NCBI GenBank assembly: GCA_947476645.1
Contig: CANJRM010000004.1
Location: 7,533-71,532, forward strand
Length of the DNA: 64,000 nucleotides
DNA from: Bacteroidota bacterium
GTDB taxonomy: Bacteria; Bacteroidota; Bacteroidia; Chitinophagales; LD1
Reading direction: 5' to 3'
Both the position numbers and the translations under genes were made by a program. Shown here piece after piece: positions 1-64,000 of this stretch. Every line of letters begins with the position of its first letter. The first letter of the stretch is position 1. The notes beneath the pieces were generated by a model. That model saw only the letters and a program-made list of their open reading frames with translations, ran no database searches and was not told where the DNA came from.

Positions 1-470
1 TCAATCAGCGGAACACCTGCACGGTTCAAATCAACCAAGGTAAAATACGGGTCAATATCGTGAATAGATTTACCGGCATCTTCCTCTAAGTGAATACGCG
101 TGAGATTTATCTTTGTCTTCACTCCACCAGTTTCTACATCAATAAATCCTCCAGTGCAAATGGGAGTTTTGTCTTGTGTAATCTGATAGCCCTTCGGCAA
201 ATCGGCATAGAAGTAATTCTTGCGCGCAAACTGATTTTCATAACGAATGTTGCATGATGTGGCTAAGCCAATCTTTACAGCATACTCAATTGCTTTCTCG
301 TTCACCATTGGCAAAGTGCCGGGATGACCAAGCGACAGCACACTCACATGGGTATTAGGCGAACCGCCAAACTCTGCCGAATCGCCACAATATATTTTGC
401 TGTGCGTGGAAAGCTGCGCGTGAACCTCAAGTCCAACTACCACTTCGTATTTACTGTATTTATCGTCCAT
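1..470 (-). CDS. gatB: Asp-tRNA(Asn)/Glu-tRNA(Gln) amidotransferase subunit B (5' part; runs off window start)
   Basis: Manual translation from ATG at 470: MDDKYSKYEVVVGLEVHAQL...GHPGTLP...FARKNYFYADLPKGYQITQ...RIHLEEDAGKS...VDLNRAGVPLI, the hallmark GatB motifs. Confidence 0.96.
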   Translation of the reverse strand, partial: MDDKYSKYEVVVGLEVHAQLSTHSKIYCGDSAEFGGSPNTHVSVLSLGHPGTLPMVNEKAIEYAVKIGLATSCNIRYENQFARKNYFYADLPKGYQITQDKTPICTGGFIDVETGGVKTKINLTRIHLEEDAGKSIHDIDPYFTLVDLNRAGVPLI

Positions 471-473
471 AAA

Positions 474-2027
474 TTATTTCTTATTCCAAAATGAGATATT
501 CAACTTTGATTGCCAATTGCTATCTGATATTAAATCTAACGATGTAAGATATACAGCAGATGAATCCGAGTTTGCGATGTACGCACCTATCAAAGAATAG
601 TTATCGAGAAGTTGATTCCTCCACACAGAAGCCTCAATACACATGGCATCATCCTGACAACCACTCTCTCCATTATGGTAAACAAACAATCTCGAAGGGT
701 TGTTTTTAATTTCTGTAGAATATTCTTTAAACATTTGCCGATTATATTTTTGTTTCTCAAAGAAAGGATAGGTATAGATGTAGCCAGAAGCAGCTACACG
801 TTTTGAGTAGAAATAGATTTCTGGTTCGTTGCTAAACATACTTAACTTCTCGTCCTTTGGAAGAAGTGTGTTAATGTGCGCGGCTATTTTTGGCATTTCC
901 GAAAACATAGACCATTGATAATGCTTATTGAAAACTGATTGTGGTGACTCTGCAAATATTACAGGCGATTGGATACAGAAAAAGGCAATCAAAATGCCTG
1001 TAATACCAATTGAACTTATTACAGGATTTAACTTCTTGTCAAATAAAAAATATGCGTAAGCAACTGTAACCGCAAGTGCGGGGTAAAGAAGTAGGCTGTA
1101 GTGCAAGCGAAAATGAAATCCTGTCGAAAATGCGACAACTGAAAATAGTAACCATAATAGGAGGATTCGAGTTTCCGATTTAAATATGAATAAGCAGACC
1201 ATCAGTAAACTGAAATATACTAAGTAATTAAGTGGTTCCATTCCGTGAATTACAATATTTAATGTCTTTCCGGGTCCGCCATTTGATAAACCGATATAAA
1301 CTTTAGCGTAGTTTATTGTTAGAAAAATGAATTTATCCCAAAGGTTATAAACACTAACCCAAATAGCTACGAGAAATAATGGAATTGAACTACCTGTTCC
1401 AAAAATTAGTAACGATTTCAGAATCTCTTGTTTGCTTTTGCGTAGAATATCAGCTAGAAGTATTACCAAACCAAAAAGGTAAAAGGCGTAACCATATTGC
1501 TTCATAATTACTCCTAAACTAAGCATTAGACCTGAAGCAAAAAGAAGATAAAACTTTCTATGATTCTCTTTAGATTTAAGTAAAAGAAAAATCCCCCACA
1601 CGACACAAAAATTAACGAAATGTTCTGCATTTGACATCAATCCTTCTCCATCCATAGTGCTATTAAAAGCAACTAACATTGTTGCGGCAAGTAGGGCAGC
1701 CACCTTATTTTGAGTTAATATATTTACTATACCGGCAACACCTAATGATGTGAACAGCAGAATTAACAGAACACCTAACCTTACAGATTCTACATTTTCA
1801 TTGCCTGACTTCATAATTAAAGCATACATGAAGTAGGTGCCGGGAAATTTCATATTATAAGCCTCCTTATAAGGTTGAAAACCGTGTAGTATCAAACTTC
1901 CAACGTAAGCATATTCACCTTCATCTCTTTCAAAAGGTATGTGTCGGTAATTGAATCTACTGAAGATTAATATCACTAAAGTTATGAGTAATATCACAAC
2001 AAAGACATTGGTGATATATCTGTTCAT
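474..2027 (-). CDS. GT-C fold (family 39/ArnT-like) membrane glycosyltransferase
   Basis: N-terminal TM then ERDEGEYAY motif, PY...KFPG, many TM segments, C-terminal PEIYFYSKR; visibly AT-richer than neighbours. Confidence 0.75.
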   Translation of the reverse strand: MNRYITNVFVVILLITLVILIFSRFNYRHIPFERDEGEYAYVGSLILHGFQPYKEAYNMKFPGTYFMYALIMKSGNENVESVRLGVLLILLFTSLGVAGIVNILTQNKVAALLAATMLVAFNSTMDGEGLMSNAEHFVNFCVVWGIFLLLKSKENHRKFYLLFASGLMLSLGVIMKQYGYAFYLFGLVILLADILRKSKQEILKSLLIFGTGSSIPLFLVAIWVSVYNLWDKFIFLTINYAKVYIGLSNGGPGKTLNIVIHGMEPLNYLVYFSLLMVCLFIFKSETRILLLWLLFSVVAFSTGFHFRLHYSLLLYPALAVTVAYAYFLFDKKLNPVISSIGITGILIAFFCIQSPVIFAESPQSVFNKHYQWSMFSEMPKIAAHINTLLPKDEKLSMFSNEPEIYFYSKRVAASGYIYTYPFFEKQKYNRQMFKEYSTEIKNNPSRLFVYHNGESGCQDDAMCIEASVWRNQLLDNYSLIGAYIANSDSSAVYLTSLDLISDSNWQSKLNISFWNKK

Positions 2028-4655
2028 TTACTGATTAAATTTTTGACGTAATGTCTTAATCAAATTTTCCACTTCGCTCATACTTCCTGCGCTTGCCTGC
2101 ACAAAATCGGCAGGACCCCCGCCTTTAATGGTTGGTGCAATTTCTTTTAATAATTGATTGCCATTTATATTTAATGATGGTGCGATACGAAGATGAACTA
2201 CATTCTTTCCGTTGATAGATGAAGCTAACAACAACACAAAACCGTCTTTCAAATCATTCGTCAACTGAATACCCAGTTTGCGCAATGCTTCAACTGAATT
2301 CAATTCAACTTTAGTTGAAGCGAAGAATTTAACTGCACCGACTGTTTCAATCGAAGCAACAATTTGTTTCTTCAAATCAGCCACCGACTTATCTTCAAAC
2401 TGCTGCAATTGTTTTTTCAATTCTTCGTTCTCATTCTTCAATGTATCAATACTCTTCAAAGCATCTTTCGAGTTGTTCAAGGCTGCTTTCACATTCGCTA
2501 ATTCGCTAATTGCATTATTCGCTAATTCAATCGCTTTCTTTCCGGTAACCGCTTCAATACGTCTAACACCACTCGCAACAGAACCTTCGGAAGTTATTTT
2601 GAACAAACCAATTTGTCCGGTTGATTTTACATGCACACCACCACACAACTCGCGGCTGAACTTTTCATCGAAAGTTATTACGCGAACAAACTCTCCATAC
2701 TTCTCACCGAACAATGCAGTTGCCCCTAACTTCTTTGCTTCTTCAATAGGAACATTTCTTCTTTCATCTAAAGCAATGTTCTCCATTATTTTTTCGTTCA
2801 CTATCTGCTCCACTTTCGCAATTTCCTCATCGGTCATTTTGCTGAAGTGCGAGAAATCGAAACGCAGGTAATCTGCATTTACCAATGAACCTTTTTGCTG
2901 AACGTGTGAACCCAACACAATGCGCAAAGCAGATTGCAGTAAGTGAGTAGCCGAGTGATTCTTAATCGTATCGCTGCGCTTAACCGTATTTATTTTTGCA
3001 TGAGCAGGGGCATCAACTTTAGCCGGAAGTTTCTTAACGAAGTGAACAATCAAATCGTTTTCCTTTTTGGTGTCTAACACATCAACTTTTTCTCCTCCAA
3101 AATCTAAGTAACCGGTATCGCCAACCTGTCCTCCGCTTTCGGCATAGAAAGGAGTTTTGTCGAGCACCACCTGAAACAGTTCTTTATCTTTTTGCTTAAT
3201 GCTGCGATATTTTACCACATGCGCATCGGCTTCGGTAAAATCGTAGCCAATAAAATCGGTCTTTACATCTTCGCCAACATTTATCCAATCGCTTTGCTCT
3301 TTTGTAGCATCTGCTTTTCCTCTTTGTTTTTGAGCGGACATTTCTTTGTTGAATCCTTCTTCGTCAACAGTCCAGCTTTTCTCCGCTGCTATCAATTTAG
3401 TTAAGTCAAGAGGGAAACCAAAAGTGTCGAACAATTCAAAAGCGGTTTTGCCATCAATACCAGTTAATGAATCAATGCGTTTAATTCCATTTGCAAGTGT
3501 TCTTAAAAAAGAAGCTTCTTCTTCTTTAATCACATTGATTACAAAACTCTCTTGTGCTTTTAATTCAGGAAATACATCTTTAAACTGATTTGCTAGAGTC
3601 GGAACCAAATCACACAAAAACGGTTTGTCAATATTCAGAAATGAAAAACCGTATCTAACTGCTCTTCTTAATATTCTTCGTATTACGTAACCTGCTCCTG
3701 TGTTCGATGGTAATTGACCGTCAGCAATTGCAAACGAAATTGTGCGAATGTGGTCAGCAATTACACGAAGAGAAATGTCACTCATCTCAACTACCCATTT
3801 ATTTGAAGAAGGAGATTTGGGACTGGAGCCATAAGGTGGTATGTTCTCATGTAACTCTAACATTTTTAAAATCAACGGCTGGAAAATATCCGTATCGTAA
3901 CTTGAACTCTTTCCTTGAATAGCCATTGTCAAACGCTCAAAGCCCATTCCGGTATCTACATGTTGAGCTGCAAGCTTTACTAAACTACCATCTGCTTTGC
4001 GTTCAAACTCCATGAACACGTTGTTCCAGATTTCAATTACCTGCGGATGCGAAGCGTTTACTAAACTCTTTCCATCAACGGCTTTGCGTTCTTCATCGCT
4101 TCTTAAATCAATATGTATTTCGGAGCAAGGACCACATGGACCGGTGTCTCCCATCTCCCAAAAGTTGTCTTTCTTATTTCCGTTTATGATTCTGATTGGG
4201 TCAACGTACTTCTTCCATTCATCATAAGCTTCCTGGTCGAAAGCAAGATTCTCTTTCTTGTCACCTTCAAACACAGTTACATACAATCTGTCTTTTTCTA
4301 AGCCGTAAACGTTCGTCAGTAATTCCCAACTCCACTCAATCGCTTCTTTTTTAAAGTAATCACCAAAACTCCAGTTGCCGAGCATCTCGAACATGGTGTG
4401 GTGGTAAGTGTCAACACCTACTTCTTCCAAATCATTATGCTTACCGCTAACGCGCAAACACTTTTGTGTATCAGCAACACGTTTGTATTTGATTGGTTCG
4501 TTACCCAAAAAAATATTCTTGAACGGAGCCATCCCGCTGTTGATGAACATAAGCGTTGGGTCGTTCTTTACCACAATAGGTGCGCTGGGAACAATCTTGT
4601 GTCCTTTACTTTCAAAAAAATCTAAAAATGCTTTGCGAATTTCTCCCGATGTCAT
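2028..4655 (-). CDS. alaS: Alanine--tRNA ligase
   Basis: DPTLMFINSGM, HHTMFEMLGNWSFGDYFK, VDTGMGFERL, editing motifs NHSATHLL and ELCGGVH. Confidence 0.99.
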   Translation of the reverse strand: MTSGEIRKAFLDFFESKGHKIVPSAPIVVKNDPTLMFINSGMAPFKNIFLGNEPIKYKRVADTQKCLRVSGKHNDLEEVGVDTYHHTMFEMLGNWSFGDYFKKEAIEWSWELLTNVYGLEKDRLYVTVFEGDKKENLAFDQEAYDEWKKYVDPIRIINGNKKDNFWEMGDTGPCGPCSEIHIDLRSDEERKAVDGKSLVNASHPQVIEIWNNVFMEFERKADGSLVKLAAQHVDTGMGFERLTMAIQGKSSSYDTDIFQPLILKMLELHENIPPYGSSPKSPSSNKWVVEMSDISLRVIADHIRTISFAIADGQLPSNTGAGYVIRRILRRAVRYGFSFLNIDKPFLCDLVPTLANQFKDVFPELKAQESFVINVIKEEEASFLRTLANGIKRIDSLTGIDGKTAFELFDTFGFPLDLTKLIAAEKSWTVDEEGFNKEMSAQKQRGKADATKEQSDWINVGEDVKTDFIGYDFTEADAHVVKYRSIKQKDKELFQVVLDKTPFYAESGGQVGDTGYLDFGGEKVDVLDTKKENDLIVHFVKKLPAKVDAPAHAKINTVKRSDTIKNHSATHLLQSALRIVLGSHVQQKGSLVNADYLRFDFSHFSKMTDEEIAKVEQIVNEKIMENIALDERRNVPIEEAKKLGATALFGEKYGEFVRVITFDEKFSRELCGGVHVKSTGQIGLFKITSEGSVASGVRRIEAVTGKKAIELANNAISELANVKAALNNSKDALKSIDTLKNENEELKKQLQQFEDKSVADLKKQIVASIETVGAVKFFASTKVELNSVEALRKLGIQLTNDLKDGFVLLLASSINGKNVVHLRIAPSLNINGNQLLKEIAPTIKGGGPADFVQASAGSMSEVENLIKTLRQKFNQ

Positions 4656-4745
4656 GCCTTCGATTCTGTAAATGAAAAATGATGATATTTTAGCTCCGTT
4701 TAAGGAGAGGCGAAAATAAAAGAAAACGCCAAAGACCCGACCGCA

Positions 4746-5729
4746 ATGGCATTACTCAAAAAGAAAGACAAATTCATTTTCAATACGCAAACACTAGCTT
4801 ACGAAAAAGCAGTGGTGAGCTGGGGAAACCGCATTTTGCGTTTGCTTGGGTTCTTGATTGCCGCGCTTGTTTTTTCATTGGCAATTTCTACCATCTACTA
4901 TAAGTTTTTCGATTCGCCAAAGGAGAAAATTCTGAAAGCTGAGTTGAGCGCCATGCAAGACCAATACTATATCGTGAATCAGGAAGTTGACCGTTTGAGT
5001 AGCGTGTTGGATGGTTTGCATTACCGCGATGGAAATATTTACCGAGTGATGTTCGAAGCCGACCCGATTGATAAAGATATTTGGGAAGCGGGCTCGGGTG
5101 GAGTAAACAAGTATCGCTATCTCGAAAAATACGACAATGGCGATTTGATGAAAGACATTGCGGGCAAGGTTGACAAACTGAAAAAGCAAATGTCAATTCA
5201 AAGTAAAAGTTACGATGAAATTGCCGACCTGATTAAGAACAAAGAGAAGATGTTGCTTTCTATTCCTTCGGTGCAGCCAATACCGAACAAGAAGCTAGAG
5301 CGCATGGCTTCGGGCTACGGATGGCGCATTGATCCCGTTTATAAAATTCAGAAGTTTCATGAAGGAATGGATTTTACTTGTCCAATAGGAACCGAAGTGC
5401 ATGTAACCGGTGATGGTGTCGTAGAAGCGGTGAACTATTCTTTTCAGGGTTATGGAAATGAAATTATTGTGAACCACGGTTTTGGTTACCGAACACGTTA
5501 CGCGCACTTGTCGAAATTTAAAGTTCGCCCCGGGCAGAAGGTAATACGCGGTGATGTGATTGCTAACACAGGCAGCACGGGTAAATCAACCGGACCTCAC
5601 TTGCATTATGAAGTTTTGAAAAACGGAAACGCGGTAAATCCGGTTTACTTTTATTTCAATGATTTGAAAGATGCTGACTTTGAAAAGATGGTGGAGATTT
5701 CGAATAACCCAGGACAAACGCTTGATTAA
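4746..5729 (+). CDS. M23 family metallopeptidase (peptidoglycan DD-endopeptidase)
   Basis: N-terminal TM, coiled coil, HEGMDF (HxxxD), YAHL, STGPHLHYEV (HxH). Confidence 0.93.
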   Translation: MALLKKKDKFIFNTQTLAYEKAVVSWGNRILRLLGFLIAALVFSLAISTIYYKFFDSPKEKILKAELSAMQDQYYIVNQEVDRLSSVLDGLHYRDGNIYRVMFEADPIDKDIWEAGSGGVNKYRYLEKYDNGDLMKDIAGKVDKLKKQMSIQSKSYDEIADLIKNKEKMLLSIPSVQPIPNKKLERMASGYGWRIDPVYKIQKFHEGMDFTCPIGTEVHVTGDGVVEAVNYSFQGYGNEIIVNHGFGYRTRYAHLSKFKVRPGQKVIRGDVIANTGSTGKSTGPHLHYEVLKNGNAVNPVYFYFNDLKDADFEKMVEISNNPGQTLD

Positions 5730-5730
5730 T

Positions 5731-5762
5731 ACGGAATGTTGAATTCGGAATTCAGAATGAAT
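5731..5762. repeat. 7-bp-period GAAT tract between convergent genes
   Basis: GAAT at 5734, 5741, 5748, 5755. Confidence 0.75.
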
Positions 5763-5767
5763 GCAAA

Positions 5768-6607
5768 TCAAATTCCAAGACCTAACAAACTTTTATTCAA
5801 AAGCGCGGTGAGTTCCACCGCTTTTTTATTGGTGTAAGTCTTTGCTTCAAATTCTTTTACCCATTGAATTCCCTTCACTGCATTGGTAAAAATAATTTCA
5901 TCGGCTTCGAGTAATTCCTTTGTTTCTATTTCACGCTCTTCGATTTCTCCTTCGAAAACAGAGATGAAGTAAGTGCGCATAACTCCGTTTACACAGCCGC
6001 TTTCTAAGTTAGGTGTGATGAGTTTATTTTCTTTTACCAAAAAAATGTTGGAGTGAATGGCTTCGCAAACCTGCGCGTAACTGTTCATCAAAATCATTTC
6101 GTCCCAACCTTCGGCTGCGGCAAATTGAGCAAACAGCACATAAGCTAGGGCGCTCGAATTTTTCAAATCGCTGATGTTGTAAACAGGTTTGAAACAATCT
6201 TCGCGCATGCCCACTTTTAATCCTTCGCCACATTCAAACTGCACGTTCTCAATTTTATTCATACTGATAACGTAGCCCAGTTCATCATCATCGGGCAAAT
6301 ACAAACCTTTTCCTTTTCTGAAAAACTGCAAGCGAATGCGCGCGTTTTTTACTGCATCATTTACCGAAGCCAAATCCAAAATCATATTCATGAATCGTTC
6401 AGTATCAAAACGCTTAGGAAAAACAGCCGACAAAACTTCAGCAGTAAATTCCATTCGGCTGAAATGATAATCGAGCAAGGGAATTTTTTTATCGAACATC
6501 ACCATGCTCTCAAAAAAACCATCGCCATATTTAAACGCGCGGTTAGTTACCGGAAGCAGTTGCTCATGCTCGGGATAGATGTTGCCGTTAAAGTTGATAT
6601 ACTGCAT
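5768..6607 (-). CDS. Class IV aminotransferase / 4-amino-4-deoxychorismate lyase-like
   Basis: NRAFKYGDGFFESM, PLP lysine region DLKNSS, EAIHSNIF, GCVNGVMR. Confidence 0.85.
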   Translation of the reverse strand: MQYINFNGNIYPEHEQLLPVTNRAFKYGDGFFESMVMFDKKIPLLDYHFSRMEFTAEVLSAVFPKRFDTERFMNMILDLASVNDAVKNARIRLQFFRKGKGLYLPDDDELGYVISMNKIENVQFECGEGLKVGMREDCFKPVYNISDLKNSSALAYVLFAQFAAAEGWDEMILMNSYAQVCEAIHSNIFLVKENKLITPNLESGCVNGVMRTYFISVFEGEIEEREIETKELLEADEIIFTNAVKGIQWVKEFEAKTYTNKKAVELTALLNKSLLGLGI

Positions 6608-8123
6608 AGGTATTGTTCGATAAAATTAAAGTGCCTTCGGCAGGTGGAAATTCTTTTAGGGTAAGGATATGTGTAACGCCTTTTTGTTTTAATAATTCCA
6701 ATTGTGTTTTAGGTAAATGGTAGAAATACTCATTCGCCTTTGGTTCTAAAGCAAATCCTTTTTCCTTATCGACTAAGGAAATTCCGTAAACCATTTGAAC
6801 TCTGTTATACCACTCTTCAATTTTCGATTCATCTTTTACAAACGCTTTCCAATCTACCCACGAAGAAACTCTTCCAAAATATTTCAACTCGGTGCACTTG
6901 AAAGGTTGAATGAAAACAGATTCCTTGTTTATCTGCTTATCAATTTGTAAACTGATTTCAACAACATCTTCTTTCAGTTTCCAATCATTTCCATATTCAT
7001 GAAAAATTCCTGCGCGTTCAGTAAAAGAAGGTTTGAACAAAATCATCAGCAAAGCAGAAATTGCAATAGCAGAAACCAGAGGCAAATTGAAACTCGCATT
7101 CCATGAGAGCGCGTTTTTTTTTGATAAGAAGTTGCAGACAGTTTTTACTAAAACTAAAACCGCCATAAACTTTACCCACTGCGAAACTTTATAAAACTGC
7201 AGGTTGGTAATTTGTGGAATGTGCAGCGTATCCGAACACAGAATGTAAACCAAGGTTCCTGCAGCACTGAAAATTCCGAACCAGAGTATTGTTTTGTTTC
7301 CGGTGCTTCCAAAGAAAAGCAGTACGGCTGTGAAAAACACAAACAGAATTTTTTCTACCATAGGCATATAACTGAAAACGTAATGATGCGCATGGCGAAA
7401 CTCATGATAAATGCGGAAAAATGTTTCGGATGGAAGCGAAGTGCCATCTAATTTTTGGCGTAACAGAACGGCAATGAAAATACCCGCACTCAAAAGATAA
7501 ATGCCCGTGAACTTTACAAGCGTTATTCTGTCTTCCGATTTAATGAAAATGGTAATTGCAAAAAGTGTTGCCCATAACACCATATAAACTGTAAGCCCTT
7601 CAACCGGATGAATGATGGAAGCAATGCTCATCAAAGCAGCAGCGTGAATAAATCTGTTTTTAAAAAAGTAGTAAAGCGCAAATGCAATAATGGCAACACT
7701 CATGCTGCTCGCCTGAAGGGTATCAGAATACAATTCTACGTTACCCAAGCCGCGGTCGAATAACAAAAAAAAATTGACGAGAATGGCTATGCGCGCAAGA
7801 GTAATATTCCCGGTTATTACTTCTCCCAGTTTCTGCAAACCAAGAATCAGAAAAGCGGTTGAAATAAATTGAAGCAGAAAGCAAATCGCTTCCAAATGAT
7901 TTCCGAAAAGTGAAAGAAACTCGCACACTACACTTCGCTCGTTTGGAACTTTCTGACTTAAACTCTGCACAAAAAAATCGTGCGCATAAAGTGAATGGTC
8001 CTGCAAATACAAAACGTAAGGCAGATACTCCACATGGTCACCCGTGCCGAAACGATAACCAAAACGCACGAGGAGCAAACTCCAAACAAGCACCGCAAAA
8101 AGAATAGAAGATTTGTTTTTCAA
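6588..8123 (-). CDS. Polytopic membrane protein (DUF6798-like, possible GT-C)
   Basis: Multiple TM helices; DHVEYLP...LYAHDF, HPVEG, FRHAHHY, C-terminal SSWVDWK...EWYNR. Confidence 0.6.
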   Translation of the reverse strand: MKNKSSILFAVLVWSLLLVRFGYRFGTGDHVEYLPYVLYLQDHSLYAHDFFVQSLSQKVPNERSVVCEFLSLFGNHLEAICFLLQFISTAFLILGLQKLGEVITGNITLARIAILVNFFLLFDRGLGNVELYSDTLQASSMSVAIIAFALYYFFKNRFIHAAALMSIASIIHPVEGLTVYMVLWATLFAITIFIKSEDRITLVKFTGIYLLSAGIFIAVLLRQKLDGTSLPSETFFRIYHEFRHAHHYVFSYMPMVEKILFVFFTAVLLFFGSTGNKTILWFGIFSAAGTLVYILCSDTLHIPQITNLQFYKVSQWVKFMAVLVLVKTVCNFLSKKNALSWNASFNLPLVSAIAISALLMILFKPSFTERAGIFHEYGNDWKLKEDVVEISLQIDKQINKESVFIQPFKCTELKYFGRVSSWVDWKAFVKDESKIEEWYNRVQMVYGISLVDKEKGFALEPKANEYFYHLPKTQLELLKQKGVTHILTLKEFPPAEGTLILSNNTYAVYQL

Positions 8124-8209
8124 TTCAAATTATGTTCGAAACAAACTTACACTTAAATTGAAAAGTGATTTACTCAGAATAAATATTTTCACCCCACAAA
8201 AATTTCAAC

Positions 8210-9757
8210 ATGGCTGACAGCAATAAATTTAAAGAAGCAATTCAAACCGGATACGATTGCAAAGGCGAGCATATAGTTTTAGGTGTGGCTATGCTCGATG
8301 GAAATGCAGTAGAAGGATTGCAGGTAAAAGCTCCGCTCAAAACTTTCAACCGTCACGGATTGATTGCAGGTGCAACGGGAACAGGTAAAACAAAAACCTT
8401 GCAGGTAATTGCCGAGCAGCTTTCGGCACAGGGAGTGCCTGTGGTTATGATGGATATTAAAGGAGATTTATCGGGCATTGCACAAGCGGGAAAATCAAAT
8501 CCTGCTATTGAAGAGCGCCATGCAAAAATAGGAGTGGAGTGGGCGGCAAAAGGAAACCCTGTGGAGTTTCTTTCGCTTTCAAAAGAAAGCGGTGTGCGTT
8601 TGCGCGCTACGGTTTCTGAGTTTGGTCCCGTATTATTTTCTAAAATTCTTGCATTGAACGATACACAGGAAGGTGTGGTTTCTATTGTGTTCAAATATTG
8701 TGACGACAAAAAAATGCCGTTGCTCGATTTGAAAGATTTTAAAAAGGTGATGAACTACATTACCGATGAAGGCAAAAAAGAAGTAGAAGAAAATTACGGC
8801 AAAGTTTCTACGGCAACTACTTCTACTATTCTGCGCAAGATTATTGAACTGGAGCAACAGGGCGCTGAAATATTTTTTGGTGAAAAGAGTTTTGAGGTAG
8901 ATGATTTAGTGCGCATTGATGAAAACGGAAGCGGGATTATTTCGATTCTTCGCTTGACCGATATTCAGGATAAACCGAAACTCTTCTCTACGTTTATGCT
9001 CAGTTTGCTTGCGGAGATTTACGCTACGTTTCCCGAAGAAGGCGATGCGGGCAGACCGAAGCTCGTTATCTTTATTGACGAAGCGCATTTGATTTTTGAA
9101 GAAGCCAGCAAAGCATTGCTCGACCAGATTGAAACCATCGTCAAACTGATTCGCTCAAAGGGCGTGGGCATTTTCTTTTGCACGCAAAACCCTGCCGATG
9201 TGCCCGATGATGTGCTGTCGCAATTGGGTATGAAAGTGCAACATGCCTTGCGTGCATTTACCGCTAAGGACAGAAAACAGATAAAACTCACTGCCGAAAA
9301 CTATCCGCTTACCGATTTTTACGATACCGAAACCCTGCTCACATCATTAGGCATGGGCGAAGCATTGGTAACTGTGCTGAACGAAAAAGGAATTCCTACT
9401 CCGCTTGCCGCCACTTTATTGCAGGCACCGCACTCGCGTATGGATGTGCTTACCACGCAGGAAATTGAAGCCATCAACAACCAAAGTAAACTCGTAAAAA
9501 AATACAACGAGGTAATTGACCGCGAAAGTGCTTTTGAAATACTGAGTGGCAAAATCAATTCTGTTTCTCCTGCCGCAACAAACACCACTGCAACAACTAA
9601 TACTATAAATCCTCCTGCAAGCAACGAACCGTCAATGGTAGAAAAAGGAGTAGGAGCTATTGGCGATTTTGCCAAGAGCAGCGCAGGCAAAGTAATTATA
9701 CGCGAAGTAACGCGTGGCTTGTTAGGTGTGTTGGGTTTGGGGGGTAGAAGAAGATAA
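8210..9757 (+). CDS. HerA/FtsK-like ATPase, DUF853/YjgR family
   Basis: NRHGLIAGATGTGKTKTLQ (Walker A), DIKGDLSG, FIDEAHL, RSKGVGIFFCTQNP. Confidence 0.92.
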   Translation: MADSNKFKEAIQTGYDCKGEHIVLGVAMLDGNAVEGLQVKAPLKTFNRHGLIAGATGTGKTKTLQVIAEQLSAQGVPVVMMDIKGDLSGIAQAGKSNPAIEERHAKIGVEWAAKGNPVEFLSLSKESGVRLRATVSEFGPVLFSKILALNDTQEGVVSIVFKYCDDKKMPLLDLKDFKKVMNYITDEGKKEVEENYGKVSTATTSTILRKIIELEQQGAEIFFGEKSFEVDDLVRIDENGSGIISILRLTDIQDKPKLFSTFMLSLLAEIYATFPEEGDAGRPKLVIFIDEAHLIFEEASKALLDQIETIVKLIRSKGVGIFFCTQNPADVPDDVLSQLGMKVQHALRAFTAKDRKQIKLTAENYPLTDFYDTETLLTSLGMGEALVTVLNEKGIPTPLAATLLQAPHSRMDVLTTQEIEAINNQSKLVKKYNEVIDRESAFEILSGKINSVSPAATNTTATTNTINPPASNEPSMVEKGVGAIGDFAKSSAGKVIIREVTRGLLGVLGLGGRRR

Positions 9758-9791
9758 GACCAAAAGCCACACTATGTGGAGCTAGATTTTT

Positions 9792-10232
9792 TCATTCAGT
9801 AAATAACTGTTTATCTAATGAAGCAGGGTCAAAATTGTCGGGCATTACATCAAAGCTTAAAGTGGCGGTATTATCAATTCCATATTCTTTATCAATTCTG
9901 AAAGTTTCACCAACACAAGCCTTATTAATTTTATCAGTTATTATCTCGCTTAACTTTTTTAAGTCTTGAATTGTACCAGCAATGAAACCTCTTGTTATGG
10001 TTGGTTTGTCCCAAGTCATAATTTTTAGATAGCTATAAGGTCCATAATGTTCGTGTTCTGAAATACCGACATTGCCTTTGTTATTTGTGTAAGCGTCAAC
10101 AAGAGTTGCCAAGTTTTTCAAGCCTTCCTTACTGCCTAAAAATTTCCATTCATTATCTTCATTTTCAAAATCATAATGGAAACGAAGTTGTCTCCATTCA
10201 TCTATAAATTTTTCGTTCCAATTAATTGCCAT
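9792..10232 (-). CDS. Hypothetical protein, possibly Imm32-like immunity protein
   Basis: 146-aa AT-rich ORF; GSKEGLKNLA...EHEH resembles an Imm32-type motif (weak). Confidence 0.45.
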   Translation of the reverse strand: MAINWNEKFIDEWRQLRFHYDFENEDNEWKFLGSKEGLKNLATLVDAYTNNKGNVGISEHEHYGPYSYLKIMTWDKPTITRGFIAGTIQDLKKLSEIITDKINKACVGETFRIDKEYGIDNTATLSFDVMPDNFDPASLDKQLFTE

Positions 10233-10259
10233 TGTTTCTCAAACCTAAAAAAATCTCTC

Positions 10260-12155
10260 TCAAAACTTCTCTTTCCTAATCAGCAGTTTATTCCCACTCA
10301 TTACTTTCAGCAAATAAATTCCTGCTGAAAAATTATGGATTGGTATTGCGCAAGGGTTGTTGCATTCGGTTTGGTTAATCAGTCTTCCGGTTATGTCGAA
10401 GAGTTCAGCTTTTATAGGCTGTAAATTTCCGGTGTTGATGAGCAAAGTGTTTCCGCTTTGCGTAAGAAAGATTTCATTTTCTACATCATTAATTCCTGTA
10501 GTGCCTACGTTTAAAGTAAGTGTGTCTATGCTTACACAACCCAGTTGGTTTTCTACGCGCAGCACAATGCTGTAAGTGCCGTTTTGTGCGTATTGATGAA
10601 ACACATTTGGTGAAGCCACCGAGGCACTGTCACCATCACCAAAGTTCCAGAAATAAGAAGTAGTGTTGGTAGCAGGAGAGTAGAAGAACGCGTTGTGGCT
10701 GTTCAACTGAAAAGTAATATCTGCCACAGGGCACGAGTCAATCGTAATGGTATTGTATGCAGTGTCCGCACAAAAATTATTGTCAGCAATTAAGGTAATG
10801 GTATAAGTGCCTCCGCTGCTGTAATCATTACTATTGTTTAATGCAGTGGAAGTATTTCCATCACCAAAATTCCAGAGATAGTTTACAGCATTGCCGCTCA
10901 TGTTTAAAAAGGCAACATGAAGTTCAGTAGCATTAAATCCAAAACCTGCATGTGGTTTAGGTGCAACATAAGTTTGAAAACTTTTCTCTTCGCCTTCTGC
11001 CATAATCTGATTCAGTTCTTTCACGGTTACCGAAACAAAACCTGTATCGTTCCATTGCACCGTAATAGAATTTCCGTTGTTTGAAATCAGTGTTCCGTTG
11101 CCAATAATGTTCCAGCAGTATTTACTTCCTGCTGTGTTTACCACCGAGTAATGCGCGGTGCTGTGCTCACACACAATAGAGTCGCCCGTAATTTCACTCG
11201 TGTGCGGTTTCAGCAATTCAAATAAGAATGGTCGCGCGTAATTGTAAACAGTATCGTTTAGTTGCGGGTTCAGCAATTCGGGTTCGTGACCAAAGCCAAC
11301 CAACGGATGCAACACATTGGTAATTCCTAAATTAGTTAAGCGCTCGTGAATAGGCACGCTGCCATACACCTGCGGAAACACGGGCAACTGAAACGGATAA
11401 CCGTAAACATAAGGCACTGCGTTGTCCTGGTCGCCATGAAAAGAAATTACGGGGGTGTTTTCTGTTGCCTCGATAAACGAAGTATCCATAATAGCTCCCC
11501 ATTGATTCACTATGGCTTTGATATGCGGAATATGAAAACCTAAATCGGTATTGCCTGAACAATCCAAACAACCTAAATCATTGGGCTCAAGCAAACTTCC
11601 GAAGCTCGCGAGTGGTCGGTCGGCATCGTTGGTGAACGCATTGGCAAAAGCGCAAAAACATCCCGCACTTGTTCCTGTTAGAATGATGAGTGAAGTATCG
11701 AATTTGTATTGCTGCGCATGTGCGCACAAATAACGAATGGCAGAACGCTCATCCTGCACACCGCGGTAATAAGCGCGCACGGTACTGGCAGTATCCAACG
11801 GATTTAAACCAATACGGTAATCAATACTTGCCACGGCATAACCGCATTTGGCAAAGTAATTACAGAAAGCAGGTATAGCAGGTTGGCTGCGCCAACCAAT
11901 CGTAAAACCACCACCAAACTGAAACACAATCAAAGGGCGATGTGTGAGTGTATCGTTAGCAGGTTCATAAAAATCGAGCAGCAAATCTTGCGGCAAAGCC
12001 AAGGCACCAAAGGGAGTTGCCGTGCCGAAATAAATTCCATCGGTTTCAGCAACACTATGAAAGATGGTATCCTGATAACGCAACGAATTGCATTGCTGCG
12101 TTTGCGCAAAATGAAAACAACATAAAGAAAATGCGAAGAGGAAAATCTTCTTCAT
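10260..12155 (-). CDS. T9SS-secreted alpha/beta-hydrolase (esterase) with PKD domains
   Basis: Signal peptide MKKIFLF, FGGGF oxyanion motif, GTSAG nucleophile, FHGDQD, GHE; WNFGDG PKD repeats; CTD ending GIYLLKV...RKEKF. Confidence 0.85.
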   Translation of the reverse strand: MKKIFLFAFSLCCFHFAQTQQCNSLRYQDTIFHSVAETDGIYFGTATPFGALALPQDLLLDFYEPANDTLTHRPLIVFQFGGGFTIGWRSQPAIPAFCNYFAKCGYAVASIDYRIGLNPLDTASTVRAYYRGVQDERSAIRYLCAHAQQYKFDTSLIILTGTSAGCFCAFANAFTNDADRPLASFGSLLEPNDLGCLDCSGNTDLGFHIPHIKAIVNQWGAIMDTSFIEATENTPVISFHGDQDNAVPYVYGYPFQLPVFPQVYGSVPIHERLTNLGITNVLHPLVGFGHEPELLNPQLNDTVYNYARPFLFELLKPHTSEITGDSIVCEHSTAHYSVVNTAGSKYCWNIIGNGTLISNNGNSITVQWNDTGFVSVTVKELNQIMAEGEEKSFQTYVAPKPHAGFGFNATELHVAFLNMSGNAVNYLWNFGDGNTSTALNNSNDYSSGGTYTITLIADNNFCADTAYNTITIDSCPVADITFQLNSHNAFFYSPATNTTSYFWNFGDGDSASVASPNVFHQYAQNGTYSIVLRVENQLGCVSIDTLTLNVGTTGINDVENEIFLTQSGNTLLINTGNLQPIKAELFDITGRLINQTECNNPCAIPIHNFSAGIYLLKVMSGNKLLIRKEKF

Positions 12156-12198
12156 AAACTGAAAGTAAAACAATTAGGGAATCGCAGAGGTTTTGTCA

Positions 12199-13122
12199 TC
12201 AGCTTTTCAAAAACTCAATATTCCTTTTTAGTCCTTTGAATTTGGTGCGCTTTATTGGCGAGTCTTTAAACAGAGTTTTGAATTTTTCTTCACTTAACTC
12301 TTCCCAATCCTTTTGTTTCATGTTAAGTAGTTCGTCACTTGCATCAAACAATGGCTCTCTATGTTGCACTGCCTGTGAATTGATGGGACAAACCTGTTGG
12401 CAAATATCGCAACCAAACATCCAGTTCTCAAACTTGCCTTTCATTTCATCGGGAATCTTTTCATCCTTCAGCTCAATGGTGAAATACGAAATGCATTTGC
12501 TGCCATCAACTTTGTAAGGTTCGTAAATAGCATCAGTAGGGCATGCATCAATACATTTTGTGCAGGTACCGCAATAATCTTTCACGGGTGAATCGTATTC
12601 CAATTCTACGTCAAGAATTATTTCACCAAGAAAAAAATAACTGCCACTGCGCTTGGTGAGCAGATTAGTGTTTTTACCCTGCCAACCAATGCCACTGCGC
12701 TGTGCCCATGCGCGTTCCAACACAGGAGCGCTATCTACAAAGCAGCGAGCGTTTACATCTCCTGCCTGCGCACGAATGAAGTTTAATACTGCATTTAACT
12801 TGTGCTTTACCACCTCGTGATAATCTTTCCCTAAGGCATACATCGCTATCTTCGGTGTATCTTCTTGCTGCGTGGTTGGTGTGTAGTAATTGTGAGAGAA
12901 GGAGATAACGCTCTTTGCATTTTCTACCAGTAAACGGGGGTCAACACGCTTATCGAAATGGTTTGCCATGTAATCCATTTTGCCATGCAGGTTTTGGTTG
13001 AGCCATGCTTCGAGCAAACGCGCTTCATCATCAAGTTTTTCTGCTTTGCTTATTCCGCAGGCATCGAAACCCAAACGCCTGGCTTCACGTTTAATTAAAG
13101 CAGTAAGTTGTTGTTTGTTCAT
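12199..13122 (-). CDS. queG: tRNA epoxyqueuosine(34) reductase
   Basis: [53 protein letters not shown]. Confidence 0.97.
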
Positions 13123-13152
13123 TGCAGAATATTCGCTCAAATAAAATATACA

Positions 13153-13201
13153 ATTAATGTTAGCGTTAGTTTAATAATAGCTCAATCTTAACGTAGCTTC
13201 G
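13153..13201 (+). promoter_or_regulatory. Promoter of EEP phosphodiesterase with putative Pho-box half-site
   Basis: CAATCTTAAC at 13183 is identical to the 10-mer at 20188; -7 element TAGCTTCG at 13194-13201. Confidence 0.45.
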
Positions 13202-13237
13202 GCACTTTAAAATTGCAGCGTAAATAATAAAACCAAA

Positions 13238-14140
13238 ATGAAATTTTTCAGCAACATTTTTCTTCTTTTCATTTTACTGTTTACTGCAACACAACAAATT
13301 TCTGCTTCGCCACCATTGGTGAAACCAACTGAAGAAGAAACGGATACTGCTTCAAAAAATCTGAAAATACTTTCCTGGAATATTTATATGCTGCCTAAAA
13401 TTGTTGTGCAGCGCGGTAAACGCGAACGCGCTCATGCTATTGTTGACACGCTTCGCCATTCAGATTTCGACATTATTGTTTTTCAGGAAGCTTTCTTTCC
13501 GGCATCGCGCGAAATTATTGGCGAAGGATTGAGAACGCTTTATCCTTATCAATACGGCCCTGCGAATAGCAGTGGTAGGACTTTGAAAACAAGCAGCGGT
13601 GTTTGGATACTGAGTAAAGTAAACCTGAAACTTCTGAATGTTACACAATTCAAAAACTGTGTAGGCTACGATTGCTTTGCGCGAAAAGGAGCCATGTTGT
13701 TAGAAGGTGTTTGGAACAATAAACCGTTTCAGATTCTCGGTACTCACTTACAGGCAGATGGTTTTGATATTGTTCGCCAGAAACAAATGGATCAGATTTA
13801 TACTGACCTGTTAGCCGAGAATAAACGTGAAGGTGTGCCGCAGATTATTTGTGGCGATATGAATACCGAGCGCGAAATGACACAACACTATTGCGAAATG
13901 CTCAACTGCCTCGATGCACAGGATGGAGAAATTACAGGAGTGGAGAAGTGTAGTTACGATGGTGTGAACAATCCTATTGCGCAATCGTTTGGTGTAAAGA
14001 ACAAAACCAACTACGATTATATTTTAGTGCGCAGCAATGGTATGAAGATGAAAGCTCTCCAACGTTTTGTAAGCGTTATGCGCAAAGGCAAAAAATACCT
14101 CAGCGACCATTATGGTGTTGCGTGTGAATTGAAATTCTGA
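13238..14140 (+). CDS. Secreted sphingomyelin phosphodiesterase / EEP-family phospholipase C
   Basis: Signal peptide; SWNIYMLP, VFQEAF, DCFARKG, GTHLQA, CGDMN, DYIL, SDHY catalytic motifs. Confidence 0.88.
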   Translation: MKFFSNIFLLFILLFTATQQISASPPLVKPTEEETDTASKNLKILSWNIYMLPKIVVQRGKRERAHAIVDTLRHSDFDIIVFQEAFFPASREIIGEGLRTLYPYQYGPANSSGRTLKTSSGVWILSKVNLKLLNVTQFKNCVGYDCFARKGAMLLEGVWNNKPFQILGTHLQADGFDIVRQKQMDQIYTDLLAENKREGVPQIICGDMNTEREMTQHYCEMLNCLDAQDGEITGVEKCSYDGVNNPIAQSFGVKNKTNYDYILVRSNGMKMKALQRFVSVMRKGKKYLSDHYGVACELKF

Positions 14141-14186
14141 TTATTCCTTTTTGCTAAAGGAGAACATTTCTGACTATATTATTTTT

Positions 14187-15221
14187 CTATTTAGATTTTT
14201 GCAACGTAAAGGCAAAAGTAGTTCCCACACCAACCGTACTGCGCACATTGATGGTTTGATGATGCGCTTCAAGAATATGTTTTACGATAGCCAATCCTAG
14301 ACCTGTACCGCCCTGTTCGCGACTGCGGTGTTTATCTACGCGATAGAAACGTTCAAATAAACGCGGCAGATGTTCTTCTGAAATTCCAATTCCATTATCA
14401 GTTATTTCAACCAAAATGTTTTCGCCCATGGGATAGAAGTTTGCGGTGGTGCTACCGCCTTCGTTACCGTATTTGATGGAGTTGTCGGCAAGATTGGTAA
14501 TAACTTGACGAATCTTGTCTTTATCGGCATGAATAGCGTGGGGTCTCTCGCTTCCATCATTTAACTGAAGCGTCATGCCTTTGCGTTTTGCTTTTAGTTC
14601 CAAACTATCAAACACTTCGCGCACCAGTTGAACGATGTCGAAGTTTTCTTTCACAATAAAAATTTCTCCGCGTTCTAGTTTTGAAATTTCGTCAAGGTCA
14701 TCAACGAGCGAACTCAACCGTTCTACACTTGTTGCAGCACGTTCTAAAAATGTTTTAGACACTTTAGGGTCGTCCATTGCTCCTTCTAAAAGCGTGTGCA
14801 CGTAACCCTGAATATTGAAGAGCGGAGTTTTTAACTCGTGTGAAAGATTTCCGAGAAATTCTTTGCGGAATTGTTCGAGGCGTTTGAGGTCTTCAATTTC
14901 AATGCTTTTGTTTTTAGCCCAATCGGCCACTTCCATTTCCATTTCTTTGAGCGGGTCATCAGCCTGCATAGAGCCGAGAGAATCTTTTTGCGACCGATTC
15001 AATTTAAACTGATGAATGACTTTGTACACGAGGTGAATACGATTGCGCAGATAAATATCAACGGCATAATGCACCAGGAGAGAAGCAGAAACAAAGGTAA
15101 CGAGCCAGTTGCTAACGAAGGAAATAAGTGAAGCATGAAAATATAAACCGGAAATACTTACGATGGTTGCCAGCAGCATGGCTATAACTATGGTAAGGGC
15201 GCGGGGGGAAAGTTTATCCAA
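14187..15221 (-). CDS. phoR: PhoR-like sensor histidine kinase
   Basis: Two TMs, FRKEFLGNLSHELKTPLF, NLADNSIKYG, FERFYRVDKHRSREQGGTGLGLAIVKH; adjacent to DUF47. Confidence 0.8.
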   Translation of the reverse strand: MDKLSPRALTIVIAMLLATIVSISGLYFHASLISFVSNWLVTFVSASLLVHYAVDIYLRNRIHLVYKVIHQFKLNRSQKDSLGSMQADDPLKEMEMEVADWAKNKSIEIEDLKRLEQFRKEFLGNLSHELKTPLFNIQGYVHTLLEGAMDDPKVSKTFLERAATSVERLSSLVDDLDEISKLERGEIFIVKENFDIVQLVREVFDSLELKAKRKGMTLQLNDGSERPHAIHADKDKIRQVITNLADNSIKYGNEGGSTTANFYPMGENILVEITDNGIGISEEHLPRLFERFYRVDKHRSREQGGTGLGLAIVKHILEAHHQTINVRSTVGVGTTFAFTLQKSK

Positions 15222-15254
15222 CGGTGTTTAGTGATTTTAGTTGGAACAAATTTA

Positions 15255-15911
15255 TCAGGAAAGTTTAATGACGATGGTTTCAATGACGTTGGCTATGTCT
15301 TCGGCATTGTCGATGGCGGTTTCGAGGTCGTCTAAGATTTCTTTTGTTTTAATAATGCGGATGGGGTCGGGTTGGGTTTCGAAGAGGATGCCGATGGCAT
15401 CTTCTAAAATAGTATCGCCTTCGTTTTCGAGCGAGTTAATGCGCACGAGTGCTTCGCGAATGCGCGACATGTTGTTGAGGGTTTCCATGTAGCGGATAGC
15501 AATGTCAATTTCTTTTACCTGTTTGCAGATGATTTCCGATAGCCGTTCCATGGCAGGGGAGTAGCGGTCAACTTTATAAAGTTCGATGCGGGTGGCGGCA
15601 GAGTTGATGCTGTCGGCTACATCATCGAGGGCGGTGGCGAGTTCGTGAATATCGGAGCGGTCGAAGGGGGTGATGAAATCGGTGCTTAGTTTGTTGTGGA
15701 TTTCGTGGGTGATGTCATCGCCTTTGTTTTCGAGTTCTTTTATGCGGCTGAGAAATTTATCTTGCTCGGCATGTGTGGTGCTGAGCATGAGTTCGTGAAA
15801 CACATTGCTTATTTCTATGAGGTTGGCGGATGATTGACACAAGAGATGATGGAAGACTTTGTTTTTTGGAACTAAGTAACTGAAGAATTTATTGAGGTGG
15901 AGAGTAGCCAA
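15255..15911 (-). CDS. DUF47 family (PhoU-like, Pit accessory) phosphate-transport regulator
   Basis: IKELENKGDDITH, FITPFDRSDIHELATALDDVAD, LENEGD, LETAIDNAEDIANVIETIVIK; TTG start. Confidence 0.92.
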   Translation of the reverse strand: MATLHLNKFFSYLVPKNKVFHHLLCQSSANLIEISNVFHELMLSTTHAEQDKFLSRIKELENKGDDITHEIHNKLSTDFITPFDRSDIHELATALDDVADSINSAATRIELYKVDRYSPAMERLSEIICKQVKEIDIAIRYMETLNNMSRIREALVRINSLENEGDTILEDAIGILFETQPDPIRIIKTKEILDDLETAIDNAEDIANVIETIVIKLS

Positions 15912-15928
15912 TGCGGTTTATTTGAAAC

Positions 15929-15962
15929 CGAAAGTAGCGCACATGTATTAAGCCCACATTAA
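15929..15962 (-). promoter_or_regulatory. Putative Pho box plus -7 promoter for DUF47-phoR
   Basis: Minus strand TTAAT-N6-TTAAT (11-bp spacing; 15962-15958 and 15951-15947) followed by TACTTTCG (15936-15929). Confidence 0.5.
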
Positions 15963-16822
15963 TTCTTCGCAAACTCCTGTTTGAATTCATTCATTACTTC
16001 CATGTAATTTTCTTTCATGTCTTCGTATGCTTCGCGCAGCAAATAATTTTCGGGGTCTTTGGCTAAACCTTTTTCGAGGCGCACTATTATTTTGTGACTG
16101 ATGTAAGCAATGTTATTGCGCCCTATAAGTTTATAATGCCAAATCAGTTTATTGATTTTGCTCCACTCGGCATAGTATTGCCAATACAAAGTAGTTTCTT
16201 CTTCGCTGTGTTCGGTTTCTTTCTTCTCATCATAAGCATCTATAAACTCTACCAGTTCTGCGGCACGCGCACTCATTTCGTCTAACTCTTTACGTGTTGG
16301 TTTGCGGCCTAAGGTGTTTTGCTTTGCGGGTTCAGGTGCGGGAATGTATCGTCTGTTCCATTCATTGGCATCTTCGGCTAACCAGTCCTCATCGGGTGCG
16401 GGAATAAGAAAACCTTCATACTCCGTTCCTTTTGCTTTTGCCGCTAAAAGAAGATTGGCGTGCTCGACCGCTTCGCGCGCTATGCTTTTAAAAATTTCTT
16501 CGTGCGCCTTTTTGTAACCGCGTTTGGATAGATGGTAAGAGTGCAACGTATTGACTTTAATGAGGTCATCCTTTTCACCTTTCATGTGCAGTTTGGCAAG
16601 CAGGTAACAGGTTACTTCATCATAGTCATCATCGGCTTGGGTATCGGGGTCAACACTTAATGATAAATCCCAATCGTAGTTGTTTCCCGCGTTAGGTAGT
16701 ACAGGCTTAGCATCAAAGCAAATCAAGTTATCATCTACTTCGTGCAGTTTTATTTCAATGCCTTTAAACTTTATCTGCGTTTCGAAATGCAGGGTATTTT
16801 CTTCTGAAGTTTCCATGGTCAT
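15959..16822 (-). CDS. Hypothetical protein; N-terminal half possibly SecB-like, C-terminal half helical and acidic
   Basis: Long ORF; beta-rich N-terminus followed by SIAREAVEHANLLLAAKAKGTEYEGFLIP. Confidence 0.55.
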   Translation of the reverse strand: MTMETSEENTLHFETQIKFKGIEIKLHEVDDNLICFDAKPVLPNAGNNYDWDLSLSVDPDTQADDDYDEVTCYLLAKLHMKGEKDDLIKVNTLHSYHLSKRGYKKAHEEIFKSIAREAVEHANLLLAAKAKGTEYEGFLIPAPDEDWLAEDANEWNRRYIPAPEPAKQNTLGRKPTRKELDEMSARAAELVEFIDAYDEKKETEHSEEETTLYWQYYAEWSKINKLIWHYKLIGRNNIAYISHKIIVRLEKGLAKDPENYLLREAYEDMKENYMEVMNEFKQEFAKN

Positions 16823-16920
16823 TTTGTTTACGTAAATCAAAATGATAACGGTGAGAGAAGGAAGGATATTGCTAATGCTTTAATGATACGGGCACTGTGA
16901 ATTGACGAGCATTCAGGACA

Positions 16921-16975
16921 AAGCCCCAACGGGGCGTCATATAACAGCGCAGGGCATCGCCCCGCGCTGTTATTA
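16921..16975. repeat. REP-like double hairpin
   Basis: GCCCC-AAC-GGGGC (16923-16935) and ATAACAGCGC-AGGGC-ATC-GCCC-C-GCGCTGTTAT (16941-16973). Confidence 0.6.
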
Positions 16976-16977
16976 CC

Positions 16978-17013
16978 AACAACAAAACGCCCTGCATTGC
17001 TGCAAGGGCGTTC
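16978..17013 (-). terminator. Intrinsic terminator for the 17054-18295 gene
   Basis: Minus strand AACGCCCTTGCA-GCAA-TGCAGGGCGTT followed by TTGTTGTT. Confidence 0.65.
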
Positions 17014-17020
17014 TTGTATT

Positions 17021-17052
17021 TAAGTCTCCCCGAAGCGGAGATTTAGAGGGTT
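17021..17052. repeat. REP-like palindrome (AAGTCTCC...GGAGATTTAGAGGG)
   Basis: Imperfect hairpin AAGTCTCC/GGAGATTT directly after the stop codon. Confidence 0.45.
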
Positions 17053-17053
17053 G

Positions 17054-18295
17054 CTATACCTCCAGGTTATTAAACGTAAATGTATAATGCCCGCTTACTA
17101 CTCCTGTGTTTTGAACCATCAGAAACTTATTGGTATCGTCTAACCCTATTAGTGCTGCCAGGTCGCTGCTCAGTTTAACTGCACTTGTATTTGCCGATAC
17201 ATCAAAGAAAACCGCACCCGGTGTGCCGTTATTCGTAGCTGAGGCATACACGCGCATGTTGCTATCCTTAGCTTCAATGGTAACTGTTGTTTGCGCAGTG
17301 CCGTTAATACCAACTAAACTGATATTCGCCACAATGCCCATTGCCAAATCGCCTTCGCGAACGGCTGTGCCGTTAGCGGGGTTTGAAGAGCCAGCTACTA
17401 ACGTAACAATACGCCTTACCGATTTGCCCGCCACGAACTTAATCGCAGTTTCTGTTTTGGTGGTAAAACCATCCTTACTCACTTTCAAATCATAAGTGCC
17501 CGGTTTAATTTTTGAAATCATCAATATGCCTTTGGCATCGCTACCCAGCGAGTATTTAACGAGATTATTTTGCAACAACGAAGCCACAGCACCTTTAATA
17601 AACGCATTATCTTCTGCCTTTACTTCCACGCGCAATTTCGTATGCACAGCACCAAGGTCGTAAACAACGCGCGCGCCCAAATAGTCCTTGTAAAAATCGG
17701 GGTTACTTACTTTAAACGGCAGCATCAGATTATCTAACTGCATCTTCAAAATAACATCGGTTTGCTTAAACAGGTTCGCTAAATTCAGAGTTGCCGTTTT
17801 CTTGCTCACCTTGGCAGTTCCGGGTGCAGGCACCTTCACATTATAAGCGGTAATCCCGTTTTGCAAAGCGGTGAGCACCGGAGCCGTAATACCATAATCT
17901 GCCAATGCCACCAAATTAGCATTCGCCTTATCGTGAATAATCTGACAGCGGTCACCCAACATATCATCACGCGTTTTCAGCAATTGCGTATGAGTAAAGT
18001 TCACCGAATCCAGAAGCTCATTATTGTTTTCCTGTGTGGCATACGCAATCACTGCGGCCGCTACTGGGAAACTAAGGTCTACAAGAGAAGCTTTCAAAAC
18101 ATTTTTGTCGGTAGAAATACCGGTAATAATAGCCTGCTGTTGCTGCGAAGCCGTGTGAATAGCGGTGATTTTTGCGGAGAACGCCCCTTTGATAGTAACA
18201 ATAGCGGGTGTTCCATTCCAGATGATACTATTATCATCCAAAAGTTTTTCAGCAACCCGGTACATGCTGAATTTGTTTTCTTGTGTGTCTAACAT
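17054..18295 (-). CDS. Hypothetical protein: helical N-domain + carboxypeptidase-regulatory-like domain + extra beta domain
   Basis: Start MLDTQENKFSMY; YGIT, PDFYKDYLGAR; SDAKG...PGTYDLKVSKDGF; no signal peptide. Confidence 0.8.
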   Translation of the reverse strand: MLDTQENKFSMYRVAEKLLDDNSIIWNGTPAIVTIKGAFSAKITAIHTASQQQQAIITGISTDKNVLKASLVDLSFPVAAAVIAYATQENNNELLDSVNFTHTQLLKTRDDMLGDRCQIIHDKANANLVALADYGITAPVLTALQNGITAYNVKVPAPGTAKVSKKTATLNLANLFKQTDVILKMQLDNLMLPFKVSNPDFYKDYLGARVVYDLGAVHTKLRVEVKAEDNAFIKGAVASLLQNNLVKYSLGSDAKGILMISKIKPGTYDLKVSKDGFTTKTETAIKFVAGKSVRRIVTLVAGSSNPANGTAVREGDLAMGIVANISLVGINGTAQTTVTIEAKDSNMRVYASATNNGTPGAVFFDVSANTSAVKLSSDLAALIGLDDTNKFLMVQNTGVVSGHYTFTFNNLEV

Positions 18296-18497
18296 CTGTG
18301 TTGATTTAGATGGTTTAAAAAATAATTTCAGCGGCAAATTTATACACGCTTATGCCTGAAAAAGAAAAGAAATTAAGCACCGTTTTTTGCTGTTTTCCAC
18401 AGCAATTTTTGGCATATTCTGTGAGGGTACCTCTAACCCGCTGAAAATTAAAAACTAATCAACCCTCAAAATTTTGGTCTTTTTTTTGTGCCGCTAA

Positions 18498-18902
18498 CTA
18501 TTTTACCTGAGTTTTGCACACTTTTGGGGCGCTTTTGCCTTTCTTCCTCGCATTTCTCTCAACTAAACTCCGGTCATAAATTTCTTCGTACAAGTCTTTG
18601 CTCCCTTCGTACAAGTCATTGCTCCCTTCGTACAAGTCATTGCTCCCTTCGTACAAGTCATTGCTCCCTTCGTACAAGTCATTGCTCCCTTCATACAAAT
18701 CCTTACCCCCTTCGTACCGGTCTTTGACTTCTTCGTACAAATCTTTGAATCCCCCGTACGCGTCTTTATTACCTTTATACAAGTCTTTGCTCCCCTTGTT
18801 ACAATCTTTGAGCTCTTCGTACAAATCTTTAGCGCCTTCGTACAAGTCTTTGCCCTCCCCGTACATCGAAATCACGTCCTCTTTCTCTTCATTCATTGCC
18901 AT
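18498..18902 (-). CDS. Acidic heptad-repeat protein (K/N-D-L-Y-E-G-x)n
   Basis: ATG-started 134-aa ORF; repeat variants include synonymous GAC/GAT and TAC/TAT changes in this frame. Confidence 0.55.
   Translation of the reverse strand: MAMNEEKEDVISMYGEGKDLYEGAKDLYEELKDCNKGSKDLYKGNKDAYGGFKDLYEEVKDRYEGGKDLYEGSNDLYEGSNDLYEGSNDLYEGSNDLYEGSKDLYEEIYDRSLVERNARKKGKSAPKVCKTQVK
18584..18877. repeat. Tandem array of 14 x 21-bp units
   Basis: Consensus CTTCGTACAAGTC(T/A)TTGCTCC; units start at 18584, 18605, ... 18857; four identical units at 18605-18688. Confidence 0.95.
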
Positions 18903-18983
18903 GTTACCAAAACATTACCTGCCCAAAACCACTCCCATAATGAGCTAATTATTTCTAAAATTGACGCATAAAACCAACCCAAA

Positions 18984-19223
18984 ATGGCTAAACAAAAAGC
19001 AAAGAAAGCGGTAGTAGATTCGCTTAAAGAAGTTAAGAAATATTCGAAAGCAATTTTCAAACTGCTCAAAGGGCTTAAGAAAAAGAACAACCACACAGCA
19101 GAATATAAAGCGGTATTGCAAAAGGCAATTGAATTAGATGTGCTTTGGCTTATAGCTATGGAAAAACATTTGGCTGAGCAAAAAGAAGTAAAGCTGGTAG
19201 TGGCGAAAAAGAAGAAGAAATAG
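18984..19223 (+). CDS. Small lysine-rich helical hypothetical protein
   Basis: 79 aa, about 23 Lys; A-rich initiation context; divergent from the repeat ORF. Confidence 0.55.
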   Translation: MAKQKAKKAVVDSLKEVKKYSKAIFKLLKGLKKKNNHTAEYKAVLQKAIELDVLWLIAMEKHLAEQKEVKLVVAKKKKK

Positions 19224-19395
19224 AAGATATGAGTTTCTGTTTGCTTTTATCCATTCCATAAATGCGATGGCAATTAATCTCTTAACTTACCTTTTGTTTC
19301 ATCCCATCTGCTTCAAGGCGAGGGGCAGGGTGTGCATAGCAGCTCTTCTGTCAACAAGAAAAAACTTTCTTACTTTGCATCATAAATTCAACGCC

Positions 19396-20094
19396 ATGAA
19401 AAAGCTCCTCTTCATACTCGCGATACTTTTAACTGCTGTTCAGTTTACCAATGCACAGGAACACCGCTTCAACTCTGAATTAGATAAGTTTTGCAAAACC
19501 ACTATCAAAGAATTTAAAAGCATTTCTAAAGAAAGAAAAACAGTACTCGATGGCATGGCAGAACAACTGGCTAAAAAGAAGTATGTGGTGTTTTCGTGCA
19601 AAACAAACAGCAGAAGAACCCTTATGTTACAGGTATGGGCGCAAACGGCATTCTACTATTATAGTATCCTCGGTAAATATGCTTTCTCTATTGGCGACAC
19701 CGTTACCGATGTGTATCCGGGTGTAGCCGAAGTGCTTACCGAGGCGGGTTTTTATTGCACTTTCCAAAGAAACACAGAGCCCAGCGGCTATATTATTTCT
19801 ATCAGCAAGGAATATCCACTCAATATGCTTTCTTCTAAGAATAAGGTTGGCACTATTGATACCGCTAAAGGAGTATTGGTGAATATTTGCTTTGATGCCA
19901 ATGAGCAATCGAATGTTACAGCCGTAAACGGGCATCTTGATTTACCATACCAAAGCCCTACTCAGTTTGAAAATACGCCAAAGGAAAAGGAAACCTATGA
20001 AGCGCTCAATAAGCAAATTGCTGTAGAGATGCTCTATCTTGCCAAAAAAACTAAAGGATTCATCAACGAGTTGATGAATAATGCGGAGGAATAG
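19396..20094 (+). CDS. Exported LMW-PTP/ArsC-like protein (degenerate)
   Basis: Signal peptide MKKLLFILAILLTAVQFTNA; P-loop CKTNSRR (CX5R), QVWAQTA, QIAVEMLY typical of the Bacteroidota protein-tyrosine-phosphatase/ArsC-like family. Confidence 0.7.
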   Translation: MKKLLFILAILLTAVQFTNAQEHRFNSELDKFCKTTIKEFKSISKERKTVLDGMAEQLAKKKYVVFSCKTNSRRTLMLQVWAQTAFYYYSILGKYAFSIGDTVTDVYPGVAEVLTEAGFYCTFQRNTEPSGYIISISKEYPLNMLSSKNKVGTIDTAKGVLVNICFDANEQSNVTAVNGHLDLPYQSPTQFENTPKEKETYEALNKQIAVEMLYLAKKTKGFINELMNNAEE

Positions 20095-20180
20095 TCTCTT
20101 CTTTCTATCTGTTGCATTATCAATTGAATGTTAAGAACCAATTCACCCGAAATGTTCATAAGCAGTGGGGAAATAAATTG

Positions 20181-20237
20181 CTTAACACAATCTTAACACA
20201 GTAATTACTATTTGATAGCATGCTAATTATACGTTCG
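20181..20237 (+). promoter_or_regulatory. Putative Pho box plus -7 promoter of the TonB receptor
   Basis: CTTAACACA direct repeat at 20181 and 20192 (11-bp spacing, OmpR/PhoB-type); TACGTTCG at 20230-20237. Confidence 0.65.
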
Positions 20238-20256
20238 CGGCACAAATTTCAATGCC

Positions 20257-23064
20257 ATGGCACGAAAAATAGCCGTCCTCTTTTCCCTTTTGATTTTTTA
20301 CACACTTGCTCAGGCGCAAACAGGCGTTATTGCAGGTAAGGTAGTTGATGCTAAAACCGGAGAAGCCCTGATGGGTGTGGCTGTAGCAGTGGAAGGAACA
20401 ACCCTGGGTGCCATAACCGACTTAGATGGCAATTACAAAATATCAAACATTACAGAGGGTAAGGTAAACCTTGTGTTTCAATATGTAGGTTACAGCAAAA
20501 AATCGGCTTCACAGGTAGAAGTAAAAAAAGGCGAAACATTAACACTGGACCAAAACCTGAGCAGTCAGGATATTATTATTAACGAAGTAGCCATTGTAGC
20601 TAATTATAAAAGAGAATCGGTAAGTGCTGTAAACATGCAGCTGAAAAACGGAACGGTAATAGGCAGTGCAATTTCAGCCGAAGATGTAAAGAAAACACCC
20701 GACAGAAACACGGGTGATGTGTTGCGCAGAATTAGCGGAGCCAGTATTCAGGATGGAAAATTTGCAGTGATAAGGGGAATGAATGACCGCTATAATGTAG
20801 CTATGATAAACGGTGCACCGCTTCCTTCTACCGAACCGGACAGACGTGCTTTTGCTTTTGACCTTTTTCCTTCGGGCATGTTGAATAATCTAATGGTTTT
20901 AAAATCTGCCCGGGCAGATTTGCCTGGTGATTTTTCAGGTGGAATTATCATTATCAATACTAAAGATATACCTGAGTCAAACTATTACAATGTAGGTTTT
21001 ACCACCGGCTTTAATACCACTACTACTTTTAAACCATGGACTTATTACCAGGGAGGCAAAACAGATGCCCTTGGGATTGATGATGGTAAACGCGCCCTGC
21101 CAGCAGGATATCCGAAAACAATTGATGAGGTGAATCATTTTCTTTCTACTGCTACTTATGACGACAGAACGAACATGAGTAAACTGTTTGAGAACGATTG
21201 GGCGGTGCTGAACAAAAAACAGGCTTTGCCTAATTTTAGCGGGCAGTTTACGATGGGTCAGTCAAAACAAATACACAAGGTGGAAATAGGAAGTGTGTTT
21301 TCCGCTTCTTATAGCAACAACAACAAGTTCAACGATATTGAGCGAAAAGATTTTTACACCATACCCGATTCGTTTATTACAAAATATGCTTATCGCGACA
21401 GACAATACAGCAACAGTGTTTTGTGGGGTGTGTTGTGGAATGCAGCTATTAAAATAGGAGAGAACCATCGCATTCGAATTTCAAACATATTCAACGTAAA
21501 CAGCGAGAATCAAACAGTGCTTCGCGATGGAAATAACTTTGAAAATGAACAGTTGCGTAAAGGAACTTTATTCTCGTTCACCAGCAATCAACTTTACAGC
21601 GGGCAACTGGCAGGTGACCATGTTTTTTCGAAACAAAAAATAAAATTGAATTGGGTGGGTGGATATTCCCGCATTTGGAGAACTATACCAGATTTAAGAA
21701 GAACACTTTTTACCACACCTGATTTAGAAGACACTACTTACTATGCCGTTATTCAATCCACAGCAAATCCCGATTTTTTTGGAAAGTTTTATTCTAAACT
21801 TAACGAGAGCGTTTACAGCGGAAGTTTAGACATTACTGTTCCTTTTCAGATTTTAAAAAATGCCTGCAGTTTTAAAGCCGGAACGTATCAGCAGTATCGC
21901 ACCCGTGATTTTATCAGCCGCAACATTGGTTACGTTACTGGTCCGCAAAGTAGTTTTATGTTGTTGACCCTGTCGCAGGACTCCTTGTTTCTGGCACAGA
22001 ATATAGGCAAGAAGGGGTTTCTTATAAAGGAAGAAACAAAGTACGAAGACCAATACTTTGCTAACTCTTATCTCAACGCAAACTATGCCATGTTTGATTT
22101 GCGCTTTTTAAGCCGCCTTACCATTAATGCGGGTGTGCGCTTTGAGCAGTATCACCAGCAGGTTATGATTTACGATACTAAAGGGGAACAGAAAAAAATA
22201 GTTGACACGACCAGTTTTGATATTTTGCCAAGTGCCAATATTATAGTTGCGGTGAACGAGGCGAGTAACGTTCGTGCATCTGTTTTTATGGGAGTTTCAC
22301 GACCTGAGTTTCGTGAACTTGCTCCTTTCAGTTTCTTTGATTTCAATACTTCATCTTCCGTTCAGGGTCGTCCTGATTTGTTGCGCACAAAAACCATCAA
22401 TAGCGATTTGCGTTATGAATACTACTTTGGTAAAGGCGGCCAGATGATTGCGGTTACCGGATTCTTTAAGTATTTCAAAAATCCTATTGAGGTTACTTAT
22501 TCGCAAAGCACGGGCTCTAATCCTGAGTTATCTTGGCGAAATGCTCCCACAGCCTATAACTTGGGTGTGGAAGTTGAACTGCGCAAGAACCTAGATTTCT
22601 TAAACAAAACATGGAAAGGGTTTGAAAATTTCTCGTTCGTTATCAATGGCGCTTACATTTATTCAAAGGTAAAACTGAACGATACTATTTCGCGACCTTT
22701 ACAGGGGCAATCGCCTTATGTGGTGAATGTGGGTGTACAGTATAATGACCCTAAGATAGGTTTGAATGTAAGTTTGTTCTATAACCAAATAGGCAGAAGA
22801 ATTGTTTTTATTGGTAGTGATATGACCGGCTTTACTCAATACAACGATGTATATGAAAGCAGCCGGCCAATTCTTGATTTTTCGGTAACTCAACGTATAA
22901 CCAAGTATGCCGAAATTAAACTTACCTGCAGCGACTTGATTGCTAAAAACAATACGCTATATCAAGACATCAATAAGAACGGTAAGTTAGATGATAAAGA
23001 TTCCCGTACTATCAATACCCGTGTTGGCAGAACCATTGCCATTGGCTTTTCATTGAAATTCTAG
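20257..23064 (+). CDS. TonB-dependent receptor
   Basis: Signal peptide, CarboxypepD_reg N-domain, plug (IRGMNDRYN...LPSTEPDRRAFAFDLFP), RPEFRELAPF, terminal F. Confidence 0.95.
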   Translation: MARKIAVLFSLLIFYTLAQAQTGVIAGKVVDAKTGEALMGVAVAVEGTTLGAITDLDGNYKISNITEGKVNLVFQYVGYSKKSASQVEVKKGETLTLDQNLSSQDIIINEVAIVANYKRESVSAVNMQLKNGTVIGSAISAEDVKKTPDRNTGDVLRRISGASIQDGKFAVIRGMNDRYNVAMINGAPLPSTEPDRRAFAFDLFPSGMLNNLMVLKSARADLPGDFSGGIIIINTKDIPESNYYNVGFTTGFNTTTTFKPWTYYQGGKTDALGIDDGKRALPAGYPKTIDEVNHFLSTATYDDRTNMSKLFENDWAVLNKKQALPNFSGQFTMGQSKQIHKVEIGSVFSASYSNNNKFNDIERKDFYTIPDSFITKYAYRDRQYSNSVLWGVLWNAAIKIGENHRIRISNIFNVNSENQTVLRDGNNFENEQLRKGTLFSFTSNQLYSGQLAGDHVFSKQKIKLNWVGGYSRIWRTIPDLRRTLFTTPDLEDTTYYAVIQSTANPDFFGKFYSKLNESVYSGSLDITVPFQILKNACSFKAGTYQQYRTRDFISRNIGYVTGPQSSFMLLTLSQDSLFLAQNIGKKGFLIKEETKYEDQYFANSYLNANYAMFDLRFLSRLTINAGVRFEQYHQQVMIYDTKGEQKKIVDTTSFDILPSANIIVAVNEASNVRASVFMGVSRPEFRELAPFSFFDFNTSSSVQGRPDLLRTKTINSDLRYEYYFGKGGQMIAVTGFFKYFKNPIEVTYSQSTGSNPELSWRNAPTAYNLGVEVELRKNLDFLNKTWKGFENFSFVINGAYIYSKVKLNDTISRPLQGQSPYVVNVGVQYNDPKIGLNVSLFYNQIGRRIVFIGSDMTGFTQYNDVYESSRPILDFSVTQRITKYAEIKLTCSDLIAKNNTLYQDINKNGKLDDKDSRTINTRVGRTIAIGFSLKF

Positions 23065-23081
23065 CAACTGTATTTTTGGGT

Positions 23082-23160
23082 GTTAACTTTTCGGTAACAA
23101 ATACATAATTAAATAGTCACTTTTTTTTTATGTATGGGTAATGTAATGATGGCATGTTTG
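23082..23160 (+). promoter_or_regulatory. 11-bp-periodic half-sites plus -7-like element
   Basis: GTTAAC 23082, GGTAAC 23093, CATAAT 23104, AGTCAC 23115, GGTAAT 23137; CATGTTTG 23153-23160. Confidence 0.45.
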
Positions 23161-23185
23161 CAGCAACAAAAAACAATATACACAC

Positions 23186-24991
23186 ATGAACAAAAATTTA
23201 CTACTCGCTGTAGCTTTACTGCTCTCGATGTTTACACAAGCACAAACCATCGTTAACATTTCAAGCGACATTACCAGCGATCAAAACTGGACTAACAATA
23301 ACATCTATGTGCTTAACGACCGCATTTATGTAACCAACAACGCAACGGTTACTATTCAGCCCGGAACCATTATTAAAGGAGCTATCTCTCCGCAAGGAGC
23401 TTTGATTTTTACACGCGGTTCAAAAATTATTGCTGACGGAACTGCTGAGCAACCGATTGTATTTACATCGGCACAACCTGCAGGTTCAAGAGCTAAAGGC
23501 GATTGGGCAGGTCTTTGGATTTCGGGAAATGCACCGACTAATATGGGTACCGGTGTAAAACCGGAGGGAGGATTAGATTCAGTAAAAGCAAACTATGGTG
23601 GTCCTGATGCAAGCGATTCATCGGGTGTTTTACGTTACGTTAGAAGCGAGTTTGGCGGATATGCATATCAACCAAATTCAGAAGTAAACGGATTGACTTT
23701 TGCCGGAGTAGGTTCACGCACTGTGGTAGACCACGTAATGGTTTCTTATGCGGGCGATGATGCTACAGAATGGTTTGGAGGCAGTGTAAATTGTAAGTAC
23801 ATGGTCATGAACAAAACGCTTGATGACATGTTTGATACAGATTACGGTTGGTCAGGAACATTGCAGTTTGGTTTAGGTGTTAGCGATTCAGCTACAGCCG
23901 ATATTTCGGGTTCAAATGGTTTCGAAAGCGATAACAACAACGTTTCTGCTGCTAACTATGCAGGTACGCCTCAAACCAAAGGTATCTTTACCAATGTAAC
24001 TGTAGTGGGACCAAAGGTAGATGGTAGCACTTCTATCAATCCTAATTTTAAAAGAGCGTTGCACTTAAGAAGAAACACAGGTATCAGCGTTTACAACTGC
24101 GTATTCACTGGTTTTCCTACAGGTTTAAAAATAGAGAATCAGCAAACTGCTGATAACGTTACCGGCAATGTTTTACAATTCAAAAACAACATCATAGCAG
24201 GTTGCACTACGCCTCTCGATTCATCTACACTTACCTTTGGTATGGAAGGTTGGTTTAATAGCAATAACAACACTGTACTCGCTAACTCAAGCGATATCAA
24301 TCTTGCCAACGCATACAGCTATACCGCTCCAAGCTTTTTACCAAATGTGGGTTCGCCATTATTGAGTGGAGCTGACTATACTTCTGCTAATCTTTCGGGC
24401 AATTCATCTGTAACACCGGTTACTTATCGTGGTGCGTTCAATGATGTTGATTGGACAAAATGTTGGGGTGAGTGGAATCCGCAAGATGCTGATTACTCTT
24501 CAAACCTTAATTACGGCTTTACATTAAACATTGCGCAAAGCGGTTCGTTTCCATCGATTACCTTAACAGCAGATAACGTTGCAGGAGCAACCTATGCATG
24601 GTCAGATGGAGGAACAAGTGCATCAACAACAGCAACTACTGCGGGCACATACACCGTTACCGTTACCAGCTCAAGAGGATGCGTTAAAACACAAACATCA
24701 ACTGTTATAGGCACAGGAATAAACGAAGTAAGCAACATCAACAGCGTTCATTTGTTCCCTAATCCGAATAATGGATTCGCTACTTTAGAAATCACAGCAA
24801 ACAATTCTTCTGAAGTAAATGTGCAGGTAACAGATATAACAGGAAGAACAGTTACTATGTTCAACCGTGAACTTACTTCAGGCAAAAACTCAATTGCACT
24901 CAACACCGCAGACTATGCGGGTGGAATTTATTTTGTTACAGTAAAAACTTCAACAGAAAATAAAGTGGTGAGAATGGTGGTGAACAAATAA
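23186..24991 (+). CDS. T9SS type A secreted beta-helix protein (TonB receptor partner)
   Basis: Signal peptide; ADGTAEQPIVFTS, GDWAGL, DSSGVLRYVRSEFGG, DDMFDTDYG, NGFESDN; CTD LFPNP...GIYFV. Confidence 0.85.
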   Translation: MNKNLLLAVALLLSMFTQAQTIVNISSDITSDQNWTNNNIYVLNDRIYVTNNATVTIQPGTIIKGAISPQGALIFTRGSKIIADGTAEQPIVFTSAQPAGSRAKGDWAGLWISGNAPTNMGTGVKPEGGLDSVKANYGGPDASDSSGVLRYVRSEFGGYAYQPNSEVNGLTFAGVGSRTVVDHVMVSYAGDDATEWFGGSVNCKYMVMNKTLDDMFDTDYGWSGTLQFGLGVSDSATADISGSNGFESDNNNVSAANYAGTPQTKGIFTNVTVVGPKVDGSTSINPNFKRALHLRRNTGISVYNCVFTGFPTGLKIENQQTADNVTGNVLQFKNNIIAGCTTPLDSSTLTFGMEGWFNSNNNTVLANSSDINLANAYSYTAPSFLPNVGSPLLSGADYTSANLSGNSSVTPVTYRGAFNDVDWTKCWGEWNPQDADYSSNLNYGFTLNIAQSGSFPSITLTADNVAGATYAWSDGGTSASTTATTAGTYTVTVTSSRGCVKTQTSTVIGTGINEVSNINSVHLFPNPNNGFATLEITANNSSEVNVQVTDITGRTVTMFNRELTSGKNSIALNTADYAGGIYFVTVKTSTENKVVRMVVNK

Positions 24992-25017
24992 ACTATTCAA
25001 ACTCCCACAACGGAACT

Positions 25018-25049
25018 AACTCCTGCGCAGCAATGTGCGGGAGTTTTTT
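25018..25049 (+). terminator. Intrinsic terminator
   Basis: AACTCCTGCGCA-GCAA-TGTGCGGGAGTT followed by a T run. Confidence 0.8.
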
Positions 25050-25157
25050 GTTTTGTAGCTGGAGAACTATTTTATGTAAGTCGAACTAGTTACGGAAACA
25101 AATTTTTCTCTTTCAATAATTATCTTCGCGGCTTCAAAACGGTTTAGATAAAAAATC

Positions 25158-26261
25158 ATGAGTAAAAAAGGAAAAGTATTAGTAGCCATGAGCGGTGGAA
25201 TTGATTCCACCGTAAGTGCTGTTATGCTGCATGAGGAAGGTTATGAAGTAGTGGGCATTACCATGAAAACATGGGACTACGCCACGAGCGGAGGAACAAA
25301 AAAAGAAACCGGTTGCTGTTCGCTCGATTCCATTAACGATGCGCGTCAGGTAGCGGTTGATTTGGGTTTCAGTCATTTCATTATTGACATTCGCGAAGAG
25401 TTTGGTGATTTCGTCATCAATAATTTTGTGGACGAATACATGTCAGGTCGCACACCTAATCCCTGCGTGCTTTGCAACACCCACATTAAATGGGAAGCAC
25501 TTTTAAAACGTGCCGATATGATGGACTGTGAGTTTATAGCCACAGGTCACTATGCGCAATTGCGAAATGAAAACGGTCGCAACATTATTTCGAAAGGTTT
25601 AGATAATAACAAAGATCAAAGTTATGTGCTGTGGGGAGTTAGTCAGCGTTGTTTGGGCAGAACTGTTTTTCCGGTGGGCAAATTTCATAAACCAGCTATC
25701 AAACAAATGGCGCGCGACATGGGTTACATTGAACTCGCCAACAAAAGCGAGAGCTACGAAATCTGTTTCGTGCCCGATAACGATTACCGTGGTTTTCTAA
25801 AACGCAGAATTCCCGATTTAGAAAAGAAAGTAGATGGAGGTGATTTTGTAAATGCCGAAGGCAAAGTGCTCGGCAAACACGAGGGCTATCCTTTTTATAC
25901 CATCGGTCAACGCAGAGGATTAGGAATGGCTTTTGGCAAACCAATGTTTGTTACAGCAATAAATCCCGATACAAACACCGTTACACTTGGTGAAGAAGAA
26001 GAACTCGACCGCAACGGTATGTGGGTAGGTAAACTGAATTTACAGAAGTATGAAAGTATTAGTGAACCAATGGAAGCTATCACCAAAGTGCGTTACAAAC
26101 ACGATGGAGAGCAAAGTATTATTTCGCAAATTGATAGCCGTATAAAAGTTGAATTCGCTACAAAGGTTTCTGCCATTGCTCCGGGTCAAAGTGCAGTTTT
26201 TTATGAAGGCAATGATATGATTGGCGGAGGAATAATCTTTTCTAATTTCGACATCAAATGA
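25158..26261 (+). CDS. mnmA: tRNA 2-thiouridine(34) synthase
   Basis: AMSGGIDS, GRTPNPCVLCN, ATGHY, KDQSY, SESYEICF, TIGQRRGL, APGQSAVFY. Confidence 0.98.
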   Translation: MSKKGKVLVAMSGGIDSTVSAVMLHEEGYEVVGITMKTWDYATSGGTKKETGCCSLDSINDARQVAVDLGFSHFIIDIREEFGDFVINNFVDEYMSGRTPNPCVLCNTHIKWEALLKRADMMDCEFIATGHYAQLRNENGRNIISKGLDNNKDQSYVLWGVSQRCLGRTVFPVGKFHKPAIKQMARDMGYIELANKSESYEICFVPDNDYRGFLKRRIPDLEKKVDGGDFVNAEGKVLGKHEGYPFYTIGQRRGLGMAFGKPMFVTAINPDTNTVTLGEEEELDRNGMWVGKLNLQKYESISEPMEAITKVRYKHDGEQSIISQIDSRIKVEFATKVSAIAPGQSAVFYEGNDMIGGGIIFSNFDIK

Positions 26262-26992
26262 ATTTCCGCTTATTGAAACATAAATTCTCTTTCTGTCTTG
26301 TGTCTTGTGTCTTGTGTCTAACTGTCTTTTCATGCAAAGACAAAAAAGACGACTACACCGTTGACTATCTTACCGAATATGCTCCTGTCGATTCCGGTCA
26401 CTATGTAATTTACGATGTAGATTCTATTACCTATCACTACGCCAATCCTGTTTACACACGCGACACCGCACGCTATCAACTCAAAGAAGAAATTGGCGAT
26501 ACCACTTACGATAACCTCGACCAGCTTTGCTACCAACTCGATTTATATCGCAGACCCGATAGTAATGCTGCCTGGTCTTTCGACCGCAGATGGTTGGTGA
26601 AAAGAACGCCTACCGCTTTCGAAAAAACCGAACTCGACCTCAAGTTTGTAAAACTTGTTTTTCCTCCGCAGTATGGCAAATCGTGGAACGGCAACGCTTA
26701 TCTTCCTACTACCACGCCTTACCAGCTTTTCGAAAACTGGGATTACAAATACACCGAAGCTAACTATCCGCGCACTTACGGCAGTTTCAGTTTCGATAGC
26801 ACACTCACCGTTTCCGAAGTAAGCGATTCAAACCTTTTAGAGAAAACACTTCGCAAAGAAGTCTACGCCCTTCACACCGGCATGATTTATCAGGAATGGG
26901 AACACCTCGAAAAAGGAAACGTTCTCAAAGACTGGCAAACCGGTCCCGAATCGGGCTTCCGCATACGCATGAAAATTGCGGGGCATAATTGA
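26258..26992 (+). CDS. Hypothetical lipoprotein
   Basis: Lipobox VFS-C followed by KDKK; ATGA overlap with mnmA stop. Confidence 0.8.
   Translation: MNFRLLKHKFSFCLVSCVLCLTVFSCKDKKDDYTVDYLTEYAPVDSGHYVIYDVDSITYHYANPVYTRDTARYQLKEEIGDTTYDNLDQLCYQLDLYRRPDSNAAWSFDRRWLVKRTPTAFEKTELDLKFVKLVFPPQYGKSWNGNAYLPTTTPYQLFENWDYKYTEANYPRTYGSFSFDSTLTVSEVSDSNLLEKTLRKEVYALHTGMIYQEWEHLEKGNVLKDWQTGPESGFRIRMKIAGHN
26294..26321 (+). repeat. (TGTCTTG)3-TGTCTAA heptamer tract inside the signal-peptide coding region
   Basis: Units at 26294, 26301, 26308, 26315. Confidence 0.85.
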
Positions 26993-27027
26993 CTTCTCCT
27001 CCTCCTTTTCTATTTAGATTATTCGGT

Positions 27028-27035
27028 TATTTTTG
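27028..27035 (+). promoter_or_regulatory. Bacteroidota -7 promoter element of rpsA
   Basis: TATTTTTG matches TAnnTTTG, about 70 nt before the ATG. Confidence 0.65.
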
Positions 27036-27104
27036 CCGCCCTTTTAATCAATAACAAAACTCACGTTAGCGGGGTGAGAATAAACAATAACCGCAGTCAC
27101 TAAA

Positions 27105-29024
27105 ATGGCAGAAGAAATTTTAGAAAACACAGTAGAAAATCCGGTTGAAAAAACAAACGTTCAGGTGAGCACACCTCATGACGATTTCGATTGGAACGTA
27201 GACAAGCGCAATGTAGTTACCTACAACGATGCTGATCGCAAAATGTATGATGTGCAATATTCATCTACCCTTAAAACAATCGAAAACGATGAGATTGTAA
27301 AAGGAACAGTAGTGGCTATCACTAACACAGATGTAGTGTTAAACATCGGTTTTAAATCAGACGGACTTGTTCCGCTTTCCGAATTCCGCGACATTGAAGA
27401 ATTGCAGATTGGCAGCGAGTACGATGTGTATGTGGTAAACAAAGAAGACCGCAAAGGTATTCTTCAGTTAAGCCGCAAAAACGCGCGTATGCTCAAGGCA
27501 TGGGAAGAAATTATGGATGCCCACAAAACAGGCATTGTGGTTCAGGGTAAAATTACTTCTAAAACCAAGGGCGGTCTTATCGCCAATGTATTTGGTTTAG
27601 AAACCTTCTTACCGGGTTCTCAAATTGATGTTAAACCAATTACCGATTACGATGTGTATGTAGGCAAAACAATGGAGTTGAAGGTTGTTAAGATTAACGA
27701 AGCCATTAAGAACGCAGTTGTTTCGCACAAAGCACTTATCGAATCAGATATCGAATCGCAACGCGAAGCTATCATCGGCAAATTGGAGAAAGGTCAGGTA
27801 TTGGAAGGAACTATCAAGAACATTACAGACTTCGGTGCATTCATCGACCTCGGTGGCGTTGACGGATTACTTTACATCACCGATATTTCATGGGGCAGAA
27901 TTGCACATCCTAAGGAAGTGCTCGAACTGAACCAGAAACTGAACGTGGTGGTATTGGATTACGATGATAACAAGAAGAGAATTTCACTCGGCTTGAAACA
28001 ATTGCAACCGCACCCATGGGATACTCTCGATAAAGAAATCGAATTGGGCAGCAAGGTGAAAGGTAAAGTAGTAAACATTGAAGACTACGGTGCATTCATC
28101 GAAATCACTCCGGGTGTTGAAGGTCTTGTTCACGTGAGCGAAGTTTCATGGAGCAACACACCAATCAACAGCCGTGAATATTTCCACAGCGGAGATGCTC
28201 ACGAAGCAATCGTTATGACGCTTGACCGTGAAGAAAGAAAGATGTCACTTTCATTAAAGAGATTGACCGAAGACCCTTGGGTTAAGATTGCTGAAAAATT
28301 CCCTGTAGGAACCAAGACCAGAGGGTTAGTGAAGAACATTACACCTTACGGTGTGTTTGTTGAACTGACTGAAGGTATTGGCGGCATGGTTCACATCAGC
28401 GATTTATCATGGACTAAGAGATACAATCACCCAACTGAGTTCACCAAAGTTGGCAGCGAATTGGATGTAGTAGTTCTTGACATTGATAACGATAATCGTA
28501 AACTTACTTTAGGTCACAAACAAATTGAAGAAGATCCATGGGATTCTTTTGAAAATGTATTCCCTATCGGTTCAGTTCACGAAGCTACCGTTCTTCATGC
28601 AGATGATAAAGGCGCAACCATTCTTTTACCTTACGGTTTAGAAGCATTTGCTCCAAAGAAACATTTAGCAAAAGAAAGCGGTGGATTTTTAGCTGCTGAT
28701 GAAAAAGCACCTTTCAAGGTTCTTGAATTCAATCGTAACGACAAACGTATTCTTGTTTCACATGCACGCATTTGGGAAGAAGTGAAAAACGAAGCCATTG
28801 ATGCAGAAGTAAAAGAGAAGAAAGTTGAACGCGAAAAGGAAAAGAAAGTAGTGAAGAATCTACAGAAGAATGTAGAAAAAACTACCCTTGGCGATTTGAG
28901 CGCACTTTCTGAACTGAAAGAGAAAATGGACAACAAATCTGCTAAAGATGCAAAAGCCGCAGCAGAAGAAACCAGCACTGAAACAACTTCATCAGAAACA
29001 TCTGAAGAAAAATCACCTGAATAA
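27105..29024 (+). CDS. rpsA: 30S ribosomal protein S1
   Basis: Six S1 repeats (FLPGSQID, FGAFIDLGGVDGLL, GVEGLVHVSE, RKLTLGHKQ), TTLGDL tail. Confidence 0.98.
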   Translation: MAEEILENTVENPVEKTNVQVSTPHDDFDWNVDKRNVVTYNDADRKMYDVQYSSTLKTIENDEIVKGTVVAITNTDVVLNIGFKSDGLVPLSEFRDIEELQIGSEYDVYVVNKEDRKGILQLSRKNARMLKAWEEIMDAHKTGIVVQGKITSKTKGGLIANVFGLETFLPGSQIDVKPITDYDVYVGKTMELKVVKINEAIKNAVVSHKALIESDIESQREAIIGKLEKGQVLEGTIKNITDFGAFIDLGGVDGLLYITDISWGRIAHPKEVLELNQKLNVVVLDYDDNKKRISLGLKQLQPHPWDTLDKEIELGSKVKGKVVNIEDYGAFIEITPGVEGLVHVSEVSWSNTPINSREYFHSGDAHEAIVMTLDREERKMSLSLKRLTEDPWVKIAEKFPVGTKTRGLVKNITPYGVFVELTEGIGGMVHISDLSWTKRYNHPTEFTKVGSELDVVVLDIDNDNRKLTLGHKQIEEDPWDSFENVFPIGSVHEATVLHADDKGATILLPYGLEAFAPKKHLAKESGGFLAADEKAPFKVLEFNRNDKRILVSHARIWEEVKNEAIDAEVKEKKVEREKEKKVVKNLQKNVEKTTLGDLSALSELKEKMDNKSAKDAKAAAEETSTETTSSETSEEKSPE

Positions 29025-29042
29025 TTTCAGTTGAATAGAAAT

Positions 29043-29080
29043 AAAAACCCTCCCCCGAGTACTCGGGGGAGGGTTTTTTT
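29043..29080. terminator. Bidirectional terminator (perfect 36-bp palindrome)
   Basis: AAAAACCCTCCCCCGAGT|ACTCGGGGGAGGGTTTTT between convergent genes. Confidence 0.9.
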
Positions 29081-29086
29081 GTTTGC

Positions 29087-32000
29087 CTACTTCAACAACG
29101 TCAGCGTTCCTTTATAAATCTTTTCGCTGTGGTTATCTATAAATCCTGCGTGCAAAGTATAAACCAAAACAGTTGGTTCCAGCATTTTGCCTTTGTAGGT
29201 TCCGTCCCATTTAAAGTGGAGGTCGTTGCTTTCAAAAACCTTTTCACCCCAGCGGTCGTAGATTTCAACTTCAATAAATTTTAATGCCGGCATGTTCCCG
29301 AATATCTGAAAGAAGTCGTTGTTGCCGTCACCGTTAGGTGTAAACACATTCGGAATAAAGATATCGTAGTTCGGTATTACAGTAACGGGCACATTCATTT
29401 CCGCGTAACAATCGTTGCCGTTAATAGTGGCGGTAACTTCCAATCTATAATGAACGCTGTAATTAGATTCCACCACAGGATTCGGACAAGTGTAGCAACT
29501 CAAACCAAAGTTCGGAGTCCACAAATAAGTAGTTGAAGGGTCGTAATTAGAACTCGCATTCAATTGAATACTTGCTCCAAGATTTATCACCACCGAATCG
29601 GGATTCAAATTAATTACTACAGCCTGCGGCTCAGTAACAACAGCAGTAGAAGAATCGGCACAACCGTTGGCATCGGTAACGGTGTAATCATAAGTTCCTG
29701 CAATAAGCGCAGTGAACAATCCATTTGTGTTTGACGATTGATTATTCAGATTGAAAGCATAAGCAGGAGTTCCTCCATTTGCAGTAATTAAAATTTCTCC
29801 ATTGGCTTCACCAAAACAATGAACGTTGCTTACAGAATCTGAAAGAAGGAGAGGAGTGGGTTCGTTAATGGTGAGAGAAGAACTTGCTGTGCATCCGAAA
29901 GCATCGGTGGTATTCACGGTATAATTTCCGGCTACGAGCGAAGTGAAATTTCCCGAAGCATTATTCGCAATTACACTTCCACCAAAAAGCAAATCATAGT
30001 TGTAAGGTAACACACCACCGCTTGCTGAAGAAAGAATACCTGCTGTGTTTCCTCCATTACAAAGTTCGTCCGTATTACTGCTGTTTAATGTCAACTGAAT
30101 TACTTTAAGGTTTGTAGTAACCACACTATCGCAACCAAATTGATTGATGAGAGTAACCGGATAAATTCCTGTTATGCTCACACTACTTCCATCAGGAAGA
30201 ATAAAAGATGAACCATTGCAAATAGTATCAAGAACCGTTACCGCAGAACTTGGTTTAATAAACAAATGCGTAATCACCACGCTGTCGCATCCTGCAATGG
30301 TGTTGAGAGTGTCGGTATAATTTCCAGCAGTGCTTACAATTATTCCGCCAGGCAGCGTATAGGTTTGATTCGAGCAAATGGAATCAAACACATCGGTCAC
30401 GGGAGGAGGAGTTACAAAAAGGTTGGTGGTAATTACACTGTCGCAACCAAAAGTAGTAGCAAGTGAATCAACATAAACGCCTGTGCTGTTTACCACAGTT
30501 CCTAATGGCAACGTGTAACTCGTGCCTTGGCAAATGGTATCAAAAACAGAAACTGCATAAGAAGGATGAACCGTGAGGTTGGTGATGATTACACTATCGC
30601 AACCAAACCCGTCAAACAATAATGAAGTATCAATTACAGAAATAATTGAAGTAACACCACTAGGAAAAGTATAAGTAGTTCCCTGACAAATAGCTTTGTC
30701 AATATTTGTTTGGGAAGGATTGTGAACAGTGATGGTTATCGTATCACGCACATCGCACAAACCAATAAATGAAATATCATCAATGGCAAAATCATTTCCT
30801 CCGCTGGTAGTATTTTGATTGATGATGCAAATGTTTGCAGTCGTGTTAACTCCTGAATTCCACAGTGCATAAAACTGTTGCCAGGTGCAAACCGTTCCTG
30901 GTGCATTGAAAGGAACACTCAGCAGCACTCCGTTTATTTCAAATTGCAGAATAGCAGGACTACCTGCACTTACACTGGTTACCCAAGCGCCAAAAGCATA
31001 ATTTGTATTAGGTACAACGTTGATGGTCTCACACCACACATTTGTGTTGGGAGTTCCTGCACCGTTTACAATCATTAGATTTCCCGTTCCGCTGGTATGG
31101 TCAACACAGGCAGAAAAACCAGGGTGATACGTATTCGGATTAGCACCTACATAATAAGTTGCTGCGGGTGTAAGGTCACTTTGGTAAGCATATGCACTGC
31201 TGAATCCTGCGTTGCCACCTTCAAAATCTCCGTTGCCAATTAAATCGCCACTGGCTACTTGCGTAGTAACAATATAATTTCTTGTTTGTGTTGGTGTAGC
31301 TACAGGATTCGAAATGTTCGGGTCGCTCAAATCCGTTGTTGGTGTCCATGCATACGATAGCAGACCACCACTTGCATTCAGTTGCACCGCTGAACCTAAA
31401 CAAACTTGTGTATCGTTTGAAACGATAATCGAAGGAGGAACAACTGTCAAATTGGTAGTGATGATGCTATCGCATCCGTTAACGGTAGAAAGTGTGTCAA
31501 CATAAATTCCTGTTGTATTCACAATCGTTCCGCTTGGCAAAATGTATAAATCACTCGGGCAAATAGTTTGTGTTACGCTATAAGCAAAAGTCGGATTGAC
31601 TGTAAGATTGGTGGTGATAACACTGTCGCAACCATTCACTGTGGGCAAAGTATCTACGTAAATTCCTGCGGTGTTTGTTGCTGTTCCATCGGGCAAAGTG
31701 TAATTCTGATTTTGGCAGATGGTAGCATTTACCGAATTGCTGTAAGTCGGATAAACAGTAATGGTTACAGAATCGATTCCCGTGCAAAGCGGTGCAAATA
31801 ATATATCGTCTAACGCAAAATCATTTGCACTTGCAATGGTGTTTTGATTCACAATGCAAATGGTTGCAGTAGTGTTGGCTACTGAATTCCACGTAGTATA
31901 AAACTGCTGCCAGTTGCAGGTGCCATTAGTTGCTGTGAACACAGAGCCAAGCAAACTTCCATTGATGGAGAATTGAAGTTGTGCAGGATTGCCTGCAGTT

Positions 32001-33832
32001 AAAGTCATTAACCAGGTCGAAAAAGCATACGTAGTATTCGGCAACACATTTACAGTTTGGCAATAGATGGAAACGTTCGCTGTAGTTGCTCCATTTACGC
32101 AAAGCATACTTCCACTTCCCGTAGTATGGTCTCCGCACGATGCCATTCCACCGTTCCATGCTGCTGCATTCGAGCCAACATAATATTGTCCTTCGGTAGT
32201 GTTGTTGGTTGTGTAAACATAGTTGGAAGAAAAACCTGTATTGCCAGCTGCAAAATTTCCGTTGGAAATCAGATTTCCAATAGGCGCTTGCGATGAAACT
32301 GTGTAAGTGGTAGTAGTTGTTGGAGACGCAATTGGATTGGCAATGTTAGGGTCATTCAAATTAGTTGTTGGTGTCCAGGTATAAATTAAAGCACCTGTTG
32401 CATTCAGTTGAGTAGATTGTCCGTTGCATATAGCTGTATCGTTTCCTGCATCAATGCTGAAAGATGCAATGGAAAGATTTGTAGTAATAATGCTATCGCA
32501 TCCGCTTACGGCAACAAGTGTATCAATATAAATTCCCGCAGTTGATACAATACTTCCATCGGGCAAGGTGTAAGTTGAATTGGGGCAGATGGAAACACTC
32601 ACATTAACAGCAACAGGATTCGACAACGAAAGAATCATCGTATCTCTTGCGCTGCAACCGCCAGCAGAAACTTTCACCCAATATGTTCCTGAACTGTTTG
32701 CTGAAATAGTATTTGAAGTTGCAGCTGTGCTCCACAGATAAGTTGCACCGGCTGTTGTTGCATCCAATGTAATCGGCTGCCCGTTGCAAACGGTGGTATC
32801 ATTCCCAAGATTTACAGTTAAACTTCCACTGTTGAAAGTAACCTTGATAGTATCATGAGAAAAGTAACAACCGCCAGCATTTACACTAACGTAATAAATT
32901 CCGGTGGTGGTTACATTCAGTGTTTGATTAGTAGAGCCATCCTGCCAAAGAAAAGTAGCGCCTGCATTTTGTGCATCAAGTGTAAGGGTTTGCCCCGTGC
33001 AAAGCGTAGTGTCGCTTCCTAAATTTACAACAGCACCTCCGTTTGGTGTTCCTGAAAAAATAGAATAGCTCGTCCATTTGCGCGCAGGACCAGCATCGTA
33101 AAGCCAAACTAAATTATTGGCGTATGAAAAACGGAAACTGTTATTGGTAACCGCAGCAGCAGGCAAAGCAGACATTCCACTATACGCTCCTGTTGCTTTG
33201 TTGAAGAGCAGAATATTTTTGGCTACATAATCTTCTATACCAATTTCATTTCCCGCGCAACCGGTATAAACCACACTTGTTGTGTTCCAATTGCCTACAG
33301 GCACAGGGCAACCTGTCAAATTGTAATTGCCAAGCAACGCTCCATTAGTTCGTGCGTAGCGATAAATTTTTCCATTGAAATAGTAAACGATTTCATCTGC
33401 CTGGCAATCATAATCACCACACGATTGCGCATCAGGTTGATTTTGCCCTGTGTAAATATTTGTTCCTGTGTTCAGTGCGTAGCCGGTGCCATTTAAATTT
33501 GAAGTCCACAATCCTAAGTTGAAGTAGCCATTTCCTTCCACTTCATTGGTATTTGGATTCCACCACAAACCACGAAAATCAAAACCTGCATTCGTTTGAA
33601 ACAAAGAAACGCCCGAGGCATCAAAGGTTTCATAGGGAAAACCCGGATTACCTGCAATGGCAGCGTAATAAATATTCAGATTAGGATTGTATGCCACACC
33701 CGATGCGTTTGTTCCGCCACCTTGCACATACGTGTATGAAATTCCTTGCACGGCATTAGGCAGAATAGTGCATTGCGAAAACGCAAAGCGAAAGAGTGAT
33801 AAAGTAAAAGCGAGCGCGTAAAGTTTCTTCAT
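29087..33832 (-). CDS. Large T9SS type B (gliding-motility-associated CTD) surface protein
   Basis: Signal peptide; repeated ICxxxxYTLPxG...GCDSxITTNL modules, two NGxF...NDFAxDDI domains, SprB-like repeats; CTD IPNVFTPNGDGNND...IYDRWGE. Confidence 0.9.
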   Translation of the reverse strand: MKKLYALAFTLSLFRFAFSQCTILPNAVQGISYTYVQGGGTNASGVAYNPNLNIYYAAIAGNPGFPYETFDASGVSLFQTNAGFDFRGLWWNPNTNEVEGNGYFNLGLWTSNLNGTGYALNTGTNIYTGQNQPDAQSCGDYDCQADEIVYYFNGKIYRYARTNGALLGNYNLTGCPVPVGNWNTTSVVYTGCAGNEIGIEDYVAKNILLFNKATGAYSGMSALPAAAVTNNSFRFSYANNLVWLYDAGPARKWTSYSIFSGTPNGGAVVNLGSDTTLCTGQTLTLDAQNAGATFLWQDGSTNQTLNVTTTGIYYVSVNAGGCYFSHDTIKVTFNSGSLTVNLGNDTTVCNGQPITLDATTAGATYLWSTAATSNTISANSSGTYWVKVSAGGCSARDTMILSLSNPVAVNVSVSICPNSTYTLPDGSIVSTAGIYIDTLVAVSGCDSIITTNLSIASFSIDAGNDTAICNGQSTQLNATGALIYTWTPTTNLNDPNIANPIASPTTTTTYTVSSQAPIGNLISNGNFAAGNTGFSSNYVYTTNNTTEGQYYVGSNAAAWNGGMASCGDHTTGSGSMLCVNGATTANVSIYCQTVNVLPNTTYAFSTWLMTLTAGNPAQLQFSINGSLLGSVFTATNGTCNWQQFYTTWNSVANTTATICIVNQNTIASANDFALDDILFAPLCTGIDSVTITVYPTYSNSVNATICQNQNYTLPDGTATNTAGIYVDTLPTVNGCDSVITTNLTVNPTFAYSVTQTICPSDLYILPSGTIVNTTGIYVDTLSTVNGCDSIITTNLTVVPPSIIVSNDTQVCLGSAVQLNASGGLLSYAWTPTTDLSDPNISNPVATPTQTRNYIVTTQVASGDLIGNGDFEGGNAGFSSAYAYQSDLTPAATYYVGANPNTYHPGFSACVDHTSGTGNLMIVNGAGTPNTNVWCETINVVPNTNYAFGAWVTSVSAGSPAILQFEINGVLLSVPFNAPGTVCTWQQFYALWNSGVNTTANICIINQNTTSGGNDFAIDDISFIGLCDVRDTITITVHNPSQTNIDKAICQGTTYTFPSGVTSIISVIDTSLLFDGFGCDSVIITNLTVHPSYAVSVFDTICQGTSYTLPLGTVVNSTGVYVDSLATTFGCDSVITTNLFVTPPPVTDVFDSICSNQTYTLPGGIIVSTAGNYTDTLNTIAGCDSVVITHLFIKPSSAVTVLDTICNGSSFILPDGSSVSITGIYPVTLINQFGCDSVVTTNLKVIQLTLNSSNTDELCNGGNTAGILSSASGGVLPYNYDLLFGGSVIANNASGNFTSLVAGNYTVNTTDAFGCTASSSLTINEPTPLLLSDSVSNVHCFGEANGEILITANGGTPAYAFNLNNQSSNTNGLFTALIAGTYDYTVTDANGCADSSTAVVTEPQAVVINLNPDSVVINLGASIQLNASSNYDPSTTYLWTPNFGLSCYTCPNPVVESNYSVHYRLEVTATINGNDCYAEMNVPVTVIPNYDIFIPNVFTPNGDGNNDFFQIFGNMPALKFIEVEIYDRWGEKVFESNDLHFKWDGTYKGKMLEPTVLVYTLHAGFIDNHSEKIYKGTLTLLK

Positions 33833-33932
33833 GTGTCAGGAAAATCGGTTTAAAGATACAGTTTCGTTGTAATTGGTTGTATGAAATTCTGCATACTTTC
33901 ATCTGCGTGCAATTATTTTACTTTCGCGCCCT

Positions 33933-34583
33933 ATGGAATTTATAAAACTCGCGCTCGATTTTTTTCTGCATTTAGATAAACATCTGGCAGACCTTCTTAC
34001 CCAATACGGAACACTCACTTACGGAATTTTGTTTCTCATCATTTTTGTGGAAACAGGCTTGATTGTAATGCCGCTTCTGCCTGGCGATTCATTGCTATTT
34101 GCTGCCGGAGCATTAGCAGCTGCTACAGGAAAATTAGAGTTAGTGGTTATCATTCCTTTGCTTATTACAGCCGCTTTGCTTGGAGATAATGTCAATTATT
34201 TTGTAGGGAAGTTTTTCAGCAAACAAATAAAAGCGCGCGACCGCATTTTATTTTTCAAACGCGAATACATTACCGAAACTGAAGCCTTCTATGACAAGCA
34301 CGGTGGCAAAACAGTGATTATGGCGCGCTTCATTCCTATTGTAAGAACCATTGCTCCGTTTGTAGCTGGTGCAGGAAGCATGAGCTATTCTCGTTACATT
34401 TTGTTTTGTGTTAGCGGTGCTGTGCTTTGGGTAGCGGGCATTACTTCGCTGGGTTATTTATTTGGGAACTATGAACCGGTGAAAAAGAATTTCGAATTCG
34501 TTTTGCTTGGAATCATTTTTGTTTCGGTTTTGCCAATTGTATGGCAGATGATAAAAGTGAAGTTCCTGACTAAAGAATCATGA
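33933..34583 (+). CDS. dedA: DedA family (VTT domain) membrane protein
   Basis: IIFVETGL...LPGDSLLFAAG, GDNVNY, ARFIPIVRT. Confidence 0.93.
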   Translation: MEFIKLALDFFLHLDKHLADLLTQYGTLTYGILFLIIFVETGLIVMPLLPGDSLLFAAGALAAATGKLELVVIIPLLITAALLGDNVNYFVGKFFSKQIKARDRILFFKREYITETEAFYDKHGGKTVIMARFIPIVRTIAPFVAGAGSMSYSRYILFCVSGAVLWVAGITSLGYLFGNYEPVKKNFEFVLLGIIFVSVLPIVWQMIKVKFLTKES

Positions 34584-35311
34584 AAAAATTTGGATTGATA
34601 GGATTTCCTCTCTCTCATTCCTTCTCCAAAAAATATTTTGAAGAAAAATTTCAACGTGAAAATATTTTTGATTGCAGTTACGATTTGTTCGAACTGAAAA
34701 CAATTGAAGAACTTCCTGTTCTTCTTAAATCGAATCCTGACCTCATTGGTTTAAACGTTACTATTCCTTATAAAGAATCGGTGATGAAGTATTTAGATGT
34801 TCTTTCCGATGAAGCAAAAGAAATTGGTGCGGTGAACTGTATCAAAATCGAAAACGGGAAACTGAAAGGATATAATACCGACACATTTGGTTTTGAGATT
34901 TCGCTACAAAAATTTCTAACTATAATTCCTGATAAAACTTTTGTTCTTGGTTCAGGAGGTTCATCAAAAGCTGTTTGTTATGTTTTGAAGAAACTGAATT
35001 TGCCTTTTACTAAAGTGTCCCGCGAAAAGAAAGATGATTGTAGTTCATACGAAGAAATTTTTTCGTTAATGAAAGAGAGCAACCTCTTCATCAACACTAC
35101 TCCACTTGGCATGTTTCCCAATGAAAATGACTGCCCAAACATTCCTTACGATAAGTTAAGCACTCACGATTTTCTCTTTGACCTTATCTATAATCCTGCC
35201 GAAACTTTATTTTTAAAGAAAGGCAAAGCAATAGGAGCTAAGACTCAAAACGGTTTGGAGATGCTGCAATTGCAAGCAGAGAAGAGTTGGGAAATTTGGA
35301 ACAGCAAATAA
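34580..35311 (+). CDS. aroE: Shikimate dehydrogenase
   Basis: GFPLSHSFS, GLNVTIPYK, IGAVN, GYNTD, INTTPLGM, DLIYNP, NGLEML. Confidence 0.95.
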   Translation: MKKFGLIGFPLSHSFSKKYFEEKFQRENIFDCSYDLFELKTIEELPVLLKSNPDLIGLNVTIPYKESVMKYLDVLSDEAKEIGAVNCIKIENGKLKGYNTDTFGFEISLQKFLTIIPDKTFVLGSGGSSKAVCYVLKKLNLPFTKVSREKKDDCSSYEEIFSLMKESNLFINTTPLGMFPNENDCPNIPYDKLSTHDFLFDLIYNPAETLFLKKGKAIGAKTQNGLEMLQLQAEKSWEIWNSK

Positions 35312-35322
35312 ATTAAGAGCAT

Positions 35323-35356
35323 AAAAAAACCCGAGTCGAGCGACTCGGGAATTTTT
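35323..35356. terminator. Bidirectional terminator between aroE and ftsZ
   Basis: A7-CCCGAGTCG-AG-CGACTCGGG-AATTTTT. Confidence 0.85.
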
Positions 35357-35386
35357 GGACACACTAACTAAAGGAGAGACTCTTTA

Positions 35387-36991
35387 TCAATCTACATTAT
35401 CATGCAGATAGGAATTGTTCTTTTTTATTTCCGGACGGTCAAAAGCATCGGTGCTTACACTATAGCGAGAAGCATCTGTCTGTGATGAAAAATCATTTTG
35501 TCCACCAACTTCAACGCCTTTTCTTTTATAAGCCGGTTCATTTTCTAATTCATTTACATTCTGCTTGCTTCCAAAACGAAAACTCAAACCAGCTAATACT
35601 TTTTTTCTATCTTCTAAAACCTGATTTCTATCGTGTTCTGTTGTAACAGTAGGCGTAGTTTCGTAAGTGGTTTTTGTATAAATCACAAAGTCATCTTCTT
35701 GTTTCTGTAAAACAGGTGTTACTTCTGTTGATTCGATTTCAGTTTCAGCAACAACTTCGGGCAGTAACTGCTCTTCGCGGCTTACTTCAAATTCAACACT
35801 AACTTCTTCTTTTGTAGTTTCTTCAAATGAAGGAGCAAACAAATCGTAATGTTCTTCTTCTGTTACAAGCGTATTTGTTACTGGTTCTTCAACTGTTGGT
35901 TGTTGAATATTTACAACAGGTTCATTGGTAATTAAAGGAAAAGTAGCCGTTGATGTTTCTTCTTGTTTGTCGTTCAACTCATAAACCTTCACCACTTTTT
36001 GCTCAATGAAACCACCAGGTTTTTTAGCTACTTCAAAACCTGTAGCAATTACAGTAACCGAAAGTTTATCACCTAAAGAAGGGTCATCGCAAGCTCCTAA
36101 AATAATATCGGTGCTTCCTGCTGCTTCCTGAACAAATTCCATGATAGCTCCGATTTCATCCATCGTAACTTGTTGGCTGCCTGTAGTAATGTTCACCAAT
36201 ACTTTTTTCGCCCCATGAATCTCTGTATCATTTAATAAAGGAGAACTCAATGCTCCACGAACAGCAAGCATTGCTCTGTCATCACCTTCAGCAGTAGCGC
36301 AACCCATAATAGCCGAACCACCATTCTTCATTACTGTTTGCACATCGGCAAAGTCAACGTTTATTTCTCCCGGCACAGTAATGATTTCTGAAATTGCTTT
36401 TGCAGCAGTAGTCAAAATGTTATTAGCATGGCCAAACGCTTCACTACGTTTCAAGTTGCCATACATGCCACGAATTTTGTCGTTGTTGATGATAAGAAGC
36501 GTGTCAACATTCTCACGTAATCTTTCAATTCCTTCGAGTGCGTGGTTATAACGGTTCTTACCTTCAAACCAAAACGGAGTAGTAACGATTCCTACAGTAA
36601 GCACTCCCATTTCGCGGGCAATGCGCGCTACCACTGGCGCAGCACCTGTTCCAGTTCCACCACCCATACCGGCAGTAATGAAAACCATTTTGGTATTCTT
36701 CGAAAGCAAATCTTTTATAGCGTCAATAGATTCTTCAGCAGCAATTTCACCTACTTTAGGTTGAGCACCTGCTCCAAGTCCTTGCGTAGAATTAGGTCCT
36801 AATTGAATTTTGTTTGGAATCAGACTCATATCTAATGCCTGAGCATCGGTATTCAGCACTACGAAGTTCACACCTACAATACCTTGGTCATACATATGAT
36901 TAACGGCATTGCTTCCGCCTCCGCCCACTCCGAATACTTTAATAATAGATGCTTGGTCTTTTGGTAGGTCGAATTGAAAAAGTGGTTCCAT
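35387..36991 (-). CDS. ftsZ: Cell division protein FtsZ
   Basis: GVGGGGSNAV, GMGGGTGTG, INVDFADV, Bacteroidota C-terminus EPAYKRK...NSYLHDNVD. Confidence 0.99.
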   Translation of the reverse strand: MEPLFQFDLPKDQASIIKVFGVGGGGSNAVNHMYDQGIVGVNFVVLNTDAQALDMSLIPNKIQLGPNSTQGLGAGAQPKVGEIAAEESIDAIKDLLSKNTKMVFITAGMGGGTGTGAAPVVARIAREMGVLTVGIVTTPFWFEGKNRYNHALEGIERLRENVDTLLIINNDKIRGMYGNLKRSEAFGHANNILTTAAKAISEIITVPGEINVDFADVQTVMKNGGSAIMGCATAEGDDRAMLAVRGALSSPLLNDTEIHGAKKVLVNITTGSQQVTMDEIGAIMEFVQEAAGSTDIILGACDDPSLGDKLSVTVIATGFEVAKKPGGFIEQKVVKVYELNDKQEETSTATFPLITNEPVVNIQQPTVEEPVTNTLVTEEEHYDLFAPSFEETTKEEVSVEFEVSREEQLLPEVVAETEIESTEVTPVLQKQEDDFVIYTKTTYETTPTVTTEHDRNQVLEDRKKVLAGLSFRFGSKQNVNELENEPAYKRKGVEVGGQNDFSSQTDASRYSVSTDAFDRPEIKKNNSYLHDNVD

Positions 36992-37178
36992 GTTGTTTGC
37001 TTTTGGTTCAGTATGTTTTAAGTAACAAAACCGAACGTGAATAATGTGTGTGCGTTTATTCGCGACACGAACATGCATGCTGCGCGCTTAAAGCGGAAAT
37101 ATTTTCGCCTTCAATTATCTACTGCAAAATGTGTTGTGTAAAAAAAAAGATACAGGAGGCTGTTTGCCTGAGAAGACT

Positions 37179-37202
37179 TGTCCCCCTGAGCTTGTCGAAG
37201 TG
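37179..37202. repeat. Single arm of REP family CTGAGCTTGTCGAAG
   Basis: TGTCCCCCTGAGCTTGTCGAAG matches the arms at 48501-48560. Confidence 0.75.
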
Positions 37203-40013
37203 TTACCTCATGCAGATTCCCGCGAACTCACAAAACTTACAACGTTCAATGCCTTCAGTTTTTGCAAACTGAATTGTGGTATCAGTAAGTTCGCTTAAAA
37301 TCTCTTTCAGTTTCTCTTCGAAAAGTAGTATGGTTGATTCATTGAGCAAATCATTCGTTTTATCGGTGCGAAGCGTTTCTATTTTTTTGTCATCACTCTT
37401 CAGCCAGTAAATTCCTGAACGAATAGCAAAATCGGTTTGTTGCTTCTGTTTATAATAAAGCCAGGCATAAACCAACAACTGAACAGGCTTGGAATGTTTA
37501 GGGTCAGTAATGAGTTCCGTCCACATCTCTTCATCAAGCACAGGAATTTTCTTGGTGCGGTTCGATGTTTTATAATCGGCAATTTGAAATACTCCGCCTA
37601 CCTTTTCAATTCTATCAATCTTGCCGCTTACCAAAATTTCTTTTCCGTTGATGGTAATAGGTGCTTGTAATTTTTCTTCGAGCATTACAATTTCAGTTTG
37701 CACTCCTACATCATTCAGTTGAAGAAGATTGGTTTGTTCGAACTTCAAAAAGTCTTCGGTCAGTTTAACGCAAACTTTAAACAGCAATAAATTTTTACCT
37801 CTGCTCAGGGATTCGTTATCGAAGCGTGTCTGCAAATACTCTTTTACCAAACTTTCAATCTGCGAACGGTCTTTCACATACGTTTCAATAAACTTTGCTC
37901 CAATCGTTGCGCCTTTCTTCTGTTCATAAATTTTTTCTAAAGCATGATGCACAGCCGAACCTATAGTAGAAGCATCGAGGCTTTCTTCCATATCGTCCTG
38001 CTCGCGAATGCCAGCTATGTAGCGGAAGTAATATTGTAGCGAACAATTGATATAAGTGTTCAGCGCAGAAGGTGACATACCCGACTCAGTAAGCAACTTC
38101 ATCAACTTCTTCATCACTTCCTCATTCTTTTGAATGTTGATGGCTTGTTCACCTGTGGTATCTGGCGGGTCAACCGCAAAAATTAAATCTTCGATTTTTG
38201 TTTTTTCTGAAATGAGTTCACGTTGCAGCTGAAGAATGAAACGGCTTTTTTCTCCGCCACCTAATTCATCGGGTTCGGTATTATACAGCAGAAAAACATT
38301 TTCTGCTTTTTGAAACAAGCGGTAAAAAAGATAAGCAGTGTTCGCATCGCGCTCTTTGTGTGTGGTCAAAAACTCTCTGCGCAATTCGTAAGGAATATAG
38401 GTGTTCGTGTTTTTGCCGGAAGGCAGAATGCCTTCATTGGCAGAAAGAATAATTACGTTTTTAAAATCAAGCCCACGCGTTTCCTGCAAACCCATTATCT
38501 GCAAACCCTGCACAGGGTCACCTTCCAACGGCACGCGCTCCGAACGGAAATTCTCGCGCAACATGGCTATGAAAGTTTTAACGCTCACTTCATTTCCCTG
38601 CGAAAAAATAGTTTGAGAAGAAGTAAGAATATTGAGAATGCGGAAAGTGATTTCAACTTCAGAAGCAAGCGAGGCATTTCCTTTTTTTGCTTTCGCAATC
38701 AACTGTTGCAATAGCGTATTGATGTTTGAAGAAAGAAACTGAGCATATTGATTCGCTTCGTTACCATGGAAGAAAACAGAATCAATCTCATTGCACAATG
38801 CTTTTAAAACTTCTTCTCTTCTTATCAGAATACGATTCTGGGATTTCATCTCCTCCACAAATCCTTCAACTTTTCTTTTGTTGAAAATTAAAGCAAAGAA
38901 GTTGTGGTGCAACAATTCGAAAATATCTTTATAGTAGAATCGTTGAGTGCCGTCTTTTGATTGGTAGCGTTGCGTACTCTCATACAAGCGAAAAATTATT
39001 TCGAACCACGAAGCGGCATTGCTTCCCGCAATGCTTAATCCCATCGTAATGTTTAAGGTGTCAATATTTGACGGCAAGTGAGCGATGAGCGGAGAAAGTA
39101 ATTTCTCATCAGGAACGACAATAACTGTGTCGAGCGATGAATCGGAATTCAATTGTAATTTATTTTGCAAAATATCAGCCATTACTTTTAGCTGACCAAT
39201 ATTTTTTGCCGCGCCAATGATTTGAATTTTCTTTTCGCGAGTTGCTATTTCATTTACTAAATCCGTTTCCGGAATTCTGAACTTAGATTTGTGCTTGCGA
39301 AAAAACATGCCAGCTTCCTGCAACTCATCGTTCACATAATACTTATCGGCATCCCATAAAATTTCAGTTTGAGTTTTCTGTGTCAGATAAGCTATGGTCA
39401 CTTCATCGGTTTTGTTCAAACCGCTAAACCCGATAAAGTAAACATGTGAATTATTGACAGCCACTTCGGAAATGTTTTCCGCAGTGTGTCGAAGAATCAT
39501 TCCGCGATAGCCTTTCTTTTCGCTCAATAACTTTTCGCGGAGAGCGTGATACAACAAGCCAAAGTCTTCCCAAAACTTTCGATACTTGATTTGATACTCC
39601 GTTAACTCTTCTCCGGGAACAAAAGTGTTCATGCTTTGCAGCATCTCTAAATTTTTGAAGAAGAGTTTCGAATCGCACATCTGTACATCTAGTTCGTCAA
39701 AATCGTTGAGCATAATGTTGGCTATACCTATAAATTCATCGAGCGTTAAACTGCCGCCAATTTCCTGGTGACATTTATAAAGCAAAGTGATGAGTTCAAT
39801 ATTGTCAGCTAACACGAGTTTACTTTTGTTTAGTAACCAGTTTTGAAGGGTTGAAATCTCGGGAGTGATAATGGCGCACTCCGCCAATTGCTGCAAAGCA
39901 TTTTTGAAATAGGTGCACGAACGTTGGTTGGGCATAAGCACCAACATATTGCGCAGGTTGTTGCCATGAGCAAGTAGAATTTTTTCAGCAGCTTGTTGTA
40001 TGAAGGTTTTCAT
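37203..40013 (-). CDS. PD-(D/E)XK nuclease, AddB-like
   Basis: PNQRS, GLQIMGLQETRGLDF, SPSALNTYINC, GKIDRIE, ADYKT, CKFCEFAGIC Fe-S motif; ATGA overlap with upstream helicase. Confidence 0.88.
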   Translation of the reverse strand: MKTFIQQAAEKILLAHGNNLRNMLVLMPNQRSCTYFKNALQQLAECAIITPEISTLQNWLLNKSKLVLADNIELITLLYKCHQEIGGSLTLDEFIGIANIMLNDFDELDVQMCDSKLFFKNLEMLQSMNTFVPGEELTEYQIKYRKFWEDFGLLYHALREKLLSEKKGYRGMILRHTAENISEVAVNNSHVYFIGFSGLNKTDEVTIAYLTQKTQTEILWDADKYYVNDELQEAGMFFRKHKSKFRIPETDLVNEIATREKKIQIIGAAKNIGQLKVMADILQNKLQLNSDSSLDTVIVVPDEKLLSPLIAHLPSNIDTLNITMGLSIAGSNAASWFEIIFRLYESTQRYQSKDGTQRFYYKDIFELLHHNFFALIFNKRKVEGFVEEMKSQNRILIRREEVLKALCNEIDSVFFHGNEANQYAQFLSSNINTLLQQLIAKAKKGNASLASEVEITFRILNILTSSQTIFSQGNEVSVKTFIAMLRENFRSERVPLEGDPVQGLQIMGLQETRGLDFKNVIILSANEGILPSGKNTNTYIPYELRREFLTTHKERDANTAYLFYRLFQKAENVFLLYNTEPDELGGGEKSRFILQLQRELISEKTKIEDLIFAVDPPDTTGEQAINIQKNEEVMKKLMKLLTESGMSPSALNTYINCSLQYYFRYIAGIREQDDMEESLDASTIGSAVHHALEKIYEQKKGATIGAKFIETYVKDRSQIESLVKEYLQTRFDNESLSRGKNLLLFKVCVKLTEDFLKFEQTNLLQLNDVGVQTEIVMLEEKLQAPITINGKEILVSGKIDRIEKVGGVFQIADYKTSNRTKKIPVLDEEMWTELITDPKHSKPVQLLVYAWLYYKQKQQTDFAIRSGIYWLKSDDKKIETLRTDKTNDLLNESTILLFEEKLKEILSELTDTTIQFAKTEGIERCKFCEFAGICMR

Positions 40014-43000
40014 TTTACGGCAACCGCTTTTTGAGTTTGTGTGTAAAACAAAATTTTCTCTTTCACTTTTATTCCCGCCTCTTCGAGCCATTGAGCGTAA
40101 TCGCGCAACTGCTGTTGATATTCTGCTCTTTCATTTCCTGTTTTATAATCGAGCACTGTGGCTCCATCTTCAAACAATATCACTCTGTCGGGAATTCTGA
40201 TTTTTTCATTCTTCTTTAGTAGTTGACGTTCGTTTAAAACCGTTGCGGTGCCGTCAAAATATTTTTTCAAGTCAGGATGTTGAAGAATTGCTTTGAGTTG
40301 CTCACTTAAATTTGGCACATCAGTTTCTTCAATTACTCCTTCAGCAAGTAATGCGCGTAACACGGTTTTTTCATCACCTGCTTTCTGAATTCGTTTCAAT
40401 GCTTCGTGCAATAAATTGCCTTCATCTATTTTCTCTTTGCTTTTATCGTTCCACAATAAATCAACGCGCATTCTTATTTTAATGTTGGATGCAAGTAGAT
40501 TTTTTGCAGTGGTCTTTTCCTTTACAAATGAAGCGAGGGAAGCATGGCTGCCGCTTTTAAATATTTTCACAAACTCTTCATCACCAAAATTGTAATTACG
40601 GAAACCATCCCACAAGCCAATTCTTCTCAGGAATGAAATAAGAAGTGCAGTAACAGAATTGTTAGAGGGAGGTTCTTTCTTTTCTTCTTTCGAAAGAATA
40701 TAAAGTGCGTCTTCGGCACGCGTAGTTGCTACATAAAGAAGATTCAATAAGTCGAGAAAAGTTTTTTCCTCTTCCTTTTCATGCAACGGGGCAAACTCAG
40801 TTTCTAAAACATTTTTTGTATTGGGCAACAAACCGATGTGAAGCTGCGGCAGCCAGCTTTTCTGTACATCAATCCAAAATAAATCTTCTCCGCGCTTTTG
40901 CGTTTCGCTCGCATCGGCAAGAATTACAATCGGGAATTCCAATCCTTTCGATTTGTGAATGGTCATAATGCGCACGGCATCCATGCTTTCAGGATAGATG
41001 ATGCTCTTCTTGTCCTTTACTTTTCCCCACCAGTTTAAAAAATCGTCAATACTGTTTCCATAGCGGGAAGCGAAGAGCAAAACTTCATCTAAGAAAAATT
41101 GAACGAACGGGTCATCGTTTCCCAACTGAAAAATCTGAATGAGTTGATGAAGCAAATCGCTTAATCGTCCTGTGACTAAGTCGGTTGAATTGAAATCTAA
41201 TCCTGTTTGTTTGCGCACATATTCTTCAAACTCTAGGGCAGAAGTTTTCAAATCAATGGTTTCTAGATGAAGTTCTTTGTTCAACAGCAAGAAAGTAAAA
41301 TGTAAAATTTCAGCGCGCGCAATGTGATTGTCTTTTCTATTGAGATAGGAGAGAACCGCAATGAGCAAATGCACTTTTGGCGAATGATGAATAAGAAAGC
41401 TTTCAGGTGAAACAACTTTTATTCCTTTAGAAACGAGATAGGAAGCAATGAAACTCGCGTTAACGTTCGAGCGTGTAAGCACGGCTACATCTTTGTAATT
41501 GTATCCGCGTTTCAAAACATCGTGCACAATTTCTTCAACACGAAATGCGCGAACATCATTCAGTGATAAGTCGGCTTCTTCGTCTTCTTTCAAAAACTCG
41601 ATGCTTACAAAACCGCCATCATCTTTTCTTCCTTGTTTTTGAAAATAGTCGGTATAAATATTTTTGTTTTTTAGTTCAGGCAGTTCGAGCAATTCTTTGT
41701 AAAGCGAATTGTTGAAGTCAACAATTTCTTTTCTGCTTCTGAAATTATTCTCCAACGTAATTACACCGGCTCCGTAATTGTTGATGGCAATTTCTCGCCC
41801 TTTTAGAATCTCATCTCCATCGCTGCCATAAACTTTCGGCAATACGGTAAACTGCTCTACTTCACCACCACGAAAACGATAAATAGCCTGTTTGCCATCG
41901 CCCACCACCAAACTGTCTTCGCTTTTAAATTGTGAGTTTTCAATTAGCGGCAACAGATTCCTCCATTGAATCACAGACGTATCCTGAAACTCGTCAATCA
42001 GAATATTATCGTAGCGGTCGCCAATGCGTTCATAGATAATGGGTGCATCTTGCTCTTTCACAATCTCAAAAACCTTGTGTTGAAAATCGCTGATGTGAAG
42101 AATATTGTTTTCGGTTTTTACTTCGTCCATCAGCTTCTTTAAATCGGTAAGCAGAATGAAAGAATAGAAATTTTTGAGCAGCAAATCAGCAAGGAAATAG
42201 TCCTTCCCTTGTTTGCTCCAGAGTTGAGCGATGTTGTTGTAATGAACATGTAGTTGTGCTTTTTGCGGTTCTGTAATGGCAGAAGTTTTGCTCCATTTGT
42301 CATCGTTGATGGTAGCGCGCACATAACTATTTCCCAAAACATCATTGGGAAAATTGCCATCGGCATATTTGTTGAAGAAGCCAAACAAGCCGCTGGTGCC
42401 GTAATGGAAATCTTTAGCTGTAAGTCCGTTGGTAACAATAAAGTCAAATGCCTTTTTGCCTTCGTCAAATATTTTTTGTTCAAACGAAGTTTTGAAAGCA
42501 TAGAGTGAGATGCGTGCTTCGCGTAGTTCGTCAAACGAAACAAAACTCAGTTGCTGAATCTTTGGTTGCGCTTCATCAATGAATAATTGCTTTCCGAGTT
42601 TCGAAATTTCCTTTTCTACGTTCCAGCTTTTGCCGTCTTCAATTTTCGATTCTGCAAATTCCACAACAGCTTGTGTCACCTGCTGGTCTGTTTCATTCAA
42701 TCGGTCAAGTAATAACTGAATGGCTTCATTCAATAGTTCGTTGCTATCCATTTCAATTTCAAAGTTCATGGGCAAATGCAAATCGTAAGCAAACGAACGA
42801 ACGATGCGGTGAACAAAACTGTCAATGGTGCAAACCGAAATATCGGCATAGTTGTGCAACATGTTTCGAAGAATGATGGCTGCATCGTTTTTCAATTCAT
42901 TTTCGGTTTTGCCCGTTAGCTCACATAGTTCCTTATTGAGCGATTGATACTTGCTTTCGCTTTTAGATAGACCTTCGAGTGCTTCAATGATTCGCGTTTT

Positions 43001-43144
43001 CATTTCAGCAGCAGCTTTGTTGGTGAAGGTGATAGCAAGAATGTGCCTGAACTGCAAAGGAGATTTGAGCGCAAGTCGCAAATATTCCTTTACGAGCGTG
43101 TATGTTTTTCCTGAACCGGCAGAAGCTTTATAAATACGAAGCAT
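40010..43144 (-). CDS. UvrD-type helicase/nuclease, AddA-like
   Basis: ASAGSGKT, AITFTNKAAAEMK, IDEFQDTS, VGDGKQAIYRFRG, TIHKSKGLEF, YVATTRA, PDRV...DYKTG. Confidence 0.92.
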   Translation of the reverse strand: MLRIYKASAGSGKTYTLVKEYLRLALKSPLQFRHILAITFTNKAAAEMKTRIIEALEGLSKSESKYQSLNKELCELTGKTENELKNDAAIILRNMLHNYADISVCTIDSFVHRIVRSFAYDLHLPMNFEIEMDSNELLNEAIQLLLDRLNETDQQVTQAVVEFAESKIEDGKSWNVEKEISKLGKQLFIDEAQPKIQQLSFVSFDELREARISLYAFKTSFEQKIFDEGKKAFDFIVTNGLTAKDFHYGTSGLFGFFNKYADGNFPNDVLGNSYVRATINDDKWSKTSAITEPQKAQLHVHYNNIAQLWSKQGKDYFLADLLLKNFYSFILLTDLKKLMDEVKTENNILHISDFQHKVFEIVKEQDAPIIYERIGDRYDNILIDEFQDTSVIQWRNLLPLIENSQFKSEDSLVVGDGKQAIYRFRGGEVEQFTVLPKVYGSDGDEILKGREIAINNYGAGVITLENNFRSRKEIVDFNNSLYKELLELPELKNKNIYTDYFQKQGRKDDGGFVSIEFLKEDEEADLSLNDVRAFRVEEIVHDVLKRGYNYKDVAVLTRSNVNASFIASYLVSKGIKVVSPESFLIHHSPKVHLLIAVLSYLNRKDNHIARAEILHFTFLLLNKELHLETIDLKTSALEFEEYVRKQTGLDFNSTDLVTGRLSDLLHQLIQIFQLGNDDPFVQFFLDEVLLFASRYGNSIDDFLNWWGKVKDKKSIIYPESMDAVRIMTIHKSKGLEFPIVILADASETQKRGEDLFWIDVQKSWLPQLHIGLLPNTKNVLETEFAPLHEKEEEKTFLDLLNLLYVATTRAEDALYILSKEEKKEPPSNNSVTALLISFLRRIGLWDGFRNYNFGDEEFVKIFKSGSHASLASFVKEKTTAKNLLASNIKIRMRVDLLWNDKSKEKIDEGNLLHEALKRIQKAGDEKTVLRALLAEGVIEETDVPNLSEQLKAILQHPDLKKYFDGTATVLNERQLLKKNEKIRIPDRVILFEDGATVLDYKTGNERAEYQQQLRDYAQWLEEAGIKVKEKILFYTQTQKAVAVK

Positions 43145-43189
43145 GTGCGCAAAATAACCATTGCAGAACGCAATGTATGTGCGCGCTGA

Positions 43190-43849
43190 TTATTTTTTGT
43201 GAGATCTCAACATTTCTCTTCGTCCGTGTGGACCTTGCAACTTTTCGATAGCGAAACCAACTTCTTTCATCGCTCGTTGAACTGAAACCTTTGAGCAATA
43301 CGTAACCAAAATACCACCAGGTATTAGCGAGTCAAATATTTTTTGAAAAACTTCTGGCGTCCACATTTCAGGTTGGTGTTCCGGAGCAAAAGCATCGAAG
43401 TAAATCAGGTTGTAAGTTGGGGGTTGTGGGTTAAAGGTTATTAGTGAAGAGTCATTCTTCTTGAACGAAAAATGCTTTGTGATTTCGTGCCATTCCTTCC
43501 ATCTACACAAATGCAGCGAGTGATAAGGACCGTAACAAAATTCATAACCAAGTTGCTGCGTGTAGTTCAGTTCTTTGATAGTTTCAATTGGTAGGGGATA
43601 AGGTTCAATTGTTTCGTAGTGAATGTTGAGATTGCGTTTTTCTGCTTCGAGCATGGTGACTAAAGCATTCAAGCCTGTTCCGAAACCAACTTCGAAAATT
43701 TTGATTTCTTGTTGAGTGAAATAGTTCAATCCGCTTTTAATGCAAATGTGAATAGCTTCTTCAATAGCTCCTTGGCGTGAATGATACACCTCATTAAACT
43801 GCTCACTGAATAAAGTGTGCGAGCCGTCTTGTGTGGTAATGATGAGCAT
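43190..43849 (-). CDS. mnmD: tRNA mnm5s2U34 methyltransferase
   Basis: TQDGSHTL, YHSRQGA, EVGFGTGLN, YFDAFAP, QPEMW, GRREM. Confidence 0.92.
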   Translation of the reverse strand: MLIITTQDGSHTLFSEQFNEVYHSRQGAIEEAIHICIKSGLNYFTQQEIKIFEVGFGTGLNALVTMLEAEKRNLNIHYETIEPYPLPIETIKELNYTQQLGYEFCYGPYHSLHLCRWKEWHEITKHFSFKKNDSSLITFNPQPPTYNLIYFDAFAPEHQPEMWTPEVFQKIFDSLIPGGILVTYCSKVSVQRAMKEVGFAIEKLQGPHGRREMLRSHKK

Positions 43850-43891
43850 GATGTGGTAAAACTAAAAGGCAGAAGACGAGTAGTGAAAGAA

Positions 43892-44584
43892 TTATTTCTT
43901 CAATATCATCTTGAACCCGGTGCCGTGTATGTTCAACACTTCCACGTTAGGGTCGTCCTTCAAATACTTGCGAAGTTTGGCAATGTAAACGTCCATGCTT
44001 CTGCCAGCAAAGTAAGAGTCGGTGCCCCAAACTGCATTGAGAGCAACTTCGCGCTCTAGAATTCTTTCAGCGTATACCGCGAGCATTTTTAAAAGCTCCG
44101 ATTCCTTAGTGGTCAATTTAGTTTCCTTGGTTCCTATTTTCAACACGCGGAGCGTATTATCAAAATCAAACTTCCCTATACGGAATTGGTTTTGTGTGCT
44201 GGCTTCAGTTTTTGGCAAGCGTTTGAAAATATTTTCCATACGCAAACACAATTCGTCAACACTGAACGGCTTGGTCATATAATCATCGGCACCGAGTTTC
44301 AATCCTTCAATCGTATCTTCCTTCATAGCTTTTGCAGTAAGAAAAATAAGCGGAATGGTAGCGTTCATTCTGCGAATGTCTTTTGCTAGCGTAAAGCCGT
44401 CTTTCTTCGGCATCATTACATCGAGCAGACACAGGTCGTACTTATTTATTTTGAACTCCTGAAATCCTTCTTCTCCGTTGCGCTTTAAAACTACTTCGTA
44501 ATTTTTTTCTTCGAGCGCATCCTGCAAAATACTTCCGAGATTAATATCGTCTTCTACTAAGAGGATTTTCTTTTTGGTTGGCAT
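43892..44584 (-). CDS. rprY: OmpR-family response regulator (RprY-like)
   Basis: LLVEDD, LDVMMP, FLTAK, GADDYMTKPF, GRSMDVYIAKLRKYLKDD. Confidence 0.85.
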   Translation of the reverse strand: MPTKKKILLVEDDINLGSILQDALEEKNYEVVLKRNGEEGFQEFKINKYDLCLLDVMMPKKDGFTLAKDIRRMNATIPLIFLTAKAMKEDTIEGLKLGADDYMTKPFSVDELCLRMENIFKRLPKTEASTQNQFRIGKFDFDNTLRVLKIGTKETKLTTKESELLKMLAVYAERILEREVALNAVWGTDSYFAGRSMDVYIAKLRKYLKDDPNVEVLNIHGTGFKMILKK

Positions 44585-44655
44585 GTGGTTAAAGATTTTG
44601 GTTTTAGTTTAACACAACAAAACTATTCTTGTTTAAAATGACTGTTAACGCCTTA

Positions 44656-46245
44656 TCATTTATTAACAGAACTAAATGGAATAAGCATATCGAATCGGCT
44701 GCCTTTTCCCTGTTCACTGTCAACGCGAATATCTCCCCCGTGCGCACTCATAATCACCTGCACGTAACTTAGTCCTAAACCGAAGCCTTTTACATTGTGA
44801 ATGTTGCCGGTTGGAACGCGGTAAAATTTCTCAAACACTTTCTTTTGGTTCTCTTTCGAAATGCCAATGCCTTCATCTTGTATGCTTACGATAACACCCT
44901 TTGCATTATTTTTTGTACTCACGGTAATCTTTAGGCTATCGTCTTTTTTGTACTTAATGGCATTGTCAAATACGTTATAAAAAGCGTTGGTCAAATGGAA
45001 AATGTCGCCTTTTACGTTAGGATTTGTGGCAGCGAAATTTCTAAGCAATTCTCCGTTTTCGTTTTGAATGCGTAAATCAAGTGAGTCGCAAATGTCAGTG
45101 AGTAAGGTGTGAAGGTTCACATCTGCCAGTTTCAATTTAAATTCACCGCGGTCAAGTCGGGCTACTTGTAACACATTTTCAATGTGTCCGCTCAGTCGCT
45201 TATTTTCTTCCTCAATCATGGTAGCGTAATTCTGAATTTTCTCCTTGTTGTTCTGAACCTTTTCAGTCTTGAGCATTTGGCTTGCAAGCGAAATAGTAGC
45301 TACAGGAGTTTTGAACTCGTGCGTCATGTTATTGATGAAATCGGTTTTCAAATCATCTAATTTTTTCTGACGATAGATAACATAGAACGAGCCGCCAAAC
45401 GAAGCAAGAATGATAAAGATGAAAGAACCTGTAGCTGAAAGCATCAGCCACATGGACTGAAAAATGTAATTCTGTTTCTGAGGAAAGTTGACTACTAAGA
45501 AACCTGAGTTCTCGTATAAGTCATTAGGGAAAAGAGGAATGGAATAGAAATTAGTGGACTGTGCTTCTTCTTTGGTAACGGTGATATTTCCAAAAAGCAT
45601 TCCGTTTGCCCAATTGTCGAATACTGCATAATGGTAGGGCGTATTGATTCCCTCTTTGTGAAGTTCTTCGTTAAGCAACTTCTCAATCATTTCTTTATTC
45701 AGTCTTGTGCTTAGACATTTATCATCAAGCATAAACTGCATGGCCAAATCCTGAAACAAACGGTTATATTTTGAAAACTGCATTTCAATAATGTGCCGCT
45801 CACGATTGATATCGTTATGTGCCATATCTTTGTTGTCGCTTAACTCGTGCATTTTTTCTGCCTTCTCTTTAAGGTAAGTAATGCTTCCCATAAATTTTGA
45901 AACAAACCCTGCACTCGTATCGCTGAAACCAAATTTCATAGCGTGCTGTCCTACCGAATCAACCAGCGTAAACTTGGGCGAATACGTTTTAATCGTTTGT
46001 ACGGTATCGTACATCTTGTTGATGTTTCTACCAAAATCGTTTAGACCTGATGCAGCAAAATAATTGACCGCTTCATCGCGCTCTAATTGTCGGGCAGTAT
46101 TGCTTAAAGAAAGATAAACAGCTTGATCAAATTTTTCTTCGCGCACCGCGTAGCTTTGTTTTATCCATTTCCATTGAATATAGATAAGCCCTGTAAGTGC
46201 TATTGAAATAGCAATGATGATAATGTTGACGAGCCGTTTATTCAC
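44656..46245 (-). CDS. rprX: Sensor histidine kinase (RprX-like)
   Basis: Two TMs, KTDFINNMTHEFKTPVATI, FYRVPTGNIHNVKGFGLGLSYV. Confidence 0.85.
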   Translation of the reverse strand: MNKRLVNIIIIAISIALTGLIYIQWKWIKQSYAVREEKFDQAVYLSLSNTARQLERDEAVNYFAASGLNDFGRNINKMYDTVQTIKTYSPKFTLVDSVGQHAMKFGFSDTSAGFVSKFMGSITYLKEKAEKMHELSDNKDMAHNDINRERHIIEMQFSKYNRLFQDLAMQFMLDDKCLSTRLNKEMIEKLLNEELHKEGINTPYHYAVFDNWANGMLFGNITVTKEEAQSTNFYSIPLFPNDLYENSGFLVVNFPQKQNYIFQSMWLMLSATGSFIFIILASFGGSFYVIYRQKKLDDLKTDFINNMTHEFKTPVATISLASQMLKTEKVQNNKEKIQNYATMIEEENKRLSGHIENVLQVARLDRGEFKLKLADVNLHTLLTDICDSLDLRIQNENGELLRNFAATNPNVKGDIFHLTNAFYNVFDNAIKYKKDDSLKITVSTKNNAKGVIVSIQDEGIGISKENQKKVFEKFYRVPTGNIHNVKGFGLGLSYVQVIMSAHGGDIRVDSEQGKGSRFDMLIPFSSVNK

Positions 46246-46394
46246 GCGGCAAAGATATTTTTAGCACCGAATGTTGAACTATGCGCTTAACGTAAATTAG
46301 GGAGACCAGTTGGTTCACTATTTTCATTTCCTTTTATAGTTCTTGACTTTGCACCCTTCTAACATTTTTTATTTTGCACTCCAAACAAATAACT

Positions 46395-47366
46395 ATGGCA
46401 AAAGTTGAAACCGCTCTTACTAAAATGCTGAACATTGATTATCCCGTAATCATGGCTCCCATGTTTTTGGTGAGCAATGCAAGAATGGTGATAGAAGCGT
46501 GCAATGCAGGAATTGCAGGAGCCATTCCCGCTCTCAATTACCGCACCGATGCAGAGTTTAGAAAAGCGTTGGATGAAATAAAAGCAGCTACTGACAAAGC
46601 TTATGGCATTAACCTCATCACCAATAAATCGAACATGCGGTTAGAGGAGCAATTGAAAACCTGTGTAGAATATCGCGTGCCGTTTATTATTACATCACTT
46701 GGTTCACCACAAGGAGTTATCAATGTTTGTAAACCGCTCGGCATAAAAGTTTTTGCCGATGTGATTGATTTGGAGTATGCTAAAAAAGTAGAAGCCATGG
46801 GTTGCGATGCTATCATAGCTGTAAACAAAGAAGCAGGCGGACATGCAGGAAGAATTTCTCCGCGCGATTTAATTACCACGCTGGTTCAGCATTGTAAAAT
46901 CCCTGTTATATCAGCAGGCGGAGTAGGCAACGGCAAACAAATGAAGCAGATGCTCGATTACGGTGCTTGCGGAATTTCAATTGGCAGTCCGTTCATTGCC
47001 TCTACCGAAGCTCCTGTTACCGAAGATTACAAAATGGCTTGCGTAAATTATGGCGCAAAGGATATTGTAATGACCACAAAACTTTCGGGCACGCCATGCT
47101 CAGTTATCAATACCGATTATGTAAAGAAGATTGGCACGCAACAAAACTTTGTAGAAAAGTTTCTGAACAGCAATAAGAAAATTAAGAAGTGGACGAAGAT
47201 GATTACCTACTACAAAGGAATGAAGGCACTGGAGAAAGCAGCGTTCGGAGCTACGTATCAAACTATGTGGTGTGCGGGTCCTTCTATTGAGTATGTGCAT
47301 TCTATTCGCCCGGTGAAACAAATTGCCAATGAACTCACAAGTGAATTCGAAAACTCGCTGAACTAA
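46395..47366 (+). CDS. Nitronate monooxygenase / FabK-like flavin oxidoreductase
   Basis: PVIMAPM, EAGGHAG, PVISAGGVG, IGSPFIAS. Confidence 0.85.
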   Translation: MAKVETALTKMLNIDYPVIMAPMFLVSNARMVIEACNAGIAGAIPALNYRTDAEFRKALDEIKAATDKAYGINLITNKSNMRLEEQLKTCVEYRVPFIITSLGSPQGVINVCKPLGIKVFADVIDLEYAKKVEAMGCDAIIAVNKEAGGHAGRISPRDLITTLVQHCKIPVISAGGVGNGKQMKQMLDYGACGISIGSPFIASTEAPVTEDYKMACVNYGAKDIVMTTKLSGTPCSVINTDYVKKIGTQQNFVEKFLNSNKKIKKWTKMITYYKGMKALEKAAFGATYQTMWCAGPSIEYVHSIRPVKQIANELTSEFENSLN

Positions 47367-47387
47367 ATTTCTCTTTAATTACACTTC

Positions 47388-48467
47388 ATGTTGCTAGTCA
47401 AATTTATTACAAAGCGTTTCCTCAATGGCTTTTTTGTAATGATAGGTGTGGTGATTGCCATTTTCTTTCTGTTCAATATTCTTCCCGTTAATTCTGCGCG
47501 AATGACACTCGGTCAGCGTGCCGATGTATCTTCTGTGGCTGCTATTGAAAAAGAATTTCGTTTGAACCTACCATGGTATCAGCGACTTGCTCTTTACTTC
47601 AACGATATTTCTCCTGTGTCGCTCAATAATCAAAAGAATGAAGATGCGCCTTCGTATCTCAATGCCGATGAAGTAAAATTTACCTCGCTGTTTACTGTAG
47701 GTTCAGTTTCGCTGGTATTCAAAGCACCGTATCTTGGTAAATCATTTCAAACGCGAAGAAAGGTGAGTGAAATTCTTGGTGAGAAAATCTATCCCACTTT
47801 TGTGCTTGCGCTTTCGGCTATGTTGTTTGCATCGTTTGCAGGAATTATTCTCGGTGTGTTTGCCGCAGTGAAACAATACACGCTTTGGGATGATGCTATT
47901 CTGGTGCTTTCAACTTTCGGCATTTCGCAGCCTGCATATTTTTCAGGAATTATTCTTGCTATGATTTTCGGTTATTACCTCAGCGACTGGACTCACCTTA
48001 ACGTGCGCGGCTCACTTACCGATATTGATTACAACGGAGAAACCGTTACCATTTGGAAAAACCTTTGGCTTCCGATGTTTGCGTTGGGTGTTCGACCTGT
48101 GGCAATCATTACACAACTTACGCGCAGTTCAATGCTCGATGTGCTCAGTCAGGATTACATACGCACAGCAAAAGCAAAAGGGCTTAGTTATTATCAGGTG
48201 GTTTTTAAGCATGCACTTCGCAATGCGATGAATCCCGTGGTGACTTCCATTTCGGGTTGGCTTGCTGCTTTACTCACAGGAGCATTCTTCATCGAAAAGG
48301 TTTTTGATTACAAAGGTCTTGGATTACAAACTATCGAATCGCTTCTCTCATTCGATTTTCCGGTGGTAATGGGCAGCGTGCTTTTTGTTGCCTTTGTGTT
48401 TGTGGTGGTCAATATCTTCAACGATATTCTCTACTCGGTGCTTGACCCGAGAGTTACGGTAAAATAA
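47388..48467 (+). CDS. Peptide ABC transporter permease (DppB/OppB family)
   Basis: YLGKS, TRSSMLDVLSQDYIRTAKAKGL, HALRNA, DILYSVLDPR. Confidence 0.92.
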   Translation: MLLVKFITKRFLNGFFVMIGVVIAIFFLFNILPVNSARMTLGQRADVSSVAAIEKEFRLNLPWYQRLALYFNDISPVSLNNQKNEDAPSYLNADEVKFTSLFTVGSVSLVFKAPYLGKSFQTRRKVSEILGEKIYPTFVLALSAMLFASFAGIILGVFAAVKQYTLWDDAILVLSTFGISQPAYFSGIILAMIFGYYLSDWTHLNVRGSLTDIDYNGETVTIWKNLWLPMFALGVRPVAIITQLTRSSMLDVLSQDYIRTAKAKGLSYYQVVFKHALRNAMNPVVTSISGWLAALLTGAFFIEKVFDYKGLGLQTIESLLSFDFPVVMGSVLFVAFVFVVVNIFNDILYSVLDPRVTVK

Positions 48468-48500
48468 AAAGAGAGAATTTTATTGCGGTGATTAGAGATT

Positions 48501-48560
48501 TGTCATCCTGAGCTTGTCGAAGGATATTTTCGAATACGCTTCGACAAGCTCAGCGTGACA
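48501..48560. repeat. REP doublet (inverted arms) between convergent genes
   Basis: TGTCATCCTGAGCTTGTCGAAGG ... CGCTTCGACAAGCTCAGCGTGACA. Confidence 0.88.
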
Positions 48561-48568
48561 TAGTCTTA

Positions 48569-48760
48569 CTACTGACACTTATACCCTAACGATTCATAGT
48601 AACGATAGGCCTGATTATACGAATCATCGGAATAATCTTTCTTACACATTTCAAACTTGTCGTTCACATTTGGATACTTAGTGCAGGTAGTGCAGTTTTT
48701 GCAACTGTTGAAACTACAAGCGAGAAAAAGAGAAACTGTGATGACAAGAATTGATTTCAT
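48569..48760 (-). CDS. Small cysteine-rich lipoprotein
   Basis: Signal peptide, FNS-C then KNCTTC ... C ... terminal C; 63 aa. Confidence 0.7.
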   Translation of the reverse strand: MKSILVITVSLFLACSFNSCKNCTTCTKYPNVNDKFEMCKKDYSDDSYNQAYRYYESLGYKCQ

Positions 48761-48845
48761 AAAGTATGATATTGAAACCGAAGATAGAAAACTGTTTTAA
48801 AAACGGGAGAGGAGTTTGGTAAAGTTGAGATGCTATATTTAGCGC

Positions 48846-49412
48846 GTGAAAAAATTTCTGTTTGTATTTATTGCAATCGTTATTGGCTTGGGAGTTGGAG
48901 TATATCGCATTGCGAATATTGAAGGCAGCAAATCATTTTTTACTAATGGTAGCTGGACGGGCAGCCAGTCGTTGCCTCTCGGTAAAGATAATTTACTCAC
49001 TGCTCAGGTTTCTACCTTTGCTTTGTTTGCCCTGCCGAGCGAAGAAGCCATCTACCTTTTTGCAAGGCGCGATGAACAGCATGAAAAGCTCACAGGCGAA
49101 AACGATTACGTTATTGCCGGAAACGTTAACCAAATCAAAGCATACTACTGGAGCATTACGGCTTATGGAAAAGACTTGTATTTAATTCCTAACGAAGCCA
49201 ATCGTTTCTCTTTCAATAATTCAAACCTGCAAGCCGACAGCGCTGGAAATTTCTCTATTACTGTTTCCAGCAAAAAGCAAAGCGGCAACTGGTTGCCATC
49301 GCCTGAAGGTGCACGATTCAATTTAGTGATGCGCATTTATAAGGGCAAGAAAGATTTTGTAGAGCATTTGAATGAAGTTCCTCTTCCATCAATTAAACGA
49401 TTGACGAAATGA
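48846..49412 (+). CDS. DUF1214 domain protein
   Basis: EEAIY, YYWSITAY, LIPNEANRFS, GNWLP, LVMRIY. Confidence 0.8.
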   Translation: MKKFLFVFIAIVIGLGVGVYRIANIEGSKSFFTNGSWTGSQSLPLGKDNLLTAQVSTFALFALPSEEAIYLFARRDEQHEKLTGENDYVIAGNVNQIKAYYWSITAYGKDLYLIPNEANRFSFNNSNLQADSAGNFSITVSSKKQSGNWLPSPEGARFNLVMRIYKGKKDFVEHLNEVPLPSIKRLTK

Positions 49413-49924
49413 AAAACTATTTCAAATCGGCTTTGTGGTTTGCGGCAATTGTTTTTGCCACGCAGTATTTGTTTATTGCTTTGGTGCCCGATATTATTTT
49501 TGCTATTGCCAAACACCGTTCGGGTAAACCGTTGAACACGGTTATACAAGCCCCGCGCACAGATGCAAAACTTCGCAGAGTGGTTTTGCCCAATCCCGAT
49601 TTTGTTTACAATGCCTGCTTTTACGATGTAAGCAACAACGATTTGCTGATTACCGGTTTGTTTTCAGATTCTACGCAATACAGTTCGCTTGCTTTTTATG
49701 ACGATAACGTGCAGCCGTATTATGTCATGAACAACCTTCAGGGCTTCAAGAAAAAATATTCGGTGCGGCTTTCATCGGTGGGTAGAGAGAATGGTTGTAT
49801 AAGAACGCCATCGAAACAAGGCGCTATTTTAATGCGTGTGCTGGTGACTGATTCAGCGCAGTATGAAAAAGCAAAGCAATTGCAATCTGTTTTTAAAGTG
49901 CAATTGCTGCCGCAAAATAATTGA
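49409..49924 (+). CDS. DUF1254 domain protein
   Basis: VVLPNPDFVYNACFYDV motif; ATGA overlap with the DUF1214 gene. Confidence 0.78.
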   Translation: MKNYFKSALWFAAIVFATQYLFIALVPDIIFAIAKHRSGKPLNTVIQAPRTDAKLRRVVLPNPDFVYNACFYDVSNNDLLITGLFSDSTQYSSLAFYDDNVQPYYVMNNLQGFKKKYSVRLSSVGRENGCIRTPSKQGAILMRVLVTDSAQYEKAKQLQSVFKVQLLPQNN

Positions 49925-49948
49925 TAGATTTTAATTTCGAACTCATCT

Positions 49949-51112
49949 ATGCTCCGCACTATCGAAGTTACCGGCAAAGAATCCGAAGAAAAATTTCTTC
50001 AGCTTCCCTATTCTATATATGAAGGCGATGTCAGCTGGATTGCTCCGCTTAAACAGGATATTCAAAAAGTTTTCGACCCCAAGAAGAACAAATACTTTTC
50101 GCATGGCGAATGCACTCGATGGATTTTAGAAGATGATGGCAAGACCATCGGTCGCATTGCCGCCTTCATTAATTACGATAACGCGCACAACGAAGAACAA
50201 CCCACCGGTGGCTGCGGATTTTTTGAATGCATCAACAATCAGCAAGCCGCCAATCTGCTTTTCGACACCGCAAAAAACTGGTTGCAGCAACGCGGCATGC
50301 AAGCCATGGATGGTCCCGTGAACTTTGGTGAGCGCAATGCGTGGTGGGGTTTGCTTGTGGAAGGATTTACGCCAGCCACTTATCAAATGAACTACAACCC
50401 GCCTTACTACATTCCGCTTTTCGAGGCTTATGGATTTAAAAATTATTTCGAGCAGTATTCTTACCGCATTGATTTAAATGAAAAACGACCCGAGCGTTAC
50501 CGCCCCATCTTCGAGCGCATGATTAAAGGCGGTGATTATACTTTCCGCCATATAGAAAAGAATAAGCTTCGAAAGTATGCCGAGGATTTTCGCAGCGTGT
50601 ATAACCGCACCTGGAAATTTCTGCCGAACTTTCACGAAATGAGTGAGGAGCAATCGCTTACTATGATGAACAGCATGAAACCCGTGTTGCTCGATTACCT
50701 ATGCTGGTTCGCGTATTACAAAGAGGAGCCCGTGGCTATTTTTATTATGCTGCCCGAGCTCAACGGCTGGTTTAAACACACGCGCGGCAATCTCAATCTT
50801 TGGGGCATGCTCAAATTTCTTTGGTATAAAACATTCGACAAAACCAATCGCAAAATATTCGGAATTATTTTTGGAGTGGTGCCCGAGCACCAGAAGAAAG
50901 GAGTGGAAGCCGCTATTGTAATGGCTGCCGATGAGGTGGTGATTCCTAAAAACCGTTGGGATGAAATTGAGCTGGTTTGGATTGGCGATTTTAATTTACC
51001 CATGATTAAAACCTGCGAAACCCTTGGCGCAAAACTGTTCAAGCGCCATATTACTTACCGCAAATTGTTTGATGAAAGCAAAGCGTTTAAAAGGCATCCG
51101 GCTATTGAGTAG
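49949..51112 (+). CDS. GNAT-fold protein (YghO-like)
   Basis: GRIAAF, GFFECIN, GLLVEGF, YNPPYY, GVVPEHQKKG, WIGDFN. Confidence 0.8.
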   Translation: MLRTIEVTGKESEEKFLQLPYSIYEGDVSWIAPLKQDIQKVFDPKKNKYFSHGECTRWILEDDGKTIGRIAAFINYDNAHNEEQPTGGCGFFECINNQQAANLLFDTAKNWLQQRGMQAMDGPVNFGERNAWWGLLVEGFTPATYQMNYNPPYYIPLFEAYGFKNYFEQYSYRIDLNEKRPERYRPIFERMIKGGDYTFRHIEKNKLRKYAEDFRSVYNRTWKFLPNFHEMSEEQSLTMMNSMKPVLLDYLCWFAYYKEEPVAIFIMLPELNGWFKHTRGNLNLWGMLKFLWYKTFDKTNRKIFGIIFGVVPEHQKKGVEAAIVMAADEVVIPKNRWDEIELVWIGDFNLPMIKTCETLGAKLFKRHITYRKLFDESKAFKRHPAIE

Positions 51113-51113
51113 T

Positions 51114-52928
51114 TTATCTAAACTGTCTGCAATCTTCTTCAAATGCTTTTTCAATTCCTTCCATAGTAGCAGGAACTACTTCAGAAAATTTCATTGTCGC
51201 ATCACCTGTTTTAGTGTAGTCCCAGTTTTTTTTCACGTAACCCTGCGCACCTCCGCGCGTTTTCAAGAACTCTGAAACGGGATATTGATGCACCATCATG
51301 TTGTTATGAATACTCCACGAGTAACGCAACAAACTATCGCTTGCCATAGGTTCGGGCAATAGATGTTTTTTATAATAGTTGTAAATCAACTTTACGTAAT
51401 GCAGATACGATTTATAAGCGACCAGACGTGCATGTTCCGCTGAATCTAATTTCAGATTTTCCGTTTCCTTTTGGATAGATAACATGGCGTTTATCAGTGA
51501 CTGATGTGTGCCTATAGAATCATCGTTCAAAATATTTTGCGCATGATGAATAACTGATGCCGCTTTGCCATAGCAAAAGTTGTAGTATTCATCAAGCATT
51601 TTCTTTTCATCGGTTGAAGTCCGCCATGATGTGCGCGCATACAAATACAAACCAATTCCCGTTGCACCGACACTGTAAGAACTTTCGAGCGTAATACCTT
51701 TTATGTTTTGCTCTTTCCAATAGCGAATCCGCTTTACAAATTCTTCCGCTTTCAAATTCCATTTCAATGGCTTGTCAATATTGTTGATAGGAAGACCGTA
51801 GTAATCGTAGATGAAAAGGTTGTTTGTTTTCTTCTTCCATGCTTCAATCATTTTTTCGGGAGTCATATCGTGTTGATATCCGTAAGGAATAATCTGCACA
51901 ATCACATTCTTCCCCAATTCAAAATGTGGAGGCTTAGCGTGCGTGTTGTAAGCATATAGATTAACGAAAGCAACAGGAGAAATTTTCTGAAATTCTTTTG
52001 CAACCAAATTGGCAAGAAAGAAAACACGGTCACTTACAGTTCCCATTTTCTTGCATTCATCACATTGGCAATCCCCCCCCCCATCCGATGGCTCTACCGA
52101 AATGCAATACAGCTCCTGATTAGGAAATGCCGTTATATACTTTTGCAATTGACTGAGCATATCTGCCACAAATAACTGTTGCATGCCTTCGTTGCTAATG
52201 CAAAACTTCACTGCAGTGTTTGGTTTCATTCTTGCTCCGTTAATTTGCGCCATGTATTCAGGATGCGCATTAAGCGCTTTAACATTGCGCCATAGAAACT
52301 CATTGCCCGCATGACCTTTCAGTTGATAGCCACCGCCCATTCGGTTTCGTGCCGCCCACTGAATCCAAGCATAGTCAACAACTCCTTTTTTATCAATGGT
52401 TGCATTGCGAGGTGTTCCAAACGTGCCGAAGAATGTGCGAAGCCCGAAATCAGGAGCAAATACGTTATCGAGTTTAATCCGCGCATCGCTTAGCTGAGGA
52501 ACTCTAGTCCACAATTCACCCGGATGATACCAGCGAAAGCCAAGTGTGTCAAGGTAGGAGTAGATTCCATTAATCAATCCTTGCCTTGTGTAAGAAATAA
52601 TTTTGAGAAAAGTTTTTCCGTCCGATTGAAGTAAAACGTTATCGGCATTCAAAGGGTCAAGGCGCTTATCAAAATTTTTATCTACAGCAGCATCTAACTT
52701 CACCAAAATAATTCCCGTTGTGCTGTTGCTGTCTTTGATGTTGATGGTAAAGTTTTGATTGGTGGCTTTGCTTAGTTGTAGTTGCAAATCATTCGTTGCA
52801 TCCTTAATCAGTTTGTAAGTTTTCGGATGGAGAGTAATCTTTGCACCATAAAACTGCTGAGAGAAACCACAATGGCCAAGCATCACCAAAAGAAAGAGAC
52901 ACGAAAAATATTTATTAAAAATTTTCAT
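51114..52928 (-). CDS. DUF4838 domain exported protein
   Basis: Signal peptide; LGFRWYHPG, HPEYMA, KFCISN, EPSDGGGDCQCDEC, LYAYNTH. Confidence 0.75.
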   Translation of the reverse strand: MKIFNKYFSCLFLLVMLGHCGFSQQFYGAKITLHPKTYKLIKDATNDLQLQLSKATNQNFTINIKDSNSTTGIILVKLDAAVDKNFDKRLDPLNADNVLLQSDGKTFLKIISYTRQGLINGIYSYLDTLGFRWYHPGELWTRVPQLSDARIKLDNVFAPDFGLRTFFGTFGTPRNATIDKKGVVDYAWIQWAARNRMGGGYQLKGHAGNEFLWRNVKALNAHPEYMAQINGARMKPNTAVKFCISNEGMQQLFVADMLSQLQKYITAFPNQELYCISVEPSDGGGDCQCDECKKMGTVSDRVFFLANLVAKEFQKISPVAFVNLYAYNTHAKPPHFELGKNVIVQIIPYGYQHDMTPEKMIEAWKKKTNNLFIYDYYGLPINNIDKPLKWNLKAEEFVKRIRYWKEQNIKGITLESSYSVGATGIGLYLYARTSWRTSTDEKKMLDEYYNFCYGKAASVIHHAQNILNDDSIGTHQSLINAMLSIQKETENLKLDSAEHARLVAYKSYLHYVKLIYNYYKKHLLPEPMASDSLLRYSWSIHNNMMVHQYPVSEFLKTRGGAQGYVKKNWDYTKTGDATMKFSEVVPATMEGIEKAFEEDCRQFR

Positions 52929-52939
52929 GAGGAAAAATA

Positions 52940-55354
52940 TTACTGCTTGGTTAGTTTAAAAAGCCGTGTGCTGCCATCTTCAAAAAAAAGTTCAGCAAAA
53001 TAAATTCCTGTTTTCAAATTGCACGTTGATATTTTTGTTCTTGTGCCAATCAATTTTCTGCTTGCTATTTTTCTTCCGGTTACATCTTTCAATTCAAAAA
53101 CCGCTTCTGCTTCTAAATCAACCATTTCAATTTCGAAAAAATCGTTGAACGGATTCGGATAAATCTTCACTTCGTTGAATACAGCATTTCCAATTCCGGA
53201 AATAAGAGGAAGAAACGTTATTGTATCCAATGAAATAATGGAACAACCAATAGAATCAGTAATAGTGAGCGAGATAATATAAGTGCTGGCACTATCGTAG
53301 GTATGCGATGGTGTTTTGAAATTCGAAATTGAATCATCACCAAAATCCCAGTGGTAATTTGTGGCATTAATATTTACAGGAAAAAATGAAAAGCTGTAAA
53401 CAGAATCCTGAACAGTTGTGAAAGAGGCATTCGGTTCGCTTACATAAACGGTTATATCATCAGTTGCCGAACAACCGTAATCATCTTCTACACTTAAAGA
53501 ATAAGTATTGGTTTGCGCAATAGAAATAATTGTTGAGGTATCACCACTACTCCAGGTATAGTGATATTGATTTCCGATGTTTACTTCTATCATTTCATTT
53601 TTACAAATGGTTGTATCGCTCAAACTAAGTGTAGGAATAACTTCACCTGTTGGGAAAATATTCGCATCCATCCATGCCAAACGTGCAGCAACAAAATTTT
53701 TCAAATCAGTTACTGCATCACTATAGTTTGCCACTCCTCCCCATAATTGATAATTTCTTGCAGCAGATTCCTGCAACAATGCAGCGGTAGAATCAATAAG
53801 CATATTGAACGAATCATCACTCAACACATTCATTCGAAGTTCTGTCCATCGGCAATACAATTTTTTCAGGTAAACAGAATCGCTATTCATTTTGCTCCAC
53901 CAAAACGGAAATGGCCAATACGGATGCGTGATTTCCCAAACCCAGCCATTCTCTGTGCCTGTGTGGTATGCGCGGTCATAATCCCATGGCGGACCAATGT
54001 GTAGTTTGCCGCCCTTCTCTTTATACATATATGTGCTGCGTCCGTAGCTATCGTAGTTGGCACTGAACTCATCAATGATTTGAAAATTAATAAACGATTT
54101 TTCAGAAGCTAAATTTCTCCAAGTGTTCGGGTCGAGTGAATCATTTTGTAATGCTAATTCAAAACTGTCTACATAATTTTTAATGTAATTGTGTTGCTGC
54201 GGCTGGATTTCATCTTGCTTCGGATAAACTTCTTTAAACTCTACATTGAAAGTACAAGTGGCATTGTTGATTGGCGCATAGGCAGAAGTCCAAGCCGGTG
54301 GGTCGCCATTAATATTCATTTCAATAATGTAGCCGCCTGTTAAGTGAAGACCATCTGTATCCTGCGGATTTAATTTTGCAATGTCAACTCTATTGTCATC
54401 GCGCTTTACTTTTTCGGTGAGCGAATATACGCCAACATATTCTCCGTCCACCGTTACCTCGCAATAATTTGTTCGCGGTGCATACACACCCATGCGTCTG
54501 CTCATTTCATACGTCAGCGAGTTTGCCATTAAACTCGGGTCTGTATATTCTCCTTTCAAAATCCAATCATGTTCAGTTGGCATTCCTAAAAGAGACGTAT
54601 CTAATTTACTGCTGTCGGCATTTATGGTATAGAAGTCGTAATTTTTTTTCGGATACGATGGACCTGAGTATCCTTGCAACTCGGTCATTATTTTTCCAAC
54701 GAAAGCATAGTTGGTATCTGTTACAAAATTTCGAACACCTGTACCGTTATCAATAACTGCAAAGTCAGCTTCAATCTTCGGGTCGTTGAGAATTACATTG
54801 CCATGCGCATTTATTTTTATGATTGGGAGATTGGAAGAAAAAGGCGGAAACGGATGCACCGGTTGATTGCCAAACGTAAGTCCCCAGCCAATTAAAAAAC
54901 CTTGGTCGGCAAAAGGATAAGTGTCGTGTAAAACCAATGTCCAGTTACCATTTGGATTTTGCCCGTTGTTGAAAATTCCCAAATCGCCCATTGCGCGATA
55001 CGCACTATTGAAGGGAGCAGTTCCGGAAGAAATAGGAAATGGCGAAACTCCGTTGAAGCAAGTAACATTAAAATTATCGCCATCGCCACCTACATGCGTG
55101 AAGAGTAAAACAATACTTCCGTCAGGCGATTTCAGTTTCACTTCCATATCATCATCCCAGGTGTGATTGAGAATAATGCAAACACCTTCTAAACCAAAAG
55201 TAGTATCAATAGTGTTTTGCAAACCACTCACCGGTACATCATACATCACCGTAGAGCCGTCATCAGGAACAGTTTGGTTGAAGGTTTGAGAAAAAGTTTG
55301 CGCTTTTGTAAGAAGAGTTGTGAGTGCAAAAACAAAAACGAAAAAATGTTTCAT
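52940..55354 (-). CDS. T9SS-secreted CotH-kinase-family protein with P-domain and PKD
   Basis: HTWDDD...LKSPDG (proprotein convertase P-domain), YPKKNY, YVGVYSLTEKVK, GPPWDYD, WDFGD, IYPNP CTD. Confidence 0.85.
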   Translation of the reverse strand: MKHFFVFVFALTTLLTKAQTFSQTFNQTVPDDGSTVMYDVPVSGLQNTIDTTFGLEGVCIILNHTWDDDMEVKLKSPDGSIVLLFTHVGGDGDNFNVTCFNGVSPFPISSGTAPFNSAYRAMGDLGIFNNGQNPNGNWTLVLHDTYPFADQGFLIGWGLTFGNQPVHPFPPFSSNLPIIKINAHGNVILNDPKIEADFAVIDNGTGVRNFVTDTNYAFVGKIMTELQGYSGPSYPKKNYDFYTINADSSKLDTSLLGMPTEHDWILKGEYTDPSLMANSLTYEMSRRMGVYAPRTNYCEVTVDGEYVGVYSLTEKVKRDDNRVDIAKLNPQDTDGLHLTGGYIIEMNINGDPPAWTSAYAPINNATCTFNVEFKEVYPKQDEIQPQQHNYIKNYVDSFELALQNDSLDPNTWRNLASEKSFINFQIIDEFSANYDSYGRSTYMYKEKGGKLHIGPPWDYDRAYHTGTENGWVWEITHPYWPFPFWWSKMNSDSVYLKKLYCRWTELRMNVLSDDSFNMLIDSTAALLQESAARNYQLWGGVANYSDAVTDLKNFVAARLAWMDANIFPTGEVIPTLSLSDTTICKNEMIEVNIGNQYHYTWSSGDTSTIISIAQTNTYSLSVEDDYGCSATDDITVYVSEPNASFTTVQDSVYSFSFFPVNINATNYHWDFGDDSISNFKTPSHTYDSASTYIISLTITDSIGCSIISLDTITFLPLISGIGNAVFNEVKIYPNPFNDFFEIEMVDLEAEAVFELKDVTGRKIASRKLIGTRTKISTCNLKTGIYFAELFFEDGSTRLFKLTKQ

Positions 55355-55401
55355 TGAATCTGTTGAACTTCGAATTTAGTATTATCTCTTATTTTGCCCT
55401 C

Positions 55402-57861
55402 GTGAGTTCACAAGTTACTTACGTTGATGTTATTCTTCCTCTCGCTTTGCCGCAGGCATATACTTATGCCGTGAGTATAGATTTAGTGCCGTTTGTAAAA
55501 GTAGGTCAGCGGGTTATTGTGCAGTTTGGCAAGAACAGATTTTATTCTGCTATTGTAAAAACTATTCATCATCAGAAACCTACAGTTGAAGCAAAATTGA
55601 TTGAAACCATTGCCGAGGAAGAACCGATTGTGACCGAAACGCAATTGAAGTTCTGGAAGTGGATGAGTGAATACTATATGTGCACCGAAGGCGAAGTGAT
55701 GAATGCGGCTCTTCCATCAGGATTGAAACTTTCGAGTGAAACAAAGATTCGCTACAACGAAAGTTACGATGGAGATTTTGAAACGCTGAATGAAGATGAG
55801 TTCTTGATTGTGCAGGCATTGCGAGCGCAACAAGAAATAAAGATTCCTCAGGTGCAGGATTTGCTGAAGAAGCGCAATGTGTATCCTTTGCTTAAAACCC
55901 TTTTCAATTTGGGTATTGCTATTTCATCGGAAGAAATTCTGGAGAAGTTTAAGCCGCGAACAGAAACTTACATCAAACTCAATGATAAGTATGAAGACCA
56001 AGCTGAGTTAGAAAAGATTTACGCTGAACTCGGTCGCGCACCAAAGCAAGTAGAGTTGCTTCTTGCGTTTTCGCAATTAGAAAGGAAAGCAAAGTTTATT
56101 CGCAAGAACGAATTGCTTGAGCTTTCAAAAAGCACGGCTGCTGTTCTGACTGCTTTGGTAAAGCGAAATGTTTTCATTGAATTCAAAATGGAAGTTTCGC
56201 GTCTCGGCAATTTGCAAACTGCCGAAGTTGATTCTCCCGATTTGAGTGAAGAGCAGAAAACGGCACTTGCACAAATCAATCATCATTTCGAAACAAAGAA
56301 TGTGGTGCTGCTTTACGGAGTTACCGGAAGCGGCAAGACCAACATCTACATCGAAAAGATAAAGGAAGTAATTGCTGAAGGCAAACAGGTGCTGTATCTT
56401 CTTCCTGAAATTGCACTGACCGCACAAATCATTAACCGCCTTCGAAAGATATTCAATACGCAGGTGGGCGTATACCACAGCAAGTTCAACCAGAACGAGC
56501 GCGTGGAAATATGGAACAAGATTCTGCATGGCGAATACAAAATTCTGATTGGTGCGCGCAGCGGTTTGTTTCTGCCGTTCAAAGATTTGGGATTAGTAAT
56601 TGTAGATGAAGAGCACGATAACTCGATGAAGCAAGCAGACCCTGCTCCGCGTTACAACGGGCGCGATGCTTCGATTGTGCTGGCTACTATGTTCAATGCG
56701 AAAGTTATTCTTGGCACAGCAACACCATCGGTGGAAACATTTTACAATACTGAAAAAGAAAAATTCGGATTGGTGACGTTGAATAAGCGATACGGAGGCA
56801 TGGAGATGCCCGAGTTTGTGATTGGCAATATTAAAGATGACACAAAGTGGAAGCGCATGCAGGGAAGTTTTACGCAGTCGCTGGTGAATGATGTGAGTCT
56901 TGCTTTGAAGAATAAAGAGCAGGTGATTTTGTTTTTGAACCGCAGAGGTTTTGCCAACTATCAGGTTTGCAAAACCTGTAACTACGTTTACAAATGCAAG
57001 AACTGCGATGTGAGTTTAACCTATCACAAGTTTTCGCATCAACTCAAATGCCACTACTGCGGCTACTTTGAAAAGATGGCGGACAAATGCAAGAGCTGTG
57101 GCGCGATTGATTTAGATATTGTCGGCATGGGTACCGAAAAGATTGAAGACGAAATTGCGGAACTGTTTCCATCGGCAAAGGTGAGCCGATTGGATTATGA
57201 TGCGATGAAAACTAAGCATGGTCACGCTAAAGTGATTGCAGAATTTGAAAACCGTGAGGTAGATATTTTGGTGGGAACGCAAATGGTTACCAAGGGTTTG
57301 GACTTCGACCATGTGAGTTTAGTTGGCATTATCAATGCCGACCAGTTGATTCACCATCCCGGTTACCGTTCGCACGAGCGTGCGTTTCAATTAATGATGC
57401 AGGTGGCAGGACGTGCCGGTAGAAAACATAAGAAAGGGAGAGTGATGATTCAAACTTCTGACCCCGGACATCCTGTTATTCAGAATGTGCTCAACAGCGA
57501 TTTTAAGAAGATGTATGAAACTGAAATTCTTTCGCGAAGACAGTTTCAGTATCCGCCTTTTATGCGCATGATTGAAATAACAATTAAGCATAAGCAGGTG
57601 CAAACGATTGAGCAGGCGGCTTTGTATTTAGCTAACGAGTTACGCAAAACAAACCTGCCTGACCGGCAGGCAGGTACAGCAAAAGTGCTTGGACCTGTTA
57701 TTCCTTATGTTTCAAAAATCAATAACTACTATATCCGCCAGATATTGTTGAAGAGCAATCAGCAGGCGCAAATGAAACATGCGCTGCAAACTGTTTTAGA
57801 TAAAATGAAAACAATTCAGGGTTTGAAGGCTGTTGAGGTGAAGGTGGATGTAGACCCGTGA
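55402..57861 (+). CDS. priA: Primosomal protein N'
   Basis: GVTGSGKT, LLPEIALT, DEEHD, LNRRG, four CxxC pairs, GTQMVTKGLDF, QVAGRAGR, DVDP end; GTG start inferred. Confidence 0.97.
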   Translation: MSSQVTYVDVILPLALPQAYTYAVSIDLVPFVKVGQRVIVQFGKNRFYSAIVKTIHHQKPTVEAKLIETIAEEEPIVTETQLKFWKWMSEYYMCTEGEVMNAALPSGLKLSSETKIRYNESYDGDFETLNEDEFLIVQALRAQQEIKIPQVQDLLKKRNVYPLLKTLFNLGIAISSEEILEKFKPRTETYIKLNDKYEDQAELEKIYAELGRAPKQVELLLAFSQLERKAKFIRKNELLELSKSTAAVLTALVKRNVFIEFKMEVSRLGNLQTAEVDSPDLSEEQKTALAQINHHFETKNVVLLYGVTGSGKTNIYIEKIKEVIAEGKQVLYLLPEIALTAQIINRLRKIFNTQVGVYHSKFNQNERVEIWNKILHGEYKILIGARSGLFLPFKDLGLVIVDEEHDNSMKQADPAPRYNGRDASIVLATMFNAKVILGTATPSVETFYNTEKEKFGLVTLNKRYGGMEMPEFVIGNIKDDTKWKRMQGSFTQSLVNDVSLALKNKEQVILFLNRRGFANYQVCKTCNYVYKCKNCDVSLTYHKFSHQLKCHYCGYFEKMADKCKSCGAIDLDIVGMGTEKIEDEIAELFPSAKVSRLDYDAMKTKHGHAKVIAEFENREVDILVGTQMVTKGLDFDHVSLVGIINADQLIHHPGYRSHERAFQLMMQVAGRAGRKHKKGRVMIQTSDPGHPVIQNVLNSDFKKMYETEILSRRQFQYPPFMRMIEITIKHKQVQTIEQAALYLANELRKTNLPDRQAGTAKVLGPVIPYVSKINNYYIRQILLKSNQQAQMKHALQTVLDKMKTIQGLKAVEVKVDVDP
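57653..57675. repeat. GC-rich palindrome inside priA
   Basis: ACCTGCCTG-ACCGG-CAGGCAGGT, read in frame as NLPDRQAG. Confidence 0.75.
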
Positions 57862-57862
57862 G

Positions 57863-57897
57863 AGGAATGCGGAATGTTGAATTTAGAATGCGGAATT
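57863..57897. repeat. 7-bp-period GAAT tract between convergent genes
   Basis: GAAT at 57865, 57872, 57879, 57886, 57893; shares CGGAATGTTGAATT with 5732. Confidence 0.8.
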
Positions 57898-57915
57898 AAA
57901 CTGCAATAACAAAAA

Positions 57916-59622
57916 TTACTTCACCAGCATCAACTTACCGCGCAGGCTTTGCTCTTCGGTTTTAAGTTCGTAGAAATATTGACCGGCACTTAAATTCTTG
58001 CCGTCAAAAACATAAATCTGACGGCCGGTTTTTGTGTTGTCGTAATCGTTGGAGGCCACTTTCTTTCCGCTCATATCATACACATCTAAATGAACTTCTT
58101 CGTTGGTGTTTAGTGCAAATGAAATTTCGGTTTGGTCGGTAAAAGGATTAGGAGCCACCTTTACTTTATTGGCAAGCGGTTCTGTTTTTTTAATGTCGTT
58201 CCATTGTTGTTTTACAATGGTAAAGCTGTCTCTTATTTCGCCATTTGAAGTAAGATAACGACCATCTAATCTATCGCCATTTACATCCCAAATAAATGAG
58301 CCGTAGCAGGTATCGCAGGCTTCGCCCCAGTAAATTGCAGGATGCGTGATTGGGCTGTACGTATTTCCTTCGCTTGAGTTTCCTGCAATTACATAAACAG
58401 TTCCCACACCATTCATAGGGCCATTGGTGTATTTTACATAAGGACCTTGTTCGGCTTCTCTTCCGCTGGTGCCGTTAATCATCATAGTAGTAGAATCAAA
58501 ATCGGGTTTGCCACCATAATGACCGTTGATTAAATAAGTGCGCTGATAATTATGGTCGTGACCCACAAGCACTAAATCAACTCCGTATTGTTCAAGAATA
58601 GGATTGAAGTGATGGCGTGTTGCGGTGCAAAAAATCTGCACACTGTTTTCTTCGGTAAAATTATCCTGACCGCTGTAAGGTGTTTGATGCCAGATAACCA
58701 CTTTCCATTTTTTTGTAGTGGCAGCTAAATCTGCTTTGAGCCAATCAAGCATAGGAGAGGTGAAGGTTTGACTCGTGTTTAAAACGCCTGTCCAGTTGTA
58801 AGAAGAAGTATATGAACCGAGTTCAGAATTCATAGATACAATGTGCACATCGCCATAATCCATGCTATAAAAAATCTTTCTGCCCGAAGCCACACCGCCT
58901 AACTCGCCTTGTGTGGGCGGGTCAATAATATTTAAGTAAGGGCCGGTATGTGTGTTAGGGTCTTGTCCGCAAAGCACCGGAATGCCTTGCGCATTTTGCC
59001 ATGGACAAATGCTGTTGTAATCGTGATTGCCGGAAGTGGTTATGAAAGGAAGATTGAGAAACACATTGCCAAAACAATTTACAGTATCAAAAACTTTGTT
59101 TTGAAATTCTAAATCTGTTCCATCGCTGTAAGCGTTGTCGCCTACCCAAATTTGTGCATCGGCAGGATGTCCGCTGTTGACTGCATATTGCAAATATGAA
59201 TCGCGCACTTTGCGTTCAGCATCGTTACCGTGTCCAAAATCGCCAATGGTCCAAAAGCGAACAGGTGAATGCGATGAAGCATCGGGGGCGGTATTGAAAA
59301 ACAAAGCGGCATCGTTTCCACGCAAGGTGTTTGACGTGGTGCCCACACTGTAATAGTATTTGGTGAGTGGTGTAAGCCCGTTAATTTTCACTCGGTGTTC
59401 TGTTGTAGCTGTCGCACTATCAGCAAACAAGGTTTGTGAGCCAATACTTGTTCCATAGTAAACGCGGCTATCGGTTGGTGTATCGGTTCTCCAGCGAATA
59501 ATAATGCTGTTAGGCCCGGGGCTTTGCAAATAAGGCCCGCGTAAAATTGATTGAGCGGTTAAAGAAGTTACAGAAGAAAAAAAGAAGATGATGAAAAGGA
59601 GAGTAGTGTAAAGTTTTTTCAT
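57916..59622 (-). CDS. T9SS-secreted purple-acid-phosphatase-like metallophosphoesterase
   Basis: RGPYLQ FN3-like domain, GDFG, GDNAY, GNHD, GHDHNY; APNP CTD. Confidence 0.9.
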   Translation of the reverse strand: MKKLYTTLLFIIFFFSSVTSLTAQSILRGPYLQSPGPNSIIIRWRTDTPTDSRVYYGTSIGSQTLFADSATATTEHRVKINGLTPLTKYYYSVGTTSNTLRGNDAALFFNTAPDASSHSPVRFWTIGDFGHGNDAERKVRDSYLQYAVNSGHPADAQIWVGDNAYSDGTDLEFQNKVFDTVNCFGNVFLNLPFITTSGNHDYNSICPWQNAQGIPVLCGQDPNTHTGPYLNIIDPPTQGELGGVASGRKIFYSMDYGDVHIVSMNSELGSYTSSYNWTGVLNTSQTFTSPMLDWLKADLAATTKKWKVVIWHQTPYSGQDNFTEENSVQIFCTATRHHFNPILEQYGVDLVLVGHDHNYQRTYLINGHYGGKPDFDSTTMMINGTSGREAEQGPYVKYTNGPMNGVGTVYVIAGNSSEGNTYSPITHPAIYWGEACDTCYGSFIWDVNGDRLDGRYLTSNGEIRDSFTIVKQQWNDIKKTEPLANKVKVAPNPFTDQTEISFALNTNEEVHLDVYDMSGKKVASNDYDNTKTGRQIYVFDGKNLSAGQYFYELKTEEQSLRGKLMLVK

Positions 59623-59659
59623 GGCAGAAATATTTTTCTATTGTAAACGTAGAAAGAAA

Positions 59660-59953
59660 TTTGGAAAAACGGGAACTACGAGCAGTAAACGTATACTCGA
59701 AGACAACCGCCTTACTATTTACCCTAACCCAAACAACCAAAACTTTACTATAGTAGTGCCTGAAGCACTGGCACAGGGTAATACGGCACACTTAAGTATT
59801 TTTGATAACAGCGGCCGCGTAATAAAAGATGAAGAAACCGACATAAACGGCAACCGCGTAAACGCCAACATAGGCACTGTGCAAAAAGGTTTTTATACGG
59901 TAATACTCAGCAATGGGCATAGGAAGTTTACAGGCAGAGTGATGGTGGAATAA
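59660..59953 (+). pseudogene. Orphan T9SS type A C-terminal sorting domain (probable truncated gene)
   Basis: LTIYPNP...LSIFDNSGRVI...KGFYTVIL...RVMVE with no signal peptide or cargo; left boundary approximate. Confidence 0.6.
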
Positions 59954-60002
59954 CCCCCAAACCCCTTCCCGCTTAAAACGGGATGAAACAAAAGGGGGCT
60001 TT
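59954..60002. repeat. REP-like element CCCCCAAACCCC...AAGGGGGCTT
   Basis: Nested inverted repeats CCCCTT/AAGGGG and TCCCG/CGGGA. Confidence 0.5.
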
Positions 60003-60023
60003 AACAGCCAAAGGCAGAAATAC

Positions 60024-60058
60024 AAAAACAGAAAGCGGCACTGCCGCTTTCTGTTTTT
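60024..60058. terminator. Perfect 17-bp-arm hairpin terminator
   Basis: AAAAACAGAAAGCGGCA-C-TGCCGCTTTCTGTTTTT. Confidence 0.8.
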
Positions 60059-60411
60059 AGATTTGAAATGATTATAGAAACAAATAATAGAAATGAAGGG
60101 CGGCTGTTTATAAACGTGCAGGATGTAACTGTTGAAAGTGATGGTGATGCTGAAATTTAAAGAAGAGTTAAAATTTTTTGGAGCGCACACAATATTTTTG
60201 GGGGTATGAGCGTTTGGAAAAAAGAGAGGGGGAGATGAAGGCGGAAGCAAACAAAAAGAAGAAAGTAGAATTGAGGATTTAGAATTGAGAATCGGAAACA
60301 AAAAAAGTCGGAAGACCCAAGACGGAAGTAAAACAGAAATCAATTAATCTAAAACAAAAGAATAAGCAGATGTAAGACTTCGACATTTTTCATAACCTAA
60401 AAACAATTATC

Positions 60412-61359
60412 ATGAAAAAGACGAAGTATAATTTTAAGCAGGCTGAGTTATATACTATAGCTTACTTTATTCTGGAAGCAGTAAGTTCTTTACTGGGTAG
60501 ATTTACCGCATTTAAAGGAAAATATGTAGCCGCATGGGTAGCAGACCGCATTGCGCAAGTAGATGCCGCTGCGGATGAGCCCGATGAGGACCAACGCAGT
60601 GCCACGCACGAGGTGCTGCGTGTGCAGTTGCTGGCATTGGTGCAGCAATCGTTGATTGCTTTTAAAGCTATGGAGCGATATATTGCAGATGTGTTTCCGA
60701 TAGATGAGCAACAGATAAACATAGATGCCGCAGGCGGCACTCAATATGCCGATGCTGCTAATGATGATTTTGATGCGTGTGAACTGATGCTTAAAAATCT
60801 AAGCAAGTTTGCAGACGATAATGAAATACAATTATTAAACGGTGGTTTAAATATGCCCGCTATTTATAAAACGAATCTGGATTTGCTGAAGGTTTCGTTT
60901 AAGGAAGTGCATTTGAGTTTTATAGGTGCCGAAGGCGGTGCTGAAATAGGAACCGATGCAAAGATTGATTTGAACAATGCTGTTTATACGGAGATTATCA
61001 GTTCGATAAATGCGGATGCGCAGGTAATTTTTGATTCGGATGCTGATGCTGCGAAACGTAAACAGTTTGTGCTTGAGCATCAGTTGTTTTTAGTGCGCGG
61101 TGCAGGTGTAGCAGGGATGCGAGTGCATGTAACTGATAGTGCTGATGAACAGGATATAGCTGATGTGGAAATAAAAGTAACACCGGGAGATAAAGCAGTT
61201 AATACTGATGAGAACGGTCGCGCGCTTTTGCTTCAACTTGCAGCAGGTAATTACACGATAGCAGTGGCGAAAACCGGATATGTGACACAGGAAATTGCGG
61301 TGGCTGTGGAAACAGGAACTGTGAAAAGAGTTGATGTGGTGCTGGTGAAAAATCCGTAA
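60412..61359 (+). CDS. Hypothetical protein: helical N-domain + carboxypeptidase-regulatory-like domain
   Basis: Helical ~230 aa then TDENG...AGNYTIAVAKTGY; no signal peptide. Confidence 0.8.
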   Translation: MKKTKYNFKQAELYTIAYFILEAVSSLLGRFTAFKGKYVAAWVADRIAQVDAAADEPDEDQRSATHEVLRVQLLALVQQSLIAFKAMERYIADVFPIDEQQINIDAAGGTQYADAANDDFDACELMLKNLSKFADDNEIQLLNGGLNMPAIYKTNLDLLKVSFKEVHLSFIGAEGGAEIGTDAKIDLNNAVYTEIISSINADAQVIFDSDADAAKRKQFVLEHQLFLVRGAGVAGMRVHVTDSADEQDIADVEIKVTPGDKAVNTDENGRALLLQLAAGNYTIAVAKTGYVTQEIAVAVETGTVKRVDVVLVKNP

Positions 61360-61360
61360 T

Positions 61361-61396
61361 ACAGACACAAGACAATAGACTTTAGACGTGAGACAA
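61361..61396. repeat. 7-bp-period AGAC tract
   Basis: AGAC at 61363, 61370, 61377, 61384, 61391. Confidence 0.8.
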
Positions 61397-61459
61397 CAGC
61401 CCGCATTATTGCGGTTTGTTTGTATTGAATAGATTTATGAGCCGATTATTTTTTAGCTT

Positions 61460-61669
61460 TTACTTTCTTTTGGCTTGAACCAAAAGAAAGTAACAAAGAA
61501 AAGTTCAAGACTGTGTGACTTTTGGCTAAAAATCATTCCCACTGCCTAAACTGCACAAACTCGCGCATCAAAATTTAACATCGACAGTTAATGCTCGTTG
61601 GCGCTCAGACAGTGCGCAGTTTTTAACGGCAGTAAGAATGATTTTTTTAACGCCAAAATTCACAAGGTC
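61460..61669. ncRNA. Candidate structured RNA / non-autonomous element (pseudoknot, triplex-competent module, long rod)
   Basis: 14-bp perfect stem 61460-73/61480-93; loop CTTGAA complementary to TTCAAG 61504-09; stacked helices across 61509-61669; transcription not shown. Confidence 0.6.
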
Positions 61670-61751
61670 GTTCCTTATGTTGACAAAATGCATAGCTCAT
61701 ACCTAAAGGAAAAAATAAATAGAAGCAGTCATGAAAGATTGGGGCTGTTTG

Positions 61752-63536
61752 TTATTTTACTAATAACACCATTCCTTTGCGCTCCACCTTTACACCATCG
61801 TTGGCATAAAACTGAATAAGGTAAGCATAGCCGCCCTGCTGCGCTTCTTTGCCGTGGTCGTTTCCATCCCAACCAAGTGCAGGGTCGTTGCTTTCAAAAA
61901 CCATTCCTCCCCAGCGGTTAAATATAGTCAGGGTGTAACCCTTAGGGTCACCATATATAATAGTAGGTTTAAAAACATTGTTTACACCGTTAGGTGCAAA
62001 TGCATTGGGTATATAAATAATAGGGCGGTGAATAATGCAAAGCTCGTTTGAGAAACTCGAAAGTGTTTGATTGAAACCCGCAAGTGGCAAGTTTAAATCA
62101 TACACGGCTTCAATACGGTAACAAAAAATGCCGTCTGCTGTCAACAACTGTTGCAACGAATCAGAATAACTGTTTATCCCCGGCAGAAAAGTTTTAATCA
62201 ATTGATAACCGCTGCCCGAGTTGCGGTAAAGATTGTAACGCAGCACATGTGCGCTGTCAATTTCCAAATCGTTCCAGGTTAAGTTGGCAATGTAGTAATC
62301 GAACAGTTCGCCTTTCAAACAAATTGTTTTTGCTATAGCAGTGGGGTATTGATTCTGGCAACTGTCTACGGCCGTGGTGCGGTAGTAATAAGGACTGTGC
62401 TCGGGAGTTGCAATGGAGTCAACAAAAGTTTCGGAAGGATTAAGCGGAGAAGGTGCGTTCAACTGCGCCACGTTTGTAAAACTCAGATTATTTCCGCTGT
62501 TCTCTATGGTGTAATAAATGAGTTCTCCTGCCACATCAATAATCCAGGTAACCCAAACGTGGTTGGCTAAATCAACGGTTACATTAGTAATGTAATTGTA
62601 AGCAGGCGGCTGAACAATAGAAGCGCGCATGCACATGAGGTTGCTGTTTGAATACACGTTTGAATCAGCCGCACTAATGCCACGAATAAAAACGCAAAGC
62701 GAATCGCCATCATTATAATTAGTCAAACCGTAAGTCTGTGTGCCGCTGTCAACAAGTGCCACTATAGCAAATGCTCCTGAGTTTCTGCTGAGCCAAACTT
62801 CATATTGTTTAACTCCCTGCGGCCAGTTGATGTAGCGGTTCCAGTTAAATGTAATTTGCTTAACACAAGCGGCTGAAGATTGAGTAGCGTAAATAGTATT
62901 GTGCGGAAACGTATTGTATGAACTGAATTTATCGCATGAATCAAAAGCAGCTATAGTATAAGAAACAGATTGTGTAGTTGGGTCAGCAGCAAAATCAGTA
63001 GTGGTGGTATTGAATCTTCCGTAAACAGTATCGAAAGGGAACACCTGTCCGTTTTGCGCATAGTAGTAAATAACGTAGCCCTGGGTTTGTGGTGAAGAAT
63101 CAGGAGCCCAGTTGATAACTGCATCACCACTTTGCGTTACATCTACATTTACAATATCAGGCGTAGCGGGGTTAAGATTATTTACCGTATCTGATTGCAG
63201 CACCGTTGCACCCGGGCAATTGTAATCTGCTTCTATGTAGAAATACCAAGTTGGCGAAATTGAAATGGCATTTAAATATACAAATGATGTAGCTGCCTGA
63301 TTGCTTTCGGCAAAAGTATTGTAAGGACCAGAGCTACCAGTACTCGAAGCATAAATAGTGTATTGCACAAATGCACCGCAGGGATTTGCAGGAGGATTAG
63401 TCCAATACAAAGTAATGTTGCCGTTCGATGCATCGGTAATAACACATTGCAAATCGGGCGCTAAAATAATTTGGCTGAAACTTCGGAAGAAGAAAAGAAG
63501 AGAAAGGATGGAGATTAGAAAATGCTTTTTGTTCAC
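61752..63536 (-). CDS. T9SS type B (gliding-motility-associated CTD) protein with FN3-like repeats
   Basis: Signal peptide, repeated W...Y.IY beta modules, IYIPNAFAPNG...IFNRWG...GWDG CTD. Confidence 0.88.
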   Translation of the reverse strand: MNKKHFLISILSLLFFFRSFSQIILAPDLQCVITDASNGNITLYWTNPPANPCGAFVQYTIYASSTGSSGPYNTFAESNQAATSFVYLNAISISPTWYFYIEADYNCPGATVLQSDTVNNLNPATPDIVNVDVTQSGDAVINWAPDSSPQTQGYVIYYYAQNGQVFPFDTVYGRFNTTTTDFAADPTTQSVSYTIAAFDSCDKFSSYNTFPHNTIYATQSSAACVKQITFNWNRYINWPQGVKQYEVWLSRNSGAFAIVALVDSGTQTYGLTNYNDGDSLCVFIRGISAADSNVYSNSNLMCMRASIVQPPAYNYITNVTVDLANHVWVTWIIDVAGELIYYTIENSGNNLSFTNVAQLNAPSPLNPSETFVDSIATPEHSPYYYRTTAVDSCQNQYPTAIAKTICLKGELFDYYIANLTWNDLEIDSAHVLRYNLYRNSGSGYQLIKTFLPGINSYSDSLQQLLTADGIFCYRIEAVYDLNLPLAGFNQTLSSFSNELCIIHRPIIYIPNAFAPNGVNNVFKPTIIYGDPKGYTLTIFNRWGGMVFESNDPALGWDGNDHGKEAQQGGYAYLIQFYANDGVKVERKGMVLLVK

Positions 63537-63793
63537 GCTTATTTTTAAAGTGGCTGCAATTATAAAGAGTATAGATGAAACGGTTTAGTTGCAGCTATTA
63601 AACTTAAAAAAGGATTTCATTTTAATGTTTTGAAAAGCGGCAAAAACATGCCGTTGATAAAAAAACAAGCGTTTTTTTTTGGTATTCTGCTTATCCGTTT
63701 TATTTTTCCGACTGTTTTCAGCGAAAAGCTATCTTCAAAGAAGCTTTTTTACACTAACAAATTGAAAAAACTAACATTACAAAACTCACAAGC

Positions 63794-64000
63794 ATGAGAA
63801 AATTTTTATTCTGTACAACCCCGTCGTTCAGATCTGTTTTTCTGTTTACGGCAGTATTTTTTCTTCTGAATAATTCAGCAACCGCTCAGTGCGGTCTAAA
63901 TGCATTTGCAGAACCTGCCGGTGCACTTAACCCAACAAACAGTTGGCAAAGTGCCAGCGTAGGAAGTGCCACTTATGCCGATTTTAATGTTATCACCGGA
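63794..64000 (+). CDS. N-terminus of a secreted protein (runs off window end)
   Basis: MRKFLFCTTPSFRSVFLFTAVFFLLNNSATA-QCG...; open to the end; signal-peptide pattern. Confidence 0.65.
   Translation, partial: MRKFLFCTTPSFRSVFLFTAVFFLLNNSATAQCGLNAFAEPAGALNPTNSWQSASVGSATYADFNVITG

Follow-up and report, generated by a model that had tools for sequence, protein, structure and literature searches.

The structured element at positions 61460–61670 of the 64,000-nucleotide stretch of DNA analysed here (the window) is a member of a repeat family whose copies are dispersed, intergenic and non-coding, and the pattern of change among its copies indicates that the structure is under selection. Each copy begins with a hairpin head, in which a conserved pseudoknot probably holds a triple helix, as judged from covariation. 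The family is best filed as an apparently undescribed and very widespread variant of structured intergenic repeat, and the reading we prefer, with about even confidence, is that of a non-autonomous repeat element that depends on its structure and is mobilised in trans.

The window copy lies in a 392-nt spacer between convergent open reading frames; one neighbour encodes a CarboxypepD_reg-domain protein ending at 61359, and the other neighbour is a minus-strand CHU_C/T9SS protein gene with its stop at 61752. A first-pass annotation of this DNA had described a stem, a complement to its loop, a pair of mirror tracts and the arms of a rod, and all of these are present in the sequence, each at its place: the head stem (S1) is a perfect 14-bp helix (61460–61473/61480–61493), the mirror tracts are AAAAGAAA at 61482–61489 and AAAGAAAA at 61495–61502, and the rod arms run from a first pairing TGTGA/TCACA to a last pairing TTAAC/GTTAA (Table 1). 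RNAfold gives the hairpin and one continuous rod (61510–61668) on both strands, at -75.2 kcal/mol on the plus strand (z = -5.96) and -86.1 kcal/mol on the minus strand (z = -6.96), values equalled by none of 200 shuffles in either case. The linker at 61494–61503, which is the candidate third strand, is U-rich when read on the minus strand. At the position of the short 3' tail, the alignments and flank listing give ...GGCCG N2-4 GRAAATAC in other subfamilies. The 64 kb of the window contain 20 inverted repeats of at least 13 nt within 200 nt, two of which (I3 and I7) belong to the element. Three other palindromes in the window were noted separately. A hairpin with 28-nt arms at 48501–48560 is a member of another dispersed palindrome family, and its motif is found again in two empty-site spacers, those of G042:C35 and G000:C17; a perfect 18-bp palindrome with A-run and T-run flanks (29043–29078) and a hairpin with 23-nt arms (60018–60064) both resemble ordinary bidirectional terminators.

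Table 1. Parts of the window copy, and CarboxypepD_reg genes found beside copies of the family
Feature	Positions	Strand	Basis
S1 5' strand, head; pyrimidine TTACTTTCTTTTGG	61460–61473	+	Sequence; S1 pairs co-vary in 72 copies
Hairpin loop CTTGAA, pseudoknot helix 5' strand	61474–61479	+	Complement of 61504–61509
S1 3' strand, head; purine CCAAAAGAAAGTAA, contains AAAAGAAA (61482–61489)	61480–61493	+	Sequence
Purine linker CAAAGAAAAG, mirror of S1 purine strand; candidate triplex third strand	61494–61503	+	Run-length comparison
TTCAAG, pseudoknot helix 3' strand, abuts rod base	61504–61509	+	Sequence, family pairing
Rod, imperfect hairpin of ~155 nt	61510–61668	+	RNAfold; compensatory change
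Rod asymmetric loop, conserved	T61527 vs TTAAC 61647–61651	+	
Rod asymmetric loop, conserved	T61547 vs TTAAC 61623–61627	+	
Rod internal loop, conserved, apical	ACAAACTC 61555–61562 vs TCAGACAGTGC 61605–61615	+	
Rod apex, variable	61567–61600	+	
Short 3' tail CG TTCCTTA	61669–61677	+	Alignments; only the long-hairpin subfamily has the tail
CarboxypepD_reg neighbours	window 60412–61359; G000:C58 17400–18668; G000:C77 14481–15185; G042:C60 (L093 410–1500)		

The window's own assembly (G000; 3.56 Mb in 201 contigs, 89.9% complete) carries six full copies of a repeat of ~215 nt, 73–100% identical by BLAST and nhmmer; the six nhmmer matches all have E ≤ 4e-58, and the next match has E 0.054. All six are non-coding and intergenic, two of them (the window copy and the C63 copy) between convergent genes and four upstream of a co-oriented gene. 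Similarity between copies starts at the hairpin base and runs to a few bases past the rod. With 73–96% identity to one another these are old copies, and a recent burst is not seen. With one copy as query, matches were obtained in 20 of 41 related genomes; the genus accounts for 16 (of 24 genomes) and other families of the order for 3 (of 16), with up to 18 matches per genome. The search for copies that had been proposed as a check was positive both within this genome and among its relatives, and the element is more than a chance palindrome since it belongs to a conserved family whose six G000 copies carry compensatory substitutions. Some copies form a subfamily (L005 ~1700–1754; L099, L102, L104, L107 and L121) with an extra insert of 45–60 nt that has its own small hairpin and is located at the head/rod junction or within the rod base. 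A tandem array is also seen at G009:C1 56.3–58.7 kb (L153 2298–4692), where four full copies and two partial heads share one orientation, three of the full copies being 254 and 289 bp apart with partly duplicated spacers.

Comparison of the copies shows that the pairings of the family are kept by compensatory change. A structure written by hand (hairpin, pseudoknot and rod, with the poorly aligned apex excluded) was scored on 72 distinct copies, namely those that cover the model from end to end among 126 nhmmer matches in the fetched loci, with one duplicated locus removed. Paired cells make up 90.0% of the total against 73.7% in shuffles, a level reached by none of 500, and fall to 29–53% when the partners are slid by 1–3 columns; change on both sides is seen in 46 of 62 pairs, and the covariation score is 0.401 against 0.128 for the control, the pairing figures being counts and not probabilities because the shuffle control ignores relatedness. 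Both-sided change affects 12 of 15, 14 of 17 and 9 of 10 pairs in rod helices 60–78, 80–100 and 103–112 respectively, and S1 behaves likewise (pair 19-26 is GC in 56 copies, UA in 11 and CG in 3; 18-27 is GC in 57 and UA in 12; 13-32 is CG in 58 and UA in 12). Within the six G000 copies, 17 of 55 predicted pairs are doubly compensated. The two loop-proximal pairs of S1 are complementary in 270 of the 277 distinct heads pooled from all loci, with nine dinucleotide types, although heads found phylum-wide by a pattern that fixes most bases are informative only at its free positions. Well-aligned rod pairs comprise 2290 Watson-Crick cells and 11 G.U cells.

The first-pass annotation had proposed that the hairpin loop pairs with the downstream hexamer, and this pairing proves to be conserved and to co-vary across the family. 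The pseudoknot helix is 97.4% paired in the 72 copies, in which five of its six pairs are invariant (96–100% paired) and the sixth varies, being AU in 46, UA in 15, CG in 9 and unpaired in 1. This variable pair, between loop base 6 and hexamer base 1, is Watson-Crick in 269 of the 277 heads (T-A 128, A-T 86, C-G 55), and at locus L050 two tandem heads each have their own matching loop and hexamer. On this comparative evidence the loop pairs with a downstream strand as in an H-type pseudoknot, with covariation at the one pair that varies.

A second relationship within the head involves the purine linker, whose A-run matches the A-run of the S1 purine strand in length in 264 of 270 heads. In 22 heads the runs are not four and four; 16 of these still have equal runs (3/3 in four, 5/5 in seven and 6/6 in five, from about seven lineages), and six do not. 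The long class has 42 heads and includes the window copy and others from Bacteroides, Ignavibacteriales and Chitinophagaceae. Of the 39 of these heads that were parsed, 31 have the order four A, G, three A in the stem and the mirrored order three A, G, four A in the linker, and in 38 the two inner runs match in length, with 2/2, 3/3 and 4/4 variants. The linker also grows with the stem, from ~7 nt at 10 bp to ~10 nt at 14 bp. The candidate third strand thus tracks the purine strand in both sequence and length, as that of a major-groove triplex would, and the mirror order and co-changing A-runs are what a triple helix predicts. A Watson-Crick hairpin between the linker and the 5' strand of S1 was considered and rejected: changes in the linker are not matched by changes in the dinucleotide beside the loop, and the long-class mirror order is unable to pair in this way, though it is the order predicted if a third strand ran in register with the stem. 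In a pyrimidine-motif triplex the third strand must run parallel to the purine strand, and we infer that the minus strand has this arrangement, with a U-rich third strand in the position of pseudoknot loop 1. Such a triplex would comprise U.A-U triples and one C.G-C triple in the window copy, and in the short class only four triples, all U.A-U, are possible. Because all six loop bases are used and the junctions have zero length, the hairpin and the pseudoknot may alternate.

Loss of the mirror tract had been named in advance as evidence against this model, and here the outcome is divided: the long tract is absent from four of the six G000 copies and from most copies in the genus, whereas the wider family keeps a co-varying mirror linker together with the hairpin and the loop pairing. 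Family-wide covariation on the whole favours the proposed pseudoknot and triplex. Pseudoknot and triple-helix signatures are rare in bacteria outside riboswitches, and if the triplex is real the family would offer a testable bacterial model for the function of triple-helix RNA or single-stranded DNA.

The acting strand is more likely the minus strand of the window, as judged from mismatches and folding energies. A.C cells, which would read as G.U on the opposite strand, number 69 and are spread over 24 pairs, compared with 14 G.U cells over 10 pairs, and the minus strand is the better folding one in 50 of 72 copies. One U.G pair (61512/61666) is kept in 65 of 72 copies and is a wobble on the plus strand but not on the minus. 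The overall scarcity of G.U would also suit a DNA hairpin. Among the sequencing runs listed as containing the locus, none is of RNA.

These strand asymmetries bear on the possibility that the element is an RNA stability module, the main alternative to the reading we prefer, though an unlikely one. A minus-strand read-through RNA would end in rod and head, and the triplex, in the manner of ENE/MALAT1, would block 3'-to-5' exonucleases by clamping the A-rich strand at the sharp end of the element between two U-rich strands, the repeats being kept for this protection by the host or by the element's own RNA. The order of parts on the minus strand (rod, U-rich linker, U-rich stem strand, loop, A-rich strand) is what this requires, similarity between copies stops at the stem base in this genus, and the run-length and mirror covariation are of the triplex type, in keeping with the preference of G.U-compatible mismatches and folding energy for the minus strand. 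The window gene that ends at 61752 is moreover upstream of the element in the minus orientation, 82 nt away, and the minus-strand read-in side faces a gene in 67 of 118 cases; this orientation bias, however, is not significant. The repeat in Mucilaginibacter extends 25 nt beyond the head, and the short class would have just its four U.A-U triples and zero-length junctions at the loop, both of which count against such a role. As to the narrower suggestion of the first-pass annotation, a 3'-end stabiliser for the adjacent minus-strand gene, a gene-specific role finds no support, neighbours and orientation both being random.

The head has a far wider distribution than the window's genus. A phylum-wide scan with an exact pattern, using one genome per species, found the 45-nt head in at least 120 loci in Bacteroidota (Saprospiraceae, Chitinophagaceae, Flavobacterium, Chryseobacterium, Elizabethkingia, Bacteroides, Parabacteroides, Mucilaginibacter, Pedobacter and Cytophagales), Ignavibacteriae, Calditrichota (Calditrichaceae/Caldithrix), Balneolaceae and Marinimicrobia (Neomarinimicrobiota); matches in two metagenome-assembled genomes (MAGs) labelled Phycisphaerales and Hydrocarboniphaga may be binning errors. 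Five genomes chosen from named loci, four of them complete chromosomes, contain 1, 2, 3, 12 and 43 heads, and the reversed pattern used as a control gives none in any of the five. The 43 heads are in one complete Mucilaginibacter genome. Heads from Bacteroides, Flavobacterium, Ignavibacteria, Calditrichia and Marinimicrobia are almost identical in sequence, and one head type precedes at least three unrelated bodies. The class-I rod, which is the window type, recurs with its conserved loop sequences from Marinimicrobia to Bacteroides, and the head of class-I copies is 45–50 nt long. The phage collection yielded no match to the element, and plasmids only a 40-nt head match in three Parabacteroides records.

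Upstream of 281 heads, the 20 nt outside the stem base are 40% T overall, with 41–57% T at -1 to -5 and 3–9% G at -1 to -3; this T-rich, G-poor flank reflects either a preference for certain targets or a portion of the element not yet recognised. In Mucilaginibacter the additional 25 nt of repeat past the head mean that the head is not always terminal, and seven convergent head pairs 357–415 bp apart form composites with long inverted termini. Other repeats share some of these spacers. In a Calditrichaceae MAG (L194 2288–4106 and 4355–6030) a CRISPR-like array with a 37-nt repeat and a period of ~75 nt adjoins a 460-bp tandem array that contains four identical heads, and in Flavobacterium caeni (L196 4267–4350 and 3400–3483) there are two copies of Flavo-1 RNA (RF01705), one of which abuts the outer side of a head, so that repeats of different families come to share spacers.

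Arrays and convergent pairs of this kind raise the question of whether the element is a DNA-level site, with head and rod serving as recombination or replication signals in folded single-stranded DNA or as cruciform/H-DNA within cassette-like arrays; the head, with its 10-bp arms and 6-bp spacer, could be the site of, for example, a tyrosine recombinase or an HUH enzyme. We consider this quite improbable. Same-orientation arrays with a spacing of 250–620 bp are present in several genomes, the Mucilaginibacter modules are flanked by convergent head pairs, a tyrosine integrase (a fragment) lies near two copies in G042:C60, the extrahelical 5-nt bulges are restricted to one arm, and pairs change almost exclusively between Watson-Crick types, as the rod counts above illustrate. 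No recombinase or integrase is recurrently adjacent to the copies, however, and in the complete genome head orientation shows no replication-strand bias (5+/6- and 8+/10- on a coarse GC-skew map, 20 samples), which leaves insertion into lagging-strand single-stranded DNA without support. The positions next to the spacer vary yet stay complementary, which argues for selection for pairing and not for a protein half-site. Mirror arms of 4 nt, which are those of the short class, are also too short for H-DNA in duplex DNA.

Copies are variably present at orthologous sites, as a comparison of filled and empty sites, proposed at the outset as a check, has confirmed. At the orthologous convergent-gene spacer the two closest genomes (G052 and G042) lack the C63 copy; there the site flanks are 91–93% identical and the gap measures 84 or 102 nt against 304 or 321 nt, and copies carried by G052 are absent from G000. 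One filled/empty pair (G052:C13 and G000:C110) has a 9–10-bp near-duplicate at both junctions that is a possible duplication. Most filled/empty junctions are replacements and other pairs are too diverged, simple insertion being uncommon; the C58, C116, C111 and C77 copies have no conserved flanks or synteny in the two closest genomes. In the window's genus no terminal inverted repeats were found and no target duplication is convincingly clean, and in the Mucilaginibacter composites the terminal inverted repeats are the convergent heads plus 25 nt. The family also breaks assemblies: of 60 places fetched, nine are no more than ~100 nt from the end of a contig, and in four lake metagenomes the element interrupts the unitigs, none of which spans an empty site, and depth on the head is ~3-fold. 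In practice it will thus disrupt metagenome assemblies, and its read-through produces spurious ORFs in six-frame listings.

The genes beside the copies are diverse. Flanking ORFs (246, of which 213 are distinct, from 120 loci among the matches listed) form no BLAST cluster larger than two, and neither a transposase nor any recurrent protein adjoins about 200 copies. These include 20 of the 29 single-head loci in the complete genome, where no ORF recurs apart from those that read through the repeat itself. TnpA, TnpB and IscB are absent beside every copy examined. No autonomous partner with the same ends was found, the 120 and the 20 loci having no recurrent ORF and G000 containing only the six non-coding copies. 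CarboxypepD_reg proteins with an unknown N-terminal region do recur beside copies, in this genus only and in varying orientation. Orientation classes relative to the flanking genes number 17, 17, 13 and 13, and a gene-specific cis-regulator was rejected on account of the random neighbours.

It seems very improbable that the copies are independent sRNA genes of a paralogous family, or that they simply act as bidirectional terminators where genes converge. Strong structure and an intergenic position would agree with such a role, and the window and C63 copies do lie between convergent genes, but the four gene arrangements are about equally frequent, the flanks are unrelated, and a conserved promoter or U-tract is absent. 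Nor is there an Rfam family: in Rfam 15 the best match to window positions 61300–61800 at E ≤ 10 is a snoRNA model with 23.4 bits against a gathering score of 44 bits, and at the gathering threshold the head is without a match in 17 diverse loci, in which Flavo-1 and FopS are matched elsewhere. An intrinsic terminator was rejected in its own right, since S1 is A/U-rich with no U-run after it on either strand and the flanks are not conserved. The published literature, subscription journals not included, yielded no description of the element and one unrelated primer match, so that the first-pass annotation's description of it as undescribed holds within this scope.

Non-autonomous mobility, the reading we prefer, is favoured by the multiple copies, the spread across phyla, the variable orthologous sites and the lack of a link to any gene, and of the three functions that had been offered for the element, a non-autonomous mobile element that folds as a single strand fits best. 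A folded single strand, either RNA or single-stranded DNA, would be recognised by a trans-acting and widely conserved factor, and the spread or persistence of the element would follow from this recognition. Class-I copies, with a homopyrimidine/homopurine hairpin head and a rod of ~155 nt containing two repeated 1x5 asymmetric loops, could then be understood as a recognition handle, the near-invariant head, attached to cargo that is exchangeable for other bodies. Against mobility stand the lack of an adjoining transposase, the age of the copies, the replacement junctions and the absence of replication bias, and a host function would likewise be compatible with near-identical heads in different phyla and with compensatory evolution over long periods. 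The combination of a near-identical head across phyla, pseudoknot and triplex signatures and no linked protein is unusual and, if the triplex is real, points to some conserved factor, host or mobile, by which the head is read.

Structured intergenic repeats are known from Proteobacteria, in particular REP/REPIN and ERIC sequences. REP/REPIN sequences are moved in trans by a single-copy RAYT enzyme and persist for long periods. They are short, non-coding, intergenic and multi-copy and form hairpins or long doublet hairpins, features they share with the element, but the element is far longer, has a pseudoknot/triplex head that is conserved across phyla whereas REPs are lineage-specific, and is absent from the Y1/RAYT-like gene of G000. 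This gene (Y1_Tnp, 153 aa; G000:C70:5184–5528, L275 1489–1950), the only one of its type in that assembly, has the same short motifs and GC-rich palindromes on both sides, which differ from the element; the locus looks like a separate REP-RAYT system, and a RAYT/REP link was rejected because the palindrome flanking the gene is another one. ERIC-type and other rod-forming MITEs are imperfect palindromes of 100–250 nt whose read-through RNA folds into rods. The copy counts and locations of the family are those of a MITE (small, non-coding, multi-copy and intergenic), and like ERIC-type elements it consists of intergenic imperfect palindromes in either orientation that form rods; unlike them it has no terminal inverted repeat in this genus and no parent insertion sequence that we could find, and it adds an asymmetric head with tertiary-structure covariation.

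IS200/IS605 ends, PATEs and the guide-RNA scaffolds of TnpB and IscB combine subterminal hairpins without inverted termini and structured RNA with pseudoknot and triplex features. The element resembles these in its subterminal hairpin and its pseudoknot and triplex signatures and, in the window's genus, in lacking inverted termini, but it has no adjoining TnpA, TnpB or IscB and a T-rich flank in place of a conserved target motif. Integron attC sites were also considered and rejected, as the neighbours are unrelated genes in all arrangements and no integrase is recurrently adjacent, the core site having been compared with a consensus only. H-type pseudoknots with a major-groove triplex are found in telomerase RNA and in the SAM-II and preQ1-II riboswitches. 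These share with the predicted minus-strand fold of the element a U-rich loop 1 parallel to the purine strand of stem 2, but the element has zero-length loops at both ends of the hexamer and, being multi-copy and independent of genes, is not a riboswitch.

Passages of a 2026 review of RNA triple helices (PMC13541005) give riboswitches and a group II intron as the bacterial examples and name ENE-like elements only for plant and fungal transposons. Compared with ENE and MALAT1 as treated in those passages, the element differs in that its U-rich strands would be a pseudoknot loop and a stem strand and not an internal loop. It would be alike in its pair of U-rich strands, in an A-rich tract encoded in the genome that could form U.A-U triples interrupted by a C.G-C, and in a location in repeat-element RNA. 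A tentative and rather doubtful extension of these likenesses is that the family represents an FCB-wide bacterial counterpart of ENE/MALAT1, selfish or domesticated, whose minus-strand RNA would end in an A-rich tract held by two U-rich strands within a pseudoknot and would be protected there at its 3' end, or else that the same fold in single-stranded DNA is the handle by which a protein acting in trans mobilises at least three unrelated cargo bodies in several phyla.
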